Shown: piece by piece, positions 1 to 64,000 of the stretch
How the letters are laid out: every line of letters begins with the position of its first letter
Position numbering within the stretch: the stretch's first letter is position 1
From: Dehalococcoidia bacterium
Lineage (GTDB): Bacteria > Chloroflexota > Dehalococcoidia > Lucifugimonadales > JAGWBF01
Length of the DNA stretch: 64,000 nucleotides
Direction of reading: 5' to 3'
Assembly: GCA_965248905.1 (NCBI GenBank)
Contig: CBDFKS010000003.1
Span: 11,369 to 75,368, forward strand
Translations under genes and position numbers: made by a program
The notes under the pieces: generated by a model
Told to the model about the DNA's origin: nothing
The model's input: only the letters and a program-made list of their open reading frames with translations
Database searches by the model: none

Positions 1-1
1 G

Positions 2-1072
2 TTGTGTCAGCAGGCGGGGCTGGTGAAGCTGGGGCACGTGGCGCTGGACGGCACGAAGGTCAAGGCCAACGCATCGAAGCATAAGGCGATGAGTTACCAA
101 CGGATGAAGGAGAAGGCAGCGCAGTTGGCGGCGGAGGTAGCGGAGTTGTTGCGACAGGCCCAGGCAGCGGATGATGAGGAAGACCGGCGGTACGGCAAAG
201 ACAAGCGTGGAGATGAGTTGCCGCAGGAGTTGGCCTTTCGAGAGGGTCGGTTGGAGAAGATACGGGAAGCCATGGCGGCGCTGGAAGCCGAGGCGCAGGC
301 GGCTGCCGAACAGGCCGAGGCCGAAGGTGGTAATCACCCGGGGGTGCCCGACGACAAGGCCCAGCGTAACTTCACCGATACCGAGTCGCGCATCATCCCC
401 GCACCTGGAGGAAAGGACTTCCTGCAAGCGTACAACTGTCAGGCGGTGGTGGACAGCGCTCACCAGGTGATCGTGGCGGCGCGGGCCACCAACCAGGCTT
501 CGGATAAGCAACAGGCTGCGGCGATGATGGAGGAGACCATCGACAACGTCGGTGCAGTCCCCAGGGAAGTATCCGCCGATGCTGGCTATTACTCGGCAAA
601 GGCAGTCGACGAGCTCTATGCTCTGGGCGTGGACCCGTTCGTCGCGCCGGAGCAGACCCGCCACGGCCGGGTTGTGCCACCCGCGCCCCGAGGTCGCATA
701 CCCAGCCATCTGTCTCCCAGGGACCGGATGCGACGGAAGTTACAGACCAAGCGGGGTCGGCAGCGCTACGCTTTGCGGATGCAAACTGTGGAGCCGGTAT
801 TCGGCCAGATCAAGCAGGGCAGGGGATTCCGGCAGTTCCTGCTGCGGGGACTGGAGAAGGTGAACGGCGAATGGTCGCTGATCTGCACCGGCCACAACCT
901 GCTCAAACTGTTCCGCTTTGGGGTCAATCTGCACAGGAAAGCACGGGCCGATGGGCCAGCCCAACGCATCAGGAACTTTGCCGAGGTAGTGAGCACGGCG
1001 CTATTCGCAAAGCTATCTGGGGGCCGGCTGGGGCAACCGGCAAAATTAGTTGTCGCGATCCATTGGCGCTGA
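2..1072 (+). CDS. IS1182/IS5-like DDE transposase, C-terminal part (5' end cut by window edge)
   Basis: The ORF is open from the window start. Motifs HVALDGTKVKANAS, an Ala/Glu-rich coiled segment, NFTDTESRII..GGKDFLQAYNCQAVVD and SADAGYYS look like IS1182-family transposases as I remember them. Confidence 0.7.
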   Translation: MCQQAGLVKLGHVALDGTKVKANASKHKAMSYQRMKEKAAQLAAEVAELLRQAQAADDEEDRRYGKDKRGDELPQELAFREGRLEKIREAMAALEAEAQAAAEQAEAEGGNHPGVPDDKAQRNFTDTESRIIPAPGGKDFLQAYNCQAVVDSAHQVIVAARATNQASDKQQAAAMMEETIDNVGAVPREVSADAGYYSAKAVDELYALGVDPFVAPEQTRHGRVVPPAPRGRIPSHLSPRDRMRRKLQTKRGRQRYALRMQTVEPVFGQIKQGRGFRQFLLRGLEKVNGEWSLICTGHNLLKLFRFGVNLHRKARADGPAQRIRNFAEVVSTALFAKLSGGRLGQPAKLVVAIHWR

Positions 1073-1138
1073 CCCGCAAGCACCGTTAGATAATCCTCGG
1101 ACGGGCTGCTAGGACCTTTTAATATCGATGCCAAGCTG

Positions 1139-1214
1139 AGCCCTTCGTTCCTCAGGGTAAAATCCGCGAAAAGTCTAACCCCTGGCATTGATTCTTCGCT
1201 GCGCTCAGAATGAC
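1139..1214. repeat. REP-like element, GCTCAGAATGAC type (copy 1, left arm degenerate)
   Basis: agcccttcgttcctcagggtaaa...gattcttcgctgcgctcagaatgac is shared with the copies at 8041-8155 and 31391-31479. Confidence 0.5.
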
Positions 1215-1269
1215 TTTAGGGGCAAAGCCTCATCAAGGGGGAAGGGAATGTCTCGGTAGACCCAGGGGC

Positions 1270-1842
1270 TCATAAAGTCTCGGAAATCTGAGAGGCCTCC
1301 ACACCAGTGAGTACTGCTACCACTTGATCCACCAACCCCTCGGCTCGGCTCCTCACGGCTCCCCGGTCCAGTCCACCCACCGGATGGGCTGTGAATATGA
1401 CGGGGTAATCACTGGCGCCCCACATACTAGCCATAGCCTTTGCGGTGGTCTCGAAGGGGTAGGTGCATATCGTAGCCGATGCTATTCCAGCCTTTTCCAG
1501 ATGAATGCCGTCGTGCACACTGCACGCGCTGCAGGACCCTCAATCGCCGATGGCCACGATGGCGTAGTCACACTCCTTACCCATCTGGCTGATTATCTCT
1601 GGATCTGCAGGTTTGGAAGCCGAAGGCTTGCGGTGATACATGACGTTTGCAACGCCATATCTGGACTTCAGCAGGTCAGCAAGCTCTTCCAGTAGCTCTT
1701 TGCCATTGGGTTTGCTGTCGTCGATCAGACCCACTCGCTTGCCCTTTAGGTCCTGAAGCCGTCGCGCTCCAGTGAAGCTGGCAATGATGGGTTGGGTGGT
1801 GGGGTCCACCAGTAGGTATTGTTTACGAGTGTCCAGCGCCAT
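1270..1842 (-). CDS. UGSC-family selenoprotein (in-frame TGA at 1542..1540 read as Sec), 190 aa
   Basis: ORFs 1540..1842 and 1270..1518 share one frame and are separated only by a TGA plus sense codons. Read-through gives AIVAIGD-U-GSCSACSVHDGIH. The U-G-S-C motif and the 190-aa length match the UGSC (seleno)protein family name as I recall it. Confidence 0.75.
1512..1526 (-). promoter_or_regulatory. Candidate bacterial SECIS hairpin (CGUGCA-GUG-UGCACG) starting 14 nt after the UGA
   Basis: A perfect 6-bp stem with a G/U-containing apical loop was read directly from the minus strand. An alternative CUGCA/UGCAG stem also exists. This is not a validated SECIS. Confidence 0.3.
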
Positions 1843-1896
1843 GCACTTACTCCTTTTTTGTGCTCAGGCCAAGTCCTAATTATCCTGGTTTTCTGC

Positions 1897-2973
1897 TCAT
1901 CGGATGGCTTTGGTTACCGCGGTCGAGGAAACATTGGGTCCCCAGCTGGGAATGAGAGCGCAAAGAGGCGCCTCGGACCCGCCAGCAGCAAGCACCAGGA
2001 TATCGTCTGGAGATGCCACAAGCGAAATGAATCGCTCATCATCCCCCGGCTCCACATTCCCTTTGATCACTTCCACACGCTTGAGTTCCGCCATAGACCT
2101 ACGAACCCGGGTAGCCAGATGTTGTCGAACATCCGCCTTGCTCCAGCCCTCCCATACATCGCTGGTTCCGGCCGCTACGAGCACTATCTGGCCCTGTCGG
2201 AGCATGGCCGAAGTGTCGCCTATGGAACCGCTATTGGCCAATGAGCTACCTAACGAAGATGCCACATCCGCCACGCCCGCAAGAATGATCTCCGGTTTTG
2301 ACGCCATCCTGATCTGCCGTGGAGACTCGCAGGCGAATACGGTGACCGTGCTATCATCTCTGGAGAACCCCCGTTCTACGTGAAGAGGATTCCAATGGGT
2401 CTCCAGCTCATTCTCTGCAATGCAGTAGCTGAACTTGCCCGGATGCCCCAGAATGCTACGGTCGAAGAGGCCGGGTATGGCGGCACAGGCATTCATGAGT
2501 ATGAGCCGGATGGACCTGCCTATGGTGGAGTTGGCCCGGTTTCCTGGGCCAAAGAGGTTATTTTTACAGTTAATATCCAACTCTTGGATTATAGGGCCAT
2601 TTATTATCAACAGGATGCCTGCCCCGCCCAGACTGGAGGAGGGGCCGATCAGGTTGAAGGCAGGGTCCAGAACGGCCTCGGTAGCCGCTAGAACAACGGG
2701 AAAGTATTCGGGCAGGCAGCCGGCCATCACGGCGTTGGCCGCAACTTTGCCCACGGTTACCTCTCGTCGACGCTCCGGCAACGAGCCCAGGACCTCGTCG
2801 GCTGGACGCTCGGCATAGTTGAGGAACTGCTGTACTCTGTCCACCGTGGGAGGAACCACGGGAAGGCCATCGGTCCAGCCCAGCTCATAGCACCTTTCGA
2901 TGGCATCTATGACGCCATCCCACTCGGTTTGAACCAGATCCTTTGCGCCTGAGGTCACAGCCACTCCTCCCAT
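1897..2973 (-). CDS. Conserved hypothetical protein (358 aa), upstream operon partner of the UGSC gene
   Basis: A long ORF on the same strand, 54 nt upstream of the UGSC gene. I recognise no motif. Confidence 0.65.
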   Translation of the reverse strand: MGGVAVTSGAKDLVQTEWDGVIDAIERCYELGWTDGLPVVPPTVDRVQQFLNYAERPADEVLGSLPERRREVTVGKVAANAVMAGCLPEYFPVVLAATEAVLDPAFNLIGPSSSLGGAGILLIINGPIIQELDINCKNNLFGPGNRANSTIGRSIRLILMNACAAIPGLFDRSILGHPGKFSYCIAENELETHWNPLHVERGFSRDDSTVTVFACESPRQIRMASKPEIILAGVADVASSLGSSLANSGSIGDTSAMLRQGQIVLVAAGTSDVWEGWSKADVRQHLATRVRRSMAELKRVEVIKGNVEPGDDERFISLVASPDDILVLAAGGSEAPLCALIPSWGPNVSSTAVTKAIR

Positions 2974-3120
2974 AGAAATTGATGCTGATGTTTGGGCTTA
3001 CGCTAGCACACGCCTATTGGGTAGTCAAGGGAGAGTGCAGGCTGTACGCTCACGTCAGCTCAGTCGTGGCCTATGCTATAATTGGCTGTGTCATATGGTC
3101 ATCGGGAGTGTCGCTCGCCC

Positions 3121-4680
3121 ATGAAAAATCGGGACCTGGAAGCAACCTGGGCATATCACGACGCCACAAAGCACTCTGTCTGGAGTATCCGCAACGACCC
3201 CCACTATTTGGATTTTGATAACCAGCCCCTCCCGTTCAAGATATACCCGGAGCTGGAGCCAATCCCTCTCCCCCACGACCGCCCAGTCTCAACAATGACG
3301 GCGCTATCCGCCATATCCACCATAACCGCTTCTGATGGGACCTGCATCCCTGACAAGACCACTCTCGCCAGCCTTCTTAACTATTCCGCAGGCATCACCA
3401 AACGGAGTACTTTTCCCGGCGGAGAGATGGTCTTTAGAGCCGCTGCATGTACGGGAGCGCTGTATCACATCGAGCTATACCTGGTTTGCGGAGACCTACC
3501 GGACTTACCGGCCGGTGTATACCACTTCGGGGTCCAAGACTTCGCCTTGCGCAAGCTGAGAGAGGGTGATTTCAGGCGCGTTCTTAGCGCCGCCAGTGGA
3601 CAGGAGCCCTCCATAGCCCACGCTCCGGCGATGATAGTGTGCACAGGCACCTATTGGCGCAACTCCTGGAAGTATCGTTCCAGGACCTATCGGCATTGCT
3701 TCTGGGATAATGGCACCATCCTGGCCAATCTGCTGGCAATCTCAACAGCCCACGCCGTCCCTGCTCGTGTTGTCATGGGCTTCGTGGATGACACTGTAAA
3801 CCGGCTGCTGGACCTGGATACCGATCGAGAAGTAGCCCTGAGCCTCGTTCCTCTGGGATACACCAGCGAAACGACCATCGGCGATGCCCCGGACGTTCGA
3901 CCCCTGAATCTAAGCACTGTCCCACTGTCCAGGACAGAAGAGGAATACCCCCTGATCGGCGCAATGCACGAAGCCTCCTCACTGACTACCGAGGAAGAAG
4001 CAAGGGTGTGGCGTGGGTCCACTCCCGCAACCTCTACAATCGAGTCTGCAAGCCTAACATTCTCTCCGCCGCCTCTTGCTAAAGAAGAAGCACCCACCGA
4101 ACCGATCGAGAAGGTCATCGTACGCCGGGGATCAAGCAGGCAGTTTCTTCGCCAGCCTATCTCTTCGGCTCAACTCATCACCATCCTTCAGCGGTCTACC
4201 CAGGGAGTCCCGGCGGATTTTCTTGAACCCGAAGGCACGATTATCAACGACCTCTATCTCATCGTGCACGCAGTCGAGGGCCTGCCTGCGGGAGCCTACC
4301 TCTATCACCGCGACGAAAACTCCCTGGAGCTTCTCAAAGAAGGCGACTTTCGCCAGATGGCAGGTCACCTAGGACTGGGCCAGGCTATCCCCGCCGACGC
4401 CAGCGCGGACGTTTTCTTTCTTGCAGACCTGAACCCACTTTTGGACCGTTATGGGAACAGGGCGTACCGGGCGACGCAGATGGAAGCGGGCATAATCGGG
4501 GGCAAGATGTATCTGGCTGCTTACGCCCAAAAGTTAGGAGCCAGCGGCCTCACATTCTTCGACGACGACGTGATCTCATTCTTCTCACCCCACGCCGAAG
4601 GAAAGAGCGTCATGTTCCTGGTGGCGCTGGGCAGACCATTACGTAAGCGAATCAGAAGGCCGGATCCTTCGTCTACTTAG
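3121..4680 (+). CDS. SagB/ThcOx-type dehydrogenase (double nitroreductase-like fold)
   Basis: It has the N-terminal W-AYHDATKHS motif typical of SagB-type dehydrogenases and a ~520-aa two-domain length. The start was chosen at ATG 3121, and TTG 3082 is also possible. Confidence 0.7.
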   Translation: MKNRDLEATWAYHDATKHSVWSIRNDPHYLDFDNQPLPFKIYPELEPIPLPHDRPVSTMTALSAISTITASDGTCIPDKTTLASLLNYSAGITKRSTFPGGEMVFRAAACTGALYHIELYLVCGDLPDLPAGVYHFGVQDFALRKLREGDFRRVLSAASGQEPSIAHAPAMIVCTGTYWRNSWKYRSRTYRHCFWDNGTILANLLAISTAHAVPARVVMGFVDDTVNRLLDLDTDREVALSLVPLGYTSETTIGDAPDVRPLNLSTVPLSRTEEEYPLIGAMHEASSLTTEEEARVWRGSTPATSTIESASLTFSPPPLAKEEAPTEPIEKVIVRRGSSRQFLRQPISSAQLITILQRSTQGVPADFLEPEGTIINDLYLIVHAVEGLPAGAYLYHRDENSLELLKEGDFRQMAGHLGLGQAIPADASADVFFLADLNPLLDRYGNRAYRATQMEAGIIGGKMYLAAYAQKLGASGLTFFDDDVISFFSPHAEGKSVMFLVALGRPLRKRIRRPDPSST

Positions 4681-4837
4681 TCAGCTTGACATCCTTTTTC
4701 ATAAATGTTACGTTCAAGTATCATTTCCCCTGAAAGAATTCCCGCATTTTGCCCCATAGCCAGGTAAAATGATCTGAGATCGAAAGGCCAGCAGAGGCTT
4801 GGCCAAACGGCCAAGACCGAGCTTGATGTGAGGGGCC

Positions 4838-6355
4838 ATGGCGGTAGATGCGAAGGCAGCTCGCTGGGCTGAGCTCAAGGAGCTTTGTGACACTCTACTG
4901 TCCGAGCGGCGCCTCATCCTCGCCAGCAACCGTGGGCCCGTTGAGCACCAGATAGCCCCCGACGGCCGAATCGACGCCAGACGTGGCAGTGGCGGCGTAG
5001 TGACCGCGCTCAGCTCGTTGGCCCAGATGGTAGAGTTCACCTGGATTGCCAGCGCCATCGGCGAGGGCGACAGGCGAGTCACTGAGAATAACCAGGGCGC
5101 CAGACTGCGCTCACCCTTACCGTCCCACAAAATCTACCTCCGCTTCGTCGTAACTCCCCGTAGGATATACCACAAATATTACAACGTCTTTTGTAATCCC
5201 CTGCTGTGGTTCCTACAGCACTACATGTGGAACTCGCCCTACAACCCAAACCTGGATGCAAACGTCCATGACGCTTGGCATGATGGCTACGTGGAAGTAA
5301 ACAAAGCATTTGCCCAGACGGTGATCGAGGAGGCCCAAGAGTGTTCCAAGCGCCCTATCATCATGGTGCATGACTATCACCTTTACCTTGCGCCGGAATT
5401 TATCAGGGAAGCACTACCCGAATCCATCATCCACCATTTCACTCACATCCCCTGGCCCGCACCCAGATACTGGCAACTTCTGCCTTCCCACTTTATAAGC
5501 AGCCTTTGCAAGGGTTTGTGCTCAGCTAATATTGTGGGATTTCAGACTCGCCACGACGTAAGGAACTTCCTGTACACCTGCGAGGAGTTTCTGCCTGAGA
5601 GTGAGATCGATTATTACAACGGGGCGGTAAAATGGGGTAGCCATACGACACTGGTGCGCGCTTATCCCATATCCATTAACGTGGAGGAGATACAGAGGAT
5701 CGCCAACTCACCCCGAGCCCTGGATTACGAGAGGAAACTGAAGTCTCTATGTAACGAGAGCACCATCATTCGGGTCGACCGGGCCGAACCCAGCAAGAAC
5801 GTTGTGCGCGGCTTTAAGGCATTCAAACTTCTGCTATCCAGGTATCCTGACTTCCAGGGTCGAGTCAACTTTTTAGCGTTCCTCGTTCCGTCCCGTACGC
5901 ATATTCGGCAGTATCAGAGGTACATGGACGAGATCCAGGAGATAATAAAGGATATAAACTCAACCTTCGGTACGGACCAGTGGCAGCCAATAACTACGTT
6001 CATCGAGAACAATTACACCCAGGCCATCGCCGGAATGAAACTCTACGATGTGATGATAGTCAACTCGGTCATCGACGGAATGAACCTGGTAGCCAAAGAG
6101 GGACCGGTGGTTAATACCAGAGGTGGCGTGCTTATTTTGTCGGAGACCACTGGCGCCTACAACCAGCTAAAGGATGGAGCGCTTTCAGTATCGCCTGCGG
6201 ACATCGAGGGCACCATGCAGGCCATGTATCAGGCGCTAACAATGAGCGCCGAGGAAAGAGAGCGTCGCTCTACCATCATGGCCGAGGTAATAGGCACGGA
6301 AGATATCACCCATTGGATTTATAGCCAGCTAGAAGACATCAAAGCTCTGGCTTAG
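4838..6355 (+). CDS. otsA: GT20 family trehalose-6-phosphate synthase-like (OtsA-like; a GgpS-like role is not excluded)
   Basis: LASNRGPVEH, VHDYHLYL, DGMNLVAKE and ILSE..GA are GT20 hallmarks. An HAD-IIB phosphatase gene lies adjacent. Confidence 0.7.
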   Translation: MAVDAKAARWAELKELCDTLLSERRLILASNRGPVEHQIAPDGRIDARRGSGGVVTALSSLAQMVEFTWIASAIGEGDRRVTENNQGARLRSPLPSHKIYLRFVVTPRRIYHKYYNVFCNPLLWFLQHYMWNSPYNPNLDANVHDAWHDGYVEVNKAFAQTVIEEAQECSKRPIIMVHDYHLYLAPEFIREALPESIIHHFTHIPWPAPRYWQLLPSHFISSLCKGLCSANIVGFQTRHDVRNFLYTCEEFLPESEIDYYNGAVKWGSHTTLVRAYPISINVEEIQRIANSPRALDYERKLKSLCNESTIIRVDRAEPSKNVVRGFKAFKLLLSRYPDFQGRVNFLAFLVPSRTHIRQYQRYMDEIQEIIKDINSTFGTDQWQPITTFIENNYTQAIAGMKLYDVMIVNSVIDGMNLVAKEGPVVNTRGGVLILSETTGAYNQLKDGALSVSPADIEGTMQAMYQALTMSAEERERRSTIMAEVIGTEDITHWIYSQLEDIKALA

Positions 6356-7212
6356 GGCATCTGGTCCACAAGCCAGCTCAGGAACCCCTCCACCTCAGAC
6401 ACGCTCGATAGCGTCAAGTCAGCCTCTTGCTCCAACTCCGGTGGGGAATCTATACCTACCACAGCGATGGACAGGCTTGCCAGGTCTTTCTGCCTGGACA
6501 GGGAAGAGGCGGCCCTGAAGGCATCTAGGTCGGTCACATCGTCTCCCATCACAATGGCCCCTGAAAGCCCGTACTCCGCGACCAAAGAAGTGAGCGCTGT
6601 TCCTTTGGTGAATTCTATGGGCGGGAGTACGTTTATAACCGTCTTGCCCATTAAAACCTTGACCTTGTCTCCCGCCAGCTCCTCAACGGCTCTCAGGACC
6701 GCGTCCCGAGCGCCATCGGGGTTTTCCGCCAGGCGATAATGGATGGCGAAGGAGCTACCTTTATCTTCGAAAAGCAGGCCTTCTGTCGTTAGTCGCTCAC
6801 TTAGTTCTATTCGTAGCTGGCCAAGCAGAGAAGAAAAGGGCCTGGACTCCTCAACGGGGCTAAGCTGTCCCTTTTCAAGACGCTCCAGGCCATGATTACC
6901 TACAATCAGCAGATCAGACATGCCTAAAATACCTTGCGCCTGGATGGCAGACCGCCCAGTGACAATAACCACCAAAGCGAACTTATGCCGTAGTTTCGTA
7001 AGCGCCGACATGATGCTCGCGCTCACAGTAGCCGCATCGGGCTCAGGCACTATCTCCGACAGAGTACCGTCCAGGTCCAAGAACAGGCCCGTAGGACCGG
7101 CTGTCAGAAGGGCGGATACATCATGTAAGTTGTCTAGCAGCGGCCCTCTAGCGATGACTTCCTCCCATTGGACTTTAGAATTAACCTGGTTTTTCTCGAC
7201 GCTAATATACAC
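6352..7212 (-). CDS. otsB: Trehalose-phosphatase-like HAD-IIB hydrolase
   Basis: LFLDLDGTLSEI (DxD motif), VTGR and MGDDVTDLDAF, adjacent to the GT20 synthase. Confidence 0.7.
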   Translation of the reverse strand: MYISVEKNQVNSKVQWEEVIARGPLLDNLHDVSALLTAGPTGLFLDLDGTLSEIVPEPDAATVSASIMSALTKLRHKFALVVIVTGRSAIQAQGILGMSDLLIVGNHGLERLEKGQLSPVEESRPFSSLLGQLRIELSERLTTEGLLFEDKGSSFAIHYRLAENPDGARDAVLRAVEELAGDKVKVLMGKTVINVLPPIEFTKGTALTSLVAEYGLSGAIVMGDDVTDLDAFRAASSLSRQKDLASLSIAVVGIDSPPELEQEADLTLSSVSEVEGFLSWLVDQMP

Positions 7213-7365
7213 ATTTCGTCGAGAACAGTGGCAGTATAGGAGGGCGAAACTATGCTGTCAACGTCGAATTTCTAATGGCCAATGGCGTGGTCTTTGTCGT
7301 GGCCGAAACGAGATATGATAGAATACAAACGTCAACAGTATCCAACCGAGGCGTAGGGTGTAGGG

Positions 7366-7938
7366 ATGGAAGAGCTATTCAACCTGGGTCGTGAGGGACT
7401 TGAACGCACAGACATCAACCTCTGGATATTCCCACACCTCGCTGAAATCATGGCGATCGACCTTCGGTGGGGGAGCCCTAAGGTAGCTGTACTGGAAGCT
7501 GAAAACCTTTTCGGAGACAGCTTCTTCAGTAGGGTGGAGCAGGGCTTTAGCCAGATACTCAGAGAACGGACCGAGTATCCCTTTGCCCACCTCATCGACT
7601 TACCCGTGAAGGTTGAAGAGCTTATTAGAGAAACAGGTATGATGGCTATTCTAGACAAGCTAGGCCACCAAGAGGGAGAAGGCGAATTTCCTACCCTGGC
7701 CGTATTCATCGTCAGTGGTGCTGCCCTTTCCATGACTCCTGAGCAAATCGGACATGCGTGCCGGTCCATACTGGGTGATGAGGCCGACCCAGCCGTTGTG
7801 CTGGAAAGCTCGAACTTTTTGGAGACCCTGATGGCCAAAGAGCATGGTGTAGTCAAGCGCATCGACCGAGAGGAGTTGCGAGAGGCATTGGAGGACCAGT
7901 CTCCCAACTTCTTCACCTTATGGGACCGACGAAACTGA
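7366..7938 (+). CDS. Hypothetical protein (190 aa)
   Basis: The composition is protein-like. The overlapping minus-strand ORF 7332..7916 is Ser/Arg-rich and was judged spurious. Confidence 0.45.
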   Translation: MEELFNLGREGLERTDINLWIFPHLAEIMAIDLRWGSPKVAVLEAENLFGDSFFSRVEQGFSQILRERTEYPFAHLIDLPVKVEELIRETGMMAILDKLGHQEGEGEFPTLAVFIVSGAALSMTPEQIGHACRSILGDEADPAVVLESSNFLETLMAKEHGVVKRIDREELREALEDQSPNFFTLWDRRN

Positions 7939-8040
7939 ATTTAGGCCTACCCAGCAGCTAAATCCAGCGTACAACACCTCTATTTCGGGTTTAAAGACGT
8001 CCAGGGTCTTTTCATTATCTTCCAGACCAAGTCCGTCCAT

Positions 8041-8155
8041 GTCATTCTGAAGGAGCCCTTCGGCTTTGCTCAGGGTAAACTTCCCGACTGAAGAATCTCT
8101 CTTCCAAGTAAAGAGGGATCTGACCGTTGAGATGCTTCGCTTCGCTCAGCATGAC
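8041..8155. repeat. REP-like element with terminal inverted repeats GTCATTCTGA...TCAGCATGAC (copy 2)
   Basis: gtcattctgaaggagcccttcgg..ctcagggtaaa...cttcgctcagcatgac, which shares motifs with the copies at 1139 and 31391. Confidence 0.5.
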
Positions 8156-8189
8156 ACTGAAAAGACCCTGTAACGACGTCCGGGATTTA

Positions 8190-8218
8190 TTGACACTACG
8201 CCTGGTGTATGCTAAAAT
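8190..8218 (+). promoter_or_regulatory. Candidate sigma70-type promoter (TTGACA, 17-nt spacer, TAAAAT)
   Basis: TTGACA at 8190-8195, a 17-nt spacer and TAAAAT at 8213-8218, read directly. Confidence 0.35.
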
Positions 8219-8241
8219 ATAAGTCACAATTGGAGCATCTG

Positions 8242-8279
8242 AAAAGAGGTCAGGGGGCTAACCCTGACCTCTTTTGTTC
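8242..8279. terminator. Intrinsic (bidirectional) terminator hairpin
   Basis: A perfect 14-bp stem aaaagaggtcaggg/ccctgacctctttt with loop ggctaa, a T-tract on the plus strand and an A-tract giving a U-tract on the minus strand. Confidence 0.55.
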
Positions 8280-8355
8280 TTAATTTCGCCCCTGGTGTCA
8301 CGCCACATGTTGAAACGACTCCAAAGGGGATTCTTACACCTTCATATGTTGGGTG

Positions 8356-9375
8356 TCAGCGGTTTTGGACAGTTCTGGGTCCGAGAGATTGGGGTGAAGA
8401 AGCTCCTGGTTTGAGGGTTTCTCTGACCTCCTGATTGTACCGCCGCCGCCGGTCAAAAGTCTCTCGCTGTACCTCCTTCCTCTGGGCTAGAATTGCCTCC
8501 AGACGGCCTTCCAGCACGTCAGCCGGAGTTACAACCCTCAGCGCCTGATGATATCTTCGGTAGTTGTAGAACTCGACGAAGTCCCGGATGGCCGCCTCCA
8601 GGTCTTCCACCACCTCGTATGGCACCTGGTTAATGTCGTCTTTCAGGGTTCGGTGATATCTCTCCAGCTTCCCGTTGGTCTGAGGGTGATAGGGTGCTGC
8701 CAGGACGTGGCGAATGCCCACCACCCGCATGTACTCGCGGAAGGCCCGCGATACATAACCTGAGCCATTATCTGAGAGGAGCTTGGTCCGATCCTCCAGA
8801 GGTACATCAGTCATACCAGTAGAGTCAACAGCTTGCTGGACCACCTCTATGAGGGAGTCGGCCGTCATGTCCCGTTGCACCTTCCAGGCCAAGATGAACC
8901 GGGAGTAGTCGTCCATCACCGTCACGAGGTAGTAGTAGCCCCATCCCACTACACGGAAGTAGGAGGCATCGGTGGCCCACAGCTGGTGGGGCCCTGTGGT
9001 CTTGTGGTGGTACTCTTTGCCAGCTGCCAACTGGTATTCGATCCGTTTCACCAGACCCCCCCGTCTCAGAATACGATAGACTGTGGAGGCGGAGACCGAT
9101 AGGCCTCGGTGGTCGGTGAGCCAAGCCGCCAACTGCCGGCTTCGCCAGGTCGGCATCTCACGGGCTGCCGCCAGCACTACTGCCTCCTCTTCTGGACCCA
9201 GGCGATTCCAGGGCCTCTCAGTTCCTTCCGTACCCTCACAACTACCCTGCCGGTGCCTCCACCTCCACCAATAATACGTGCTCCTGGAAATGCCAAGCTC
9301 CCTGAGTCGCCTGTTCTTCCCTCTACCATGTCGCTCCACCTCAGCCACGACCTTCGATTGTTCCACTACGCTCAT
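8356..9375 (-). CDS. IS3-family transposase OrfB (HTH plus rve/DDE integrase core)
   Basis: WATDASYF, VMDDYSR, LLSDNGSGY, HPQTNGKLERYHRTLK. Confidence 0.85.
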   Translation of the reverse strand: MSVVEQSKVVAEVERHGRGKNRRLRELGISRSTYYWWRWRHRQGSCEGTEGTERPWNRLGPEEEAVVLAAAREMPTWRSRQLAAWLTDHRGLSVSASTVYRILRRGGLVKRIEYQLAAGKEYHHKTTGPHQLWATDASYFRVVGWGYYYLVTVMDDYSRFILAWKVQRDMTADSLIEVVQQAVDSTGMTDVPLEDRTKLLSDNGSGYVSRAFREYMRVVGIRHVLAAPYHPQTNGKLERYHRTLKDDINQVPYEVVEDLEAAIRDFVEFYNYRRYHQALRVVTPADVLEGRLEAILAQRKEVQRETFDRRRRYNQEVRETLKPGASSPQSLGPRTVQNR

Positions 9376-9776
9376 GCGCCGGTGCCGTTGTCGTGTAGGG
9401 GCGGCAGAGCTGTTTTTTTGAAGCGGTGCAACTCCAGGGACAACTCACCCACCAGCTGCTTCAGTTCACTGTTCTCCCGCTTGAGCTGCTCTATCTCTTG
9501 CCGGGTCGCATCACGCACACTGTCCCGAGTCAACCTCTCCTTCCCAGCTTCCATAAACCCCTTCGTCCAGGCGTAGTAGGAGTGGGGTTTGATTCCTTCC
9601 CGTCGGCACAGGTCATTAACGGTAGTCTCCCGTCTGAACCCCTCCAAGACGATGCGGATCTTCTCTTCAGGGGTATACTTACGGCGGGTCGCTGCACGGA
9701 CCTGACGCACGAAGCTTCGTGTCTCCTGGCTTCGCTCCTCAGCTTGACTGGCCTGATCCTCTACCTGGGTCATCAA
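9372..9776 (-). CDS. IS3-family transposase OrfA (HTH, leucine-zipper region)
   Basis: RRKYTPEEKIRIVLE..., a coiled EIEQLKRENSELKQLVGELSLE segment, and an ATGA overlap with orfB. Confidence 0.85.
   Translation of the reverse strand: MMTQVEDQASQAEERSQETRSFVRQVRAATRRKYTPEEKIRIVLEGFRRETTVNDLCRREGIKPHSYYAWTKGFMEAGKERLTRDSVRDATRQEIEQLKRENSELKQLVGELSLELHRFKKTALPPLHDNGTGA
9413..9419 (-). promoter_or_regulatory. A7 run, candidate -1 frameshift or transcriptional-slippage site producing OrfAB
   Basis: ttcAAAAAAAcag lies 50 nt before the orfA stop. The -1 frame is open from here into orfB (..FKKNSSAAPTRQRHRRMSVVEQ..). Confidence 0.45.
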
Positions 9777-9973
9777 TGACTCCTTTCACTTAGGGTTAAT
9801 CTACCCCTCTGAAGGAGCCTCTACCACCCCCAACCTCCTCGGTTTTCTAGGCCTCAATAGTGTCCAATTGCGCTGACACCCTACACTACAGGGACTAGAA
9901 CAGCTGGCACTCCAGCGCTTGTGATCGATAGTATGGCTGATTTGGCATCAGCAATTGAGATGAACCAGATAGC

Positions 9974-9994
9974 GTCCTGAGATAATCACAGGAC
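9974..9994. promoter_or_regulatory. 21-bp palindrome GTCCTGAGATAATCACAGGAC (candidate operator), upstream of the DUF1330 gene
   Basis: An inverted repeat read directly. A near-identical site lies at 11788-11808. Confidence 0.4.
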
Positions 9995-10055
9995 ACCACC
10001 CAATAATCACCTGGGGCAATTTCGCGAAGAGACTAAACAGGTACAGGAGGTTAAC

Positions 10056-10346
10056 ATGGCAGGGTACGTCATAGGCGCCGCACAGAATGTAAACGACCCG
10101 GCAGGGTTCGCAGAGTATCAACAGCTGGCCGTCTCTACACTCCAGCAGTATGGGGGCAAGATTGTGGTAGGCAGCAACAAAATTGAAGTGGCCGATGGGA
10201 CCTGGTGTCCGTCTGGCATGGTCGTGATTGAGTTCGAAAGCTTAGAGCGCGCCAAGCAATGGTACAACTCGCCGGAATACAGCTCTGTTAAACCGCGGCG
10301 TTTTCAGACGGCTGACACCGGTATAATCTTCGTCGATGGAGCGTGA
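10056..10346 (+). CDS. DUF1330 domain protein
   Basis: A 96-aa protein with the ..FAEYQQ...YGGK....EFES.E.A..WYNSPEY.. pattern typical of DUF1330, preceded by the RBS aggagg. Confidence 0.7.
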   Translation: MAGYVIGAAQNVNDPAGFAEYQQLAVSTLQQYGGKIVVGSNKIEVADGTWCPSGMVVIEFESLERAKQWYNSPEYSSVKPRRFQTADTGIIFVDGA

Positions 10347-10463
10347 TTCACACGCTCAGTGGCATCTGTGCCCCTGTACTCTTGGGCTACGACCCAGACC
10401 AAGAACTATCAGGGGGAGATTTTGCGATGCGAGTAAGATGGGCGGCGTAATCAAGGAAGGAGG

Positions 10464-11393
10464 GTGGCGGTGGACAAACCGATGAGCGATCTGGGTTTAA
10501 TGACCCCCCATTTGGAGCATCAGTATGTTGAAACGAACGGGATTAGATTGCATGTCGTGCAAGCCGGCCCTGAAGATGGTCCGTTGGTGATTTTGCTCCA
10601 TGGCTTTCCAGAGTTCTGGTATGGTTGGCGGCATCAGATTCTACATTTAGCAAACGCCGGTTACCGAATATGGGTTCCTGACCAACGGGGTTATAACTTA
10701 AGTGATAAACCTAGAGGAATACGTGCTTATCATGTTGATAAACTGGCAGCAGATGTGATCGGCCTCATTGATGCTACTGGTCGCCAAAGAGTCTTCTTGA
10801 TCGGCCATGACTGGGGAGCTGGTATTGCCTGGTGGCTAGCCAGCAAATACGCCGACCGACTGGAGCGTCTTGTTATTCTGAACGTTCCCCACAGCCATGT
10901 TATGCGAAGGAACCTACGCCAGAATCCTGCACAACTGCTTAAAAGCTGGTACATATTCTTCTTCCAGATTCCCTGGTTACCTGAGACAATTGCGCGCTTG
11001 GGTAATTGGCAAATGCTGATGCAGGCTTTACAGCGTAGTAGTCGGCCGGGCACCTTTACAGATGCCGATATTGAACTCTACCGGCAAGCTTGGTCCCAAC
11101 CTGGCGCTTACACGTCTATGTTGAATTGGTATCGAGCCATGGCACAAAAGCAGCCCAAGGCATCAGCGAACCCGCGTATCGCTGTGCCGACCTTGCTTAT
11201 CTGGGGGGCCAAAGACATGTTCCTGGGCCGGGAAATGGCCCAACCGAGCATTGACTTATGCGATGATGGCCGTCTCGTGTTGATGGAAGAAGCCACTCAC
11301 TGGGTACAGCATGAAGAGCCAAGTCGTGTCAACGAGTTGATAGACAATTTCCTGCGTGGGTCTAGTGAAAAGCTGGAGACTTCTCAGACTTGA
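10464..11393 (+). CDS. Alpha/beta hydrolase, epoxide-hydrolase-like
   Basis: [13 protein letters not shown], the nucleophile elbow [14 protein letters not shown] and a C-terminal H in ATHWVQHE. The start could be GTG 10464 or GTG 10470. Confidence 0.8.
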
Positions 11394-11787
11394 GATAGCA
11401 TCGGATAGAAAACTGAGGGAAACACGCCATACGTACTACTTCACTCAGTGCGCTCCCTTAGGTCGTGCACTATGTGTATGCCTGACGCATTAGCCAAAGT
11501 GGTATTTTCTGACGCAGCACAGACAAGGTGGCGCAGCATCTCACCAGGGTGGGAAATGTAGTATAAGACTAAGGCCGCCGCAATCCGATACCTAAGACAT
11601 ACTCTAGCAGGACTTTTCATGGGCAGCGTTGGAAACTCTTTGATAAAAAGGATATCTCCCGAAGAAGTGAGCCGCAAGCTTGAAAGCTTTTACACATACA
11701 AAGACCTGACTGCCGAATTCGCCAAGGCGGCCATCAATCGGCTAGTAGGCAGGCGGAGATTTCCCTTCCGGGCCGGGGTTTGATGGT

Positions 11788-11808
11788 GTCCTGGGATAAT
11801 CTCAGGAC
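11788..11808. promoter_or_regulatory. 21-bp palindrome GTCCTGGGATAATCTCAGGAC (second copy of the candidate operator)
   Basis: Read directly. It lies 73 nt upstream of the hydrolase start codon at 11881. Confidence 0.4.
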
Positions 11809-11880
11809 ATTACCATGAACCAGGAGTCAGCCATTTTACCTAGGGATCGGCGGTGTAATCATAGGGAAGGTGGGTATACG

Positions 11881-12792
11881 ATGGACAAACCGATGAGCGA
11901 TCTGGGCTTGAAAGCTGAAGCATATCCCGTCAACTGGATAAATAGGCAAGAGTACCCATTTCAGTCCCGCTTCCTGGAGCTGGAAATGGGGAGGATGCAC
12001 TATGTTGACGAGGGCCAGGGCAGGCCCATCGTTATGGTACACGGCACTCCCACCTGGTCTTTTCTATATCGACATCTCGTTAAGGGGCTGTCTCCAGGAT
12101 ACAGATGTGTTGCTATGGACCACATGGGGTTCGGATTGTCCGACAAGCCCGAAGACTGGTCTTACCTGCCCAAAGACCATGCCCAAAATGTGGATTCCCT
12201 GATTGAAACCCTGGGGCTGGAGGATATCACCCTTGTGGTCCATGACCTTGGTGGGCCTATAGGGCTGTATTACGCCGTAAACAATCCTGAAAAGGTTGCC
12301 CGCCTCATCATCGTCAACACATTCATGTGGACGACGAGAGGAGAGCTGCGCTTTCAGCTGGGCGGCAGGTTTCTGGGGAGTCCTGTTGGCAAGTTCCTGT
12401 ATAAGTATTTCAGCTTCTCCACCAATGTAATGATGAAATCCATTGGGTCGAAGCTGGCAAAACCCATCCATGCCCATTATACAGGCCCATTCCCCACGCC
12501 GAAGAGCCGGAAGGCCACATGGATCATTGCCAGAGAGCTTCTCGGCTCCAGCGACTGGTACGACAGCCTATGGCAGCAGAGGGAGAGGATCAAGGACAAG
12601 CCAGCTCTGATTTTATGAGGAACGAAGGATACAGCCTTTAGGGCAAACCACCTTGCCAGGTGGATGGACCTCTTCACAAATGCCAGAACAGTTCAGTTCC
12701 ATGATGCGGGGCACTTCGTTCAAGAAGACAAAGGCAATGAGCTATGCTCAATCATCGAAGAGTTTCTGGATAGTACCACCAGGCCAAGCTAA
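11881..12792 (+). pseudogene. Haloalkane-dehalogenase-like alpha/beta hydrolase interrupted by an in-frame TGA (12616-12618) at the conserved Trp position
   Basis: HGTPTWSFLYRH and the VHDLGGP elbow. After KPALIL-TGA the same frame continues GTKDTAFRANHL...FHDAGHFVQEDKG...* to TAA at 12790-12792, which carries the catalytic-His region. Confidence 0.7.
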
Positions 12793-12874
12793 ACAGGGCA
12801 GGAGCTAATCTAGTATGCTACCACACTGAATCAGATGGGTGGTGGCGAACTAGAGATCGCGATCTTGTAGAACC

Positions 12875-15800
12875 CTACGTGCCGTTCAGATACTCGTCCG
12901 TGCACTTAATGCTGTAGGGCTTGCCCTGAGCTTGTCGAAGAGTGTCCAGGCCCACGAGCAGGCTTTCCGCTGCGGCATGGGCAGTGTCCAGAGAGATGAA
13001 GCAAGGAATTCGCCGCTCCACCGCCGCCCTTCGTATGTAGAACCCATCTCTGAGAACTGAGCTGGATTCGGTGACCGTATTCACCACTCCGCTCACAAGC
13101 CCATCGTTTATGATGTCCACAACGTTGGGGTGGCCCTCGCTCAGCTTCTTGGTGATCATGGTCACAGGCTCCCCCATTGCTTGTATCATAGCTGCAGTAC
13201 CTTCGGTGGCATAAAGCTTACAACCTGCCTGGACAAGCTCCCTGATCAGCGGCACGGATTCGGCCTTGTCCTTGTCCGCTATGCTCAACAGGACACCGCC
13301 CTCGGCCTTCAAAGTCAGGTTCGCCGCGATTAGCGCCTTGGTCAGTGCGGACGAGAAGTCATGGTCCACGCCCATCACTTCCCCTGTGGACTTCATTTCG
13401 GGACCCATGAACCAGTCAACACCTGTGAGCTTGGACATCGAGAAAACAGGAGCCTTGATACCAACTATCTTCTGCTTCTTCCAGAGGCCGCCACCATACC
13501 CCAACTCTTTCAAGGTCCTGCCATGCATAACCCGAGTGGCTAGGTTTACCACCGGCACACCTGTGACCTTGGATATGAAGGGGATCGTGCGGCTGGCTCG
13601 CGGATTGACCTCAAGAACATAGACGGAGGTGGCGTCGGAATCGTCCCTGGGAAACCGTGGACTCCTATATGGAGCACCACCGAGGATAACAAACTGCACA
13701 TTCATTAGACCCCGTACCTCTAAAGCCAATCCAATGCGCGTCGTATAGTCGACAATGGTGGCTACCTCTTCCTCCGAGAGATTCAGCCCCGGATAGATGG
13801 CCATAGAGTCACCGCTATGCACCCCGGCGCGCTCGATGTGCTCTATTATCCCCGGTACGAGGACATTGGAGCCATCACAAATAGCGTCCACCTCGCACTC
13901 TTTGCCTTCCATATATTTATCGATAAGGACAGGCTTCTGGTCCATGTACTCGTCGATGTTGACGCGTTTTCCCTGTATCAGCTTTCCCTGGGCCACTTCA
14001 GCCGCCATGGTCAGATAACGAATGACCTCGGTGGCGTTCTGCACAATCTCCATAGCAGTGCCACCCAATACGTAGCTGGGACGCACTACCACCGGATACC
14101 CAATATCTTGGGCCACCCGGAGAGCGTCCTCGACGGAGGTGACCGCGGCCCCGGGAGGTTGGGGTATCCCAATCCGGTCCATAAACTCTTCGAACTTGTG
14201 CCTGTCGGAAGCGATGTCTATAGCCTCAGCCGCGGAGCCCAACAATGGCAATCCGGCCTGAGCAAGGCTCTGAGAAAGGTTGATCCCCGTTTGTCCACCA
14301 AATTGCACGACGCAGGAAGGAGGTATGTCGCCCTCAGTTTCGTTCTCTATGATGTCCCGCAGGCTTTCCTCATCCAGGGGTTCGAAGTACAGGCGATGGC
14401 TGGTATCGAAGTCGGTGGAGACCGTTTCAGGATTCGAGTTAACCATTATGCTTTTCGTGCCCTCTTCCTGAAGGGCCCAAGCCGCGTGGACGCTACAGTA
14501 ATCGAACTCAATACCTTGACCTATCCGTATCGGCCCACTTCCGATCACAATGGCTTTAGGCCCGGGGAGGGCCGGCGCCTCGTTCTCTTGCTCGTAGGTG
14601 CTGTAATAATAGGGCGTAGCTGCCTCGAACTCGGCTGCGCAGGTATCAACCATCTTATAGACGGGTGAGATATTCCAAGATTGTCTCAAGCTCCTGGCCT
14701 GTTCGGGCAGCATATCAGCAAGCACTCCCACCTGCTCGTCAGAGAAACCCAGCCGCTTTGCCTTCAGGAGTAGATCTGGATCGATGGGCTCTCCCAACAG
14801 CCTGGTCTCCATTTCGCGGATTCTATTTAGAGCATGGATGAACCAGGGGTCTATCCAGGTACGCTCGGCCAGTTCCTGAGGAGACATACCTCGACGCAAC
14901 GCATACATCGTGGTCCACAACCTGAGGTCGCTGGGTCGGAAAGCAGTGGGCTGGGTCAGGAACTCGGCGTCCCGTCTCCAGGCAGGGTCTTCCCACAACA
15001 GTGACCGGCCACCCATCTCAAGTGAGCGAACAGCCTTTTGCAGGGCAGCTTCGAAACAGCGATCGATGGCCATTACCTCCCCAGTGGCCTTCATTTGGGT
15101 AGTAATGTTCCTATCTCCACTGGGGAATTTATCGAAAGGCCAGCGAGGTATTTTCACGACACAATAGTCCAGGGCTGGCTCAAAAGCAGCGAGGGTCCTG
15201 CCGGTCACCGTATTGGGTATCTCATCCAGACGTTTGCCGACAGCGATCTTGGCTGCCACCCTGGCAATGGGATATCCGGTGGCCTTGCTTGCCAGAGCGG
15301 AGCTACGACTTACGCGGGGGTTAACCTCGATCACATAATATGGCGCATCGGGCTCCCAGTTATAGCCAAGGGCGCTGCCCACAGTTGGATGGGGCGGCAG
15401 AGCGAACTGGATGTTGCAGCCTCCCTCGATACCCAATGCACGGATTATCCGGAGGCTGGCGGAACGTAGCATCTGGTACTCTTTGTCCGTCAGTGTCTGG
15501 CTGGGAGCCACCACGATACTGTCCCCGGTATGGACCCCCATTGGGTCCATGTTTTCCATGTTACATACGGTGATGCAGTTATCTGCGCCGTCTCGAATGA
15601 CCTCATACTCGATCTCTTTCCACCCGGCAAGAGAGCGTTCGAGAAGCACCTGACTGATGGGGCTGGCCGCAAGCCCACTGCTGACTGTTGATTGGAACTC
15701 TTCTAGGGTCAGCGCCATGCCACCACCGGTGCCGCCCAAGGTGTAGGCGGGGCGTACAACCAAGGGCAGTCCCATTTTTGCAACGGCCTCATGGGCTTCC

Positions 15801-16252
15801 TTCATTGAAGAAACGGTGGCGCTAGGTGGCTGAGGCTCACCTATGCTGGACAGTAGTGTACGGAAGAGCTCTCGATCTTCTGCGTTACGAATGGTCTGAA
15901 GTGGGGTGCCAAGCAACCTGACGTTGTATTTGTCTAACAACCCGGCGTCAGCCATGTTCACTGCCAGGTTCAGCCCAGTCTGCCCACCCAAAGTGGGCAA
16001 GATACCATCGGGGCGCTCTCTGGCGAGGACACTGTCCATCACGTCCACGGTAAGGGGCTCTATGTAAACCCTATCCGCGATGCCACGGTCGGTCATAATC
16101 GTGGCTGGGTTAGAGTTGACCAGGACGGTGACAACGCCCTCTTCTCTCAGGGCTTTGCAGGCTTGTGTGCCGGCGTAGTCGAACTCGGCTGCCTGGCCAA
16201 TGACGATGGGACCGGAGCCAATGACCAGGACCTTGCTGGGCTTTGAGGACAT
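12875..16252 (-). CDS. carB: Carbamoyl-phosphate synthase large subunit
   Basis: Two ATP-grasp halves ([24 protein letters not shown] and [23 protein letters not shown]), an MGS-like C-terminus, 1125 aa. Confidence 0.95.
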
Positions 16253-16335
16253 GCTTCCCCTCTACATCTCTTGGGGTATCATACCCTCTAGTATTTTAGC
16301 CCACAAGAGGGCCCTTCGATGTAGCGGGGACGTTA

Positions 16336-16749
16336 CTAAGTGACGGGTAGTTGACCCGGCAGTGAGACCAGTCCGCGACTTTGAAGGGAGTTTAGCAGTT
16401 GGAAAACGAAGCTTGAAAATAGCTTTCCGTCTTCGTCGAATTTCAACGCCTCCTCGTCGCCCCAATGTTCTCGAGGAGGTATCCTGATCTTGACGCCGCC
16501 CCCCTTCAATGACTCCACTTCCAGTACAACAACGCAGGGGGTAAGCTCGGTTGCAGTTGCCCTTTCCCAGGGTTTTATCAGAAGTTTTAGCTGAGAGCCT
16601 AGTACCCCTCTCAACGAACCTATGCGATAACCGTAACCTTCACAGGAAAATCGGGGCACTTCGGCATCTAGGAGGGAAAATATACTTTTGACATCGGTGC
16701 TGAGCTCTAGCTCAACCCCATCTTCTAGCATCAAGCGACCAAGGGACAT
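16336..16749 (-). CDS. Hypothetical protein (137 aa)
   Basis: ORF only, with no recognised motif. Confidence 0.4.
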   Translation of the reverse strand: MSLGRLMLEDGVELELSTDVKSIFSLLDAEVPRFSCEGYGYRIGSLRGVLGSQLKLLIKPWERATATELTPCVVVLEVESLKGGGVKIRIPPREHWGDEEALKFDEDGKLFSSFVFQLLNSLQSRGLVSLPGQLPVT

Positions 16750-16952
16750 CAGCAGACCTCCCGACTAGCGCAGTATAGATCGCTTCTCCCCATGTCGCTA
16801 TCCGTGAGCGACGCAGGCTGCGTAATCGCTGATTCCACCTATTTAACGCAGCCTGTGTGAACACATTTTGACTATATTCACATATTGCTTCAAGGAGTCC
16901 TAGACCGTTTTTGGAGTACTTTTGGGCTAGATCAGGTCAAACGACCGCAGCA

Positions 16953-18290
16953 TTAAGGCCGTTCCGCCCACTCTTCCTCAGTGAGACGTTCCACATACAC
17001 TGGAGGTCCAGTTTCCCTCTTTAACCTTCGTACCACGAAACTGGCTAACAAGGCCACAATAACAAGAAAAGGGAGCATGGCTATGAGCAAAGTGTTGAAG
17101 GAGGCAAATGGAACTGAATTACTCCGGTTGTTATTACTGCGACTGCTACTAGCATCGGGTCTACTTTGAGGTGAAGCCCATTCTTGGTCCAGCTCTTCAA
17201 CGTTGAACCCATAGCTGGCCATAAGGGCGGTATCGGAATCCTTGCCTTCGTTCAGACGTGCAATGAAGCCCCGAAACTTCTGGTCGCCATAGCTCTCCAA
17301 CAGGTATCCCACCACACTTTCAGCCTTGGTATAAAAGTAGCGGATGTCTGCGGGCCTGCCTGGAACGGCATCCATGTGCCTCAAGGGCAAGTAATCGGTG
17401 TCTAAACCCCTGGGAAAACTTCCATGGGCGCCTGGCTCAACATAGCTGGCGAAGCCCTCATTGACCCATGCCGGGATTACTGCCAAGGGAGAGGAGGCTG
17501 CCATGTCCAGCAATAAATGGGCAGACTCGTGGACAATAAGACCGGGATAGAGCCCCAGACCAACAAATACGCCGCGCTCAGGGTAAGCAAATCCTTGGAA
17601 AATCCCCCTTTCCGTAGTGGTCCTGCTTAGGTTAGGAAAGGCTTGGTTGGCTTCGGACCTATTGTTGTAAATGATGCCCCGGACCTGTTTATCAAGGCTC
17701 AGATCCAGGAGCTCAGCAATTTCATATAGCGAATTTTCCACCATCGAGGCCGTATCCCTAACGCGCTCCCTCGGCAGGTCGTGCCAATATAGGGTTAGCG
17801 GACCCACATTTATCGTCTGCCATCGAAACCGGCCATCCACGTAGAGAAAGGTCTCGATTTCTGTCTCCAACGTGTTGCCATCAGCATCGGTGATGGAGTA
17901 GTAATACTCCACTTCTGTACCTGGAGGCAGATAGCTGACACCCGAAATATTCAGGTTGAAGTTGGTCTCCACTCGCCGAGACGGAGTCACGTCAGGATAG
18001 GCATAGGTCCATGGCCCGGAGGGGGCTACGCGGTAATAAAGCCTGACTTCCCGTATATCGGCCTCACTCTCCACCTCCAGATTGAAATTCACGCCCACGG
18101 GAAATCGGACTTCCCTTTCGTTGGAGAGCACCTCAATGACGCCGCCGGCAGCGAAAGCGGTCGAGCTAAAGAGAGCAACAGCCGTTACTAACGAGAGAAT
18201 TACAGCGGCGAGCGTCACAGTCCGAGACACCGTGGGGCTCGATGAACTTCCTGCCAGTGATCCGTGATTCATATATTGATTATACCGCAC
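16953..18290 (-). CDS. Membrane-anchored zinc metallopeptidase-like protein (HExxH)
   Basis: An N-terminal TM/signal segment, IVHESAHLLLD (HExxH) and a C-terminal TM helix (LLIAMLPFLVIVALLASFVV). Confidence 0.6.
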   Translation of the reverse strand: MRYNQYMNHGSLAGSSSSPTVSRTVTLAAVILSLVTAVALFSSTAFAAGGVIEVLSNEREVRFPVGVNFNLEVESEADIREVRLYYRVAPSGPWTYAYPDVTPSRRVETNFNLNISGVSYLPPGTEVEYYYSITDADGNTLETEIETFLYVDGRFRWQTINVGPLTLYWHDLPRERVRDTASMVENSLYEIAELLDLSLDKQVRGIIYNNRSEANQAFPNLSRTTTERGIFQGFAYPERGVFVGLGLYPGLIVHESAHLLLDMAASSPLAVIPAWVNEGFASYVEPGAHGSFPRGLDTDYLPLRHMDAVPGRPADIRYFYTKAESVVGYLLESYGDQKFRGFIARLNEGKDSDTALMASYGFNVEELDQEWASPQSRPDASSSRSNNNRSNSVPFASFNTLLIAMLPFLVIVALLASFVVRRLKRETGPPVYVERLTEEEWAERP

Positions 18291-18539
18291 TGCACACTTA
18301 GCTGGCTAAAAACCATCCTCCACTGCCACGTTATGGTGCTGCCAACTCCAATCTCCCAATACTTTGAGTCACCTCGAGTTAACGTAAGTCTCCTTTAATA
18401 TCGAATACGTATATAGGTAAAGATGGGTTCTGATTCTGCGTGCAGATTGGTGCATCGTATTAATCGACAGTTACAGAGTTGCAAAACAGCAAGCTAAGGG
18501 TTAACTTATAGCTAAAATCCCCCGTTAGGAGAGAACACC

Positions 18540-18938
18540 TTGGTCCAGGTTGAAAAGCGCTTTCACGAGGAGATGATAGCCCACGCCCTGGAGGACGATT
18601 CCATCGAGTGCTGTGGTGTTCTAGCTGGCTCTGACGGTAAATTTCACAAACTCTTTCGGATGACCAACGTGGAAAACAGTCCCTACCGGTTTAGCTGGGA
18701 CTCCAAGGAGCTAATCAAGGTCTGGAACGAGATGGAAGACAACGTCTGGGAGCGCAGAGCCGTCTACCACTCCCATACCCACTCCGAAGCTTATCCATCC
18801 TCGACCGATGTGCGCCTGGCAGCCTGGCCCGAGGCTTACTACATCATCGTGTCACTCATGGACAAGGATAATCCCCATGTGCGAGCCTTCCGCATCGTGG
18901 ATGGCGCGATCTCCGAAGAGGAGCTACAGTTGGTGTAA
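18540..18938 (+). CDS. JAMM/MPN+ (Mov34 family) metalloisopeptidase
   Basis: IECCGVL (conserved Glu) plus HSHTHSEAYPSSTD, which is the HxHx7Sx2D JAMM motif. A TTG start follows the RBS ggagag. Confidence 0.8.
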   Translation: MVQVEKRFHEEMIAHALEDDSIECCGVLAGSDGKFHKLFRMTNVENSPYRFSWDSKELIKVWNEMEDNVWERRAVYHSHTHSEAYPSSTDVRLAAWPEAYYIIVSLMDKDNPHVRAFRIVDGAISEEELQLV

Positions 18939-21218
18939 ATGCGGCACCACCTAGCCCCCTTCTTGCTGTTACCCCTGCTCATAGCGGTGTGGGCCTGTTC
19001 CAGTAATCCAGAAACCACGACCCCTGGCCCCATTCAACGCTCCGTGGAAGCCCCTGCATCGTCCCAAGGTACGCCCACCGTCGAAGGTACATCGGCCACC
19101 CTACTCGAGGCCGTTGAACCCACCCATACTCCACCTCCATTTACTAAGTCCTCACAGAAAAATACAAAAGGTGGTCTCAACGAGGACGAGCGCTGGGTGA
19201 GGGACAGGGTACGAGCCGTTGAATCTCTCTACGACATCACACCCCAGGGTCGAGAAGCCATCGAAAACTTGGACGTGCGATGGATGAAGGACCAGCCCGG
19301 TTTCTTCGGGAGCTATGGATACAGATACTGGACCGGCGTGGGCGAAGCCATTCCCAAGAGTGTAATGCACGAGCTTGGCCACGCCTACTGGGGCATGTTT
19401 CCAGTGACAGGGCTCCCTCATCTTAGCTGGGATACGGAAAAGGGACAGAGTCTCTCGACCGCCATGGCCCGGTATCATCAGGATGTGTTGGAGTTCATGA
19501 AGCAACCCCCAGACCGCTACGAGTTGCTGAGAAGTCGTCTACGCAATCTGCCACGCCTCTCGTCAAACAATCAAGAGCCCCTTCTTCACTCCATAGAAGC
19601 CGATACCGTGTACACGACCGCCGGAGACCTCGACCTCATCCCTCCTATACTTCGAAAGTACTGGGACCGTTTCCTGCAAGCCAGGCCCTTTTACTCGTGG
19701 AATGAGGCTTTCCGCTGGTATCAGGCGCTGCCGCCACCGAATCGGAGGCTCGCCGACAAGTACATCGGCTTCGAGCACTTCAGTCTTGAGGGCTACGATG
19801 GCCTTGAGAAACGTGAGCCTTCAACGTTGCGTCCAGAGGTAGCGGAGACCCTTCTAGGAGAAGAGCTCCAGCGCCTAAAGGACTTCGTCCAGCATTTCGA
19901 CCTGCTAAGCGCACTGATAGTCGGCACAGAGGAGCAAACGGAGAACTTCAAGTTCTGGAGGCGTTACCTTCGGGACAAGATCGAGCTGCATAAACAGCAT
20001 CCTGAGCTTGTCGCCTCCCTATCCTGGCCCAGAGCTGAGCCGATTGCGGACGCTCTGGACTTTCTACGCACTCTGGAAGGTAAGGACTCCGGCCAGAAGG
20101 TCGACCTGGTGACTCAGGAGCTCATAGCCCGTCCCTTTTTCGTCCATTTCCTACCGGCCCTGGACAACCGTTCTTTGCTGACTTTGTTCACCTCCGACGT
20201 TCAGCTGCCCGAAGGAGCGACTCTTAAGGGTACAGCCGCCTTTGTGGAGTCCCTGCAGAGATTCGCTCCTCACGCGGATAGGGTTTTGGATGAGGGACGC
20301 AGAGATGTTTCTCACGGTGCCGAAGTGCTTACGTCCTACCTAAATAGCGTGGACTTCGACGCGCAACAGGACCTGGACCTGTTTTTCGAAATACTTCAGG
20401 GCTCCGACAACCGCACAGCCAGAGAGGTGGTAGCGGCTTTAGACGACTCGATGCTGCGGCGACTGCTGAAACCGGTGCCCGATCGACTAAAAGGTCTGTT
20501 GAGCCCTGCCAGATTTCTCGAGTTTCTGGATATAACCCTATCTTCACCGGCCGATAAGTTAGCCCAGGGCATCGAGAAGATGGTGCAATACCCATCGGGA
20601 AACTTTCTCATCGAAGAGCCATTCCTGGACGAGATGTACTCTGTCATAGTGGCTCGGGCCGAGGGAGCCCCATTGGAGGCTCTGAACGTCATCGCCAATT
20701 CCCCGTTTCCCATGGACCGGTTTCTAGCTCTCCATCCCGAATCCGCGGTGGAGCTTCTGGCCACCGATCTGAATATCGCTATGAAGATGATCAAGAACAG
20801 CGACACCATTATCCTATCCCCGCCTCGATTCGTGTACCGTCTGATTTTCGCCGACCCCAGACTCGCCGCCCCAATAGTGTCCCTGCTAGACGATGAGGGC
20901 CAGACCGGTCTTGTCGTGGAGTCCCTTGCCCACTTCGCTTACGACGCCGATAGGCTTCTCGCCGTTGCCACGTTGCCGATCTCTCTAGAGAAAGATGGCG
21001 AGTTCCTCGAAGCGCTACTTGAAGAGAAGGGCGAGGAGTGGCTGGAGACCCGCTTGGTAGAGGCTGTGGCTCTTTATGGCCAACGTGTAGAGATGAGCGA
21101 GGTCGACGGCGACTTCCTGACTGCTTACGAACGGACCCTTAGATCGGCGGTATCCACGCTTGAAGATGAAGGCACACGCCTCATCCTGAGTAGGATAATA
21201 GACAGCGTTTTCTCATAA
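18939..21218 (+). CDS. Large secreted or lipid-anchored HExxH protein (759 aa), function unknown
   Basis: The ATG follows the JAMM stop directly. It has a signal peptide ending ..IAVWAC (lipobox-like), a Pro/Thr-rich linker, VMHELGHAYWG and a long helical C-terminal part. Confidence 0.6.
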   Translation: MRHHLAPFLLLPLLIAVWACSSNPETTTPGPIQRSVEAPASSQGTPTVEGTSATLLEAVEPTHTPPPFTKSSQKNTKGGLNEDERWVRDRVRAVESLYDITPQGREAIENLDVRWMKDQPGFFGSYGYRYWTGVGEAIPKSVMHELGHAYWGMFPVTGLPHLSWDTEKGQSLSTAMARYHQDVLEFMKQPPDRYELLRSRLRNLPRLSSNNQEPLLHSIEADTVYTTAGDLDLIPPILRKYWDRFLQARPFYSWNEAFRWYQALPPPNRRLADKYIGFEHFSLEGYDGLEKREPSTLRPEVAETLLGEELQRLKDFVQHFDLLSALIVGTEEQTENFKFWRRYLRDKIELHKQHPELVASLSWPRAEPIADALDFLRTLEGKDSGQKVDLVTQELIARPFFVHFLPALDNRSLLTLFTSDVQLPEGATLKGTAAFVESLQRFAPHADRVLDEGRRDVSHGAEVLTSYLNSVDFDAQQDLDLFFEILQGSDNRTAREVVAALDDSMLRRLLKPVPDRLKGLLSPARFLEFLDITLSSPADKLAQGIEKMVQYPSGNFLIEEPFLDEMYSVIVARAEGAPLEALNVIANSPFPMDRFLALHPESAVELLATDLNIAMKMIKNSDTIILSPPRFVYRLIFADPRLAAPIVSLLDDEGQTGLVVESLAHFAYDADRLLAVATLPISLEKDGEFLEALLEEKGEEWLETRLVEAVALYGQRVEMSEVDGDFLTAYERTLRSAVSTLEDEGTRLILSRIIDSVFS

Positions 21219-21231
21219 GTGTCGAGAGTAG

Positions 21232-22428
21232 CTAAATCGCCTTGGCTATCTTGTCCCCCATTTCAGTTGTGCTGACCTTTTTGATGGAAGAAGTGGATAC
21301 GGCTTCCCGTGGAGTACCAGACCCGGAGGGTTGCCCATCCTGTTCGGATGAAATGATGTCTGGGGTCCGATAGCCGTCCTTGAGCGCTTGGTCCACAGCA
21401 TGCTCAACCGCTATAGCCTCTTTCGTCAAACCTAAGGAGTATCGCATCATTAGAGCAGAACTGAGAATGGCGGCAATCGGGTTGGCTATGCCTTGGCCCG
21501 CAATGTCTGGAGCGGTGCCGTGAATGGGTTCGTAGAGGCCATGGACCCTCCAACTCTCAGCCGCTTTATCTGTTCCTGACTGAGTCGGAGAGCCTTTCCC
21601 GTTAGGTTTCGCGGAGGATAGAGCGAGACTAGCCGAGGGCAGAAGGCCCATGGATGCTGCCAGCACTGCAGCCTCATCGGTAAGGATATCTCCAAAGGTA
21701 TTCTCCGCCACGATCACATCGAATCTGGATGGCCTCTGTATTAGCTGCATGGCGCAGTTGTCTACCAGAATATGCTCCAGCTCTACGTCGGCATACTCAG
21801 AAGCTAGGTCAGTGGCGACCTGCCGCCACAAACGAGATGTTTCTAGGACGTTGGCCTTGTCCACAGACGCCAGCTTTTTCTTACGCCCTCTCGCCAGCTC
21901 GAAACCTACTCGAAGCACACGCTCTATTTCGTCCTGACTGTAGCGAAGGGTATCCACGCCTGTCCAGCCCTGCTTAGTCTGCTTTCGCCCTTTTGGAAGA
22001 GCATAGTACAGACCACCGGTGAGCTCCCTGACCACGACGATGTCAACGCCTTCAAGTACCCTCCGTTTCAATACACTGGAATCCGCAAGCTCAGGAAAGA
22101 CCTTAACGGGGCGAATGTTCGCGAATAGGCCCAGACCCTTGCGGATGGCCAGGATACCATCCTCAGGGCGCACCGTAGCCCGGGGGTCATCCCACTTCGG
22201 GCCACCGACAGCCCCAAAGAGCACAGCATCCGACTTGCGAGCCAACTCAACGGTCTCGGGTCTGAGGGCAACGCCATATTTATCTATGGCAGCTCCCCCT
22301 ATGTCATCGTAGCTGAGCTTGAATCGATGTTCGTATTTCTGAGCCACCGCCTCTAAGACCTTTACCGCCTCAGCGACCACCTCCGGCCCAATTCCATCAC
22401 CAGGTAAGACGGCGACATTGAAATCCAT
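21232..22428 (-). CDS. leuB: 3-isopropylmalate dehydrogenase
   Basis: [27 protein letters not shown]-like [24 protein letters not shown]. The start was chosen at MDFNV after the RBS gggagg. Confidence 0.9.
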
Positions 22429-22634
22429 GGTTGACCTCCCTGTCCACATGACGTACTGTTTTTAGCTCGAATGATTGGTGAGGATATATGACTGATACTG
22501 ATGTAATATGAGGAGCGGGCAGGCAGTGGTTCGCTTTACACTGAGAGGGCCTGATGATACCCTTTACTCGACAGCCCTCCGCACTTTCACCTAAAGAAGC
22601 AACCCTAATTAGCTTTTGGGTCTCCGTTCGGGAT

Positions 22635-22720
22635 GCCGAAGTGGCGGAATGGTAGACGCGACGGTCTCAAAAACCGTTGGGGGCAACCCCGTGTCGGTTC
22701 GACTCCGACCTTCGGCACCA
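22635..22720 (+). tRNA. tRNA-Leu (anticodon CAA), genomically encoded CCA
   Basis: Acceptor GCCGAAG/CTTCGGC, anticodon stem ACGGT/ACCGT with loop CTCAAAA, a long variable arm, T-arm GTCGG-TTCGACT-CCGAC, ending ACCA. Confidence 0.9.
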
Positions 22721-22882
22721 ATTTTGGTCTCCAGCCACTCTACTCCGAATGCTTACCCTTCGTCAATTCGTTGACACGAAGTCCCTTTAACAAGGCAACA
22801 GCGTATCACGGCAAGGTGGCGGGATAATGTATCGTCTGAGGTGACCCTGGCAGTGGAAACGGCGCTGCGCAGCCCTATGTCT

Positions 22883-23263
22883 CTATCCCTGCTCTGACGC
22901 CACGAACTTCAACGAAAGGGAGTTCACGCAATGGCGAGTATTCGCCGCAGTAAGCCGTTCTCCGACGAATACGTGGCCCAGATGGCCCCCGCAGTTGACG
23001 CACTCGATCTCCGTTCGCGAACCGTCCGGGTCTGTTAAGCGCTTCACGGCGCCCGATATCTCTTGATCGAAGGCGGGCCAGCCACAACGAGCGTCGAACT
23101 TGTCGGCAGACCGATAGAGTTCAGCATTACACCGCCGGCAGACATAAACTCCCGTCTTGTAGAAGTCGTCGTATTCTCCAGAGAATGGACGTTCGGTGCC
23201 CTTACCTTCGATTACGAATCTCTCTTCCGGTGATAGCTCATTGTAGCTTGAGTTGTCAGTCAT
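22883..23263 (-). CDS. msrB: Peptide-methionine (R)-S-oxide reductase
   Basis: CxxC...CxxC zinc site ([20 protein letters not shown]), GWPAF and the catalytic RHCVNS. Confidence 0.85.
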
Positions 23264-23324
23264 CAAATCTCCCCTCGCATTATGGCCCCTTGTCGACTCC
23301 ATGAATTAACAAGTAAGTCCCTCG

Positions 23325-24728
23325 TTAGCTCTGAGTAACGCGTAACAGCCCTGTGAGGTCGGACACTGCGGACAGTGACTCCAGACGATCGACCGCGCGA
23401 ATGATCTCTTCGGCCCGGTCTCGGTCGATGACATGAGCGGTGGTTTCGATGAACTTGCTGCGGATGTCATCGGGCTCGCTGATGCGCCTGGGACGGTCCA
23501 CCCGCGTGTTGTATGTCCGTCCGTCCTTGGTGGCCACCGTTACCTTGCTCATTCGCACGTGGCCATCGTGGTACACCCGGTCACATTCCTCGTCGAATGC
23601 CAGCTTTACCCGCTTTTCCATATCTCGGAACTGGGGGCTGTCCGCCAGCTTGTCCGCGTACCAGTCGGGGCCCTTGTCTCCACCCAATAGGGCAGCGGCG
23701 ACCTGGTAGGGCATGTTGAATTGCTTGTCAGCTAGGCTAGATGGATTCAGCTCGTCGAAGCCGATACCTCCCGCTCTATTGGTCACCACCTCAATGGTCT
23801 CGATGTCGTCGGGAAGGAGACTGTGATCTTTAATTAGACCCATAATCCCGGCCAGGGCAGTATGGGTTACCGCACAGCCAGGAAAGCTCTTTGAGTTGAA
23901 CTTACGGATGTGATAGGTGTCTCCAAGCCCCTTGGTCAGCTCTTTCTCATTGAAAATGTCCATTCCCAGCATCCGCCACAGCCCTCTTTCTCCGTCCAGA
24001 ATGTTATTCTCCTGGAGCATAGTGAAACCCTTTTGGGCGGATACGGCAGCGAAGGTCCCGGACATGCACATCCAGGCCCAGCCCTGTTTGATGTCCTTAC
24101 GGGGCGTAAGTCCCTCGTCTCCTATCCATTTGTATCCTGCCGGCACGGGTGTGTACATCCCCGCCATTCCCAGGGCAGACAAGAACTGCTCTTTGTTCAG
24201 TCCCAAGGCCCGGGCAGCCGCACCCGCGGCGGCGAACACCGATGCGCTGGAGCCGGTTACTTTCTCCTCTTGCTCCGGCGTCTGGTCCATAGAGTACACT
24301 ACACGTGCGGCACACTCGTATCCGGCCACTACAGCGGCGATCAACTCACTACCGGAGACTGCCCGGCTCTCGCCGGCTGCTAGCGCAGCAGGCACCGCCA
24401 AGGCACCCATCCAGGCCAGGCTCCTACCACTCTCACTGCCCAAGGAATCGGAGTAGTCTAGCATTGTGGATAGCGCCCCGTTAGCGAAGGCAGCCATGGG
24501 CACGTTGACTTTGGACCCATCCCCTATTATGGTCGCGTCTGTTCTCCCGGCGCCCAACTCCTTGGCCATCTCTAGGAAGGTGGTGGAGCCGCTGAGGGCG
24601 TATCCACCTATACAGTTGCCCAGGACGTCAAGTACCGCCAGCTTACCTATCTCTGTCACCTGATCCGGCAGATCTTGGTAGCGCAGCCCGGAAAGGTAGT
24701 CTGCTAGTGTGCGTGTCGCGGACATCTC
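23325..24728 (-). CDS. MmgE/PrpD family protein (2-methylcitrate dehydratase-like)
   Basis: About 470 aa with the N-terminal pattern LADYLSGLRYQDLPDQV...K..VLDVLGN typical of the family. Confidence 0.75.
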   Translation of the reverse strand, partial: EMSATRTLADYLSGLRYQDLPDQVTEIGKLAVLDVLGNCIGGYALSGSTTFLEMAKELGAGRTDATIIGDGSKVNVPMAAFANGALSTMLDYSDSLGSESGRSLAWMGALAVPAALAAGESRAVSGSELIAAVVAGYECAARVVYSMDQTPEQEEKVTGSSASVFAAAGAAARALGLNKEQFLSALGMAGMYTPVPAGYKWIGDEGLTPRKDIKQGWAWMCMSGTFAAVSAQKGFTMLQENNILDGERGLWRMLGMDIFNEKELTKGLGDTYHIRKFNSKSFPGCAVTHTALAGIMGLIKDHSLLPDDIETIEVVTNRAGGIGFDELNPSSLADKQFNMPYQVAAALLGGDKGPDWYADKLADSPQFRDMEKRVKLAFDEECDRVYHDGHVRMSKVTVATKDGRTYNTRVDRPRRISEPDDIRSKFIETTAHVIDRDRAEEIIRAVDRLESLSAVSDLTGLLRVTQS

Positions 24729-24925
24729 AACTCCTCCAATGTGCAAGTCGCTGACGTTTCATATAACACGTTCGTGGCGAGCTATTCTTGACACTGCCCT
24801 CGTCCGAGGGCGACAGTTATGAAGATATGGTCACGTTTCTCAAGAAATCCTCGTTGCGGGTGGTCTCCGACCCCGGTCGAATACCGCCAACTCTCAATGG
24901 AATCAGCCGAAGCAGCAGCGGCTAA

Positions 24926-25951
24926 TTAGCTAACGCCCTTCTCGTAGATCTGAATGCGAGCTCGGCCGCTATCGACAACATAGAGCCTGTCCTGGTCGTC
25001 CACCTTCACCGAGGTAGGGCCCCAGAAGTACTTTTCGATGTTGGCTGACTCCTCCCACAGCGGCTCGGAGGGAAACAAAGACAGCGGAGGCTCCTTATTA
25101 GCTTTTTGCCTCTCCTCGAACTGGTCCTGGTTTGAGATGAAGTAGTCCTTGGCCCACTGGGACAGGGTCGCCTCACCGCGTAACTTGGCACGAAAGCGGC
25201 CATCTGGGCCCAGCACCTGGACCCGCTCATTCTCCCGGTCGGCAACATAGATAACGCCCTCCCGATCCACGGCTACTCCGGAGGGCCTGTTAAACTCGCC
25301 ATTGCCATCGCCCGAGGTTCCCCAGCTTGCCAAATGCTTGCCGTCGGCATCGAACTTCTGGATACGATCGTTGCGCCAATCGGCCACGTACACGTCTCCC
25401 CTATGATCAAGGGTAATGCCCCAGGGAACGTTAAACTCACCGTCGCCCTTTCCCAGCTTACCCCAACCGCCTAGGAACCGCCCATCCTTGGTATACCTCT
25501 GAACACGGCTGTTCATGCCGTCCACCACCAGCAGGTTATCATCTTCATCGAACACGATACCCGCCGGCCGGTCGAACTCCCCATCTCCACGACCCCTCGT
25601 ACCCCATTTGTCCAGGAAATTTCCATCTTTGCTGAAGATCGATATCCTATTGAGGCCCTGGTCAGAGATGTATACCTGCTCGTCATCATCGAGGGCAATG
25701 GATACAGGCCACATCATTTGGCCATCCTCTTTGCCACCGGAGCTGAATTGAAACAGGTATTGCTCGTCCACAGTGCACACCGTGACCCGCTTGAAGAACA
25801 TTTGCTCTTCCGTGTCAGAAGAGCCTCGGTTCAAAACATACATGACGCCATCGGGCGCCAGGGCTACGTCGACGGGATCGGCGAACCCTCTGCCGTTCTG
25901 TGTCCAGAAGCCCACGGTTTGTACATAGCGATAAGAAACTTGGGTAATCAT
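24926..25951 (-). CDS. NHL-repeat beta-propeller protein
   Basis: Repeated G.GDGEF..P.G...D..G..YVAD..N.R.Q units. Confidence 0.75.
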   Translation of the reverse strand: MITQVSYRYVQTVGFWTQNGRGFADPVDVALAPDGVMYVLNRGSSDTEEQMFFKRVTVCTVDEQYLFQFSSGGKEDGQMMWPVSIALDDDEQVYISDQGLNRISIFSKDGNFLDKWGTRGRGDGEFDRPAGIVFDEDDNLLVVDGMNSRVQRYTKDGRFLGGWGKLGKGDGEFNVPWGITLDHRGDVYVADWRNDRIQKFDADGKHLASWGTSGDGNGEFNRPSGVAVDREGVIYVADRENERVQVLGPDGRFRAKLRGEATLSQWAKDYFISNQDQFEERQKANKEPPLSLFPSEPLWEESANIEKYFWGPTSVKVDDQDRLYVVDSGRARIQIYEKGVS

Positions 25952-26017
25952 CTCTTTGTCTCCAGGGCAAGGCTGTGAACTACAAAACTCTGCTATAGCG
26001 GGGCTTATGACCTGAGA

Positions 26018-27457
26018 TTAAACTAACTGGTACTCTCGGGTCCCGACGATAAGCTGCAACATCTCTTGGATCCTGCCGGCAGAGGCAAGTGACTCACTTT
26101 CACTCCCAAATCGCAGCTCTCCCGCCAGACTTGCGTGAGATACCAGCTCCTGCCGTGTGCTCTCGGAGACCTCAACAGGCCCTATTAGGTCAACACACAG
26201 GCCCACCATGCGCTCTGGAGAGATCTCATCACCTATGGCTTTGATTCTGTTTATTATGGACCTTACCCCTGGGCGTTCAATATCCGCCAGCTGGTCCACA
26301 GCGAAGTTGACCCTGTCCACCAGGCTCCCCGTGGTGATCCACTCCATACCGGTGTGCCACCCTTCAACACTGGGCGGGCCCAGGAGTTCCTGTCCCATCG
26401 CGGCCGTAGCCAGACCGAGGTTGATGTCATCCATTTCGGGGAAGCTGTGACCACCAGCCAGACGCACGGTCTCTACGGCCAACTCCACGGGGCTCTTGAC
26501 CTTGGCGAAAACCGCGTTTTTGAAGAAATCGGAATTGAAGAGGACCCTTAATACAGACCGAATGTCGTATTCGTATTTGACGAACGCCTCTGCAAGCGTA
26601 TCTACGGCTTCGGGGTCGCGAGGGGCAACAGTCTGCCAGGCCGGCACCTTGGGCTCATCGGCCACGAAGAAGTTGTACAGATGCCGTGCGATGAACCGGG
26701 CTGTCGCCGGTTGCCGGCAGATGATATCGATAATGTCCTCTCCGTTCCAGCGTCCTCGGTGGCCCAGGAAGGTCTTCTCGGTGTCGTCGTGGTCATCGCT
26801 TTTGTATTCGAACTGCCACGCTATACGACCATAGGGCCAGAAGGCATCGCGAGAAACTCGGGCGGTATGCCAGCCTGGATTCTGAATGGTCCAACCCGTA
26901 AACGCCCTGGAGCACTCTTTCACATCCTCTTCGGTGTAATTCCCTACGCCCATGGAGAACAGCTCCAGCAACTCACGGCCATAGTTCTCGTTGACCGCAT
27001 CTTTATGGCTGTCTTTGTTGTCCAGCCAATACATCATGGCCGCATCCCTGGACACTTCTCTGAGCAGCGTGCGGAAGCTGCCCATCCCATAGCGGCGAAG
27101 CATATCGATCTGTCTGTAAACAACTCTGGGCTGATTAAGCTTTCTGTGGGAGGTGGCAAACACTCCGTGCCAGAACAGGGCCTGCTTCTCCTCCAGCGGA
27201 CGCTTGGTGTTGATCATGCGATACATCCAGTGGGCTTGGCAACTTTCCACCTGGAAGAAGTTGTAGTAGTCCTGGTGGAAACGTCTGATTAGGTCTTCGT
27301 CTTCCAGTTGAGCGGGGACCTCTTCGGAGCTCAGTAGCTCTTCCACCGTCGCCTCGTAGCCCCTGGCGACGTACTCCTCCAGCTCGTCTCTGGTGGCTCC
27401 GAAGCCGGCTCGGCGCATTAGATGGGCCATTAAGGCTATGTCGCTGTCAGACATCAC
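26018..27457 (-). CDS. DUF1800 family protein
   Basis: The N-terminal AHLMRRAGFGATRDELE signature and the ~480-aa length. Confidence 0.65.
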   Translation of the reverse strand: MMSDSDIALMAHLMRRAGFGATRDELEEYVARGYEATVEELLSSEEVPAQLEDEDLIRRFHQDYYNFFQVESCQAHWMYRMINTKRPLEEKQALFWHGVFATSHRKLNQPRVVYRQIDMLRRYGMGSFRTLLREVSRDAAMMYWLDNKDSHKDAVNENYGRELLELFSMGVGNYTEEDVKECSRAFTGWTIQNPGWHTARVSRDAFWPYGRIAWQFEYKSDDHDDTEKTFLGHRGRWNGEDIIDIICRQPATARFIARHLYNFFVADEPKVPAWQTVAPRDPEAVDTLAEAFVKYEYDIRSVLRVLFNSDFFKNAVFAKVKSPVELAVETVRLAGGHSFPEMDDINLGLATAAMGQELLGPPSVEGWHTGMEWITTGSLVDRVNFAVDQLADIERPGVRSIINRIKAIGDEISPERMVGLCVDLIGPVEVSESTRQELVSHASLAGELRFGSESESLASAGRIQEMLQLIVGTREYQLV

Positions 27458-27585
27458 TACCTCCAGTCACCCTATCTAGGACTACATGTTACGCAAATTA
27501 TACAGTCCGCACTTCGAGTAGTAAATCTCATGGACTCGATGGCTCCGATTGTCGTAGAAGAGAGAGGTGAATATAGCTCGAGATA

Positions 27586-28080
27586 CTATTCTTCAAGAAA
27601 CACCGTCTTCGACTTATCGGTCAGATTGACCACGATGGCCCCTGCAGCTTTGACCACATTCTCCGGGGTTATTATGATCTCGTGACCCCATGTGCCTGCG
27701 CCGACGCCCAAGGTCTGCTCTTCCATGAGAGAGGCGTCGATGAAGGACCGGAACCCTTGTGGTTGCCAATGAAAGGGCGGAATCGATCCTATTTCGTACC
27801 CCGTGCTCTCCTTCACCGACTCTGGGCCTGCCAACTTTATGTTGCGTGAGCCGATGGCTTTTTTCAGATATCCGGAAATGGCGTTCCTATCCGCCGAGAC
27901 CATTACAAGGACACTCTCTCCAGAATCGGTCTCGAAGATCAGGGTCTTGACCATCTGGCTCTCGTTGAACCCAAGCACGCCGGCCACGTTCGCCGCTCCC
28001 TTTTCCGTGGTGGAAGGAAAGGTAAGGCTCTGGTAGGCAATTCCGCGTTCATCCAGGAACTCATGTGCCGGGAGCTTCAT
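27586..28080 (-). CDS. YbaK/EbsC-type aminoacyl-tRNA editing domain protein
   Basis: The MVKTLIFE, VLVMVSADR, GYEIGSIPPF pattern. The start was chosen at MKLPAHEF because the longer ORF runs into a REP-like element. Confidence 0.65.
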   Translation of the reverse strand: MKLPAHEFLDERGIAYQSLTFPSTTEKGAANVAGVLGFNESQMVKTLIFETDSGESVLVMVSADRNAISGYLKKAIGSRNIKLAGPESVKESTGYEIGSIPPFHWQPQGFRSFIDASLMEEQTLGVGAGTWGHEIIITPENVVKAAGAIVVNLTDKSKTVFLEE

Positions 28081-28140
28081 AGCGTTCTCGCTCAAAGACG
28101 AGTCCTCCTGAAAACCCTCCAGACTCTGTTTAAGAAACAC

Positions 28141-28262
28141 CTACCATGGTTCGACAAGCTCACCATGAGCGGAAAATTTGTTTCAGTCATTCCTTCTGAC
28201 GGGACCTCCTATCCGAACCTGAGCTACAGCACCATCCACCTCATCCTGAGCCCGTCGAAGGA
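28141..28262. repeat. REP-like palindromic elements (ttcgacaagctcaccatgagcgg / gtcattccttctgac / tcatcctgagcccgtcgaagga)
   Basis: The motifs resemble the GTCATYCTGAG family seen elsewhere in the window. There is a single composite copy here. Confidence 0.35.
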
Positions 28263-28288
28263 TAAAGACGCCGATGTGCAACACCTCT

Positions 28289-29326
28289 TTAAGCCACCAC
28301 GGCATCGAGGATGCGGCTCAAGACTTCCTGCTCATGCTGAAGCCTGGGATTTTCGGGTCTGATGTCTCCGCCGGGACCTGGGCTCTGGGTCACCACTAAG
28401 TCCAGTGAGGGGCACACCCAGATGTGCATGCCTCCCCCGCCCCAGGCTGCGTAGGAGTCTCTGGGCAGTTCCGGCCACTGTTTGCCGTGGTCGTTTACCC
28501 AGAACCCATGTCCGAATCTCCAGTTCTCCTCCGGCTCGTTTGCCAGGATGTCTGCATTGGTCACCGTAGCATATCGCAGGTACTGTGCCGGCACTACCTG
28601 CCGGCCGTTCCATTGGCCCCAGTTGAGCCAGAGGTGGCCGATCCGTGCCATGTCACGGGCGGTGGCCACTATCTGCAAGAAGTGGCCGAATATATTTTTC
28701 TTGGCGTGAGGGCCATATTCGAAGTCTTTGTAGCTGTGGCTCCACGAGCCCCCAATGGGATCGCGAATCTTGTTCTCCATTAGCCGGGCGCAGCCGGGTA
28801 GCGCTTCCGAACTTTTGCTATCGTAGTAGCCATAAATAGTAGCCAGGGCATTGGTCAGAATATTCATACCGAAGGTCTGGTAGTGGAATTGCTTGCCGGG
28901 CTGTTCACCAGGTTTCATGTAGCCCGATGTATTGCAGATAAGCTGCCGGAACCTTATGTCTTGGTTCTCCTGAAAAGCGTGTCGCCCCGGCTTGGGACCC
29001 TCTCCTTCTCTGACATCCATCATCTCAGGATAGTAGTCCACAACTCTGGCATTGGTACTGGGAATCATCCCCTCTTCCACTGCGATACCCAGCAGGCAAG
29101 AGTAGGATGCCTTGGCTGCCGAAGCCAGGGGCAGCCGTTCGCCAACCTGGACACCGTGGTTCCATTCGGTCGCCAGATAGCCGTGGCGTGCTACAACAAC
29201 ACGAAAAGGCCGCTCATGGGCAGCGTCCAACATCCAGTCCTCAGCCCTTTGGAGTCTTTCCGCGGACAGGCCCAATTCCTCAGGAGCTCTTAGCTGCCAC
29301 TCTGTGCCCGGGAAGGTACGTTCCAT
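28289..29326 (-). CDS. Beta-lactamase-related serine hydrolase
   Basis: An S-x-x-K motif (ASAAKAS) and the overall length and pattern of class C / DD-peptidase-like hydrolases. Confidence 0.65.
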   Translation of the reverse strand: MERTFPGTEWQLRAPEELGLSAERLQRAEDWMLDAAHERPFRVVVARHGYLATEWNHGVQVGERLPLASAAKASYSCLLGIAVEEGMIPSTNARVVDYYPEMMDVREGEGPKPGRHAFQENQDIRFRQLICNTSGYMKPGEQPGKQFHYQTFGMNILTNALATIYGYYDSKSSEALPGCARLMENKIRDPIGGSWSHSYKDFEYGPHAKKNIFGHFLQIVATARDMARIGHLWLNWGQWNGRQVVPAQYLRYATVTNADILANEPEENWRFGHGFWVNDHGKQWPELPRDSYAAWGGGGMHIWVCPSLDLVVTQSPGPGGDIRPENPRLQHEQEVLSRILDAVVA

Positions 29327-29338
29327 GATTGCGTCTGC

Positions 29339-29665
29339 TCAGGCTACCCGTGACTTTTGCCAGGCAGAGTCTGGAGGGAACACAATATCACCCTCGCGAC
29401 GAACCCGCTCTACCTCTTGCCAGTCCCAGACCCTTTCCCGCCACGCCAGATTATGAGCATGCTCCCGGTGGAACTTGAAAGCCTCTTCATCTATAAATAC
29501 TTCGAACACGTGGCAGCGGTTGGAGTCTTCTGTGTCCTGAAGAACATCGTACCTCATGCATCCCGGCTCCGTCTCTAGCGACACCCGAGCGTGCTCTATC
29601 ATCTCCTCCATGAACGCTTTCATGTGTTCGGACTTGATCTGGAAGGTCACAATATGAGATTGCAT
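29339..29665 (-). CDS. Antibiotic-biosynthesis-monooxygenase (ABM) domain protein
   Basis: About 100 aa with a ferredoxin-like pattern ..E.GC..Y.....D.N....FE.F.DE.AF..H. Confidence 0.6.
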   Translation of the reverse strand: MQSHIVTFQIKSEHMKAFMEEMIEHARVSLETEPGCMRYDVLQDTEDSNRCHVFEVFIDEEAFKFHREHAHNLAWRERVWDWQEVERVRREGDIVFPPDSAWQKSRVA

Positions 29666-29738
29666 ATTGCCTCCATAGTATTGGTTCAGATATCGAATTG
29701 GATACGCTTTCCAAGATCACCCATGGTGGGCTTGGCGC

Positions 29739-30725
29739 CTAGTTCGGCACCCACACCACCGAGGAGATCTCGCTGAACTCGCGCCACAGCTTTGTCCAAG
29801 AGTCCCCTCCATCGTCACTGCGGTAGAGATAGCCATAGCGACTCGCCGCGAAGACCACCTTAGGGTCGAAGGGCTGAACGTTTACCACCCACATGGCCGT
29901 GTTCGGCTCTACGGGTAGCGACAGGTTCTCCCAGCTCTTACCGCAGTCCACGGACCGCATCACGGTCCCTATACGGCCCGGCGTGGTGTCTCCGACGGTC
30001 AGGAAAACCACGTTAGGGTTGTCCGGTCTCACCATGATTCCCCGTGGGTAGCTCCAGGGAAAGATATCCCGGATTCCTAACGACTCCCAGGTCTCCCCGT
30101 CATCGGTGCTGGTGAAGACGTCGTTGTTGACTACCACAAAGACGGTTTTATGGAGTCCCCCAGCCACAGCCACATTGTGCACGTCGGGATTGGGTATAGC
30201 GCCGTTCACCGAGACCCAGGTCTCCCCTCCATCGGAGCTGTGTCGAACACCGTCGACCTCCAGACCCATCCACACGTTCTGGCTGTTGGTAGGGTCTATA
30301 GCTAACGCTGTGACTCGAGGAGTGCCTACGTTTATGCACTCTTTGGCCACCTCCACGGACTGCTGCTTCCAGCTAACCCCACTGTCGGCAGAGCGGAAGA
30401 CGGTTGCAGGCGTCGGAGTCCCCGTGCCCGCGAACATGATACGTGGGTCCTCCTTGTCTATAGCCAGGGCCCATACATGATAACGGTTTAGAGGTGAATC
30501 CACCGGCTGCCATTTCTGTCCGGCGTCATCACTTCGAAGGAGGCCCTTATCGGTGCCGGCGAATATTCTCGTTGGGTTAGCGGGATGATTCGCTATTGTT
30601 CGCACCAGAGCATCGGAATGAAGACCTTGGGTAATGCCCACCCGTTGCCAGGTCTCTCCACTGTCGGCGCTTCTGAGTATGCCCTGACCCACGGTGCCGA
30701 CCAGAATAGTCATCTTACTTGCCAT
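29739..30725 (-). CDS. BNR/Asp-box repeat beta-propeller protein (Ycf48/sialidase-like fold)
   Basis: Seven S-x-D-x-G-x-(T/S)-W boxes (SADSGETW, SDDAGQKW, SADSGVSW, SSDGGETW, STDDGETW, SVDCGKSW, SDDGGDSW). Confidence 0.75.
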   Translation of the reverse strand: MASKMTILVGTVGQGILRSADSGETWQRVGITQGLHSDALVRTIANHPANPTRIFAGTDKGLLRSDDAGQKWQPVDSPLNRYHVWALAIDKEDPRIMFAGTGTPTPATVFRSADSGVSWKQQSVEVAKECINVGTPRVTALAIDPTNSQNVWMGLEVDGVRHSSDGGETWVSVNGAIPNPDVHNVAVAGGLHKTVFVVVNNDVFTSTDDGETWESLGIRDIFPWSYPRGIMVRPDNPNVVFLTVGDTTPGRIGTVMRSVDCGKSWENLSLPVEPNTAMWVVNVQPFDPKVVFAASRYGYLYRSDDGGDSWTKLWREFSEISSVVWVPN

Positions 30726-30866
30726 AGTCGTCCCCCTTGCGCCTGCGTTAGCCCTACAATGAGTCCCAGTGTATCTTTTGGTTAACGAGTTTTCAAATCG
30801 AACCCTTCATCAAACACAAAAGACCCATAATATGATCGCGATAAGGCATAACCACGATCAGTCGGT

Positions 30867-31217
30867 CTAAATACGCTTCATTAAAACGTGCCTGCGATTC
30901 CTGGTGTAAGGCCTAACTTGCTCCGGCCATCTACCGCCGTCCACTCCCTTGGCCCACGCCTCGGTGGTCAGCACTTCAGGGCTTTCCAACTCATACAGGG
31001 CCGTGTAGGTAGGCTCGCTCTCTATAACGATGGTCTGGACCTCACCACCCATGATCATCCTTAGCTCCTGCTTCTGAAACCGAGCCACCGCGAGAACACC
31101 GGGCACCTTATTGAGTGCAGGCACATGCTCCGTGTCGTATACCTCGTTGAAGAGCGCCTCTTTCTCAGGGTCTACATCCATCGTAGCGCGAAATAAGTAC
31201 TTCGAGGTAATCGCCAT
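30867..31217 (-). CDS. Small hypothetical protein, dimeric alpha/beta-barrel-like (EthD/DUF4286-like guess)
   Basis: ORF with a protein-like composition. The family call is tentative. Confidence 0.45.
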   Translation of the reverse strand: MAITSKYLFRATMDVDPEKEALFNEVYDTEHVPALNKVPGVLAVARFQKQELRMIMGGEVQTIVIESEPTYTALYELESPEVLTTEAWAKGVDGGRWPEQVRPYTRNRRHVLMKRI

Positions 31218-31390
31218 AGCTTGTAACTCCTTTCTGAATCTTTATCGTGTAGCCCTTGGAAGTGTATAAACCGATGCCGGCCATGTACCTTTAGCGGGTA
31301 TTCGCCACTGGATATCCCACTCCCTCAGGTTAGAGAATTGTAGTTGCGCTCCTGAGTGTCGTCAAGGGAAGCGACCTTACTAATCAAAGA

Positions 31391-31479
31391 TGTCACCATG
31401 GGCCCTTCGTTCCTCAGGATAAGCTCCGCGAAGGATCTCTCTGCACGATCTAGATTCTTCTCCTCTGGCTCAGAATGAC
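31391..31479. repeat. REP-like element (copy 3), GTCACCATGG...CTCAGAATGAC
   Basis: ggcccttcgttcctcaggataag...gattcttctcctctggctcagaatgac aligns with copy 1 over about 85 bp. Confidence 0.5.
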
Positions 31480-31568
31480 TTGGGTAGGGACCATCGCCAC
31501 GCTCGCTTAACTGTCGTCTATGTGTAATAATTAGCCCACTACCAGCTGGCGGAAGTGGAGGGTAGGCC

Positions 31569-32708
31569 ATGTCTCATGTAGGCTTACACTGTGACAGGTG
31601 TGACGATGTCGTGGAGGCCCGTCCTTCTGCTCTAGCTTGTCCAAGATGTGGTGGCCCCCTAGACGTAGCCTACGTTAACCGAGAGACCGTCCACCGCGCT
31701 GAAGACGAAAGGGTGCCCGGCATCTGGCAGCATTGGGAACGTTTGCCTCTTCACGAAAAGATTAATATCATCTCCCTGGGCGAAGGCGGCACACCTTGTA
31801 TCCGCCTTGAGGGCGTCGGTAGCTGGCTTGGCCTGAATAACCTGTATGCCAAGCTCGAATACCTGAACCCAACCGGTTCTTTCAAGGACCGGGGCACCTC
31901 GGTCATGCTCTCTGTGCTGAAAGAGCTGGGGTTCTCCGAAGCAGTGGACGATTCATCGGGCAACGCGGGCGCTTCTTTGTCGGCTTACGCCGCTCGAGGA
32001 AATATGGGGGCCATCGTCTTCGTACCAGCCTCAGCTTCCCCATTCAAAACAGGGCAGATCGGATTTTATGGAGCCCATGTCCGCCCCATAGAGGGTAGTC
32101 GTGAAGCGGTGACGAACGCGGCCAAGCAGTACGTAGAGGAGCAGAAAGCCTGCTACGCCTCCCACAACCTGAGCCCCTACTTCGTCGAGGGTATGAAGTC
32201 CTTCGCCTACGAAGCAGCCCAGCAGGTCCCAGGTCCCATACACCACGTTATTGCACCGGTGGGTAATGGCTCACTGCTGCTGGGAACCATGAAAGGCTTC
32301 GCGGAGCTCCTCGACGATGGATCGGTGTCTCAGCTACCTAGACTCCACTGCGTCCAGTCCCAGGCCTGCATGCCCATAGTCGCTGCCTGGCGAGGTGACA
32401 AGTGGGAGCCAACCCAGGCACAGCCCACAGTAGCCGGAGGGATCGCCGTTAACAGCCCTCCCAGGGGACACCAGGTGGTGCAGGCATTGCGAGCAACTCA
32501 GGGATCGGCCGTAGCCATAGAAGAGGAGCGGATAGTGCACTGGCAAAGGGCCCTGGCACGTGAGGAGGGTCTCTTTATCGAGCCTACTTCCGCAGCCGCC
32601 TTCGCGGGATTAGAGGCCTTGGCGTCCCAAGGCGTCATCGGTAGCCAGGACGTGACCGTAATCCCTGTGACGGGGTTCGGGCTGAAGGACCCCATTCCGG
32701 AGTCGTAA
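31569..32708 (+). CDS. Threonine-synthase-like PLP-dependent enzyme with an N-terminal zinc ribbon
   Basis: CDRCDD...CPRCGG, the PLP lysine motif PTGSFKDRG, and SSGNAGAS. Confidence 0.75.
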   Translation: MSHVGLHCDRCDDVVEARPSALACPRCGGPLDVAYVNRETVHRAEDERVPGIWQHWERLPLHEKINIISLGEGGTPCIRLEGVGSWLGLNNLYAKLEYLNPTGSFKDRGTSVMLSVLKELGFSEAVDDSSGNAGASLSAYAARGNMGAIVFVPASASPFKTGQIGFYGAHVRPIEGSREAVTNAAKQYVEEQKACYASHNLSPYFVEGMKSFAYEAAQQVPGPIHHVIAPVGNGSLLLGTMKGFAELLDDGSVSQLPRLHCVQSQACMPIVAAWRGDKWEPTQAQPTVAGGIAVNSPPRGHQVVQALRATQGSAVAIEEERIVHWQRALAREEGLFIEPTSAAAFAGLEALASQGVIGSQDVTVIPVTGFGLKDPIPES

Positions 32709-32803
32709 CGCGGTCTCTTTACCACATTTTTGGTCCTCTATCGCTGAATGCTATAATGCGTACTTTGCACCAACCCCCCATCCCAGCCTTCCCCCGCAAG
32801 GGG

Positions 32804-34128
32804 CTCACTGGGGTAGGCATTTGAAATTATGAGCTTTGGGAACCGGTTTATGGTAGGTAATTTGCAAACCAGGGAGTGGGTTTGGCCAAGGTTCAGGTAT
32901 GAGCCACAGGCGAAGCCAAGGCCTACCCTGGAGCAGTTGCCGAGTCATACAGCATATGCCCTTCTTTATCACGCTATCCTTTCGGGGTCCAGAACAGCTA
33001 GGAAGTGGATGAGGGCTTCTGACTCTCTGGGGAGGTACTCCAAGAGAAATAGCGTCTTCTGCTCTGGTCCCATAGGCCGTGGCCCACAGGGTAGCCACCG
33101 CCAGAACGAGCCAGTACCGGGCCACTCGGTCCGGGTCAGTCCGTCGAGTGCGTTGCCATTGCCAACCCACACTCTTGAGAGCGCGAAAACCCAACTCGAT
33201 CCAGAAGCGCAACCCATACCAGCATACCCCCACATCCTCGGGAGGCAAGTCGGTAATCACTATCCAGGGTTCCTTCTGGCCTTTATCCCAAACCACCACC
33301 AAAGTACCGAAGCGGTGGCGCTTGGGATTATAAAAGGCACTGCCCCTTCCTACCCAGGCGTGGCCTGGTCCGGGAATCAGCGTCCTGGCTTGCCGGCGTT
33401 GCCCCTGCAACGGTTGAAAGCTGGTGTTGTTTTTTACCCGCATCAGTGGATGCCATCCCAAGGCCCGTATTTGCTTCCAAAGGCGGGGGCTCCACAAGCC
33501 CCGGTCAGTCATCACCAGCACCTCCATGCTTTTGGACACTTCGGGAGCAAGCAGTTGCAAAAGCCGGAGGATTTCGGGAATCCAAGCCCCCGACCTGTTA
33601 GCAGGGAGTATGGTCCAGGCAATGGGAATGGCGCTACCCCGGTACAGCACGCTTACTACCAGGGCGACCACGCGGTCTTGGTGGGCTGTTGCGTCGACGG
33701 CCAAGGCCAGTTGTTGACCTTTCCACAAAGACAGCAGCCAGCGGAGCAAAGGCGCAAAACAGAGGGTTACATCCAACTGGATGTTGCAGGGAGTGGCCTT
33801 CTCCGAACCATCCCGAAGGAACTCTCTAAGGTATTGTCGCAGAGCATGGAAGGTGGCGATGGAGGATAGAGCATCAATCACCGCGCTTTGGCAAGCACTC
33901 TTAGCCATGATTGCCCCATACACCCATAGCGCCAATCCACGTATTTGGCTGGATCTTAGGTCAGGAAAATACTGTTCAGTTGAACGTAGCAAGTGGTACC
34001 ATTCTCTCGGAAAGCGCATGAGTCACCTCCCCACATCCCAGTTGAGTGATACTTCTAGGATGACGGGAAAGCTCGGCGCTTTCCTAGCTGTTTTTAAACA
34101 AGTTTTAGGATATGCCTACCCCAGTGAG
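32804..34128 (-). mobile_element. IS4-family insertion sequence, copy 1 (1325 bp)
   Basis: Perfect 17-bp terminal IRs CTCACTGGGGTAGGCAT and a perfect 11-bp direct repeat CCCGCAAGGGG at 32793-32803 and 34129-34139. Confidence 0.9.
32805..34019 (-). CDS. IS4-family DDE transposase (404 aa)
   Basis: LAVDAT (D), VMTDRG (D) and YGLRFWIELGFRALK, which is the Y-(2)-R-(3)-E-(6)-K signature of the IS4 family. The stop codon lies inside the terminal IR. Confidence 0.85.
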   Translation of the reverse strand: MRFPREWYHLLRSTEQYFPDLRSSQIRGLALWVYGAIMAKSACQSAVIDALSSIATFHALRQYLREFLRDGSEKATPCNIQLDVTLCFAPLLRWLLSLWKGQQLALAVDATAHQDRVVALVVSVLYRGSAIPIAWTILPANRSGAWIPEILRLLQLLAPEVSKSMEVLVMTDRGLWSPRLWKQIRALGWHPLMRVKNNTSFQPLQGQRRQARTLIPGPGHAWVGRGSAFYNPKRHRFGTLVVVWDKGQKEPWIVITDLPPEDVGVCWYGLRFWIELGFRALKSVGWQWQRTRRTDPDRVARYWLVLAVATLWATAYGTRAEDAISLGVPPQRVRSPHPLPSCSGPRKDSVIKKGICCMTRQLLQGRPWLRLWLIPEPWPNPLPGLQITYHKPVPKAHNFKCLPQ

Positions 34129-34252
34129 CCCGCAAGGGGGGAAGGAGCTATATTCTCTCCCGAGGAGATCCCCATTGATGGGGGAAACTTGGAGTGCAGA
34201 TGGATCCTTGTAAAACGCATCTCCGCATGCAAGTAGAGAGTAGGAGGTTAGC

Positions 34253-35245
34253 ATGGCAACCTTAGTCACAGGCGGCACCGGCTTCATCGGCGCCAACATC
34301 GTTAAAGCCCTAGTTGAGCGCGGACACCAGGTGGTCTCGCTGGACATCGAGCCGGTGGTCGATCTGCTGCGCAATACCCTGGGAACTTACGATAAACAGG
34401 TAACCTGGCTACAGGGTGACATCCTGGACAAAGGGGCCCTGGAGAAGGCAGCTTCCTCGGCCAACATCGACAAGATCGTCCATTGCGCCACATTTAGCCC
34501 CTACGGCGATGACGAATACAACCACTGTAGAAGAGTGATCGACATTAACATGGAAGGCACCGTCAACATGCTGGACTTGGCGCGCCAGGTCGGCGTGAAA
34601 AGGTTTATCTATATGAGCTCGGTAGCCGTTTACACGTACAATACACCCACCGACGTGCCATTCCGGGAAGACATGCCTCTGGAACCCAAGGGACTCTACC
34701 CGATCACCAAATTCGCCAGCGAGGGACTTACTGAGCGCTACAGCCAACTTTACGGCTTCGAAGCGGCAAGCATGCGGCTGTCCCATAACTGGGGGCCTAT
34801 GGAGAGGGTGACCCCATATCGGGCGCGGATGTGTCTGCCCTACGAGTGGGCGGCAAAAGCGGCGCGAGGTGAGCCCATCGAGCCCACGCCCTTCGGCAGC
34901 GGCCGTACCGAGGGGCGGAGACTGGGATTGGAGCACCCCTACGTGTACGACACTGCGGCCTGCGTAGGAGTAGCTCTGGATGCCCCTAAACTTAAATACT
35001 CGGCGTACAATATCTCCAGCGGGCACCGGATCACACTCCACGAAATGGTGGCGGCAATGCGAGAGGCCTATCCGGCCGTCAAGTTCGTAGAGCCTATTCC
35101 TGAAGAGGATGCGTCCAAGCCGTTGGGCGTCTCGTGGGACCTGGGACGCATGAAAGATGACCTGGACTACACTCCTAAATACGATCTGATCTCAGCTCTG
35201 AGGGACTACATCAACTGGCGACTGAAGCACAACTTCCTAAACTGA
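34253..35245 (+). CDS. NAD-dependent epimerase/dehydratase (SDR)
   Basis: VTGGTGFIGANIV Rossmann motif and YxxxK (YPITKFASE). Confidence 0.8.
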   Translation: MATLVTGGTGFIGANIVKALVERGHQVVSLDIEPVVDLLRNTLGTYDKQVTWLQGDILDKGALEKAASSANIDKIVHCATFSPYGDDEYNHCRRVIDINMEGTVNMLDLARQVGVKRFIYMSSVAVYTYNTPTDVPFREDMPLEPKGLYPITKFASEGLTERYSQLYGFEAASMRLSHNWGPMERVTPYRARMCLPYEWAAKAARGEPIEPTPFGSGRTEGRRLGLEHPYVYDTAACVGVALDAPKLKYSAYNISSGHRITLHEMVAAMREAYPAVKFVEPIPEEDASKPLGVSWDLGRMKDDLDYTPKYDLISALRDYINWRLKHNFLN

Positions 35246-35260
35246 GGGAACGGCTTAACT

Positions 35261-35746
35261 TCAGGTCGCCGCGGGCACGAAAAGCGGCAGTACCACCTGG
35301 GGATCATCCACCGTAGGCATGAAGGTAACCTGTACAGGCATATCGATGTAGATGTCCTCGGGGGCTACATTCAGGACGTTGCTCATTATGCGTAGCTCCG
35401 CCTGCTCTTCTAGCTCTATGAGGCAGATGTTGTAAGGCACCTGCTCCTTTTCTCTCAAGGCGGGGTGTACAGGATGGCGTGCAATGAGGCGAGTGTACAC
35501 CTTACCCCGGCCACTCATCTTGGTCCATTGGTACTCCAGGGAGTGGCAGTAGGGACACATCGGGGCGGGTAAATGGCGGAATTTTTTGCACGCCGAGCAC
35601 TGCTGTATGCGAAGCTCACCGTTCTGCGGCCCCTCCCAGAACCCACGCTCGTAGTCGGGGAGGTTTTCCAGGTCCGGTAGAGGCAGCCCTTCAAGGGGTC
35701 CGGTCATTGCTTTGGACTTGGTGCTTGACTCTTGCGTCATCGCCAC
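35261..35746 (-). CDS. DUF35 Zn-ribbon/OB-fold protein (thiolase partner)
   Basis: A CSACKKF...CPYCHS rubredoxin-like zinc ribbon followed by an OB-fold-like region, directly downstream of the thiolase gene. Confidence 0.75.
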   Translation of the reverse strand: MAMTQESSTKSKAMTGPLEGLPLPDLENLPDYERGFWEGPQNGELRIQQCSACKKFRHLPAPMCPYCHSLEYQWTKMSGRGKVYTRLIARHPVHPALREKEQVPYNICLIELEEQAELRIMSNVLNVAPEDIYIDMPVQVTFMPTVDDPQVVLPLFVPAAT

Positions 35747-35765
35747 TCCTTCTTGGGATCACCTA

Positions 35766-36956
35766 TTATCCACGTCGTATGATGACCGCTGCGCTAAGCT
35801 GGGCCGTAGAGCTACAGGAAAGTACCCTGTTTATCTGTTTGTTGGGGGGCTGGGATGTGGATGTGCCACGAATGAGGCGCACGGCCTCTTGAGGATGGGT
35901 CAGTCCGTGGATATAGGCCTCCGAATGATTACCACCATGGGTGTTGGTGGGCAAGACGCCGTCGAACCGGATGTTGTGGCCTCCCTGCACGAAATCCTTG
36001 GCCTCTCCAGCGGGCATGAAACCGTAGGTCTCCAGGCCAATAAGACAGTAAGGGGTAAAGTGATCATAGAACATGAAGGCGTCCATGTCCTTGGCCGTGA
36101 GTCGAGCACGAGCCCAAAGGTCGCGGGCTGTGTTCCTAGACTCGGCAATTGAAAGGTCGGCGCGGAAAACGATGCCCTCGTTCGTCGGACCGGAGCCCTG
36201 GGCCGCCGCCTCCACAAGGGTTGGCGTGGCGGCGTGGCGAAGGTCCCGAGCCCGCTCTTGGGTGGTCATAACTATCGCTGCGGCGCCATCGTTTTCCTGG
36301 CAAAAGTCCAGCACACGTAGCGGCTCGGCGATAATCCGGGAGTTCTGGTGATCGTCTATGGTGAAGGGCTCTCGGCGAAGGGCCCTAGGGTTACGGCTGG
36401 CATGGTCACGTAGGGTGACTGCTACCCAGCCAAAGTCTCTGCTGGTGGCGCCGTACTCATGCATGTACCTGCTCACGAACATGCCAAACTGATGGCCCGG
36501 CGCCAGGGATCCCCAGGGCGTCCGGAACGTATCCTGGCCTCCCATAATCCTCTCTGGTCCCCTAGACTGCCCCAGCCGCACTCCCGATCTGAGGTTGGCC
36601 GCCCGGAAACAGACAACATAGTTACAATAGCCGGCCGAAATGGCCGCAGCCGCGTGGCCGACGGTGGCGTTGCCTGCGCCCCCACCGTACGCAATGGCCT
36701 CCCAGTGACGCAGATTCTTGATTCCCAGGCTGCTGATTAACAGGGTCTCATTGTTGCTGTCCATCTCGTAGCGAACGATACCGTCTATATCTTTGGGAGA
36801 GATGCCTGCATCGTCGCAAGCGGCCACGATGGCCTCGCAAGCCAGCTGGAGCTCGCTGCGCCCAGAGTTCCACGAGAACTCGGTCTCACCTATGCCTACG
36901 ATAGCGGCCTTATCCCTGATGTTGTTCAGGTCGGCTGGGGTAATGTCGTCCATCAT
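35766..36956 (-). CDS. Thiolase-like protein (SCP-x / BbsB-type, DUF35-associated)
   Basis: AAIVGIGETEF, a GGGAGNA region and a C-terminal NTHGGNHSEAYIHG pattern of non-acetoacetyl thiolases. Confidence 0.75.
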   Translation of the reverse strand: MMDDITPADLNNIRDKAAIVGIGETEFSWNSGRSELQLACEAIVAACDDAGISPKDIDGIVRYEMDSNNETLLISSLGIKNLRHWEAIAYGGGAGNATVGHAAAAISAGYCNYVVCFRAANLRSGVRLGQSRGPERIMGGQDTFRTPWGSLAPGHQFGMFVSRYMHEYGATSRDFGWVAVTLRDHASRNPRALRREPFTIDDHQNSRIIAEPLRVLDFCQENDGAAAIVMTTQERARDLRHAATPTLVEAAAQGSGPTNEGIVFRADLSIAESRNTARDLWARARLTAKDMDAFMFYDHFTPYCLIGLETYGFMPAGEAKDFVQGGHNIRFDGVLPTNTHGGNHSEAYIHGLTHPQEAVRLIRGTSTSQPPNKQINRVLSCSSTAQLSAAVIIRRG

Positions 36957-37024
36957 ATGGTTTCACCGCTCCTATACTTTGCACATGATGTCATCAAAGA
37001 TGTTTTTCCGACAGCGTAGAAAGA

Positions 37025-39451
37025 TCAAGGCTCCTCCCAGTCTACCGCACCACGCTCTTTAAAGTCGCCGATCTCCGTATCACTGTACCCCAATTCCCGG
37101 AGTATCGACCGGGTATGCTCGCCTTTCAGGATACCCGGCCCGGCTTTTCCCTTAGTATCGGAGAAGCGCAGCAGCGGGCTGTAACGCCAGAACTTGCCCA
37201 GTCGTTGGGTCTCCACCTCGGTGAGGAACCCGTTTTCCCGCACGTGGGGGTCCTGCTCATAGAACCGGTACATGCTGTGGTCTTCCGCCCGGACACAGGC
37301 CACGTCAGCGGCCGCAAGGAATATCTCCCACTCCATGGGTTCTTTCGTCGCGAACACCGTCCCCAACTCCTCGGCCAGCGCTGCATCATGCTCTGTCCTG
37401 GCGTCACTGGTCGAGAAACGTGGGTCCTTCAGCAGATCAGGTCGCCCTATGGTGTTGCACAGCGCCTGCCACTCCTCGTCGAAGGGACATGCCAGAAACA
37501 CCCAGCCCGACTTCGCCCGATAGAGGCGGTAGAGTGCATTAAGACCGTAGCCTCCGGCATCAGGAGCCTGGCGTACAGGCTTGCCCTCATGCCAGAAAAA
37601 GTCATCGGCATTGGCGTAGGCGTTGTTTCCCAGCATCGTAGACACGATGTATTGGCCCTTGCCCGTACTCTTTCGGGCATATAAACCCAGAAGCATGGCA
37701 ACGGAGTTACCCATGGAGGAGTTATGGTCCGTAGTGCCGTCGTTGGCCCGGCCGAGCTTGTATGACAGCTCTTTGATCTCTTCGAAGGTAATGTCTTGCT
37801 CCGGGGACGGCAGCGTATCTCGACCTATCTGGGTCATGGCTCCGCCACACACTGCACCAGGGATGGGGGCCATGGAGGGCCTATGGGAGTGGGGGCCGGT
37901 GGCCCCATAGCCCCCGGCGTATACATAGACCAGCCCCGGGTTTATCTGAGACAGCTCCTCATATCCGATCCCGGTCCGCTCAGGCGCTCCGGGACGCATG
38001 CTGTGAAGCAGGATGTCGGCTTTGGCTGTTAGCTTATGAATTATCTCTTTGCCTTCCGGGGTCTTGAGATTCAGGCAAAGCCCCTCGGTGCCGGCCATGG
38101 TCCGATGCACCGCAATGCCTTCCATCCCCTGTCTGAGGTAATCTCCGTCGGGAGCTTCAATGCGTATTACTCTGGCCCCAAGCTCAGTCAACAAAGAACA
38201 GCTCAGTGGGCCGTTTATGACGGTGCCCAAGTCCAGTACCGTGACTCCTTCCAGCGGGTAGGTGGGCATCGGGCCAGATGAAGGAGAGGCGGTCTTTACG
38301 TGTCCATTAAGACTGTTGAGCACCTCTTCGGTGTGCTGGCCCGGCCTTGGAGCAGGCGCTTTGGGTCCGCCGGGGGTACCCTCCATTATCACTATGGGCC
38401 CCACCTGGCGCATCTTGCCCGCCACCGGATCATCGATGGCCAGTATATGGCCGTTGTGGATAATCTGAGGATGGTCCATCCCTTCCTGGGCATCCATATA
38501 GGGCTCCGCCGCTACGTTGGCGCTCTGATTCACGAAGATGTCCATCCACTCGTCCATGGTCTTCTCTTGGACCCGCTGAATTATTATGGACTCCAGTGTA
38601 TCCCTGTCTTCCTCAGTCGTCTCAGGCGCCCCCTTGAACCTGGAGTCTTCATAGATGTAGTCCATGTCGAGAGAGTGCATCTCTGCACGAAATAGACGTT
38701 CAACGATGTTAGCAAGCTGAATCCATTTCCCGTCCTTTGTGCGCGCTGTCAGATAGCCATGGGGATTGGGGCGGCCTTGTCCCACATCAGGTTCGATAGG
38801 GAAGGTCTCAGGGTCCTTCGCCATCATCTGGCCATGGACCCATGAGATATGGTCGTAAGGAGTGATGGCCTGTAGCAGGCTTGTCTCGACCTTCTGCCCT
38901 CGGCCGGTCTTATCTCGAACATGCAGGGCGGAGATGACACCTCGAACTACAGCAGCGGAAGCTGAATGGCTGGCGTTCTGGACCGCGGTGTAGTTGGGCC
39001 CATCTCGCCTGTTCTGGCCGGAAAACATCATCATCCTGCCGCTCTTGGCAGACACGACCTCGTCATAGCCTTTGTAGTGGGCGTAGGGCCCCTTCGACCC
39101 AAAGCCGGTGAGGGAACAATAGATCAGGTCCGTCCGGTCGGACTTCAAACGTTCGTAGTCTATGCCCAAGCGTTCGGTTACACCGGGTCGAAAGCTCTCG
39201 ACAACCACGTCAGCCAACTGGGCCAGCCGCTGCACCTTGTCCTGACCCTCGGGCGTCTTTAAGTCCAGAATGACGCTCTTTTTGCCCCGGTTCCACTGGA
39301 TGGCACCCGGCCAGCTACGAAAGGGCTCTCCTCCGGGAGGCTCCACCTTGATAACGTCCGCACCGAAGTCGGACATGATCATCGTGGCGACCCCACCTGG
39401 TCTGCCCCAGCTAAAGTCGAGCACCGTGATGCCTTCAAACACCTGAGCCAT
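37025..39451 (-). CDS. Tandem (fused) family III CoA-transferase, two CaiB/BaiF-type domains in one 808-aa protein
   Basis: N-half: GITVLDFS..G....MIMSDFGADVIKVEPPGG...YDEVVSAKSG. C-half: GVTVLDLGTVINGP.....LTELGARVIRIEAPDG. Confidence 0.8.
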   Translation of the reverse strand: MAQVFEGITVLDFSWGRPGGVATMIMSDFGADVIKVEPPGGEPFRSWPGAIQWNRGKKSVILDLKTPEGQDKVQRLAQLADVVVESFRPGVTERLGIDYERLKSDRTDLIYCSLTGFGSKGPYAHYKGYDEVVSAKSGRMMMFSGQNRRDGPNYTAVQNASHSASAAVVRGVISALHVRDKTGRGQKVETSLLQAITPYDHISWVHGQMMAKDPETFPIEPDVGQGRPNPHGYLTARTKDGKWIQLANIVERLFRAEMHSLDMDYIYEDSRFKGAPETTEEDRDTLESIIIQRVQEKTMDEWMDIFVNQSANVAAEPYMDAQEGMDHPQIIHNGHILAIDDPVAGKMRQVGPIVIMEGTPGGPKAPAPRPGQHTEEVLNSLNGHVKTASPSSGPMPTYPLEGVTVLDLGTVINGPLSCSLLTELGARVIRIEAPDGDYLRQGMEGIAVHRTMAGTEGLCLNLKTPEGKEIIHKLTAKADILLHSMRPGAPERTGIGYEELSQINPGLVYVYAGGYGATGPHSHRPSMAPIPGAVCGGAMTQIGRDTLPSPEQDITFEEIKELSYKLGRANDGTTDHNSSMGNSVAMLLGLYARKSTGKGQYIVSTMLGNNAYANADDFFWHEGKPVRQAPDAGGYGLNALYRLYRAKSGWVFLACPFDEEWQALCNTIGRPDLLKDPRFSTSDARTEHDAALAEELGTVFATKEPMEWEIFLAAADVACVRAEDHSMYRFYEQDPHVRENGFLTEVETQRLGKFWRYSPLLRFSDTKGKAGPGILKGEHTRSILRELGYSDTEIGDFKERGAVDWEEP

Positions 39452-39502
39452 GGCTCATACCTCTGCGACTAGTGCTTAGTCAACCAAAATTTGATAGGTG
39501 CC

Positions 39503-39590
39503 TTTCACCCCCACTCTAACTCTCCCCCGTCGAGGGGGAGAGAACAAGTCCCTTCCCTCTCGATGGGGGAAGGCTAGGATGGGGGTGAAA
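39503..39590. repeat. 88-bp nested-palindrome GC-rich repeat (intact copy)
   Basis: tttcacccccactctaa-CTCTCCCCCgtcgaGGGGGAGAG-aacaagtc-CCTTCCCtctcgatGGGGGAAGG-ctaggatgggggtgaaa. The outer arms are also complementary. Confidence 0.65.
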
Positions 39591-39646
39591 AGATGCATAA
39601 ATTTTAAGGTTGCCTGACTACTAGCATAGCAATAATTTACGCCGAA

Positions 39647-41446
39647 TCAAAGCTTGGGCAGCTCGTCGCCCCGGTCGTAGGTCCAGGCAATAGAGCCGCG
39701 CTCTCGTCTAAGGTTCTCTCTCAGGGCTTCTGTCTCGGTATCATGCACTTTCAGAGTCTCTGGGTCGATAGCCACTCCGTAATCTCGACGAGCGGTCTCA
39801 ACGGAGATCTTTCGGTCTAGTAGGTCGTCAACGACAGCCTGGACCGGCCGTTCTAAGGGGTCTCCATATCCCCCACCGCCGCTAGTCCATAGATAAATGC
39901 GGTCCCCGGTATCGAGGGTGAACACCCGCTTGGAGGGAATTACCTCTTCGCGCCCATCGCTGTACACGATAACGGACCGAGATCGGGCGCCGGGTGTTCC
40001 GCCAAAGAGGCCCCACGGCGGCACGAAGTGTCGCTCCCCACGGTGAGTGAAGATGACCGGCCCCTGCAGAACCTCGTACACCTTCTGAAACCCAAGGCCT
40101 CCACGGAACTCCCCGGCTCCTCCGGAGTCTCGTCGCAGGCCGAACTCCAGGATGCGGATGGGATAGCCCATCTCGACTGCTTCTGTCGGGATGTTATTGG
40201 CATTGGAGGTGTCTGTCTGTATGGCATCGATGCCATCCTTATTAGGGCGGGCACCCATGCCACCCGTGCCCATCTCTCCGGTAACCCATGCCTTGCCCGT
40301 TTCGAGAACAGTACCTCCGAATAGCATGTGCAATGGGTGCCCGTTGGATGCGGCATGGACTCGATCGGGCACGGCCTGGGCCATAGCCCCGATGAAGGTG
40401 TCCACGATACGTCGCAGCGTGATAGCCCGGAACCCGACCGGGGCCGGAAAGCGCGGATTTACCACGCTGTTTTCGGGTAGCTTCACCTTCACAACCCGAT
40501 AGCAACCCCCATTGTTTGGGATAGTCGGGTCGGTGATCGCGCGCACAACATAGTAGATCGCAGACAGAGCTACCGACGGGACACTGTTGATGGGCCCGCG
40601 TACCTGGTCGCTGGTACCCGTGAAATCAACCTCCAGCTCCGTGCCCTTCTTGGTTACCGTAATGCATATCTTAACCCGCCGGTCCAGGTCTATGCCATCG
40701 TTGTCCAGGTAGTCCTCGAAGCTATAGGTGCCATCTGGAATCTCGGCGATCTTGGCCCTGGTCATCGCCTCAGCTCTTTCAACCAGCTCTTTCATGTGGG
40801 CCAGCACAACATCCGTGCCATATTCGTCGAACAGCTCCAGCAAACGGCGCTTTGCCGTCAGGCATGATGCGAGTTGGGCACGCATGTCTCCAAGCACAAT
40901 CTCAGGGGTCCGTACGTTGGACTGGATGATCCCGAATAGGGTTTTATTGGGCACGCCCGCCTCGTAGGCCTTCACCGGGGAGATACGCAGTCCTTCCTGA
41001 AAGATTTCAGTGGAATCGGTCGGCGTGCTCCCCGGTACTTTGCCGCCCATGTCCTGTTGATGGGCCATCGTGGCCGTCATGGCCACCAGTTTCCCCTCTG
41101 CAAATACTGGAGCCACAAGAATAACATCTGGCAGATGGTGAGCACCCACGTAGGGATCGTTGGTACAAAGCACATCCCCGTCCTGCAGTGTCTCCTCAGG
41201 GAAGATCTCGAGCAACTTCTTGACGATGACGGCCAATCCACCCAAATGGACGCCAATCGCCAGGTGGGCTTGGGTGATTGTCTCGCCTTTGGCGTCGAAG
41301 ATCGCGGTAGAGGCGTCCGATCCCTCTTTCGTTGTCGTGGAGTAAGCAGTACGTATCAGAGCCAGCTGCCCCTCATCAGCGATGTTGTCCAGCCGGTTCT
41401 TGATCACCTCTAATGTAACCGGGTCGATAGTAGGGGTGGTCGTCAT
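39647..41446 (-). CDS. Hydantoinase B / oxoprolinase family protein
   Basis: DPVTLEVIKNRL.., the TNDPY.G.HHLPD motif and the ~600-aa length. The start ATG overlaps the hyuA-like stop (ATGA). Confidence 0.85.
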   Translation of the reverse strand: MTTTPTIDPVTLEVIKNRLDNIADEGQLALIRTAYSTTTKEGSDASTAIFDAKGETITQAHLAIGVHLGGLAVIVKKLLEIFPEETLQDGDVLCTNDPYVGAHHLPDVILVAPVFAEGKLVAMTATMAHQQDMGGKVPGSTPTDSTEIFQEGLRISPVKAYEAGVPNKTLFGIIQSNVRTPEIVLGDMRAQLASCLTAKRRLLELFDEYGTDVVLAHMKELVERAEAMTRAKIAEIPDGTYSFEDYLDNDGIDLDRRVKICITVTKKGTELEVDFTGTSDQVRGPINSVPSVALSAIYYVVRAITDPTIPNNGGCYRVVKVKLPENSVVNPRFPAPVGFRAITLRRIVDTFIGAMAQAVPDRVHAASNGHPLHMLFGGTVLETGKAWVTGEMGTGGMGARPNKDGIDAIQTDTSNANNIPTEAVEMGYPIRILEFGLRRDSGGAGEFRGGLGFQKVYEVLQGPVIFTHRGERHFVPPWGLFGGTPGARSRSVIVYSDGREEVIPSKRVFTLDTGDRIYLWTSGGGGYGDPLERPVQAVVDDLLDRKISVETARRDYGVAIDPETLKVHDTETEALRENLRRERGSIAWTYDRGDELPKL

Positions 41447-43503
41447 TGGGATGCCCTCCGTTCCAGGGTAAGCAGCAGGTTCCCGAAATTGTCCACCTTG
41501 CACAGCTGTCCAGGATAGACCACAGTCGTGGTGTCTGGCTGCTCGATGATAGCCGGCCCCTGGAACTCACAGCCAGCAGGCAGCCTGTGCCTGTCGAACA
41601 CCGGGGTCTCCACTCCCTTTGGATCACCGGGAAAGATGGCCTGACGGGTAAATTTCGGCGTGGGGACACCTTCATTCCTTACAGGAAACCGGGGTACGTT
41701 GCCCAACGGGTAGGAGTGGGTGCTGCGCAGGTTGACTATTTCTACTTCCTGGTTTTCACGTTTTATCCCATAGACTTGGTCGTGGGCCTCGTGGAAGGTG
41801 TTTATTAAATTATCACCCGTCTCATTGGTAACGGGAGGGGTAATAGTCACTCGAATATCGTAGGCCTGGCCAAGATACCGCATGTCGGCCTCCCAGACTA
41901 CCAAGACTCCATCAGCAGGGACCTGCTCCTCAACCATCAGTTGGGCATTCACCTGGTCCAACTCTGCCAGGACTGTAACCATGTCGCTTGGTTTTAGACT
42001 GGCTGGACTTAGATGTATACTTCTAACTTGCTCGTGGCGGATACTGGCCACCAAAAGTCCCAGGGCCGAAAGCACTCCCGGAGAGAGGGGCACGATGGCT
42101 AACGATACGGGGAGAGTTTGCATTATCGCTCCCCCATGTACCGGTCCAGCTCCCCCTGTAAGAACCAGGGCAAAGTTACGTGGATCGTGTCCCCGGCGAA
42201 CGGACACCAGCCCAATCTCATCGGCCATCCTGGCATTGACTATACGGTGGACCGCCAGGGCCGCTTCCGCGACGCTCATATCCAGTGGCCTAGCGACTCG
42301 CAGGAGGGCAGCCTCCGCCTGAGCGGTATTGAGATGTATGGAGCCGTCTCCGAAGTACTCGGGGTTGAGATAACCTAGAATTAGACTGGCATCGGTAACC
42401 GTCGGTTCAGTGCCATCTCTGCTGTAGCACGCGGGTCCGGGTTCGGCACCGGCGCTTCTAGGTCCAACCTGGAGCAGCCCGGCGCTGTCCAACCAGGCTA
42501 TGCTGCCACCACCCGCACCTATGGTGTTGACGTCGACCATGGGTATCTGGAGAGGGTATTTGCCTAACCGTCCTTCAGTGGACACCAGCGGTTGGCCTTC
42601 ACGTATTAGCGCCACATCGCAGCTAGTCCCACCCATATCCATGGAGATAAGCTGGCCATAGCCGGCCTGCCCACCCACATACTGGGCGCCAATGACGCCG
42701 GCGGCGGGTCCGGAACATACCAGAGACACCGGACGTTGCAGCGCCAGGTGGGCAGCGGTGATTCCACCAGAGGACTGCATGATCTGAAGGTGGGCATTGA
42801 TCTCGGCGTCGTGGCGTCGAGAGTCCAAATCGTGAATATACCGGCTGGCGACGGGAGCGATATAGCTGTCGAACGCCGTGACACACAGCCGCTCGTATTC
42901 TCTGAACACGGGGTTTACTTCCGAAGACAGAGATACCGGCAAGTCCGGGTAGAGCTCTCGGATGATTTCCCTGGTCCGAGTCTCATGGGTCGGATTGAGG
43001 AAAGAGAAGAGATAGCAGACCGCAACGGCTTGTACACCCAAATCTTCTCGCAAGTGTATAACGGCCCGTCGGACCTCCTCTTCATCCAATTCCGTTATCG
43101 CGTTACCCTGGGCATCCAAGCGCTCAGGAATCCCGATACGGAACCGGCCTGGCGCCAAGAAAATGGGCGTCTCAGGGTCCATGAAAATGTTATACATGTC
43201 CGAACGCTTGGTACGCCCGATCTCCAGGGTGTCTTCGAACCCTTTCGTCATCAGGATACCGATTACCGCTCCGGACTGCTGAACAATGGCGTTGGTGGCG
43301 GTTGTGGTGCCATGCACGAACCGTTCAAGCTCTTGAGCCGAGATTCCGGCGATGTTCAGAATTTTCTCGATTCCTTCCAGCACTCCTAGGGACAAGTCCT
43401 GGGGAGAGGAATTCACCTTGGTGGACCAGGTACGGCCGGAGTCGGAGTCGTAACAGATTAGGTCAGTGAAGGTGCCGCCCACATCTACGGCAATTTGCTT
43501 CAA
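41443..43503 (-). CDS. Hydantoinase A / oxoprolinase family protein
   Basis: IAVDVGGTFTDL, HGTTTATNA and DMGGTSCDV. The start was chosen at TTG 43503, 5 nt after the RBS ccaggaggagag. The longer ORF to 43629 is unlikely. Confidence 0.85.
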   Translation of the reverse strand: MKQIAVDVGGTFTDLICYDSDSGRTWSTKVNSSPQDLSLGVLEGIEKILNIAGISAQELERFVHGTTTATNAIVQQSGAVIGILMTKGFEDTLEIGRTKRSDMYNIFMDPETPIFLAPGRFRIGIPERLDAQGNAITELDEEEVRRAVIHLREDLGVQAVAVCYLFSFLNPTHETRTREIIRELYPDLPVSLSSEVNPVFREYERLCVTAFDSYIAPVASRYIHDLDSRRHDAEINAHLQIMQSSGGITAAHLALQRPVSLVCSGPAAGVIGAQYVGGQAGYGQLISMDMGGTSCDVALIREGQPLVSTEGRLGKYPLQIPMVDVNTIGAGGGSIAWLDSAGLLQVGPRSAGAEPGPACYSRDGTEPTVTDASLILGYLNPEYFGDGSIHLNTAQAEAALLRVARPLDMSVAEAALAVHRIVNARMADEIGLVSVRRGHDPRNFALVLTGGAGPVHGGAIMQTLPVSLAIVPLSPGVLSALGLLVASIRHEQVRSIHLSPASLKPSDMVTVLAELDQVNAQLMVEEQVPADGVLVVWEADMRYLGQAYDIRVTITPPVTNETGDNLINTFHEAHDQVYGIKRENQEVEIVNLRSTHSYPLGNVPRFPVRNEGVPTPKFTRQAIFPGDPKGVETPVFDRHRLPAGCEFQGPAIIEQPDTTTVVYPGQLCKVDNFGNLLLTLERRASQ

Positions 43504-43721
43504 GTTAGCTCTCCTCCTGGGGTAAGTGGCCGGGAGACACGGTCTCACTGCATACACGGCCGTACGTAAGATGGGCCAATATACCATTTTCATTTTCGGT
43601 TCGCAACCCGTCATGCGTTCGGCGACCAAGTCTGAATGCAGTATGATTCTGCCTTAATATGGTTGCATCATGTGACAGGTGTCTCATCGGATATTAAATG
43701 CACCCTATTGTGCGTGGATTG

Positions 43722-43751
43722 TTGACGACATAGGCAACGCGTCACTACAAT
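43722..43751 (+). promoter_or_regulatory. Candidate promoter for the ABC locus (TTGACG, 18-nt spacer, TACAAT)
   Basis: Read directly in the 395-bp divergent intergenic region. Confidence 0.3.
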
Positions 43752-43898
43752 GGCTTTCATTGTACGCGGGCCGCATCTAGCTTGTGCTCACCGGTCGTAG
43801 AACTTGAAACCCAAGCTTGAAAGAGTAATAGAAACCATGCTCGGGCTTTTGGCCGTGAATTGGCCGGTCTCTGTATGCCCTCAAAGGGACCGTCGGCG

Positions 43899-46800
43899 AT
43901 GAACTGGATCAGGGCACTACTTTGGCTGTTGCCGCTGCGCCTCCGCTCCTACTGGGTGCTCCTATCCGTGAGCGCATTTGGCATCCTTGCAGCCGTCACG
44001 GTCATGTCGGTTGGGGCAATCTACTCCCGGACTTTGGCCGAGGGAGGGTTGCGCCACGCTCTCGCTTCAGTGAATCCCATGACCATGAATGCTCAATTGA
44101 TCGTCCATAACAGGCCCATGGGTCACGCGGACTACAAAACGCTACGCTCCACCGTGGAAGACATGATCGAGCCACGCCTAGGACACCTACAGCGAGATAT
44201 GCAGCGCTATGGTATCGCCCATCCTAACGCGCCAATTGTTTCGGTCCTTGACGGTTCTGCTACGCCAATGGGAGCCCCTCTGGCAAAACCATTTTTCGTT
44301 ACCGAGTTCGAAGAGCACACTCGCATAGTCGAGGGCCGGTGGCCAAACAGCACTCCCAAATTACACCAACGTGGCTTAGACATGGAAGTCGCTTTGGGAG
44401 TTCAAGCTGCTGACGCCGTATCTATGTCTGTGGGCTCCCAGGGATATATCCTGCCATACAGGAACGATCAGTCCGAGTACGTCTCGTTCACGGTGGTAGG
44501 GATCATGGAGCCCATCGACCCATCGGAAGAGTACTGGATGGGCACGGGTCTAACCTATTTCACCGTTGATCTAGTAGCGTTGCAGGATGAGACGGAGATA
44601 GTCCCGATCCCCATGTACCTGCCCGAGGAAGCCTTCTTTAGCGGCCTGGGCGAGAGATTCCGTTCAATGGTTGCAAACTATGGCTGGCTCGTATTTCTGG
44701 ACACTACTCAGCTAACAGCTTCTCAAGTGGGGCCGACTCTCGACGCCATTACAGGACTCGAAACTGACATAAACAAGGAATATCCCCGGTCCTTCCTGCT
44801 CAGCAGACTGGATAGGGTGCTAGAAGAGTTCAAGACGGACCTGACACTGGCCAGGGTGCCGTTGTTCCTGTTTATATCCATGGTTGTCGTGGTTATTCTC
44901 TACTTCCTTGCCATGATAATGGGGATGCTGGCTCGAATCCGCAGCGATGAAGCCAGCCTCTTGAGGAGCAGAGGCGCCAGTATGTTGCAGGTAACCGGGC
45001 TCCTGGCCCTCGGTGAAGGTCTGATAGTCCTGGTGTCCATGGCCGCCGGTCCATTCCTGGCACTGGCGATAGTTCGTTATCTGCTCCTGCGTACCGTAAA
45101 CCCAGCCGGCGAGGAAGGAGCAATAGCTGCGGGCCTTTCCGCGGATATGTTCATTATGGGAGCTATCGGCGCCGTCCTCAGCCTTGCAGTTTTGATGGCC
45201 TCTGGATTGAGCCTGGCACGGCTGGGAATGGTGGAGTTTCTACGGGTCAGGGCCAGACCTCCCACCGTGCCCTTCCTACAACGCTACTACATCGACCTGC
45301 TGGTTCTGGCGGTGGTCGGCCTGGTTTTCTGGCAGATTCAAGACAGGGAAGGGTTTATCGGCCGAGATGTATTGGGCACGTCCCTGGAGGTAGATTCCAG
45401 TCTGCTCCTGGGTCCTGTTCTGGTATTGCTGGCTGCGGCCCTCTTGCTGCTTCGCTTTCTACCCCTGCTAATGCGCCTACTCGCCTGGGCAGGCAGCCGA
45501 ATAACCCCCGCGTGGGCAACCTTCGCGATACTTCGGGTAGCCCGCGACCCTCTACCCCACGGCTCTCTGACGATTATCTTGATGATGGCCACTGCTTTAG
45601 GCATATTCGGGGCTACCTTTCAGTCCACCCTCGCCAGAAACCAGGAGGAACAGGCCCTTTACAACATGGGGGGCGACCTGGTGATCACGGCTCCTTCCAT
45701 CTCATTCCAAACCCAAAGCGAGCTTGCTGAAGTAGAAGGGGTGCGGGCTGTAAGCCCTGTTGACCGCATTCCCGTGACCCTTATTGATGGATTCGCCAAT
45801 GAATCGGTCAATCTTATTGCCATCGACCCAGATACTCTACCTGATACCATCTGGTTCAGGGACGACTTCGCCGGCAAGAGCCTTTCCCAACTCCTTAAGC
45901 CTTTTAATCGTCAGGAGAACACCCTCCCGGTGATAAGTCTGCCTGAAGGTTCTGACACCATAGGCCTGTGGGTGAACCACGCTGGAATAGTTCAGAAAGG
46001 GGGCCTGCAAACCCTCAATCTGTGGATGCGGGTGGCTGACGCCTTTGGAAGATTCAACAATCTGTTCTTGGGTCAGCTCCCTCCACCAGACTCTACGACC
46101 GACGCGGAGGGAGACGATGCCGACGACTCGGAAATAGCCCTGGTCCCCGACTGGACCTACTTTGAGAGGCCCTTACCCCCGGCTGATTCAAGCTTCGTTC
46201 AACCACCATTTAGTTTGGTCTCCATCTTCATTACCGGAAACCCCTTGTCCAGGATGCCCCCCGGCAGTATCGACCTGGACGACATCACTGTTAAAGGGCC
46301 TTTAATTCCCGGTGATGGACTGCTGGTTGAAGGGTACGAGGATGCGGGCCCTTGGAAGCTGATGCCCAACGTGGAACAGGTGGCCGATACCGTGCTCCGT
46401 ACTCCGCAGGCCGCTCGAAGCGGCGGCCACGGGCTCACTTTCTCTTGGCGCGACACTATAGGTGATATAGGGAGAGGTATCCTGATACCTCCAGGCCCGT
46501 ATCCGTTGCCGGCGATCGGGGGCCCGATGTTCGAGCTAAGACAGAAAATCCGCATGAAGATCGGAGTGAACGCCGTTCCCATAATCATAGAGGAGATTAC
46601 CGACTATTTCCCCACCCTTGATCCTACCTTTAGGCCCTTCTTGCTGGTGAGCCAACGGGATTACAGGCAATACATAGCCCATCTACCCAGGGCGACGTTG
46701 GACCCATCTAAAGAGGTTTGGGCGTCTCTTGAGCGCAACGTCCCTCGCGGTACTACCATCTCCTTCATGAAAGATCGGTTGACCGATCTTTCTTTCCTGG

Positions 46801-47276
46801 AGGACAGCGATGCGGCTGTAGATCACGCACGACGTAATCCGTTGGCAGGAGGGGGCTGGAATGGCCTCACCATTCTCAGCATAACCGCTTTGACGGCAGC
46901 CGTCGTACTGGCTTTAAGTGCCTATGCGGCGGTTTCCGTCTATACAAGTAGAGTAGACCTCACAGTGGTAAGAGCTATCGGACTCTCCAGGGCCCAGCTC
47001 ATACTGTCCCTGGCTACGGAGAGAATTATTGTAGTGGTCTTAGGATTGGCGGCGGGAAGCGCAATAGGGATCTGGCTTAGCCGATGGGTACTGGGGTTCC
47101 TGGACGTAGACTCCAGCGGTGAACCTGTCCTTCCTCCTATGATCGTCACCGTGCACGACGGCATCGTTGCCTTGGTGTTTCTGTGCCTGGCGGCCGCTTT
47201 GGCCATTGCGGTCCTGTTCGCCAGCACGACGGCCCAGCGATTAAGACCATCTGATATACTCAGAGCAGGCTCCTAG
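43899..47276 (+). CDS. Giant FtsX-domain ABC permease (MacB/LolE-like, two FtsX modules, large extracytoplasmic domains)
   Basis: Two copies of a 4-TM FtsX module (..RSRGAS..LQ.. and ..VRAIGLSRAQL..) are separated by about 450 aa of soluble sequence. The start is ambiguous (43860, 43875 or 43899). Confidence 0.75.
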   Translation: MNWIRALLWLLPLRLRSYWVLLSVSAFGILAAVTVMSVGAIYSRTLAEGGLRHALASVNPMTMNAQLIVHNRPMGHADYKTLRSTVEDMIEPRLGHLQRDMQRYGIAHPNAPIVSVLDGSATPMGAPLAKPFFVTEFEEHTRIVEGRWPNSTPKLHQRGLDMEVALGVQAADAVSMSVGSQGYILPYRNDQSEYVSFTVVGIMEPIDPSEEYWMGTGLTYFTVDLVALQDETEIVPIPMYLPEEAFFSGLGERFRSMVANYGWLVFLDTTQLTASQVGPTLDAITGLETDINKEYPRSFLLSRLDRVLEEFKTDLTLARVPLFLFISMVVVVILYFLAMIMGMLARIRSDEASLLRSRGASMLQVTGLLALGEGLIVLVSMAAGPFLALAIVRYLLLRTVNPAGEEGAIAAGLSADMFIMGAIGAVLSLAVLMASGLSLARLGMVEFLRVRARPPTVPFLQRYYIDLLVLAVVGLVFWQIQDREGFIGRDVLGTSLEVDSSLLLGPVLVLLAAALLLLRFLPLLMRLLAWAGSRITPAWATFAILRVARDPLPHGSLTIILMMATALGIFGATFQSTLARNQEEQALYNMGGDLVITAPSISFQTQSELAEVEGVRAVSPVDRIPVTLIDGFANESVNLIAIDPDTLPDTIWFRDDFAGKSLSQLLKPFNRQENTLPVISLPEGSDTIGLWVNHAGIVQKGGLQTLNLWMRVADAFGRFNNLFLGQLPPPDSTTDAEGDDADDSEIALVPDWTYFERPLPPADSSFVQPPFSLVSIFITGNPLSRMPPGSIDLDDITVKGPLIPGDGLLVEGYEDAGPWKLMPNVEQVADTVLRTPQAARSGGHGLTFSWRDTIGDIGRGILIPPGPYPLPAIGGPMFELRQKIRMKIGVNAVPIIIEEITDYFPTLDPTFRPFLLVSQRDYRQYIAHLPRATLDPSKEVWASLERNVPRGTTISFMKDRLTDLSFLEDSDAAVDHARRNPLAGGGWNGLTILSITALTAAVVLALSAYAAVSVYTSRVDLTVVRAIGLSRAQLILSLATERIIVVVLGLAAGSAIGIWLSRWVLGFLDVDSSGEPVLPPMIVTVHDGIVALVFLCLAAALAIAVLFASTTAQRLRPSDILRAGS

Positions 47277-47597
47277 AGGTCGCAGAATCATGCCAGGACT
47301 GCAGGCAGCATATGTAATTGCCATACGAAGGATCTTCTTCAATTGGAGATTGGAGTTGGTCCTATTGTTGGGTATCGTGCTGGCCGTTAGCCTGATGTCC
47401 AGCGGCGTAGTGTTCTCTGACCTACTGGCGGAAGCGGCATTGCGCCGTTCCCTCGATCAGTCCACTCCCCAAGAAGCGAACGTTACCATACGCGTATACA
47501 ACGATCTGGACGACCCCGTCACGGTCCCGAGAGAGAGATCGACCTATCAAGCGGGAATCGATTTCGTAGACCGAAAGGTTGCCGACTGCCGCTTCGA

Positions 47598-47622
47598 TCA
47601 ATTGGAGATTGGAGTTGGTCCT
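47598..47622 (+). repeat. 25-bp exact second copy of 47339-47363 (tcaattggagattggagttggtcct)
   Basis: An exact match read directly. The first copy encodes the native N-terminal segment FNWRLELVL. Confidence 0.9.
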
Positions 47623-47658
47623 TCGTGCTCCAAGACCGATCCCAACTTCTTGAGACTG

Positions 47659-47753
47659 CTACCTTCTTCTTCGAAGGTCACCCACAGCTAGAGCTGATCC
47701 CTTCCTCCAAGCCGACTACCTTCTTCTTCGAAGGTCACCCACAGCTAGAGCTG
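47659..47753 (+). repeat. Tandem in-frame repeat with 57-bp period and a 38-bp perfect core (ctaccttcttcttcgaaggtcacccacagctagagctg, two copies)
   Basis: Cores at 47659-47696 and 47716-47753. They encode T(A/T)TFFFEGHPQLEL twice. Confidence 0.9.
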
Positions 47754-50700
47754 GCCGACACTCTTCGGCCCCGTGGCAAGGTCATGCACATGACCGGGCT
47801 CTTACCTGATCGCATAGAAATGGTGGACGGGCATTGGCCCTATTCGACCACAAATGGCACGGCATCCGCTGACCAGCCCCTGGAAGTAGCAGTAGATGTG
47901 CTAGGAGCCCAGTTGCTTCAATTGGCTGTAGGCGACGAAATGGGTATCTACCCGGCGGCTGGATCCCTGAACCCGTCGACAACGAGAGTCAGGATAGTAG
48001 GGGTTTTCCAACGACTCGATACAAGAGACGAGTTCTGGTATGGGGCTGACAAGGTGTTCAGCTATCAGAACGAAGATTGGACTATGATCCCACTGTTCAC
48101 TCAAGAAGATGTCATTATTGATCAGCTAGCCGAGACTTACCTGGGACTGTACACCAACGTTAGCTGGTTCCTATACCTGGACCGCCACAGCATACAAGCG
48201 AAAGACGTGGACATCGTACAGGACACCGTACGGGGTGTCCGCTACGACCTCAGAGCAAATCTAGAGCATTCCACGACGAACATGGACCTGGACCGGATAC
48301 TGGATGACTATGAGCAACAGCTACTCCTGGCTCGTATACCCTTCTATCTGATGATCTTTCTAGTGACTGGCATTCTGATTTACTATTTGGCTTTGGTGAC
48401 CGGTCTGATAGTCAAGTCTCGTTCCACGGAGATCGCAACCTTCAAGAGTCGGGGCTCCACCACCCTACAGATAGGTTTACTTGCGCTTGTCGAGGGCGTG
48501 TTGCTGGCCATCCCAGCTATCGCGCTGGGCCCCCTTTTGGCTCTTGGTGTGTCCAGGGCGCTGGGCAACATTTTCATCGATACCGGCGCTGGAGGTGCGT
48601 TGGCTCCAGTAAGTCTTTCCTCTGAAGCTTTCTTGCTGGGCGCGGGAGGAGCACTGCTGGCGGTAGCCGTGCTTACCATATCCACCTTGGTGGCCGCCAG
48701 ATGGGGTATAGTGGAGTTTCGTCAAGCTGGAGCCAGACCTCCAAAGGCGCCCTTTATCCATCGCTACTATCTCGACATTCTTATACTGGTGCTCGTAGGA
48801 CTTGTATGGTGGCAGCTTCAGTCCCGAGGTTCCTTCCTGGTAAGAGAACTGGGAACGGGGAAATTAGAGATGGACATCTCTCTGCTTATTGGGCCCGTGT
48901 TGATGCTCCTGGCTCTGGGGCTTCTGGTCCTGCGATTCTTGCCAATCGCGCTGAGCATCCTGTCGAGATTGATAGAGCCTATAGGACCTGCCTGGCTGGG
49001 CCAAGGGTTGAGGCGTGTCTCTAGAGACCCCATCGCTCCGGGCACCTTGGTTGTCATGCTCATGCTGGCTACTGCCCTGGGTGTTATGGGCAGCGCCTTC
49101 AGCTCCACCTTGGAACGCAGTCAGGAGGACCGAGCCCTGTACGCTGCAGGCGCCGACCTTCGAGTCCAGCACCTTGGGGATAGAACGCCCATCCCGCTTT
49201 TAGGTCTGTCCGGCCTAACAGATGAGGTGACCGGCATAGAAAAGGCCGTGGAGGTAGAACGAGCCGACGGCAGCTTACTAACGAAGGGGTTTAGCTCTTC
49301 AGAGATTTCAGTGCTGGCGGTGGATTCGGCCAAGATCTCCCAAGTGGCGTGGTACCGCCCCGATTTCTCCTCGGCGAGTTCTCTGGAAAGCCTCACCACC
49401 CTGCTAGTTCCAGATCCTTCGGCATCCTACCTTTCCGACGGGATAACCTTCCCCCAAGACGCAACCTCAGTGGGCCTCTGGGTAAATCCGGGCAGGCCCG
49501 AACGGTTCGCCTTCCTTACGGCTAGGTTTCAGGACGCCCGAGGATACTACTTCGATGTATTCCTGGGGCAGCTGAACTTTAAGGGGTGGCGCCGCTTGGC
49601 GGTACCCATCTCCCCTATTCCCGCTATTCGCAGAGGCTTTAGGACCACACCAGTAACACCCAGAGTCGACCCACCTTTTACCCTCTTGTCCATAAGGATG
49701 AACAATCGGACCGGAACCACCCAGCCAGGAGCCATTTTCATGGAAGACCTGGTCGCAATCACCCCCGCAAGGGAGGTGATGATCGATGACTTTCAGACCC
49801 TTGATAACTGGCACGCAGTTGAGGACTTTTCCAGGCCTGGCCTCTATGCCTTCGAGGCCAGCACATCCATGGCTCGTAACAACGGGGGCACCGCTGCCGC
49901 CTTTAGCTGGTCTCCTGGGGGAGTCAGTGGAGTACGGGGCATCAACGCTGGAAGCCCTGTAAGTCCCATGCCGGCACTGGTGAATCAGAAATTTCTCGAC
50001 ATAGCCGATGCTCGCATTGGAGACACCTTGACCGTGGGAATGTCTGCTGTCACGCTGCCGATCAGACCGGTGGCCGTGGCCGACTATTTTCCTACGTTGT
50101 ATCCCAGGGAAGAACCCTTTGCAGTGGTGGACTTGAAGACCTACAACCACTTCAGGAATATGCACGACCAGAGAGCCGTGGGAGGAAGCAACGAGCTGTG
50201 GGTCAGCTTGAACGGCTCCAATGGGGCTTCTAGCGCTCGTGATATTACCAATGCCCTGGAGAGTCGGGGCATACGGGTGCGGGATGTCCAGCAAGCAGCA
50301 GCTATGGTGGCCGACAGAGTAGAGCAGCCGCTGGTAAACGCCGGCTGGGGCGGCCTTTTGGTGTTGATGTTCCTGACACTGGTGCTGGCCAGCGCCTCCG
50401 GGGTAATGCTGTTCTCCTACATGGATATGCGAGAGAGACAGACGGAGTTTGCCCTACTGCGCACCATGGGTTTTGCCAAGTGGCAACTCAATGGCGTTGT
50501 ATGGTTCAACCTTTTCGTGGTGGTAGTCTGTGGAATCGGCATTGGGACATGGGCGGGACATCTAATAGGCACCGGGTTTTCACTGGCGGGCCATCAAATA
50601 TTCTCTGGCCTCCTGCCCGTCCTTGAACATGCCGAGGAAGGCGTCCGCGTGACTCCGCCTATGACCTTTCAGACAAATTGGATTATTTTGCTTGTATCCT

Positions 50701-50845
50701 ACCTTGCTCTGGGCGCCGTCACTTTAGGCACGGTGATATGGCTGGCTTGGCTCACAGCTAAGCTGGAGGTACAACAGGTGCTTCGTATAGGAGAGGCTTG
50801 ACCTGTGCTCCTGTGTAGGGTATAGAAGATGCTAGGAAGTGCGCT

Positions 50846-51826
50846 TTGAAGATTCCCGAGAGATTTCGACTTGGACGAGACCCGATCTCAGAAGATGGGG
50901 TAGGACAGTCCCAAGTAAACAGGCCTTACATCGAGTGCAGAGACCTGTTCAAGATATACAAACGGGCAGAGCTTGAAGTCGTCGCTCTACGAGGCATAGA
51001 CCTGGACGTGGATGCCGGGGAGATGATCGCGATAGTGGGCACCAGTGGCAGCGGTAAGAGTACCCTGCTCAACATACTGTCCGGCCTTGATCGCCCCTCT
51101 GCCGGCCAGGTCCGGGTCGGTGAAAGAGACCTGCTGAATATCTCTGACCGCCAGCTTGTGCTCTATCGGAGGCTGGATGCAGGATTCGTGTGGCAGGCCA
51201 CCGGCAGAAACCTGGTACCCTATTTGACCGTCCAGGACAACGTCGAGCTTCCCATGGCCCTCGCGGGAGCAGACGCAGCATCCAGGCACAGCCGGAGCCT
51301 GGAGCTTCTCGAATCATTGGGCATGGGCAACAGGGCGGGTAGGATGCCACACCAGCTATCGGGAGGAGAGCAACAACGCGTGGCCATCGGAGTGGCGCTG
51401 GCTAATCAGCCACCTCTGCTCCTAGCCGACGAGCCCACAGGGGAGCTAGACACTCAAACGGCTGTCCAGGTTTTTGAGCACATGCGACGTATGTGTCACA
51501 TTTATCACGTCACTGTGGTGATGGTGACCCACTACGCCAACGTCGCCCAATACGTCGACAGGGTGGTTCATATCCGAGATGGCAGAATCAGCTCCGAGAG
51601 CTTTCTCCATCCTACTTTTCAACAGCCGGGCAATACCGAACAGGAGGAGTATCTCTCCGTCGACCGTGTGGGGCGTCTCCAGCTGCCCCTCGAGTACGTT
51701 GAGAAGCTCCAGCTCGATGGGTTGGCCAAGGCAGAGATAGTGGATGGCCAGATTACCATCAGGCCCGCACCCAGGGCGCCCAGGTCCGGCGTCGACACCT
51801 CACCCGAACCGGAGAAAGAACAGTGA
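50846..51826 (+). CDS. ABC transporter ATP-binding protein (MacB-type) with a ~90-aa C-terminal extension
   Basis: Walker A GTSGSGKST, signature LSGGEQQR and Walker B LLLADEPTGELD. The extension includes GRLQLPLEYVEKLQLDGLAKAEIVDGQITIRP. Confidence 0.85.
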   Translation: MKIPERFRLGRDPISEDGVGQSQVNRPYIECRDLFKIYKRAELEVVALRGIDLDVDAGEMIAIVGTSGSGKSTLLNILSGLDRPSAGQVRVGERDLLNISDRQLVLYRRLDAGFVWQATGRNLVPYLTVQDNVELPMALAGADAASRHSRSLELLESLGMGNRAGRMPHQLSGGEQQRVAIGVALANQPPLLLADEPTGELDTQTAVQVFEHMRRMCHIYHVTVVMVTHYANVAQYVDRVVHIRDGRISSESFLHPTFQQPGNTEQEEYLSVDRVGRLQLPLEYVEKLQLDGLAKAEIVDGQITIRPAPRAPRSGVDTSPEPEKEQ

Positions 51827-52602
51827 GGGCCCCAAACTGGCTCAGAGGGATTAGAGCGCCTCTGGTTGAGCCCGCAGCGACCGGAGCGACTAAACCACCG
51901 ATAATCTCTACCCAAGACGTTACGAGGGTCTTCGGGTCCGGAGAAAGAGAGGTCACCGCCGTAAACGGGGTGACCCTGGATATTTTCTCCGGCCAGTTCG
52001 TCGCCATCATTGGGCGTTCAGGGTCGGGCAAGACCTCTCTACTCAACCTCATGGCCGGGCTGGACCAGCCCACTACAGGTAATGTTATTTTCGAAGGCCG
52101 TGAAATGACCGCCCTCTCAGACGCCGACTTGGTGGACCTACGCCGCCGGAAGATCGGCTTCGTCTTTCAGTCTTTCGGCCTTATGCCTCTTCTCTCAGCC
52201 TTTGAAAACGTGGAGCTCCCACTGCATATCAACGGTGTGCCTTGGCGAGAACGTCGCAGGCGCGCCCTGGAAGCCTTGGAGCTGGTGGGCCTTGGCCCGA
52301 GGTCGCGGCACCGGCCCTACGAGCTTTCAGGAGGCGAGCAGCAGAGGGTAGCCATTGCCCGTGCCTTGGTACGTGATCCCGATGTGGTCTTTGCGGATGA
52401 GCCGACGGGAGAGCTGGACACCGCAACCGCCATATCAATCTCCACCATACTGAGAGACATAGCGTTATACAGGGGGGTTACTGTAGTGGTGGCCGCTCAC
52501 GACATGACCCTTGCGGGCATGGCCGACAGAATAATAGAGCTACGAGACGGCGTTTTGATTAAATCCGACGAAGGCCCTGGCCCCTCCCCTACATCAGCGT
52601 AA
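51823..52602 (+). CDS. ABC transporter ATP-binding protein (MacB-type)
   Basis: GRSGSGKTS, LSGGEQQRVAIARAL and VFADEPTGELD. A 4-nt overlap (GTGA) with the upstream ATPase gene. Confidence 0.85.
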   Translation: MRAPNWLRGIRAPLVEPAATGATKPPIISTQDVTRVFGSGEREVTAVNGVTLDIFSGQFVAIIGRSGSGKTSLLNLMAGLDQPTTGNVIFEGREMTALSDADLVDLRRRKIGFVFQSFGLMPLLSAFENVELPLHINGVPWRERRRRALEALELVGLGPRSRHRPYELSGGEQQRVAIARALVRDPDVVFADEPTGELDTATAISISTILRDIALYRGVTVVVAAHDMTLAGMADRIIELRDGVLIKSDEGPGPSPTSA

Positions 52603-52682
52603 CGACTGAAACCCCAAGGCCTCAGCTTCCTGTTGCCTAGTACTCGGTCGACCTTAGATCGATGCACAGTTTCACCCCCAAT

Positions 52683-53918
52683 CTAACTCTCCCCCATCGA
52701 GGGCTCACTGGGGTAGGCATTTGAAATTATGAGCTTTGGGAACCGGTTTATGGTAGGTAATTTGCAAACCAGGAGTGGGTTTGGCCAAGGTTCAGGTATG
52801 AGCCACAGGCGAAGCCAAGGCCTACCCTGGAGCAGTTGCCGAGTCATACAGCATATGCCCTTCTTTATCACGCTATCCTTTCGGGGTCCAGAACAGCTAG
52901 GAAGTGGATGAGGGCTTCTGACTCTCTGGGGAGGTACTCCAAGAGAAATAGCGTCTTCTGCTCTGGTCCCATAGGCCGTGGCCCACAGGGTAGCCACCGC
53001 CAGAACGAGCCAGTACCGGGCCACTCGGTCCGGGTCAGTCCGTCGAGTGCGTTGCCATTGCCAACCCACACTCTTGAGAGCGCGAAAACCCAACTCGATC
53101 CAGAAGCGCAACCCATACCAGCATACCCCCACATCCTCGGGAGGCAAGTCGGTAATCACTATCCAGGGTTCCTTCTGGCCTTTATCCCAAACCACCACCA
53201 AAGTACCGAAGCGGTGGCGCTTGGGATTATAAAAGGCACTGCCCCTTCCTACCCAGGCGTGGCCTGGTCCGGGAATCAGCGTCCTGGCTTGCCGGCGTTG
53301 CACCTGCAACGGTTGAAAGCTGGTGTTGTTTTTTACCCGCATCAGTGGATGCCATCCCAAGGCCCGTATTTGCTTCCAAAGGCGGGGGCTCCACAAGCCC
53401 CGGTCAGTCATCACCAGCACCTCCATGCTTTTGGACACTTCGGGAGCAAGCAGTTGCAAAAGCCGGAGGATTTCGGGAATCCAAGCCCCCGACCTGTTAG
53501 CAGGGAGTATGGTCCAGGCAATGGGAATGGCGCTACCCCGGTACAGCACGCTTACTACCAGGGCGACCACGCGGTCTTGGTGGGCTGTTGCGTCGACGGC
53601 CAAGGCCAGTTGTTGACCTTTCCACAAAGACAGCAGCCAGCGGAGCAAAGGCGCAAAACAGAGGGTTACATCCAACTGGATGTTGCAGGGAGTGGCCTTC
53701 TCCGAACCATCCCGAAGGAACTCTCTAAGGTATTGTCGCAGAGCATGGAAGGTGGCGATGGAGGATAGAGCATCAATCACCGCGCTTTGGCAAGCACTCT
53801 TAGCCATGATTGCCCCATACACCCATAGCGCCAATCCACGTATTTGGCTGGATCTTAGGTCAGGAAAATACTGTTCAGTTGAACGTAGCAAGTGGTACCA
53901 TTCTCTCGGAAAGCGCAT
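52683..53918 (-). CDS. IS4-family DDE transposase, variant C-terminus (411 aa) reading 21 nt past the IS end
   Basis: Identical to copy 1 except for G206V and a frameshifted tail after ..EPWPNPL, caused by ccaggagtggg here against ccagggagtggg in copy 1. Confidence 0.8.
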   Translation of the reverse strand: MRFPREWYHLLRSTEQYFPDLRSSQIRGLALWVYGAIMAKSACQSAVIDALSSIATFHALRQYLREFLRDGSEKATPCNIQLDVTLCFAPLLRWLLSLWKGQQLALAVDATAHQDRVVALVVSVLYRGSAIPIAWTILPANRSGAWIPEILRLLQLLAPEVSKSMEVLVMTDRGLWSPRLWKQIRALGWHPLMRVKNNTSFQPLQVQRRQARTLIPGPGHAWVGRGSAFYNPKRHRFGTLVVVWDKGQKEPWIVITDLPPEDVGVCWYGLRFWIELGFRALKSVGWQWQRTRRTDPDRVARYWLVLAVATLWATAYGTRAEDAISLGVPPQRVRSPHPLPSCSGPRKDSVIKKGICCMTRQLLQGRPWLRLWLIPEPWPNPLLVCKLPTINRFPKLIISNAYPSEPSMGES

Positions 53919-54027
53919 GAGTCACCTCCCCACATCCCAGTTGAGTGATACTTCTAGGATGACGGGAAAGCTCGGCGCTTTCCTAGCTGTTTTTAAACAA
54001 GTTTTAGGATATGCCTACCCCAGTGAG
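52704..54027 (-). mobile_element. IS4-family insertion sequence, copy 2 (1324 bp)
   Basis: It has the same 17-bp IRs and is near-identical to copy 1, differing by one 1-bp indel and at least one substitution. The flanking 11-bp repeats are CCCATCGAGGG and CCCATCAAGGG. Confidence 0.9.
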
Positions 54028-54268
54028 CCCATCAAGGGGGAGAGGACAAGTCCCTTCCCTCTTGATGGGGGAAGGCTAGGATGGGGGTGAAGGGCACCTT
54101 CAAATCTAGGTTGAATGAGTACTAGCTTTCCGCTCTAGAAGAACCTCTACCACTAGACCGCATCATTAACTCGAGTCCGGGTAGATACACGCCCCCGACT
54201 GGTACTAGTCGTCGCTGCTCTCATCCTCGCTGGCAGGTTTGCCGAAGTTCTTTGCACCGTGGCCGAGG

Positions 54269-54378
54269 CCATGTCCTGCACGGTAGTCATGTTGTTGTCA
54301 TCCGGGTCGGTGAAGATGCCGGGCCATGTCCTGCACGGTAGTCATGTTGTTGTCATCCGGGTCGGTGAAGATGCCGGG
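54269..54378. repeat. Perfect 55-bp tandem duplication (two copies)
   Basis: ccatgtcctgcacggtagtcatgttgttgtcatccgggtcggtgaagatgccggg at 54269-54323 and again at 54324-54378. Confidence 0.95.
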
Positions 54379-55269
54379 ACGCGGCGGCTGGTTCAAGCCA
54401 CTCTGGAACAGCCGCATATCATCGGAATCAATGTCTTCATCCGCATCGGCATCTCCGGCGTCCAGCTGGGCATCTCCAAGATCGACTGGGTTGCCAGATG
54501 TCCCGACTACGAAGCTGATGGTCTCAGGCAGCCAGCCGGAGTGGGTAGCTCGTAGTTCGTAGTTACCAGGCTCAAGATCAAACATGTACCCACCATCCGA
54601 AGACGTAACCACCGGCGGGCCTTGTTGTACTCCGTCACGGAACAGTATCAGTTCAGTGCCTGCATGGTTGTCGGCACCACGGGCCTGGAGAAGTACACGC
54701 CCATCCACCTCAGACGTGGTAGGCCCTACGTCTACGATCCGGAAGGTGTCCGTATTAGACTCGAAGGCGGGAACGTTCGTGTCATCCGTAAAGAGTGCGA
54801 ATCTGGCCTGGTAGTCTCCCGCGTCCATATTAGTGGAATCGATTATTACCCGGTACTTGAACTGGGACGGCCCAACGTCGTAGCCATACCCGTAGCCGTA
54901 GCCGTATCCATACCCATAACTGTAGCCATAATTATACCCGTTGTCGGTTTGGGAAAGCAGAATTACATCCTTAATCTGAGGGGATTTACTCTTTAGTTTC
55001 CCAAACAGCAGGAAATTAGCCTGGATAGATGTCGGGCCGGTGGCGAGGAATTCGAGTTCTTGTATGCTAAGGTTTTCCCTGAAAGTGAGGGTCATATCGC
55101 AAAAGAACTCGTCACCACGCTGAACGGTAGCCTCTGGGCAATCAAGCTCTAGGGTGACCGCCGAGGCACGCCCAAGCAACAAAAATGGAGCGACAATCGC
55201 TGCCGTTAAGGCCAGCGAAATAAGGAACCTGAGATGTATGCCACTGCGTAGCGTGGTCGGCAGATTCAA
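54298..55269 (-). CDS. Secreted protein with a (G/S/N)Y repeat, a carboxypeptidase-regulatory-like domain and a dockerin/EF-hand-like acidic C-terminus
   Basis: A signal peptide, NGYNYGYSYGYGYGYGYGYGYD, SDGGYMFDLEPGNYELRA and GDADADEDIDSDD. The 3' end lies inside the 55-bp duplication. Confidence 0.6.
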   Translation of the reverse strand: MNLPTTLRSGIHLRFLISLALTAAIVAPFLLLGRASAVTLELDCPEATVQRGDEFFCDMTLTFRENLSIQELEFLATGPTSIQANFLLFGKLKSKSPQIKDVILLSQTDNGYNYGYSYGYGYGYGYGYGYDVGPSQFKYRVIIDSTNMDAGDYQARFALFTDDTNVPAFESNTDTFRIVDVGPTTSEVDGRVLLQARGADNHAGTELILFRDGVQQGPPVVTSSDGGYMFDLEPGNYELRATHSGWLPETISFVVGTSGNPVDLGDAQLDAGDADADEDIDSDDMRLFQSGLNQPPRPGIFTDPDDNNMTTVQDMARHLHRPG

Positions 55270-55547
55270 CGTGGATTCCTTATATCATATCTGAAACATC
55301 TGCGAGGTTTACCTTTGCCGGGTGGCTAGATGAAGTTCCAGCTCAAGCTATGGCCGTCTGAGGTGTCTTTGAAGTTGGAAAGCTCTTTTATAGGCTTATC
55401 TAAGACCTCATCCTCGACTTGGCATGTAATCAGGGGTACAAAGAGGCACGCAGATTAGTTCACGCACGCTCTAAATACAACCTAGGGCACCAACGTGCCC
55501 TTATGAACTCGTTCATAATGATGGGTGACAGTTAGAATAGAGTCATT

Positions 55548-56777
55548 ATGAAGATAGTAGGAGCGAGAAAATCGGGGTCCAAAGTCATAAGCAGAGTCCA
55601 GGAGATTAGCAGGTCTGCGAAGGCAAGATTGAAGTGGATGGATTACTACCGAGCGCATGAGAACAACGCTTCTCTGACTTGCCGGTACTTCGGGATCAGC
55701 CGTCAGACCTTCTATCGATGGAAGCGACGGTACAATCCCAGGGATCTGAGGAGCTTGGAAGAGAGGAGTCACAGGCCTAGGTGCCTACGGCAGCCCACCT
55801 GGTCCCGGAAACTGGCTCTAGCGGTGTTGCACCTAAGGGAGCAGTATCCCAGGTGGGGAAAAGACAAGCTGGTAGTGCTACTGAGGCAGAGGGGGTGGCA
55901 GGTATCCACCTCCATGGTGGGACGGATCTTGGCCCAGCTGAAGCTGCGTGGGGTGCTCAAGGAGCTTCCTAGGACAGGCATCTCTACCCGCAAGAGGCGA
56001 TGGCAGCGTCCCTATGCCGTCCGTAAGCCCAAAGGGTATGAGATAAAGAGGCCGGGAGATGTAGTTCAGGTAGACACTCTGGATGTAAGACCTCTACCAG
56101 GCGTGGTTCTCAAACACTTCACGGCCCGTGATATGGTCTCTCGATGGGACGTGGTAGAAGCTCACACCAGAGCTACTGCCACCACAGCGGCAGGCTTCTT
56201 GGAGCGCTTACTGCAGAGGATGCCCTTTCCTGTGAGAGCTATACAGGTGGACGGAGGCTCAGAGTACCAGGCAGCCTTTGAGGAGTCCTGTGAGCAACGA
56301 GGACTTAAACTATTCGTTCTTCCACCTCGCTCCCCCAAGCTTAACGGCTGTGTAGAGCGGGCACAGCGTACCCACACCGAGGAGTTCTATGAAGTCACTA
56401 ATTTCTCTCTAGATGTGGCCTCCCTGAACCGGGAGCTTCTGGCTTGGGAGAATATCTATAACACCATTCGCCCTCACCAAGCCCTGGGCTATCTTACTCC
56501 TCTCGCCTTCTGGAAGCGCTGGCAGGAAGAACACCCACCTGACAAAGAAAACGGAACGCCGGACAAAGTGCCCGACATTCCGTCTCCCTCTGACATTCCT
56601 AGTGTACCACACACTACCCTAAAGGAGGTCAAGTGTCACCAATCTACTGGACGAGTACACCTTATTGCACATTATATGAGAATAGCCTATAATGTCAAGG
56701 TAACTGCCTTCCTGAGCAGTAGGGTGAACGCCCCTCAAACCGGCTCACGGCTCCTCCATCTATCTTTTCAGGCGTGA
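55548..56777 (+). CDS. IS481-family transposase (HTH plus rve integrase core)
   Basis: FGISRQTFYRWKRRY, VQVDT, AIQVDGGSEY, PRSPKLNGCVERAQRT. Possible imperfect IRs lie at about 55522-55536 and 56629-56642. The ORF tail beyond about 56640 is probably read-through. Confidence 0.8.
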   Translation: MKIVGARKSGSKVISRVQEISRSAKARLKWMDYYRAHENNASLTCRYFGISRQTFYRWKRRYNPRDLRSLEERSHRPRCLRQPTWSRKLALAVLHLREQYPRWGKDKLVVLLRQRGWQVSTSMVGRILAQLKLRGVLKELPRTGISTRKRRWQRPYAVRKPKGYEIKRPGDVVQVDTLDVRPLPGVVLKHFTARDMVSRWDVVEAHTRATATTAAGFLERLLQRMPFPVRAIQVDGGSEYQAAFEESCEQRGLKLFVLPPRSPKLNGCVERAQRTHTEEFYEVTNFSLDVASLNRELLAWENIYNTIRPHQALGYLTPLAFWKRWQEEHPPDKENGTPDKVPDIPSPSDIPSVPHTTLKEVKCHQSTGRVHLIAHYMRIAYNVKVTAFLSSRVNAPQTGSRLLHLSFQA

Positions 56778-57095
56778 TTGCAGCCTGGCGTGGCTTGACA
56801 AGAAATAGGCACAGTCGTACAATCCCAATAGCGGGACATATCTCCACAAGGGTGTTAGAGCCGTTTAGCAAGACCCTTTCCAGGCAAGCCCTCATCATAG
56901 AGCCGATACTAGGTCAAGCCACTTAGCCTGCGATGGTCTAAGCACCCCAATTAAGCCGAGCTTCACAAATATTCAACATTCACACAAAGGTCGGGGGGAT
57001 CGGTCTCTTACACACTGTATCTCCACATAAAGCATCACGAAAGAGGTTGTCGTGATGCCGGGAAACCTCGATGTACAAACTGCAGGTTATCAAAT

Positions 57096-57123
57096 GGAGG
57101 GGGGCATCCGTGCCCTCCTTTTT
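57096..57123 (+). terminator. Possible intrinsic terminator
   Basis: A GGAGGG...CCCTCC stem followed by TTTTT. The stem is short and the loop is large. Confidence 0.25.
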
Positions 57124-57213
57124 CATAGAAAAAGGCTGCCGGAATCGATATCAGTATCTAGAGCTGTGATGCGGCTATGGTAAGACTTAAGTGGAATAAA
57201 TAGCTGAGCTCTT

Positions 57214-58269
57214 ATGTGGAAAGAGATGAAGCTGATCGTAATGGTCCCCTGCCTGAACGAGGAGGCAACCCTGCCCAGGGTTATCAACTCCATCCCGACC
57301 CGGATCGATGGGATCAGCCAGGTCGAGATACTAATCGTGGACGACGGCTCCACAGATGACACCGTTAACGTAGCACGACGCTGTGGGGCAGACCACATCC
57401 TGAAGCTTAAACAGAATATGGGTCTCGCAAAAGCCTTTCAAGCTGGGATAGATGCCAGCCTGGACATGGGCGCCGATATCATCGTCAATACTGACGGCGA
57501 CAATCAGTACCCGTCGGATGCAATCCCCGCTCTAATCGAACCCATTTTGAACGGGAAGGCCGATATCAGCATTGGGGACCGCCGGACCCATACTGTAGAT
57601 GAGTTCTCCTACGTCAAGAAGCGGCTACAACGCTTGGGGAGCTGGATGGTGCGAGTGCTCTCCGGCGTGAAGGATGTACCGGATGCAGTCAGTGGCTTTC
57701 GTGCCTACAGCCGCTATGCGGCATCACGGATCTATCTTACAAGCTCCTACAGCTACACCATAGAAAGCATTATTCAAGCCGGCAAAAGGGGCCTCAAGAT
57801 CGAAAGTGTGCCCATAGAGCGGAATTCCGACACCAGGCCCTCTCGCCTCTACAAAAACCTCCTGGGGTTCCTGGCCAGGTCGGGGACCACGCTTCTTCGT
57901 TCATATGCGCTATACGAGCCGCTAAAAATCTTCACGATGATAGGTGTTCTCAGCTTCATCGCCGGTCTGGCCTTAGGAGGTAGGTTCGTCTACTTCCTTG
58001 CCCTGGGCGAGGGTCAAGGCCACGTGCAGTCCCTGATCCTGGCTGCGGCTCTCCTGATCGGTGGACTGACCGTTGCGATGGGAGGATTGCTGGCGGACCT
58101 TATCGCCGCCAACCGCCGCCTGCTTGAAGAGCTGGTCTGGAGAGAGAAGGCCTCTCGCCACGGACTCCTTGGCTCCATGCATGGAAGTGGAGCGCTGGCG
58201 AGCAAGTCGTCACACGGGTTAAGGGAGTCACCCTCGACCGAGGAAATTCCCACCGGGACGCCTTCATGA
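57214..58269 (+). CDS. GT2 glycosyltransferase, polyprenyl-phosphate sugar synthase type (GtrB/ArnC/Dpm1-like) with C-terminal TM helices
   Basis: VMVPCLNEE, LIVDDGSTDDT, NTDGDNQY (DxD) and two C-terminal TM helices. Confidence 0.8.
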   Translation: MWKEMKLIVMVPCLNEEATLPRVINSIPTRIDGISQVEILIVDDGSTDDTVNVARRCGADHILKLKQNMGLAKAFQAGIDASLDMGADIIVNTDGDNQYPSDAIPALIEPILNGKADISIGDRRTHTVDEFSYVKKRLQRLGSWMVRVLSGVKDVPDAVSGFRAYSRYAASRIYLTSSYSYTIESIIQAGKRGLKIESVPIERNSDTRPSRLYKNLLGFLARSGTTLLRSYALYEPLKIFTMIGVLSFIAGLALGGRFVYFLALGEGQGHVQSLILAAALLIGGLTVAMGGLLADLIAANRRLLEELVWREKASRHGLLGSMHGSGALASKSSHGLRESPSTEEIPTGTPS

Positions 58270-59498
58270 CCGATCGCAAACTCAGAGTCCTCGTGATGAC
58301 CAGCACCTTCCCACGTTGGACCGGGGATACCCAACCTCCCTTTGTATACAATCTCTGTGCCAAGATGGCACCAAAATTTGAGATAACGGTCCTGGCTCCC
58401 CACGGACCTAAATGCCAGTTAAACGAGCAGTGGGGCAACATCAAGATTGTTCGCTTCAGATATTTTTGGCCGGAACGTCTTGAACGGCTGGCCTACGGAG
58501 GAATTTTACCCAACCTAAAGAGGAATAAGCTTCTCTGGCTTCTGGTGCCCTTCTTCTTCATAGCTGAGCTAATCGCAGCATTTCGCGTGAGCCGCTCGCG
58601 CCGCATCGACGTGCTTCACGCTCACTGGGTAATTCCCCAGGGCATAATCGCTTCACTGGTAGGTTGGACAAGCCATATTCCGGTGCTGATCACCTGCCAT
58701 GCCGCCGACGTCTACGGTCTTCGAGGTAGCTTTAAAGATAGGGTAAAGCGTTGGACACTAAACCGGTGTAGCTATATCACCACCGTCAGCCAAGGTCTCC
58801 TGGAGGCATTAAGGGAGTTGCGCGTTAATGTCCAGATCCCAGCCGCGGTGATATCTATGGGCGTAGACACTGATGCGTTCAACCCGGGGAAGCGCGACGA
58901 AGGGTTGCGTCAGCAGCTTTGTGATAGAGGGCCCATCCTGCTCTTCGTGGGGAGACTGGTGGAGAAGAAGGGGGTCCGGCACCTGCTGGAGGCCATGCCA
59001 ACTGTACTACGAGAGTTTCCCGACGCGGTTTTGGCGATAGTGGGCGATGGACCCCTGAGCGACGATCTGGAATGTCTCGCAGACTCTTTAGGCATAAGGA
59101 GTCACCTACGCTTTGTAGGTCCTGTTACGCCAGATGATTTGCCTCCCTACTACGCCTCAGCCGATCTGTTCGTTGGCCCTTCCATAGTTGCCGATGGGGG
59201 CGACACCGAAGGACTTCCAGTAGTTTTTTTGGAAGCTATGGCGTCGGGATGCCCAACCATCGGCTCTGCAGTGGGCGGAGTCAAGGAGGTGATCGTTTCG
59301 GGACGGACTGGGATGCTGGTGCCAGAAAGGGACCCAGAAGCTTTGGCCACCGAAATATGCAATGTGTTGCGAGACGACCGTTTAAGAAGTCGCCTCAGGG
59401 ATGAAGCGCTGGCCCTGGTAAAGGAGCGTTTCGAACAGCAGCTCCTGGCGGACAGATATGAAGAGGTGATTTCTGCTGTGGGTGCAGGCGCCCGATGA
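58266..59498 (+). CDS. GT4-family (GT-B) glycosyltransferase
   Basis: RVLVMTSTFPRW.. and an E-x7-E-type region EGLPVVFLEAMASGCPTIGSAVGGVKE. ATGA overlap with the upstream gene. Confidence 0.8.
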   Translation: MTDRKLRVLVMTSTFPRWTGDTQPPFVYNLCAKMAPKFEITVLAPHGPKCQLNEQWGNIKIVRFRYFWPERLERLAYGGILPNLKRNKLLWLLVPFFFIAELIAAFRVSRSRRIDVLHAHWVIPQGIIASLVGWTSHIPVLITCHAADVYGLRGSFKDRVKRWTLNRCSYITTVSQGLLEALRELRVNVQIPAAVISMGVDTDAFNPGKRDEGLRQQLCDRGPILLFVGRLVEKKGVRHLLEAMPTVLREFPDAVLAIVGDGPLSDDLECLADSLGIRSHLRFVGPVTPDDLPPYYASADLFVGPSIVADGGDTEGLPVVFLEAMASGCPTIGSAVGGVKEVIVSGRTGMLVPERDPEALATEICNVLRDDRLRSRLRDEALALVKERFEQQLLADRYEEVISAVGAGAR

Positions 59499-61204
59499 CT
59501 CAACATGCGGCTAAGGTCCCTATTTTGCAGCCAGGCGCTTTTGAACACTACGCACGTGCCAAGCTACACGCAGCAGCGGAAGCATTAAGACGTACCCTGT
59601 CCACTTCGCCAAAAACGACGCTTAATCCCGAGAATCCGGCCAACATTGTTCTTAGAACTATCCTGTTCCGTGGACCGCTGGTCCTGGGAGCACTCTTCCT
59701 GTTGGTCGCCGGCATCTGGTTTGCATTGGACGTTAAAGGATACACTCCGGTCGCCCCTGACGATCTGCGCATACAGGTATATACCAACGAACTTCTAAAG
59801 AATCCCGGGGCGTTGATCCCAGGCTCGATAATGTTGGACCGTCAGCTTCCGTTGCTCCAATATTTCACCTATGTATCGGTGGTTGGACTGTTCGGTTGGG
59901 ACTTTCCGATAGTGCTAATACCGTTAATTTTCTCCGTAGCTCTGACCATTGTTGTTGGGTACGGTGCATACAAAGCAACGGGGGAGCCGTGGGCCGCCGT
60001 TATCGCCGCCTTCGCTATCGCATCCCTACCTCTGTTCGCCCTCCAAGCTCGAACTCTTCAGTTCTATCCTGCGGTGCTGTTCTTCGGCTATGGAGGACTT
60101 ATTGCGGCCTTGATTTACATCAGGAACGGCAGCAAATGGGCGCAGATGGGAGCCATTGCCGGCCTGGTGGGGGCACTTTACTCTTACAACATCGGTATTC
60201 TGTTCCTGCCTATACCTCTTCTCTACCTGTTGGTCCATCGCAATCGTGAGATCATGACTCGAATGGTCCAAATCTATTCATTTGTCGTCGTTCTGGCGAT
60301 ACCCTTTTTCATCTGGCACATGGCTATCGGGGGCACAGATGGATTCTTCTCCCAAGAGACTGGTTGGATCGCCCAGGAGGGGCACCTGCTCATCAGAAAC
60401 CTGGAGTTTTGGGGCTACGGAAGCGCCTCATCCTCGGACTTCATAGGTAAGCTGCCCGGTATGCTGGAGGACGCCGCTGGATTCCTCATCTTCCCTTTAT
60501 TGGGTCTGGGTATCCTTGGACTCATGAGGCTTCCCGGTTGGCAATGGAAGGCTGTCATTCTCATTGCCCTTGCCATCCCTGTAGGAGCATTGGTATATAC
60601 CAGCCCGGCAGCGCTGCCCAGGTACGTGTACATCCTGTTGCCTGCGCTGGTCATTTTGGCGGTCTACGGCCTCGCAGGTGTGGTCCAGTTTATGCGTCCC
60701 CGAAGATGGGCCCTGGCTCTTGCGCCTCCGGCAGGTATCGTTATCCTGGCGTTCTTGGGGCTCGCTATAGTCGACAATGGAAGGGCTGAAGCCGTTGAGG
60801 CTAGTAGTTCCGTTACCTCTGCAGCTCAGCACGAGCTAGCCGAGATGGCTGAACGTATCGATGACGACAAAGCCGTATTCGGTACTCGTGCATGGGCATT
60901 CGCACCCTATTTGCACAGCAACTTACTATTGGGACAACGAGCCATCACGGAGGACGACTTCATAGCATTTCTGTCCTGGAGTTCCGAAGGGACCGTAGCT
61001 AGGGTGTTCCAAACAAACGACGTTGGCTGGGTCCTGCTTCGCAAGCCCGCTCGGGTGTGGGAGGTAAACTATCACGTGTGGCTTAGGGAAGTAAATGGCA
61101 AATTGCCACGCCATCACCTGAGACTTGAAAGAAGCAATCTGGTCAAGCCTGCCTACAACGGTAGGCACTACGTTTTGTACAAAGTTCGCCAAGCTGCTCT
61201 CTAA
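59495..61204 (+). CDS. Polytopic membrane protein, GT-C (ArnT/PMT-like) glycosyltransferase candidate
   Basis: At least 10 hydrophobic helices followed by a ~150-aa soluble C-terminal domain. ATGA overlap with the GT4 gene. The family call rests on context and architecture. Confidence 0.55.
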   Translation: MTQHAAKVPILQPGAFEHYARAKLHAAAEALRRTLSTSPKTTLNPENPANIVLRTILFRGPLVLGALFLLVAGIWFALDVKGYTPVAPDDLRIQVYTNELLKNPGALIPGSIMLDRQLPLLQYFTYVSVVGLFGWDFPIVLIPLIFSVALTIVVGYGAYKATGEPWAAVIAAFAIASLPLFALQARTLQFYPAVLFFGYGGLIAALIYIRNGSKWAQMGAIAGLVGALYSYNIGILFLPIPLLYLLVHRNREIMTRMVQIYSFVVVLAIPFFIWHMAIGGTDGFFSQETGWIAQEGHLLIRNLEFWGYGSASSSDFIGKLPGMLEDAAGFLIFPLLGLGILGLMRLPGWQWKAVILIALAIPVGALVYTSPAALPRYVYILLPALVILAVYGLAGVVQFMRPRRWALALAPPAGIVILAFLGLAIVDNGRAEAVEASSSVTSAAQHELAEMAERIDDDKAVFGTRAWAFAPYLHSNLLLGQRAITEDDFIAFLSWSSEGTVARVFQTNDVGWVLLRKPARVWEVNYHVWLREVNGKLPRHHLRLERSNLVKPAYNGRHYVLYKVRQAAL

Positions 61205-61233
61205 ATAATCGAACAGCAGCTCAGGATGGTTGG

Positions 61234-61968
61234 ATGATAACAAAACTTTTCCGGGAGCGTGCAATACGCAACCCGGTGGCCTTCGTCGGCAGGGTGCTTT
61301 ACAAGCTCACTATCGAGAAGATGAAGTACGGACGTGGGAACGACTACGCCGCCGAAAGTTACTGGACGGACAGGTTCAACAAGTTCGGCACGTCCTTGAA
61401 AGGCCCTGGCTACGATGGCTTGTCAGAAAAAGCCAACCTTGAAATGTACGAGGACGCCGGTGAACGTTTCGCTGAGTTTTGTGCTCAACAAGGCATTAAT
61501 TTCGATAGCAAGCGAGTGCTGGAAATAGGCTGTGGAACGGGCTTCTACACAAACCGCATATCTAAAATGGCGCCGGACATCGACTACACCGGCATAGACA
61601 TCACCGATGCCCTATTCCCCACCATCCAAAGCCGCCATCCATCGTTCAAGTTCATCAAGACGGACGTGAGCCAGCCTAGACCTGATATAGGACCCTTCGA
61701 CATAATAGTGATGATCGACGTGATCGAGCACATCGTGACTCTCGAGAAGCTTCAAGCAGCCATGGCTAATATCAAATCGTGGCTGGCCCCAGGAGGCGTA
61801 TTCGTCGTGGGGCCTCTGGTTCGAGACCAGAGGAATCGTAAAGAGTTTTACTACGTTCATTGGTGGACCATACAACCCCTCGAGCAGGCGTTCGATGGCT
61901 ATCGTTTCAGTGAGAAAGTGCCTTTCCGGACCCAGCATATCGTTGCCATCTCCGCACCCGATGCCTGA
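61234..61968 (+). CDS. Class I SAM-dependent methyltransferase
   Basis: The motif I sequence VLEIGCGTGFYT and the acidic motif II/III region. Confidence 0.75.
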   Translation: MITKLFRERAIRNPVAFVGRVLYKLTIEKMKYGRGNDYAAESYWTDRFNKFGTSLKGPGYDGLSEKANLEMYEDAGERFAEFCAQQGINFDSKRVLEIGCGTGFYTNRISKMAPDIDYTGIDITDALFPTIQSRHPSFKFIKTDVSQPRPDIGPFDIIVMIDVIEHIVTLEKLQAAMANIKSWLAPGGVFVVGPLVRDQRNRKEFYYVHWWTIQPLEQAFDGYRFSEKVPFRTQHIVAISAPDA

Positions 61969-62045
61969 TATCCTGGTAACAAATCCGGGTTTGGTAGAAT
62001 TAAAGTAATTATCCCTTGACATCAAGTAACATTTGTGGAAGTGAA

Positions 62046-62864
62046 ATGACCACCGAAAGACCAACTATAGGAGTCCGAGTAATTGAATCGGGACCAATGC
62101 TTATGGCCCCTGACTTTCTTAGCTCTGGTAACAATCTACTGCGCCTTCTTGGGGAAGTTGACATCGCACTCTCTCCCAGCCTGTCCCGAACCACTGATTG
62201 GTCAATATCGGAACTGTCTCGGCGCAGCCCGGCTGTTCTTGTAATCGAACCAATTGTCCGTGAAGGACATCTGGACAATAGGGACGCAATCATTGACACC
62301 GTAATGAAAGGCATTGCGACCCTCAAAGAACGGGACATTAGGCCCCGTTATTTCTCGGACCAAGCCTTGAACAGCACCAGAGAGCTTGTATCTATCCTCG
62401 GTAATCATGTGCACTCGATTGAGGTATTCACACCAAACACCCGTATAGTATGCTCTGAGACTATCGCCGCTAATGTTCGAGAGATATTACACCCTGGGCG
62501 TGAAATGGTTGGTTCGGTCGAGGGCTTGCTAGAAGCAATGAACTCCCATCGGGGGTTCACGTTCGCATTATACGAGCCGGTGCTTGCCTCAAGGATTGAC
62601 TGTCAGCTTGATTCCAGTCTTGATATAGATACTCTTGGGCATTTGAAGCAGCAAGTTTATGGCCTCTATGAACACAGAGTCCGAATTTCTGGCACACTTC
62701 GAACGAATCGCAAGGGGGAGGTTCGGTCAGCTGTTATTCGTGAGGTCGAGGCACTTCGGACAGGAGCCCAGTTTACGGACGCAAGGGTTTTCTCTGGCAT
62801 TTTTGATATCACTGGCGGATTAGATGCTTCCGAGTATGTGAGGAGAATGAGGGATGCCAGATAA
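62046..62864 (+). CDS. Uncharacterised 272-aa protein, upstream partner of the PIN gene
   Basis: ATG at 62046 after ggaag (TTG 62016 is an alternative). No recognised motif. It overlaps the next gene by 11 nt. Confidence 0.6.
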   Translation: MTTERPTIGVRVIESGPMLMAPDFLSSGNNLLRLLGEVDIALSPSLSRTTDWSISELSRRSPAVLVIEPIVREGHLDNRDAIIDTVMKGIATLKERDIRPRYFSDQALNSTRELVSILGNHVHSIEVFTPNTRIVCSETIAANVREILHPGREMVGSVEGLLEAMNSHRGFTFALYEPVLASRIDCQLDSSLDIDTLGHLKQQVYGLYEHRVRISGTLRTNRKGEVRSAVIREVEALRTGAQFTDARVFSGIFDITGGLDASEYVRRMRDAR

Positions 62865-63390
62865 GCTCAATAGATGGTACATGGGGTCTGACACCTGGAT
62901 TTCTCTAATCTCAAACCTCGATACAGCAGAGGCGATAGACCGGCGTTCTAATCTTGAATACTTCCTTCAGGAAGCCATGAATGGAACGGCCCAGCTCTTT
63001 GTTTCAACAGCAACCATCGTGGAGGTAGTGCGAACGGAATCTGTCGGGCTTCCCACTGCACAAGTACCCATAGAGGTACGGCAAAAGATTGCCGACCTCT
63101 TTGAAGAACCGTATATCACGCCAATACCGCTAGACCCTGCTAGGGCAGTAGAAGCTAGGGAGTTGAGGTGGCAGCATTCTTGGCTCAAGACGATGGATGC
63201 CATAGAACTCGCCGGTGCGCTCTATGCCAGGGTGGATATCATGTACACTTATGATGGCTCTGGTGGGAAACGGGGCCTTATTAACCTAGACGGGCTTGTT
63301 GGAACTCCACCTTTGCGAATTATGATGCCTAAATACGTAGGAGGGATACAATCAACCTACTTGCAAAGTCCTTCCAACCACGATGCTTGA
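62854..63390 (+). CDS. PIN-domain nuclease-like protein (VapC-like fold prediction)
   Basis: Acidic residues sit at the expected PIN positions: D13 (YMGSDTWI), E57 (TIVEV), D124 (TMDAIELAGA) and D142 (MYTYD). Confidence 0.6.
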   Translation: MPDKLNRWYMGSDTWISLISNLDTAEAIDRRSNLEYFLQEAMNGTAQLFVSTATIVEVVRTESVGLPTAQVPIEVRQKIADLFEEPYITPIPLDPARAVEARELRWQHSWLKTMDAIELAGALYARVDIMYTYDGSGGKRGLINLDGLVGTPPLRIMMPKYVGGIQSTYLQSPSNHDA

Positions 63391-63506
63391 TGCTGTGGGA
63401 TAATTGCCACAATAAATGATGCCTATGCTGACCTGGCAGATAACTCACAGGGCTTTAGAAAGGTCTTGTGCCCAGTTACCTCAGGTGGAGAGTTGAAGAG
63501 ACATAA

Positions 63507-64000
63507 ATGCGATTAATAGTGACCACAGTAGCCCGAGACGCACCTCTAGAGCAGCATGGATATGTGTACGTGTTGGACTGGGAAAAGAAGGAGGTGCTTC
63601 ATCGGTTTCAACCTCCGCTACCACTTCTTAGAGACCCTGGACCCCGAGGTGGCAGCAGGGGTTTCCGGGGCATAACCTTCATCGGAGACCATTGCTACAT
63701 CGCTAATCACGACTCTATCTTCGGCTACGATTCTTCCTGGAACCTGGTGAATTCAATCACCCATCCCCTGTTTACCGGTCTCCACGAGATAGAGGCCGAT
63801 GGCGATAGCATCTGGGTTACATCCGCGGGCACCGATGCGGTATTAAGGGTAGACCTCTCGGGAGAGATATTGGAGGAGTACTTCCTTGGTGAGCTATCCG
63901 ATGAGGACCGTGCCACACTTGACATGCGCGCTCGCTATGTAGACCACGACGCCGATCATCGCTCCAGCCGACCGGAAACGGGCACTCATGTCGCCCATCC
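63507..64000 (+). CDS. Hypothetical protein, 5' part (open to the window end, absent from the ORF track)
   Basis: I translated it by hand from ATG 63507: MRLIVTTVARDAPLEQHGYVYVLDWEKKEVLHRF...GITFIGDHCYIANHDSIFGYD...IWVTSAGTDAVLRVDLSGE. There is no stop before position 64000. The repeats look like a beta-propeller. Confidence 0.5.
   Translation, partial: MRLIVTTVARDAPLEQHGYVYVLDWEKKEVLHRFQPPLPLLRDPGPRGGSRGFRGITFIGDHCYIANHDSIFGYDSSWNLVNSITHPLFTGLHEIEADGDSIWVTSAGTDAVLRVDLSGEILEEYFLGELSDEDRATLDMRARYVDHDADHRSSRPETGTHVAH

Follow-up and report, generated by a model that had tools for sequence, protein, structure and literature searches.

Two near-identical copies of an insertion sequence (IS), 99.8% identical to each other, lie in the window (the whole 64-kb stretch of Dehalococcoidia DNA analysed here), and each splits a short palindrome. 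This raises the question of what the transposase reads at its target: the palindrome as duplex DNA, a hairpin extruded from it, or nothing in particular.

The features of the two loci are read directly from the sequence and are collected in Table 1. The terminal inverted repeat, CTCACTGGGGTAGGCAT, is 17 bp long and perfect. It has exactly four matches in the window, all at IS ends, as against 0.22 expected by chance. In copy 1, the stop codon of the transposase gene lies within the terminal repeat. Relative to copy 1, copy 2 lacks 1 bp at IS position 69 and has a SNP at position 600. The deletion shifts the frame across the final ~22 codons, and the product also carries one G-to-V change. The two copies are independent insertions, as the earlier note proposed, because their arms, loops, and neighbouring genes all differ.

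Table 1 Features of the two IS loci and of the unoccupied repeat (window coordinates)
Feature	Position	Strand	Remarks
IS copy 1	32804-34128	minus	1325 bp; appears intact; perfect terminal inverted repeats 32804-32820 and 34112-34128
Transposase gene, copy 1	32805-34019	minus	404 aa, sole ORF; DDE_Tnp_1 domain; YREK
Left target duplication, copy 1	32793-32803	+	CCCGCAAGGGG
Right target duplication, copy 1	34129-34139	+	CCCGCAAGGGG
Left hairpin arm, copy-1 target	32787-32795	+	CCTTCCCCC; final 3 bp within duplication
Right hairpin arm, copy-1 target	34137-34145	+	GGGGGAAGG
Unoccupied REP-like paralogue	39505-39590	+	~86 bp; between two minus-strand ORFs
REP-like unit left part, copy 2	52672-52703	+	arm CTCTCCCCC 52687-52695; duplication CCCATCGAGGG 52693-52703
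ORF, copy 2	52683-53918		411 aa; extends past IS into flank
IS copy 2	52704-54027	minus	1324 bp; 1-bp deletion and one SNP relative to copy 1
Right duplication and REP-like unit remainder, copy 2	54028-54091	+	duplication CCCATCAAGGG 54028-54038

The IS4 family, as De Palmenaer et al. 2008 define it (PMC2266710), is recognized by its DDE spacing and its Y(2)R(3)E(6)K motif. In an alignment with 13-14 homologues (56-86% identity), the catalytic triad D109, D172, and E275 is invariant, and its spacing, D(62)D(102)E, falls within the family range D(60-110)D(100-150)E. The segment Y268-G-L-R271-F-W-I-E275-LGFRAL-K282 contains the complete Y(2)R(3)E(6)K motif with all four residues invariant in the same 13-14 homologues, which bears out the signature given in the earlier note. 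The transposase matches Pfam DDE_Tnp_1 with 46.4 bits (cut-off 23). The layout is also that of the family, with one 404-aa ORF, 17-bp inverted repeats, and an 11-bp duplication (about one helical turn). On these sequence hallmarks, the element is an IS4-family insertion sequence. Scores against the NCBIfam IS4 equivalogs lie below the curated cut-offs (NF033591, 105 bits, cut-off 152; NF033592, 42.9 bits, cut-off 115), indicating that the transposase is a homologue of these groups but stands outside the curated equivalogs. A sequence search of the PDB with the transposase, in which a Tn5-like template was sought, gives chance-level matches only.

The subgroup is less clear. The IS4 subgroup has -AATR ends, a size of 1400-1650 bp, and direct repeats of 10-13 bp (PMC2266710, Table 1). 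The fit to this subgroup claimed earlier holds for the 11-bp repeat but not for the ends, CTCACTGGGG, or the 1325-bp size, and membership is therefore doubtful when judged by ends, size, and repeat length. The CT ends and the size recall the IS10 subgroup, which has a 9-bp repeat. No subgroup in Table 1 of PMC2266710 fits ends, size, and repeat length together, and 5'-CT ends paired with an 11-bp duplication are listed there for none.

On each side of copy 1 stands CCCGCAAGGGG, an 11-bp direct repeat without mismatch. The repeat of copy 2, also 11 bp, reads CCCATCGAGGG on the left and CCCATCAAGGG on the right and has one mismatch. Removal of the IS and one repeat rebuilds the empty site CCTTCCCCC-GCAAG-GGGGGAAGG for copy 1 and CTCTCCCCC-ATCGA-GGGGGAGAG for copy 2. 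In both rebuilt sites, a 9-bp stem carries a loop of 5 nt. The duplication is CCC-N5-GGG, i.e., 3 bp of one arm, the loop, and 3 bp of the other arm (3+5+3). The earlier reconstruction of the two sites is thus confirmed.

The targets are REP-like palindromes, as had been suggested, and a repeat at 39505-39590 provides the empty paralogue. It is 94-96% identical to the flanks of copy 2 and contains the hairpin CTCTCCCCC-GTCGA-GGGGGAGAG. The unoccupied hairpin named in the earlier note exists, but its position is 39520-39542 and not 39519-39541. To the right of copy 2, the remainder of the REP-like unit includes a second hairpin and an outer repeat with the sequence GGATGGGGGTGAA. The unit hit by copy 1 has diverged and lies in reverse orientation; here the IS occupies the unit's other hairpin. 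The repeat at 39505-39590 folds far better than its shuffles (z = -5.6). REPs often exceed 100 copies per genome and often have an associated RAYT transposase. The 64-kb window contains three REP-like units, all intergenic, and the 23-nt hairpins within ~86-bp units agree with the short, G+C-rich palindromes outside genes that define the REP class. The same type of unit also occurs in many unrelated contigs (L007, L008, L012, L023, L112, L145, and L146). Rfam contains no known RNA family over the REP unit or the IS. An 11-nt indel is present at 34158. Its sequence contains no tandem 11-mer, and a reading of this indel as an excision footprint is rejected on that ground.

In principle, GGG and CCC, or the whole arms, could belong to the element, which would then either make a 5-bp duplication of the loop or sit inside a larger palindromic MITE. 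The window copies and the assembled IS contig from Logan (see below) always read GGG-IS-CCC, and they can be read equally well as a 20-bp inverted repeat and a duplication of 5 bp. Moreover, a 115-bp MITE with IS-like ends that carries a REP hairpin exists in two related MAGs (L017, L019, and L006). Relatives decide against this reading. The same ends adjoin other triplets within perfect 11-bp duplications, namely GAG before the IS (L017 and L019), CTC after it (L005), and CCT after it (L020). The empty paralogue has the arms and the triplets with no IS. The arms and loops also differ between the 99.8% identical copies; a scan had reported the arms as extended, 33-bp inverted repeats of the IS, and we reject this because of that difference and the empty paralogue. 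In one MAG, hairpins that contain no IS read CCTTCC-CCCCCTGCGGG-CCCCCTGCGGG-GGAAGG (L008 at 2742 and L023 at 4363). They adjoin a unit whose IS has the identical 11-mer, CCCCCTGCGGG, as its flanks. We read these tandem 11-mers as excision footprints of cut-and-paste transposition followed by end joining, and in them GGG and CCC persist after loss of the IS. Finally, a 5-bp duplication conflicts with the roughly 10-bp rule for YREK-bearing IS4 members (PMC2266710). It is very unlikely that the triplets or arms are part of the element. The other triplets of relatives, the triplets of the empty paralogue, and the tandem 11-mers settle the duplication, on sequence grounds, at 11 bp and not 5 bp.

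Target choice is clearly directed. The window without its ISs (61.3 kb) contains three hairpins of the C-rich class, of which two are occupied. It also contains 30 CCC-N5-GGG sites, three of them in the C-rich hairpin class, and about 25 other hairpins with a stem of at least 7 bp (including stems of 10 and 14 bp) that carry no insertion. The chance that a random insertion falls in exact register at one of the three sites is ~5e-5, and for two insertions ~2e-9. The IS-free flanks (81.8 kb) contain 181 CCY-N5-RGG sites, of which only ~4 unoccupied ones have a stem of at least 7 bp; therefore, specificity extends well beyond the triplets.

The same target recurs across a clade. A genome scan yields 24 loci, all from Dehalococcoidia/Chloroflexota MAGs, with transposases 44-60% identical. 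A metagenome scan yields at least 120 stretches with the end motif (15 fixed bases, so that each samples one IS end), and near relatives with 63-86% identity add three more loci. All these elements share the ends CT(G/C)AC(A/T)GGGGTAGG. Among the matches listed, 66 distinct junction flanks of elements at least 53% identical read CCYTCYCCC-N5-GGG next to the IS, at both ends. These junctions come mostly from Dehalococcoidia/Chloroflexota MAGs and metagenomes. From the matches listed, 19 insertion events can be reconstructed; 15 have a perfect 11-bp duplication, and stems are 9-21 bp in all but one. Both insertion orientations relative to the REP unit are seen, and one near relative (L145, 86% identity) lies in the same two-hairpin type of unit as the window copies. 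Relatives of at least 53% identity are nearly all in REP hairpins. Distant relatives (L033, L091, and L015/16; 35-49% identity) keep the ends and the 11-bp repeat but lie outside hairpin loops, and the hairpin specialization is therefore a trait derived in a sub-lineage.

Could insertion nevertheless be near-random, or require CCC-N5-GGG only, with survivors retained in neutral extragenic repeats? REP units are extragenic and presumably tolerate insertions, and the data come solely from resident copies, which are filtered by selection. Against this stands the nucleotide-exact register common to the 66 junctions among the matches listed. Such hairpins account for only ~2-10% of CCC-N5-GGG sites but for essentially all insertions, and the remaining intergenic DNA, like the other parts of the REP unit itself, would be equally neutral. 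An absence of real specificity is accordingly highly improbable.

Some flanks depart from simple direct repeats. The two flanks are reverse complements of each other at L009 and L147, and hybrid, non-matching repeats occur at L002/3, L009, L011, and L147. For L009 and L147, an origin intrinsic to transposition is rejected, as strand connectivity gives direct repeats whatever the conformation of the target. Inversion between the arms is also rejected, as both loops would flip together. By analogy with ISRm22 (PMC1525189), recombination between copies in oppositely oriented REPs explains these flanks.

The window holds only part of the IS population of the source genome. The ratio of IS depth to flank depth in Logan contigs from the source sample is 73.1/6.87 in run X1 and 19.6/2 in run X3, corresponding to ~10 copies, and the 90% protein cluster contains about 12 gene copies on four large contigs. 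The source genome thus has about 10-12 copies, of which two are read directly with their flanks. In run X1, the collapsed IS contig spans 32801-34131, adding exactly GGG on one side of the IS and CCC on the other before the graph branches. This suggests that GGG-IS-CCC is common to most or all copies and that their sequences part from the loop onward. The IS contig of runs X2 and X3 reaches just 1 nt past the IS on one side, where one or more copies or variants may be different. A type 1 association as defined by Tobes & Pareja 2006 places all or nearly all copies of an IS in REPs at one fixed point; this is the case for two of the two copies in the window. In related strains from samples X5 and X6, the same two genes have no IS between them. 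As part of the explanation favoured below, the IS is probably active or recently active.

The position of the duplication relative to the dyad bears on how the palindrome is read. In 11 of the 19 events, the duplication is centred, and the C-run and the G-run are 5 nt apart in all 11. In seven, it lies 1 bp off the dyad (3+3+5 or 5+3+3, never 4+3+4), and the runs are 3 nt apart in all seven. The duplication stays 11 bp at both spacings, independent of loop length. One cut always falls 3 bp inside its own arm (TCC/CCC or TCT/CCC, the slash marking the cut). L020 has a perfect duplication in a target with one consensus arm and almost no stem, and is the sole clear half-site case. Insertion exactly at the apex, as claimed in the earlier note, thus describes the centred events, such as both window copies, but fails as a rule. 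Nor do all relatives have centred sites with 9-bp stems and 5-nt loops: stems range from 9 to 21 bp, 3-nt loops are hit off centre, and L020 is nearly stemless.

One way to obtain such targets is integration at the apex of an extruded hairpin or cruciform, or of a hairpin on transient single-stranded DNA. The exact centring in 11 of 19 events, the strong stems (9-21 bp), and the unconstrained loop sequence are in line with this. In addition, the 86-bp units generally fold much better than shuffles (z about -5.5), and stem sequences vary by site (CCTT, CTCT, CCCT, and others) with complementarity kept. If an extruded hairpin set the cuts, 3-nt loops would be expected to give 9-bp duplications (loop plus 6). 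These are absent; the duplication is constant at 11 bp, and it is off centre in every 3-nt-loop case. The target of L020 is almost stemless. The arms are strongly conserved in sequence, beyond what pairing requires, and the ~25 other hairpins in the window are untouched, an observation that has little power with two events. Furthermore, cruciforms form poorly from a 9-bp stem and a 5-nt loop, and integration by IS4-type DDE enzymes is into duplex DNA. Targeting directed by hairpin structure is therefore unlikely. The earlier proposal of hairpin- or palindrome-directed selection is upheld by the 66 junctions as far as directed targeting of a palindrome is concerned, but the constant 11 bp and L020 speak against the hairpin geometry.

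The best explanation, and probably the correct one, is that a transpososome of two-fold symmetry captures the palindrome in duplex form, its stagger fixed at 11 bp. It is favoured over recognition of an extruded hairpin because of the constant 11 bp, the off-centre 3-nt cases, L020, and the occurrence of both orientations. The transposase of this clade, which with such targets is found mainly in Dehalococcoidia/Chloroflexota, would select the centres of short C-rich extragenic palindromes with the consensus CCYTCYCCC-N3-5-GGGRGARGG. The symmetric transpososome would capture the palindrome as ordinary duplex DNA, each protomer reading one arm, and the two strand transfers would occur a fixed 11 bp apart, about one helical turn. 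With one cut 3 bp inside an arm (TCC/CCC), the duplication would become CCC-N5-GGG. At an arm spacing of 5 nt, the two half-sites would both be in register and the 'loop' would be the centre of the duplication; at 3 nt, one half-site would be in register and the other displaced by 2 bp. This register rule is an after-the-fact fit to seven events, since at L001, L010, and L013 a duplication centred on the dyad would likewise read CCC-N5-GGG. The anatomy, the 11-bp duplication, the target consensus with its conservation across the clade, and the fixed stagger are seen in the sequences; that a dimer recognizes duplex DNA, and that the transposase itself does so, is what we infer. All targets belong to one REP superfamily; consequently, sequence and structure are not cleanly separable, and arm sequence and arm complementarity are confounded in the data set. 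There is precedent for symmetric targets in IS231A, Tn5, and Tn10 (PMC2577343, Table 1).

Among the closest described counterparts is ISRm22, an IS4-family element of Sinorhizobium meliloti reported in 2006 from genome analysis, with 9 of 9 copies in REPs at the axis of palindromy of a highly palindromic consensus, 6-bp direct repeats, and hybrid repeats attributed to recombination between copies (PMC1525189). Likened by description, the present element resembles ISRm22 (IS4Sa subgroup) in its family, its REP target at the palindrome axis, and its hybrid repeats. It differs in the 11-bp repeats, which span the loop and 3 bp of each arm, in the 5'-CT ends, in the host (Chloroflexota as against an alphaproteobacterium), and in the REP family. 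'Spectacular' conservation of target arms is described for some IS4-subgroup elements and ISRm22 (PMC2266710). The suggestion that REP targeting was new for an element with the IS4 signature therefore does not stand, as ISRm22 had already been reported and IS231A has a symmetric 11-bp target.

IS231A makes an 11-bp duplication at the target GGGNNNNNCCC (GGG-N5-CCC) (PMC2577343, Table 1, citing Hallet et al. 1994). The present element shares with it the 11-bp duplication and a target of two-fold symmetry, in which the duplication begins and ends with a G/C triplet and its five central positions are free. The triplets here have the opposite polarity (CCC-N5-GGG), so that the duplication is self-complementary, and the conserved symmetry, unlike that of IS231A, reaches a further 6 bp into either flank. 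IS231 elements also differ in their CAT ends, size of at least 1450 bp, and occurrence in the Bacillus cereus group (PMC2266710). Tn10/IS10 and Tn5/IS50, also of the IS4 family, have 5'-CT(G) ends like the present element. They transpose by cut-and-paste, with a symmetric target consensus and a dimeric transpososome (PMC2577343; PMC2266710), but differ in their 9-bp duplications, weak short consensus, and lack of association with repeats.

Specific insertion into REP or palindromic units is shared with IS1397 and ISKpn1 (IS3 family) and with ISPpu9, ISPpu10, ISPa11, and IS621 (IS110 family), and ISPsy8 enters a predicted hairpin at its axis of symmetry (PMC1525189). The IS3 and IS110 elements belong to other transposase families with other chemistry and make duplications of 0-4 bp, and IS110 members use a guide (bridge or seek) RNA (PMC11208160, PMC11187229). 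We found no description of the present clade in the open-access literature. The clade is a new example of a known behaviour, that of a REP- or palindrome-targeting IS, and not a new mechanism. It combines known traits, and what is distinct is the CCC-N5-GGG polarity, the loop-spanning duplication, the pairing of CT ends with 11 bp, and the host phylum.

A further reading holds that the clade and its target repeats form a self-reinforcing pair, that an extruded hairpin is required, or both. We regard it as rather improbable. If the first part were true, the transposase would mobilize MITEs that have IS-like ends and contain the target hairpin, such as the 115-bp MITE described above. Excision by cut-and-paste with subsequent end joining would leave footprints of 11 bp, tandem or inverted, and so remodel hairpins (as at L008 and L023), and the IS would create, spread, and diversify its own safe-harbour sites in Chloroflexota. 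A requirement for an extruded hairpin, if true, would be new for a Tn5/Tn10-type DDE enzyme.

Nothing is overturned by the clade, as such behaviour is known for ISRm22, IS231A, and IS1397. The clade is a well-documented and phylogenetically broad case of palindrome or REP targeting by a classical DDE transposase, based on dozens of independent insertions in uncultured Chloroflexota. With its fixed stagger, variable arm spacing, and at least one half-site target, it offers a natural data set on how IS4-type transpososomes read symmetric targets. For the study of these genomes, REP-flanked ISs explain broken or chimeric assemblies, and excision and IS-mediated rearrangement in the past can be recognized from 11-bp footprints and hybrid flanks. 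For the hosts, the ISs are tolerated at ~10 copies per genome because their landing sites are extragenic repeats.

In IS-free REP hairpins of L008 and L023, two loci that carry related elements, the 11-mer CCCCCTGCGGG occurs twice, back to back; in one variant, the second 11-mer is the reverse complement. These hairpins belong to a tandem array with a unit of ~190 bp, which also contains empty hairpins and IS-occupied hairpins in which the duplication is the same 11-mer. The double 11-mers look like excision footprints, as would be left by cut-and-paste transposition and end joining. At copy 1 in the window, 11 nt (34158-34168) are absent from the Logan contig of run X1, which derives from the same sample. 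They fall ~30 bp from the IS, where the REP unit of copy 1 has its second, degenerate hairpin, and present no tandem 11-mer pattern. Either the locus is polymorphic for an 11-bp indel or the assemblies differ here.

Some IS copies are flanked by 11-mers that are not direct repeats (L009, L147, L004, L002, L003, L006, and L011). The flanking 11-mers of L004 differ only in the base at the dyad centre, and the loops of the two flanks are unrelated in L002, L003, L006, and L011. The mismatched flanks are best explained if IS copies located in REPs, in either orientation, have undergone homologous recombination with one another, and this implies inversions or deletions mediated by the IS in the genomes concerned.

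Coordinates of the hairpin, flank, MITE, and ORF features
Feature	Location	Coordinates	Strand
Abutting 11-mer pair, REP hairpin without IS	L008	2738-2775	
Abutting 11-mer pair, REP hairpin without IS	L023	4358-4395	
Abutting 11-mer pair, REP hairpin without IS	L023	2738-2775	
Flanking 11-mers, exact reverse complements	L009	2882-2898 / 4229-4245	
Flanking 11-mers, exact reverse complements	L147	2388-2403 / 3702-3717	
MITE-related stretches	L017	2715-2829 and 2839-4285	
MITE-related stretch	L019	4218-4286	
MITE-related stretch	L006	2825-2886	
323-aa ORF adjoining IS copy 2	window	54298-55269	-

In related strains of other samples (runs X5 and X6), whose flanking genes are roughly 92% identical to those of the window, the IS is absent between the same two genes, and the counterpart of 32707-34187 is 299 unrelated letters. 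Turnover is faster in the intergenic REP region than in the genes. The product of the ORF beside copy 2 has a hydrophobic segment at its N terminus as well as a (GY)n run, GYNYGYSYGYGYGYGYGYGY, and is possibly a repeat protein that is secreted or located at the cell surface.

The unoccupied 86-bp REP unit (39505-39590) has the outer inverted repeats TCACCCCCA and TGGGGGTGA and has no match in Rfam. Hairpins 1 and 2 are complementary to each other as well, so the unit can fold into either two local hairpins or a single long imperfect hairpin.

The end motif CT(G/C)AC(A/T)GGGGTAGG is common to a much wider IS4-like set of 35-49% identity from diverse metagenomes (L033, L091, L015, L016, and many of L025-L144, among the matches listed). 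These elements also generate 11-bp duplications, but their sites are non-palindromic and often C-rich. The nearest plasmid-borne relatives, from Nostoc, Stanieria, and Methylomagnum, are 35-44% identical.

One MITE, 115 bp long, combines ends like those of the IS (CTCACAGGGGTAGGTA...TACATACCCCTGTAAG) with an internal REP hairpin. In L017, a second MITE copy is interrupted by a full-length IS at the MITE's own REP hairpin. This arrangement suggests that non-autonomous derivatives of this IS family can spread the target hairpins.

What the first reader, a model, noticed from the sequence alone, without database searches (positions are those of the whole stretch)
61969..63390. AT-richer two-gene cassette pairing an uncharacterised 272-aa protein with an overlapping PIN-domain nuclease (atypical toxin-antitoxin or defence candidate)
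Five 60-nt lines counted by hand inside 62041-62940 gave 43-48% GC. Sampled lines elsewhere gave about 55-62%. The block sits between a glycosylation operon and an unrelated gene, which looks like horizontal acquisition. The downstream 178-aa protein has acidic residues spaced as in PIN nucleases: D13 in GSDTWI, E57 in TIVEV, D124 in MDAIELAGA and D142 in TYD. Its start overlaps the upstream gene by 11 nt (62854-62864), implying coupled expression as in VapBC loci. The upstream protein, however, is 272 aa with no HTH, RHH or AbrB motif I can see, three to four times the size of a normal VapB antitoxin. It seems to contain internally repeated ..V.G.L...........F.L......I.C.. segments. A large sensor/antitoxin-like partner with a PIN effector is the architecture of several recently described anti-phage systems, and I cannot match this pair to a named one.
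Basis: partly seen in the sequence, partly recalled or inferred. Interest (0 to 1): 0.65.

Follow-up and report, generated by a model that had tools for sequence, protein, structure and literature searches.

The report
Stripped transposon carrying PIN nuclease pair
The AT-richer two-gene block is the transposase-less remnant of an IS1595-type jumping gene whose cargo is a VapC-like PIN nuclease strictly paired with an uncharacterised 272-aa OB-fold protein, most likely a new kind of toxin-antitoxin or defence pair that is widespread but has never been studied.

Summary
Both genes are real: A at 62046-62864 (272 aa) and a PIN gene at 62854-63390 (178 aa), overlapping by 11 nt. GC is 0.50 against a genome mean of 0.556. 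The 178-aa protein passes Pfam's PIN cut-off, and its model matches VapC toxins. The 272-aa protein hits nothing in Pfam, NCBIfam, PADLOC, PHROGs or PDB sequences. Its model (pLDDT 86) shows an N-terminal alpha/beta region, an OB fold of the tRNA-anticodon-binding type and a conserved C-terminal tail. It belongs to a large unannotated family of about 3,300 clusters at 50% identity.

The pairing is nearly obligate. 51 of 53 foreign loci with A have this PIN directly downstream. All 34 strong PIN matches in 301 Chloroflexota genomes sit beside an A gene.

Relatives carry the same ends with the transposase still present, one with a perfect 8-bp target duplication. The window therefore holds a stripped transporter-IS inserted into a glycosylation cluster.

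A toxin-antitoxin function is inferred, not shown. The internal repeats were not confirmed, and the first catalytic Asp is displaced by two residues. Earlier notes of this scan describe the same cargo on IS1595 elements in at least eight other genomes.

The parts
61996..62003 (.). Left flanking 8 bp, AGAATTAA: a likely decayed target-site duplication
   Evidence: It matches the right flank ACAATAAA at 6 of 8 positions. Intact relatives show 8-bp duplications: L056 CTTGAGTC 8/8 and L004 TTGTCTAA/TTGCCTAA 7/8.
62004..62026 (+). Left terminal inverted repeat (IRL) of an IS1595-family element, aGTAATTATCCCTTGACATCAAG. It contains the TTGACA (62017-62022) that serves as the -35 box of the transposase promoter in intact relatives.
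   Evidence: Window 62006-62028 is identical over 23 nt to the IRL of L004 (4883-4905), and 62005-62026 is identical over 22 nt to the IRL of L056. The coding DNA is only about 65% identical.
62046..62864 (+). Gene A: a 272-aa protein of an unannotated family. It has an N-terminal alpha/beta region (about 8-148), an OB-fold barrel (about 150-236), a disordered linker (240-254) and a conserved C-terminal helix/tail (GIFDITGGLDAxEYxRRMRDA).
   Evidence: 33 homologues; alignment; AF2, pLDDT 85.8. Foldseek hits to the LysRS anticodon-binding OB domain, E about 6e-4; 3,325 representative clusters; no curated family or PDB sequence match.
62854..63390 (+). Gene B: a 178-aa VapC-like PIN-domain nuclease. 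Acidic residues are D13 (displaced; the canonical position is G11), E57, D115 and D134. Its stop codon lies inside the right inverted repeat.
   Evidence: PF01850, 26.2 bits; invariant residues; AF2, pLDDT 63.7. VapC structures are the top hits; the profile hits K. pneumoniae VapC 7BY2 at E 1e-4; position of the first Asp.
63386..63408 (-). Right terminal inverted repeat (IRR), CTTGATGCTGTGGGATAATTGCC. It is 17/23 complementary to the IRL and overlaps the PIN stop codon TGA (63388-63390).
   Evidence: An IRR sits in the same position over the PIN stop codon in L001 and L004, and just downstream of it in L003 and L056. 4 of 500 shuffles reach 17/23.
63409..63416 (.). Right flanking 8 bp, ACAATAAA: a likely decayed target-site duplication
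   Evidence: 6/8 identical to 61996-62003.

Best explanation
Window 62004-63408 is a 1,405-bp non-autonomous remnant of an IS1595-family transporter-IS (an IS with passenger genes). It keeps both terminal inverted repeats and the two passenger genes, but it has lost the transposase gene and the transposase-cargo spacer. It inserted into an AT-rich 8-bp site inside a cell-envelope glycosylation cluster.

The cargo is a strictly coupled, translationally overlapping gene pair. The downstream gene encodes a VapC-like PIN ribonuclease, the probable toxin or effector. The upstream gene encodes a 272-aa protein of a large uncharacterised family.

The most likely mode of action is a type II toxin-antitoxin-like module. 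The 272-aa protein would bind and silence the PIN nuclease, probably through its conserved, intrinsically disordered and helical Arg-containing C-terminal tail. This tail occupies the position that the toxin-binding segment has in VapB antitoxins. Its OB-fold and N-terminal domains would replace the usual small DNA-binding domain and provide nucleic-acid binding, for autoregulation or for sensing a trigger. On the transposon the pair would act as an addiction, stabilisation or defence cargo.

Shown: the genes, PIN membership, the predicted OB fold, the near-obligate pairing, the patchy mobile distribution and the IS ends. Inferred: toxicity, neutralisation, the role of the tail and any benefit to the transposon.
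For: PIN identity:
- Pfam PF01850 scores above its cut-off.
- The model's best PDB matches are VapC toxins from VapBC complexes.
- A family profile hits K. pneumoniae VapC.
- E57 and D115 are invariant and D134 nearly so.

Partner:
- The AF2 model is confident, with a beta1-beta2-beta3-alpha-beta4-beta5 barrel at 150-236 that matches the LysRS anticodon-binding OB domain and an engineered OBody.
- Three family members give weak PF01336 hits.
- The tail (residues about 251-271) has low pLDDT yet is among the best-conserved segments.

Pairing:
- A is followed by an overlapping or abutting PIN gene on the same strand in 51 of 53 foreign loci. This holds down to 22-24% identity and in Chloroflexota, Microcystis, Sedimentisphaerales and an unclassified bacterium.
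- All 34 PIN matches with E<=1e-20 in 301 Chloroflexota genomes lie next to an A gene. A clear score gap separates them from ordinary VapCs.
- Gene order (partner first), overlap and a Shine-Dalgarno inside gene A fit type II TA operons.

Decay pattern:
- The PIN gene is truncated, interrupted, frameshifted or absent beside an intact A in five loci: L003, L009, L032, L045 and L033. The reverse was seen once, in L061.

Mobility:
- A is present in 37 of 301 Chloroflexota genomes, 21 of 121 genomes of the same order and 3 of 201 cyanobacterial genomes.
- The flanking genes differ from locus to locus.

IS context:
- The IRL is identical to that of intact elements L004 and L056. An IRR overlaps the PIN stop codon in L001 and L004, as in the window, and lies just downstream of it in L003 and L056.
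- L056 has a perfect 8-bp target duplication. Its transposase carries DDE_Tnp_IS1595 plus Zn_ribbon_IS1595 domains.

Precedent:
- tIS are recognised for the IS1595 family (10.1101/2021.05.26.445724).
- TA pairs, including PIN toxins, are integral passengers of Tn3-family transposons (PMC7157771).
Against: - No experiment or complex model shows that PIN is toxic or that A neutralises it.
- A has none of the DNA-binding folds of known VapB antitoxins and is three to four times larger.
- In this clade the canonical first catalytic Asp is Gly (G11), with an Asp two residues later (D13). Catalytic competence is therefore uncertain, and the PIN model is only moderately confident (pLDDT 63.7).
- The decay asymmetry (5 against 1) is small and the loci are not phylogenetically independent.
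- A validated two-gene PIN system, DS-5, has a partner that is required for defence and is not an antitoxin (PMC13092281). The same architecture can therefore work differently.
- In the window, the native -10 box and the transposase-cargo spacer are deleted, and no promoter-like site precedes gene A. Expression here may depend on read-through from the upstream operon.
- The window's IRs are imperfect (17/23) and the target duplication is only 6/8.
Confidence: 0.6

Rival explanations
1. The pair is a two-component nuclease or defence system rather than a toxin-antitoxin pair. The OB-fold protein would be a required sensor, activator or substrate-targeting subunit, for example binding phage or foreign single-stranded nucleic acid or a specific tRNA. 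It would recruit or license the PIN nuclease, and PIN alone would be inactive or harmless.
For: - The partner is large and multi-domain, with a nucleic-acid-binding-type OB fold instead of a transcription-factor fold.
- Full-length Foldseek matches (E 3e-10 to 9e-9) include three phage or prophage proteins, one annotated DUF6575. DUF6575 is a domain found in an experimentally selected E. coli defence system (PMC9519451).
- DS-5 is a validated PIN plus partner system in which the partner is needed for defence and its loss is not toxic (PMC13092281).
- Some relatives sit beside a PLD/restriction-like gene and prophage genes, a DNA methylase, or an integrase (L004, L015, L017).
- One locus has a nonsense codon in A with PIN intact.
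Against: - Neither protein hits PADLOC. There is no sequence similarity to DUF6575 or DUF5830 at E<=5.
- The window copy lies in a glycosylation cluster, not a defence island.
- The gene order, the overlap and the conserved disordered C-terminal tail next to the PIN start are the classical antitoxin-toxin layout.
- Loss or damage of PIN with A retained is more frequent than the reverse (5 against 1).
- TM-scores of the viral matches are low (0.40).
Confidence: 0.25
2. In this genome the block is an inert relic. The transposon lost its transposase and promoter, and the PIN active site has drifted (G11 at the canonical Asp position). On this reading the pair no longer does anything and is simply decaying.
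For: - The transposase and the native -10 box are deleted, the IRs have diverged (17/23) and the target duplication is degraded (6/8).
- There is no promoter-like site upstream.
- The first Asp is displaced.
Against: - Both ORFs are intact and full length.
- D13, E57 and D115 are invariant in all 19 members of the close clade, including the window's own protein, at a mean column identity of 72%. One member (P0053) has both D11 and D13, which suggests a conserved relocated residue rather than decay.
- The Shine-Dalgarno and the overlap are preserved.
- No terminator separates the pair from the same-strand upstream operon, so read-through transcription is plausible.
Confidence: 0.1
3. A and PIN are accessory factors of IS1595 transposition itself, for example processing or protecting transposition intermediates or regulating the transposase. 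On this reading they are not a selfish or defensive cargo.
For: - An IS1595 transposase lies directly upstream on the same strand in six loci from two phyla. In L015 its stop overlaps the start of A.
- In several copies a conserved hairpin motif lies between the transposase gene and A.
Against: - Most A-PIN loci (at least 40 of 53) have no transposase nearby.
- Nearly identical transposases carry very different A-PIN versions. L004 and L056 have transposases 70% identical, but their A proteins are 25% and their PINs 28% identical. Pairwise identities show no correlation.
- Other members of the same IS lineage, including two copies in this genome, carry an unrelated passenger. The pair is therefore exchangeable cargo.
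Confidence: 0.05

Closest known systems
VapBC type II toxin-antitoxin systems (e.g. Shigella/F-plasmid VapBC, Rickettsia felis VapBC2, M. tuberculosis VapBC15/20, K. pneumoniae VapBC 7BY2)
   Same: - The downstream gene is a VapC-like PIN domain (Pfam PF01850, with VapC structures as the best fold matches).
- The partner is encoded upstream with an overlapping stop and start.
- The distribution is patchy and mobile.
- The partner ends in a conserved, predicted-disordered, Arg-containing tail, where VapB carries its toxin-binding segment.
   Different: - The partner is 272 aa, not 70-90 aa.
- It has no RHH, AbrB, HTH or Phd DNA-binding domain. It has an alpha/beta region plus an OB fold, and it belongs to no curated family.
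- The PIN is longer, with an insertion after the Glu helix and a C-terminal extension.
- In this clade the first catalytic Asp is shifted by two residues.
- Toxicity and neutralisation are untested.
Transporter IS (tIS) of the IS1595 family, and transposase-less derivatives akin to mobile insertion cassettes
   Same: - Terminal inverted repeats identical to those of transposase-bearing relatives.
- 8-bp target duplications in the relatives.
- Passenger genes lie between the ends.
- tIS are described as restricted to the IS1595 and IS66 families (10.1101/2021.05.26.445724).
   Different: - The window copy has no DDE_Tnp_IS1595 transposase, so it is not an autonomous IS.
- Its IRs have diverged (17/23) and its target duplication is degraded.
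- I found no paper that describes this particular cargo, an OB-fold protein plus PIN.
Toxin-antitoxin passengers of Tn3-family transposons (Lima-Mendez et al. 2020, PMC7157771)
   Same: TA pairs, including PIN and PIN_3 toxins, are carried inside a transposon and have been acquired repeatedly and independently. Here too, near-identical transposases carry divergent A-PIN versions.
   Different: The transposon family differs (a DDE IS1595 tIS, with no resolvase or res site). The antitoxins there are classical RHH, AbrB or Phd proteins, not this family.
DS-5 of DefensePredictor (PIN nuclease plus DUF5830/AcrIF4-like partner; PMC13092281)
   Same: A two-gene system with a PIN effector and a larger non-transcription-factor partner, found outside defence islands.
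   Different: There is no sequence similarity of A to DUF5830. DS-5's partner is reported not to be an antitoxin. Gene order and the partner's fold were not compared.

Membership tests
PIN domain / VapC-like nuclease (Pfam PF01850) | Scores above the Pfam gathering threshold | tested here: met
   26.2 bits against a cut-off of 23.6 for P0002. PINs partnered with distant A homologues score 33-55 bits.
PIN domain / VapC-like nuclease (Pfam PF01850) | Alpha/beta/alpha PIN fold | tested here: met
   The best Foldseek PDB matches are AF1683, Shigella VapC, Rickettsia VapC2 and Mtb VapC20 and VapC15 (E 7e-4 to 5e-3, TM about 0.45-0.6 on the target). The model confidence is only moderate, pLDDT 63.7.
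PIN domain / VapC-like nuclease (Pfam PF01850) | Four conserved acidic active-site residues at the canonical positions | tested here: inconclusive
   E57, D115 and D134 align with the family's conserved acidic columns. The first Asp (YWD in most partners) is G11 here, and an invariant Asp lies two residues later at D13.
Type II toxin-antitoxin system, VapBC type | Partner gene immediately upstream, co-oriented and translationally coupled | tested here: met
   An 11-nt overlap in the window. The genes overlap or abut in 51 of 53 foreign loci.
Type II toxin-antitoxin system, VapBC type | Small antitoxin with an N-terminal DNA-binding domain (RHH, AbrB, HTH or Phd) | tested here: not met
   The partner is 272 aa and has no Pfam, NCBIfam or PADLOC hit. 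The model shows an alpha/beta region plus an OB fold.
Type II toxin-antitoxin system, VapBC type | The toxin arrests growth and the antitoxin neutralises it by direct binding | not testable with these tools
   This needs expression and rescue assays or a complex structure.
IS1595-family transporter IS (tIS) | DDE_Tnp_IS1595 transposase with an N-terminal zinc ribbon between the ends | tested here: not met
   It is absent from 62004-63408, where only 19 nt separate the IRL from gene A. It is present in the relatives L056, L004, L003, L015, L028 and L035.
IS1595-family transporter IS (tIS) | Terminal inverted repeats of the lineage at both ends | tested here: met
   The IRL is 23/23 identical to L004's and 22/22 to L056's. 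An IRR overlaps the PIN stop codon, as in L001 and L004 (just downstream of it in L003 and L056). The window's own IRL and IRR are 17/23 complementary.
IS1595-family transporter IS (tIS) | 8-bp target-site duplication | tested here: inconclusive
   The window has AGAATTAA and ACAATAAA (6/8). L056 is 8/8 and L004 is 7/8.
Known anti-phage defence systems (PADLOC-DB v2) | Either protein matches a model of a known or candidate system | tested here: not met
   No families at E<=1 for either protein.
OB-fold, tRNA_anti-codon type (PF01336) | Five-stranded barrel with a helix between strands 3 and 4; sequence match to the family | tested here: inconclusive
   At fold level the feature is met. The DSSP order is b-b-b-a-b-b at 150-236, and about 100 residues align to LysRS N-terminal domains and an OBody (E 6e-4 to 3e-3). 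At sequence level only 3 of 53 family members hit PF01336, at E>=0.083.

The most novel reading that the evidence does not exclude
The OB-fold protein and its dedicated PIN nuclease may form a new class of mobile, nucleic-acid-sensing effector module rather than a passive antitoxin-toxin pair. The OB domain would recognise a specific single-stranded nucleic acid or tRNA-like ligand, such as a phage product, a foreign element or a stress signal. It would then release or direct the PIN nuclease. IS1595 transposons would repeatedly capture different versions of the module because it protects or stabilises the DNA they land in. If so, this is an unstudied immune or addiction system with thousands of family members that spreads as transposon cargo.
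Probability: 0.25. Interest if true: 0.75.

Novelty: new variant of a known kind. Interest (0 to 1): 0.5.

Why it matters
VapC/PIN toxins are the largest toxin family in prokaryotes, and their partners are thought to be small transcription-factor-like antitoxins. This report describes a large family of about 3,300 clusters at 50% identity. It is annotated everywhere as a hypothetical protein and has no Pfam, NCBIfam, PADLOC or PHROG model. It is an almost obligate partner of a distinct PIN subfamily and has a nucleic-acid-binding OB fold.

If it proves to be an antitoxin, it is a new antitoxin architecture. If it proves to be a sensor, it is a new two-gene nuclease system. Its repeated capture by IS1595 transporter-IS elements extends the link between transposons and TA modules, known for Tn3, to a much simpler class of element. 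That link also explains how such pairs end up inside housekeeping operons.

Cultured Microcystis aeruginosa strains (PCC 7806, NIES-298) carry a PIN of the same 90% cluster as the one paired with A in Microcystis MAGs; the full pair was not checked in those strains.

Tried and rejected
Rejected.
- Curated families for A: Pfam, NCBIfam, PADLOC and PHROGs on the window protein and on 10-53 distant relatives gave only sub-threshold noise.
- PDB sequence profiles A1 and A3 found nothing.
- tblastn of three family members against PLSDB plasmids, and of one (the window's A) against INPHARED phages, gave no match.
- The promoter and terminator scan and the repeat search of the two intergenic stretches found nothing convincing with default settings. 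The IRs emerged only by comparison with transposase-bearing relatives.
- Empty-site comparison: no relative is close enough at the DNA level. The one family-level genome with the downstream 346-aa gene has different upstream genes.
- Co-diversification of transposase and cargo: none was found. Spearman rho was about 0 and the cargo is exchanged. This rejects a single ancient capture and argues against a transposition-accessory role.
- Decay asymmetry as a test of which gene is the toxin: 5 against 1, suggestive only.
No read-level test of expression or of presence/absence polymorphism was possible.
Full report
**What is in the sequence.** Two same-strand ORFs occupy the block. Gene A runs from 62046 to 62864 (272 aa from ATG). 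Gene B runs from 62854 to 63390 (178 aa). They overlap by 11 nt, and a GAGGAG sits 8 nt before the second ATG. A TTG at 62016 would extend A by ten codons, but it lies inside the inverted repeat described below, and homologues start at the ATG.

The pair has GC 0.497 and GC3 0.48/0.49. The genome's sliding-window mean at this size is 0.556 (sd 0.030). Only 1.8% of genome windows are as low, and the neighbouring genes have GC3 0.58-0.68. The composition claim is therefore correct, though the deviation is moderate (z about -2).

**Gene B is a PIN/VapC-type protein.** It passes Pfam's PF01850 cut-off (26.2 against 23.6 bits). Its AlphaFold model is only moderately confident (pLDDT 63.7). Even so, its best PDB matches are VapC toxins: AF1683, Shigella VapC, Rickettsia VapC2, and Mtb VapC20 and VapC15. 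A profile of the wider subfamily hits K. pneumoniae VapC 7BY2.

The invariant acidic residues are E57, D115 (not D124) and D134 (not D142; Asn in two relatives). When partners of distant A homologues are aligned, the canonical first Asp lies in a YWD(S/A) motif. There this clade has G11, and its invariant D13 lies two residues later. One clade member (P0053) has both. This looks like a relocated catalytic residue, but activity is untested.

**Gene A is a member of a large, unannotated family.**
- It matches nothing in Pfam, NCBIfam, PADLOC or PHROGs. PDB sequence profiles also found nothing.
- A word-indexed search found 33 homologues, and the only name any of them carries is 'hypothetical protein' from a Chloroflexi MAG.
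- A profile search of 1.84 billion representatives found 3,325 clusters at E<=1e-3 and 1,962 at E<=1e-10. Almost all are about 260 aa long and match over the full length.
- Ten distant members scanned individually and all 53 members of a diverse alignment still hit no curated family.
- Public records call them 'hypothetical protein' and call the neighbouring gene a VapC family toxin or PIN domain protein.

The AlphaFold model is good (pLDDT 85.8, pTM 0.67). It shows four parts:
- an N-terminal alpha/beta region (strand 8-14, helix 21-42, hairpin 50-71, helix 79-95, then helix-strand-strand-helix to 148);
- a five-stranded barrel with a helix between strands 3 and 4 (150-236);
- a disordered stretch (240-254);
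- a terminal helix (261-270).

Foldseek against the PDB returns the N-terminal anticodon-binding OB domain of lysyl-tRNA synthetases and an engineered OBody (E 6e-4 to 3e-3 over about 100 residues). Three family members give weak PF01336 hits.

It occurs once, and profile comparison of the sub-domains shows no internal repeat.

The tail (GIFDITGGLDAxEYxRRMRDA) has low confidence in the model but is among the best-conserved segments. R269 is nearly invariant across the wide family. No conserved Asp, Glu, His, Ser or Lys set suggests catalysis.

Against viral predicted structures, three phage or prophage proteins match over the full length (E 3e-10 to 9e-9, TM 0.40). One is annotated DUF6575, a domain reported in an experimentally selected E. 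coli defence system (PMC9519451). No sequence similarity to that domain was detectable.

**The pairing is nearly obligate.** In 51 of 53 foreign loci holding an A homologue, a PIN gene of the same subfamily follows immediately on the same strand, overlapping or abutting. These loci come from metagenome contigs, named MAGs of Chloroflexota, Microcystis and Sedimentisphaerales, and 301 plus 121 sampled genomes. The pairing holds down to 22-24% identity in A.

I then searched the same 301 Chloroflexota genomes with a PIN profile. All 34 matches with E<=1e-20 lie next to an A match. Ordinary VapCs start at E 5e-19. No orphan PIN of this subfamily was seen.

The exceptions are informative but few:
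- PIN is N-terminally truncated (L003), interrupted (L009), frameshifted (L032) or absent (L045, L033) beside an intact A.
- In one locus (L061) A has TGG to TGA at the invariant Trp while PIN is intact.

Five against one leans towards PIN being the dispensable or harmful partner, but it is not decisive.

The distribution is patchy: 37 of 301 Chloroflexota genomes, 21 of 121 in the same order and 3 of 201 cyanobacteria. The own genome has a single copy. Flanking genes differ from locus to locus.

**The pair is transposon cargo.** In six loci from two phyla, an IS1595-family transposase lies directly upstream of A on the same strand (L003, L004, L015, L028, L035, L056), with a remnant in L001. 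Pfam confirms DDE_Tnp_IS1595 plus Zn_ribbon_IS1595.

| Locus | Structure | Target duplication |
|---|---|---|
| L056 | 23-nt IRs (GGTAATTATCCCTTGACATCAAG, 22/23 complementary) enclose transposase, A and PIN | perfect 8 bp, CTTGAGTC |
| L004 | same structure | 7/8 |
| Window | same IRL at 62004-62026, no transposase | 6/8 (below) |

Window 62006-62028 is 23/23 identical to L004's IRL, although the coding DNA is only about 65% identical. A diverged IRR lies at 63386-63408. It overlaps the PIN stop codon, as in L001 and L004; in L003 and L056 the IRR begins a few to about 50 nt after the stop. The two window IRs are 17/23 complementary, a level reached by 4 of 500 shuffles. The flanking octamers AGAATTAA and ACAATAAA match at 6 of 8 positions.

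In L004 and L056 the IRL carries a TTGACA, with a TAYTCT box 17 nt downstream, followed by the transposase gene. In the window only 19 nt separate the IRL from the start codon of A. The -10 box, the transposase gene and the spacer are gone.

The block is therefore a 1,405-bp stripped transporter-IS. Downstream of it the glycosylation cluster continues with LPG_synthase_TM and a PMT_2 glycosyltransferase. The element sits inside that cluster, not at its edge. No terminator-like site separates it from the upstream same-strand operon, and no promoter-like site precedes A.

The genome also holds two copies of a 1,956-bp relative elsewhere. They have related IRs, a transposase 55% identical to L004's, and a different 329-aa passenger.

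Transposases that are 70% identical (L004, L056) carry A proteins only 25% identical. Pairwise identities of transposase and cargo are uncorrelated. The cargo has therefore been exchanged or captured repeatedly.

**Comparison with what is known.**
- tIS are described as restricted to the IS1595 and IS66 families (10.1101/2021.05.26.445724).
- TA pairs, including PIN toxins with classical antitoxins, are integral passengers of Tn3-family transposons (PMC7157771).
- The PIN superfamily survey noted canonical-PIN subfamilies with non-transcription-factor neighbours and unknown function (PMC5499597). I could not tell whether this subfamily is one of them.
- I found no paper describing an OB-fold partner of a PIN toxin.
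- DS-5 is a validated PIN plus partner defence system that is not a TA (PMC13092281). It is the main reason to keep the sensor/activator rival alive.

**Earlier notes of this scan.** After I had found the IS ends, a look-up showed that the scan has described the same cargo on IS1595 elements in at least eight other genomes. One of those is a stripped copy inside another operon. These are unreviewed AI notes. They agree with my reading and were not used as evidence.

**Verdict.**
- The TA/defence reading is plausible but unproven.
- The key addition is that the block is a transposase-less IS1595 tIS carrying a widespread, uncharacterised OB-fold-protein/PIN module.
- I rate it a new variant of a known kind, of moderate interest.

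Noticed in passing
Own genome outside the window: G000 C7:955383-957338 and C7:1989358-1991313: Two copies of a 1,956-bp IS1595-family transporter-IS, nearly identical to each other. Their IRs are GGTGACTATCCCTTTACATCAGG. Each carries a 285-aa transposase and, on the opposite strand, a 329-aa passenger with no Pfam hit. Copy 2 has an 8-bp duplication, ATATATTA. They might mobilise the stripped A-PIN element in trans.
   Followed up: partly
L003, L004, L055, L056 and L001, about 20-70 nt upstream of gene A: A conserved spacer motif with a perfect short hairpin (CTGCAACCCC ... GGGGTTGCAG) lies just before the ribosome-binding site of A in transposase-bearing copies. It is deleted in the window. 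It may be an operator, an RNA structure or a transposase-cargo boundary signal.
   Followed up: no
L059 (G116:C1:542500-557500) and L060 (G179:C6:2147000-2156000): In one high-GC Chloroflexota genus, stand-alone 124-144-aa proteins occur that consist only of the OB fold plus tail of A. In L059, and for the second copy in L060, each is followed by a 140-aa retropepsin-like aspartic protease ORF (DTGSS motif); in L060 the first copy is instead preceded by a 168-aa one. They lie in repeated segments near a full A-PIN pair.
   Followed up: no
L061 (G246:C1:155800-158400): An A gene carries TGG to TGA at the family's invariant Trp (W52 equivalent) while the downstream PIN is intact. This is the only case found of a damaged partner with an intact nuclease.
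   Followed up: partly
L004 versus L056: The transposases are 70% identical and the IRLs nearly identical. The A proteins are only 25% identical and the PINs 28%. The same IS lineage has therefore swapped or recaptured different versions of the module.
   Followed up: yes
L049:5276-5683 and 5765-6412 (G000 C3, about 5 kb beyond the window end): A DUF3179 protein is split into two consecutive ORFs, covering profile positions 1-64 and 94-292. This is a possible frameshifted or interrupted gene.
   Followed up: no
L015 (Sedimentisphaerales MAG) 3015-6577; L004 3182-4105 and 7965-10870: Some relatives of the element sit beside a DNA methyltransferase (L015). Another sits beside a PLD/restriction-like gene and a prophage-like repressor/AlpA region (L004). 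These settings are defence-like or mobile, and the window copy lacks them.
   Followed up: no
L033 (G192:C345): An intact short-tailed A homologue has no PIN downstream and lies next to a ParM-like actin ORF. This suggests a plasmid context.
   Followed up: no
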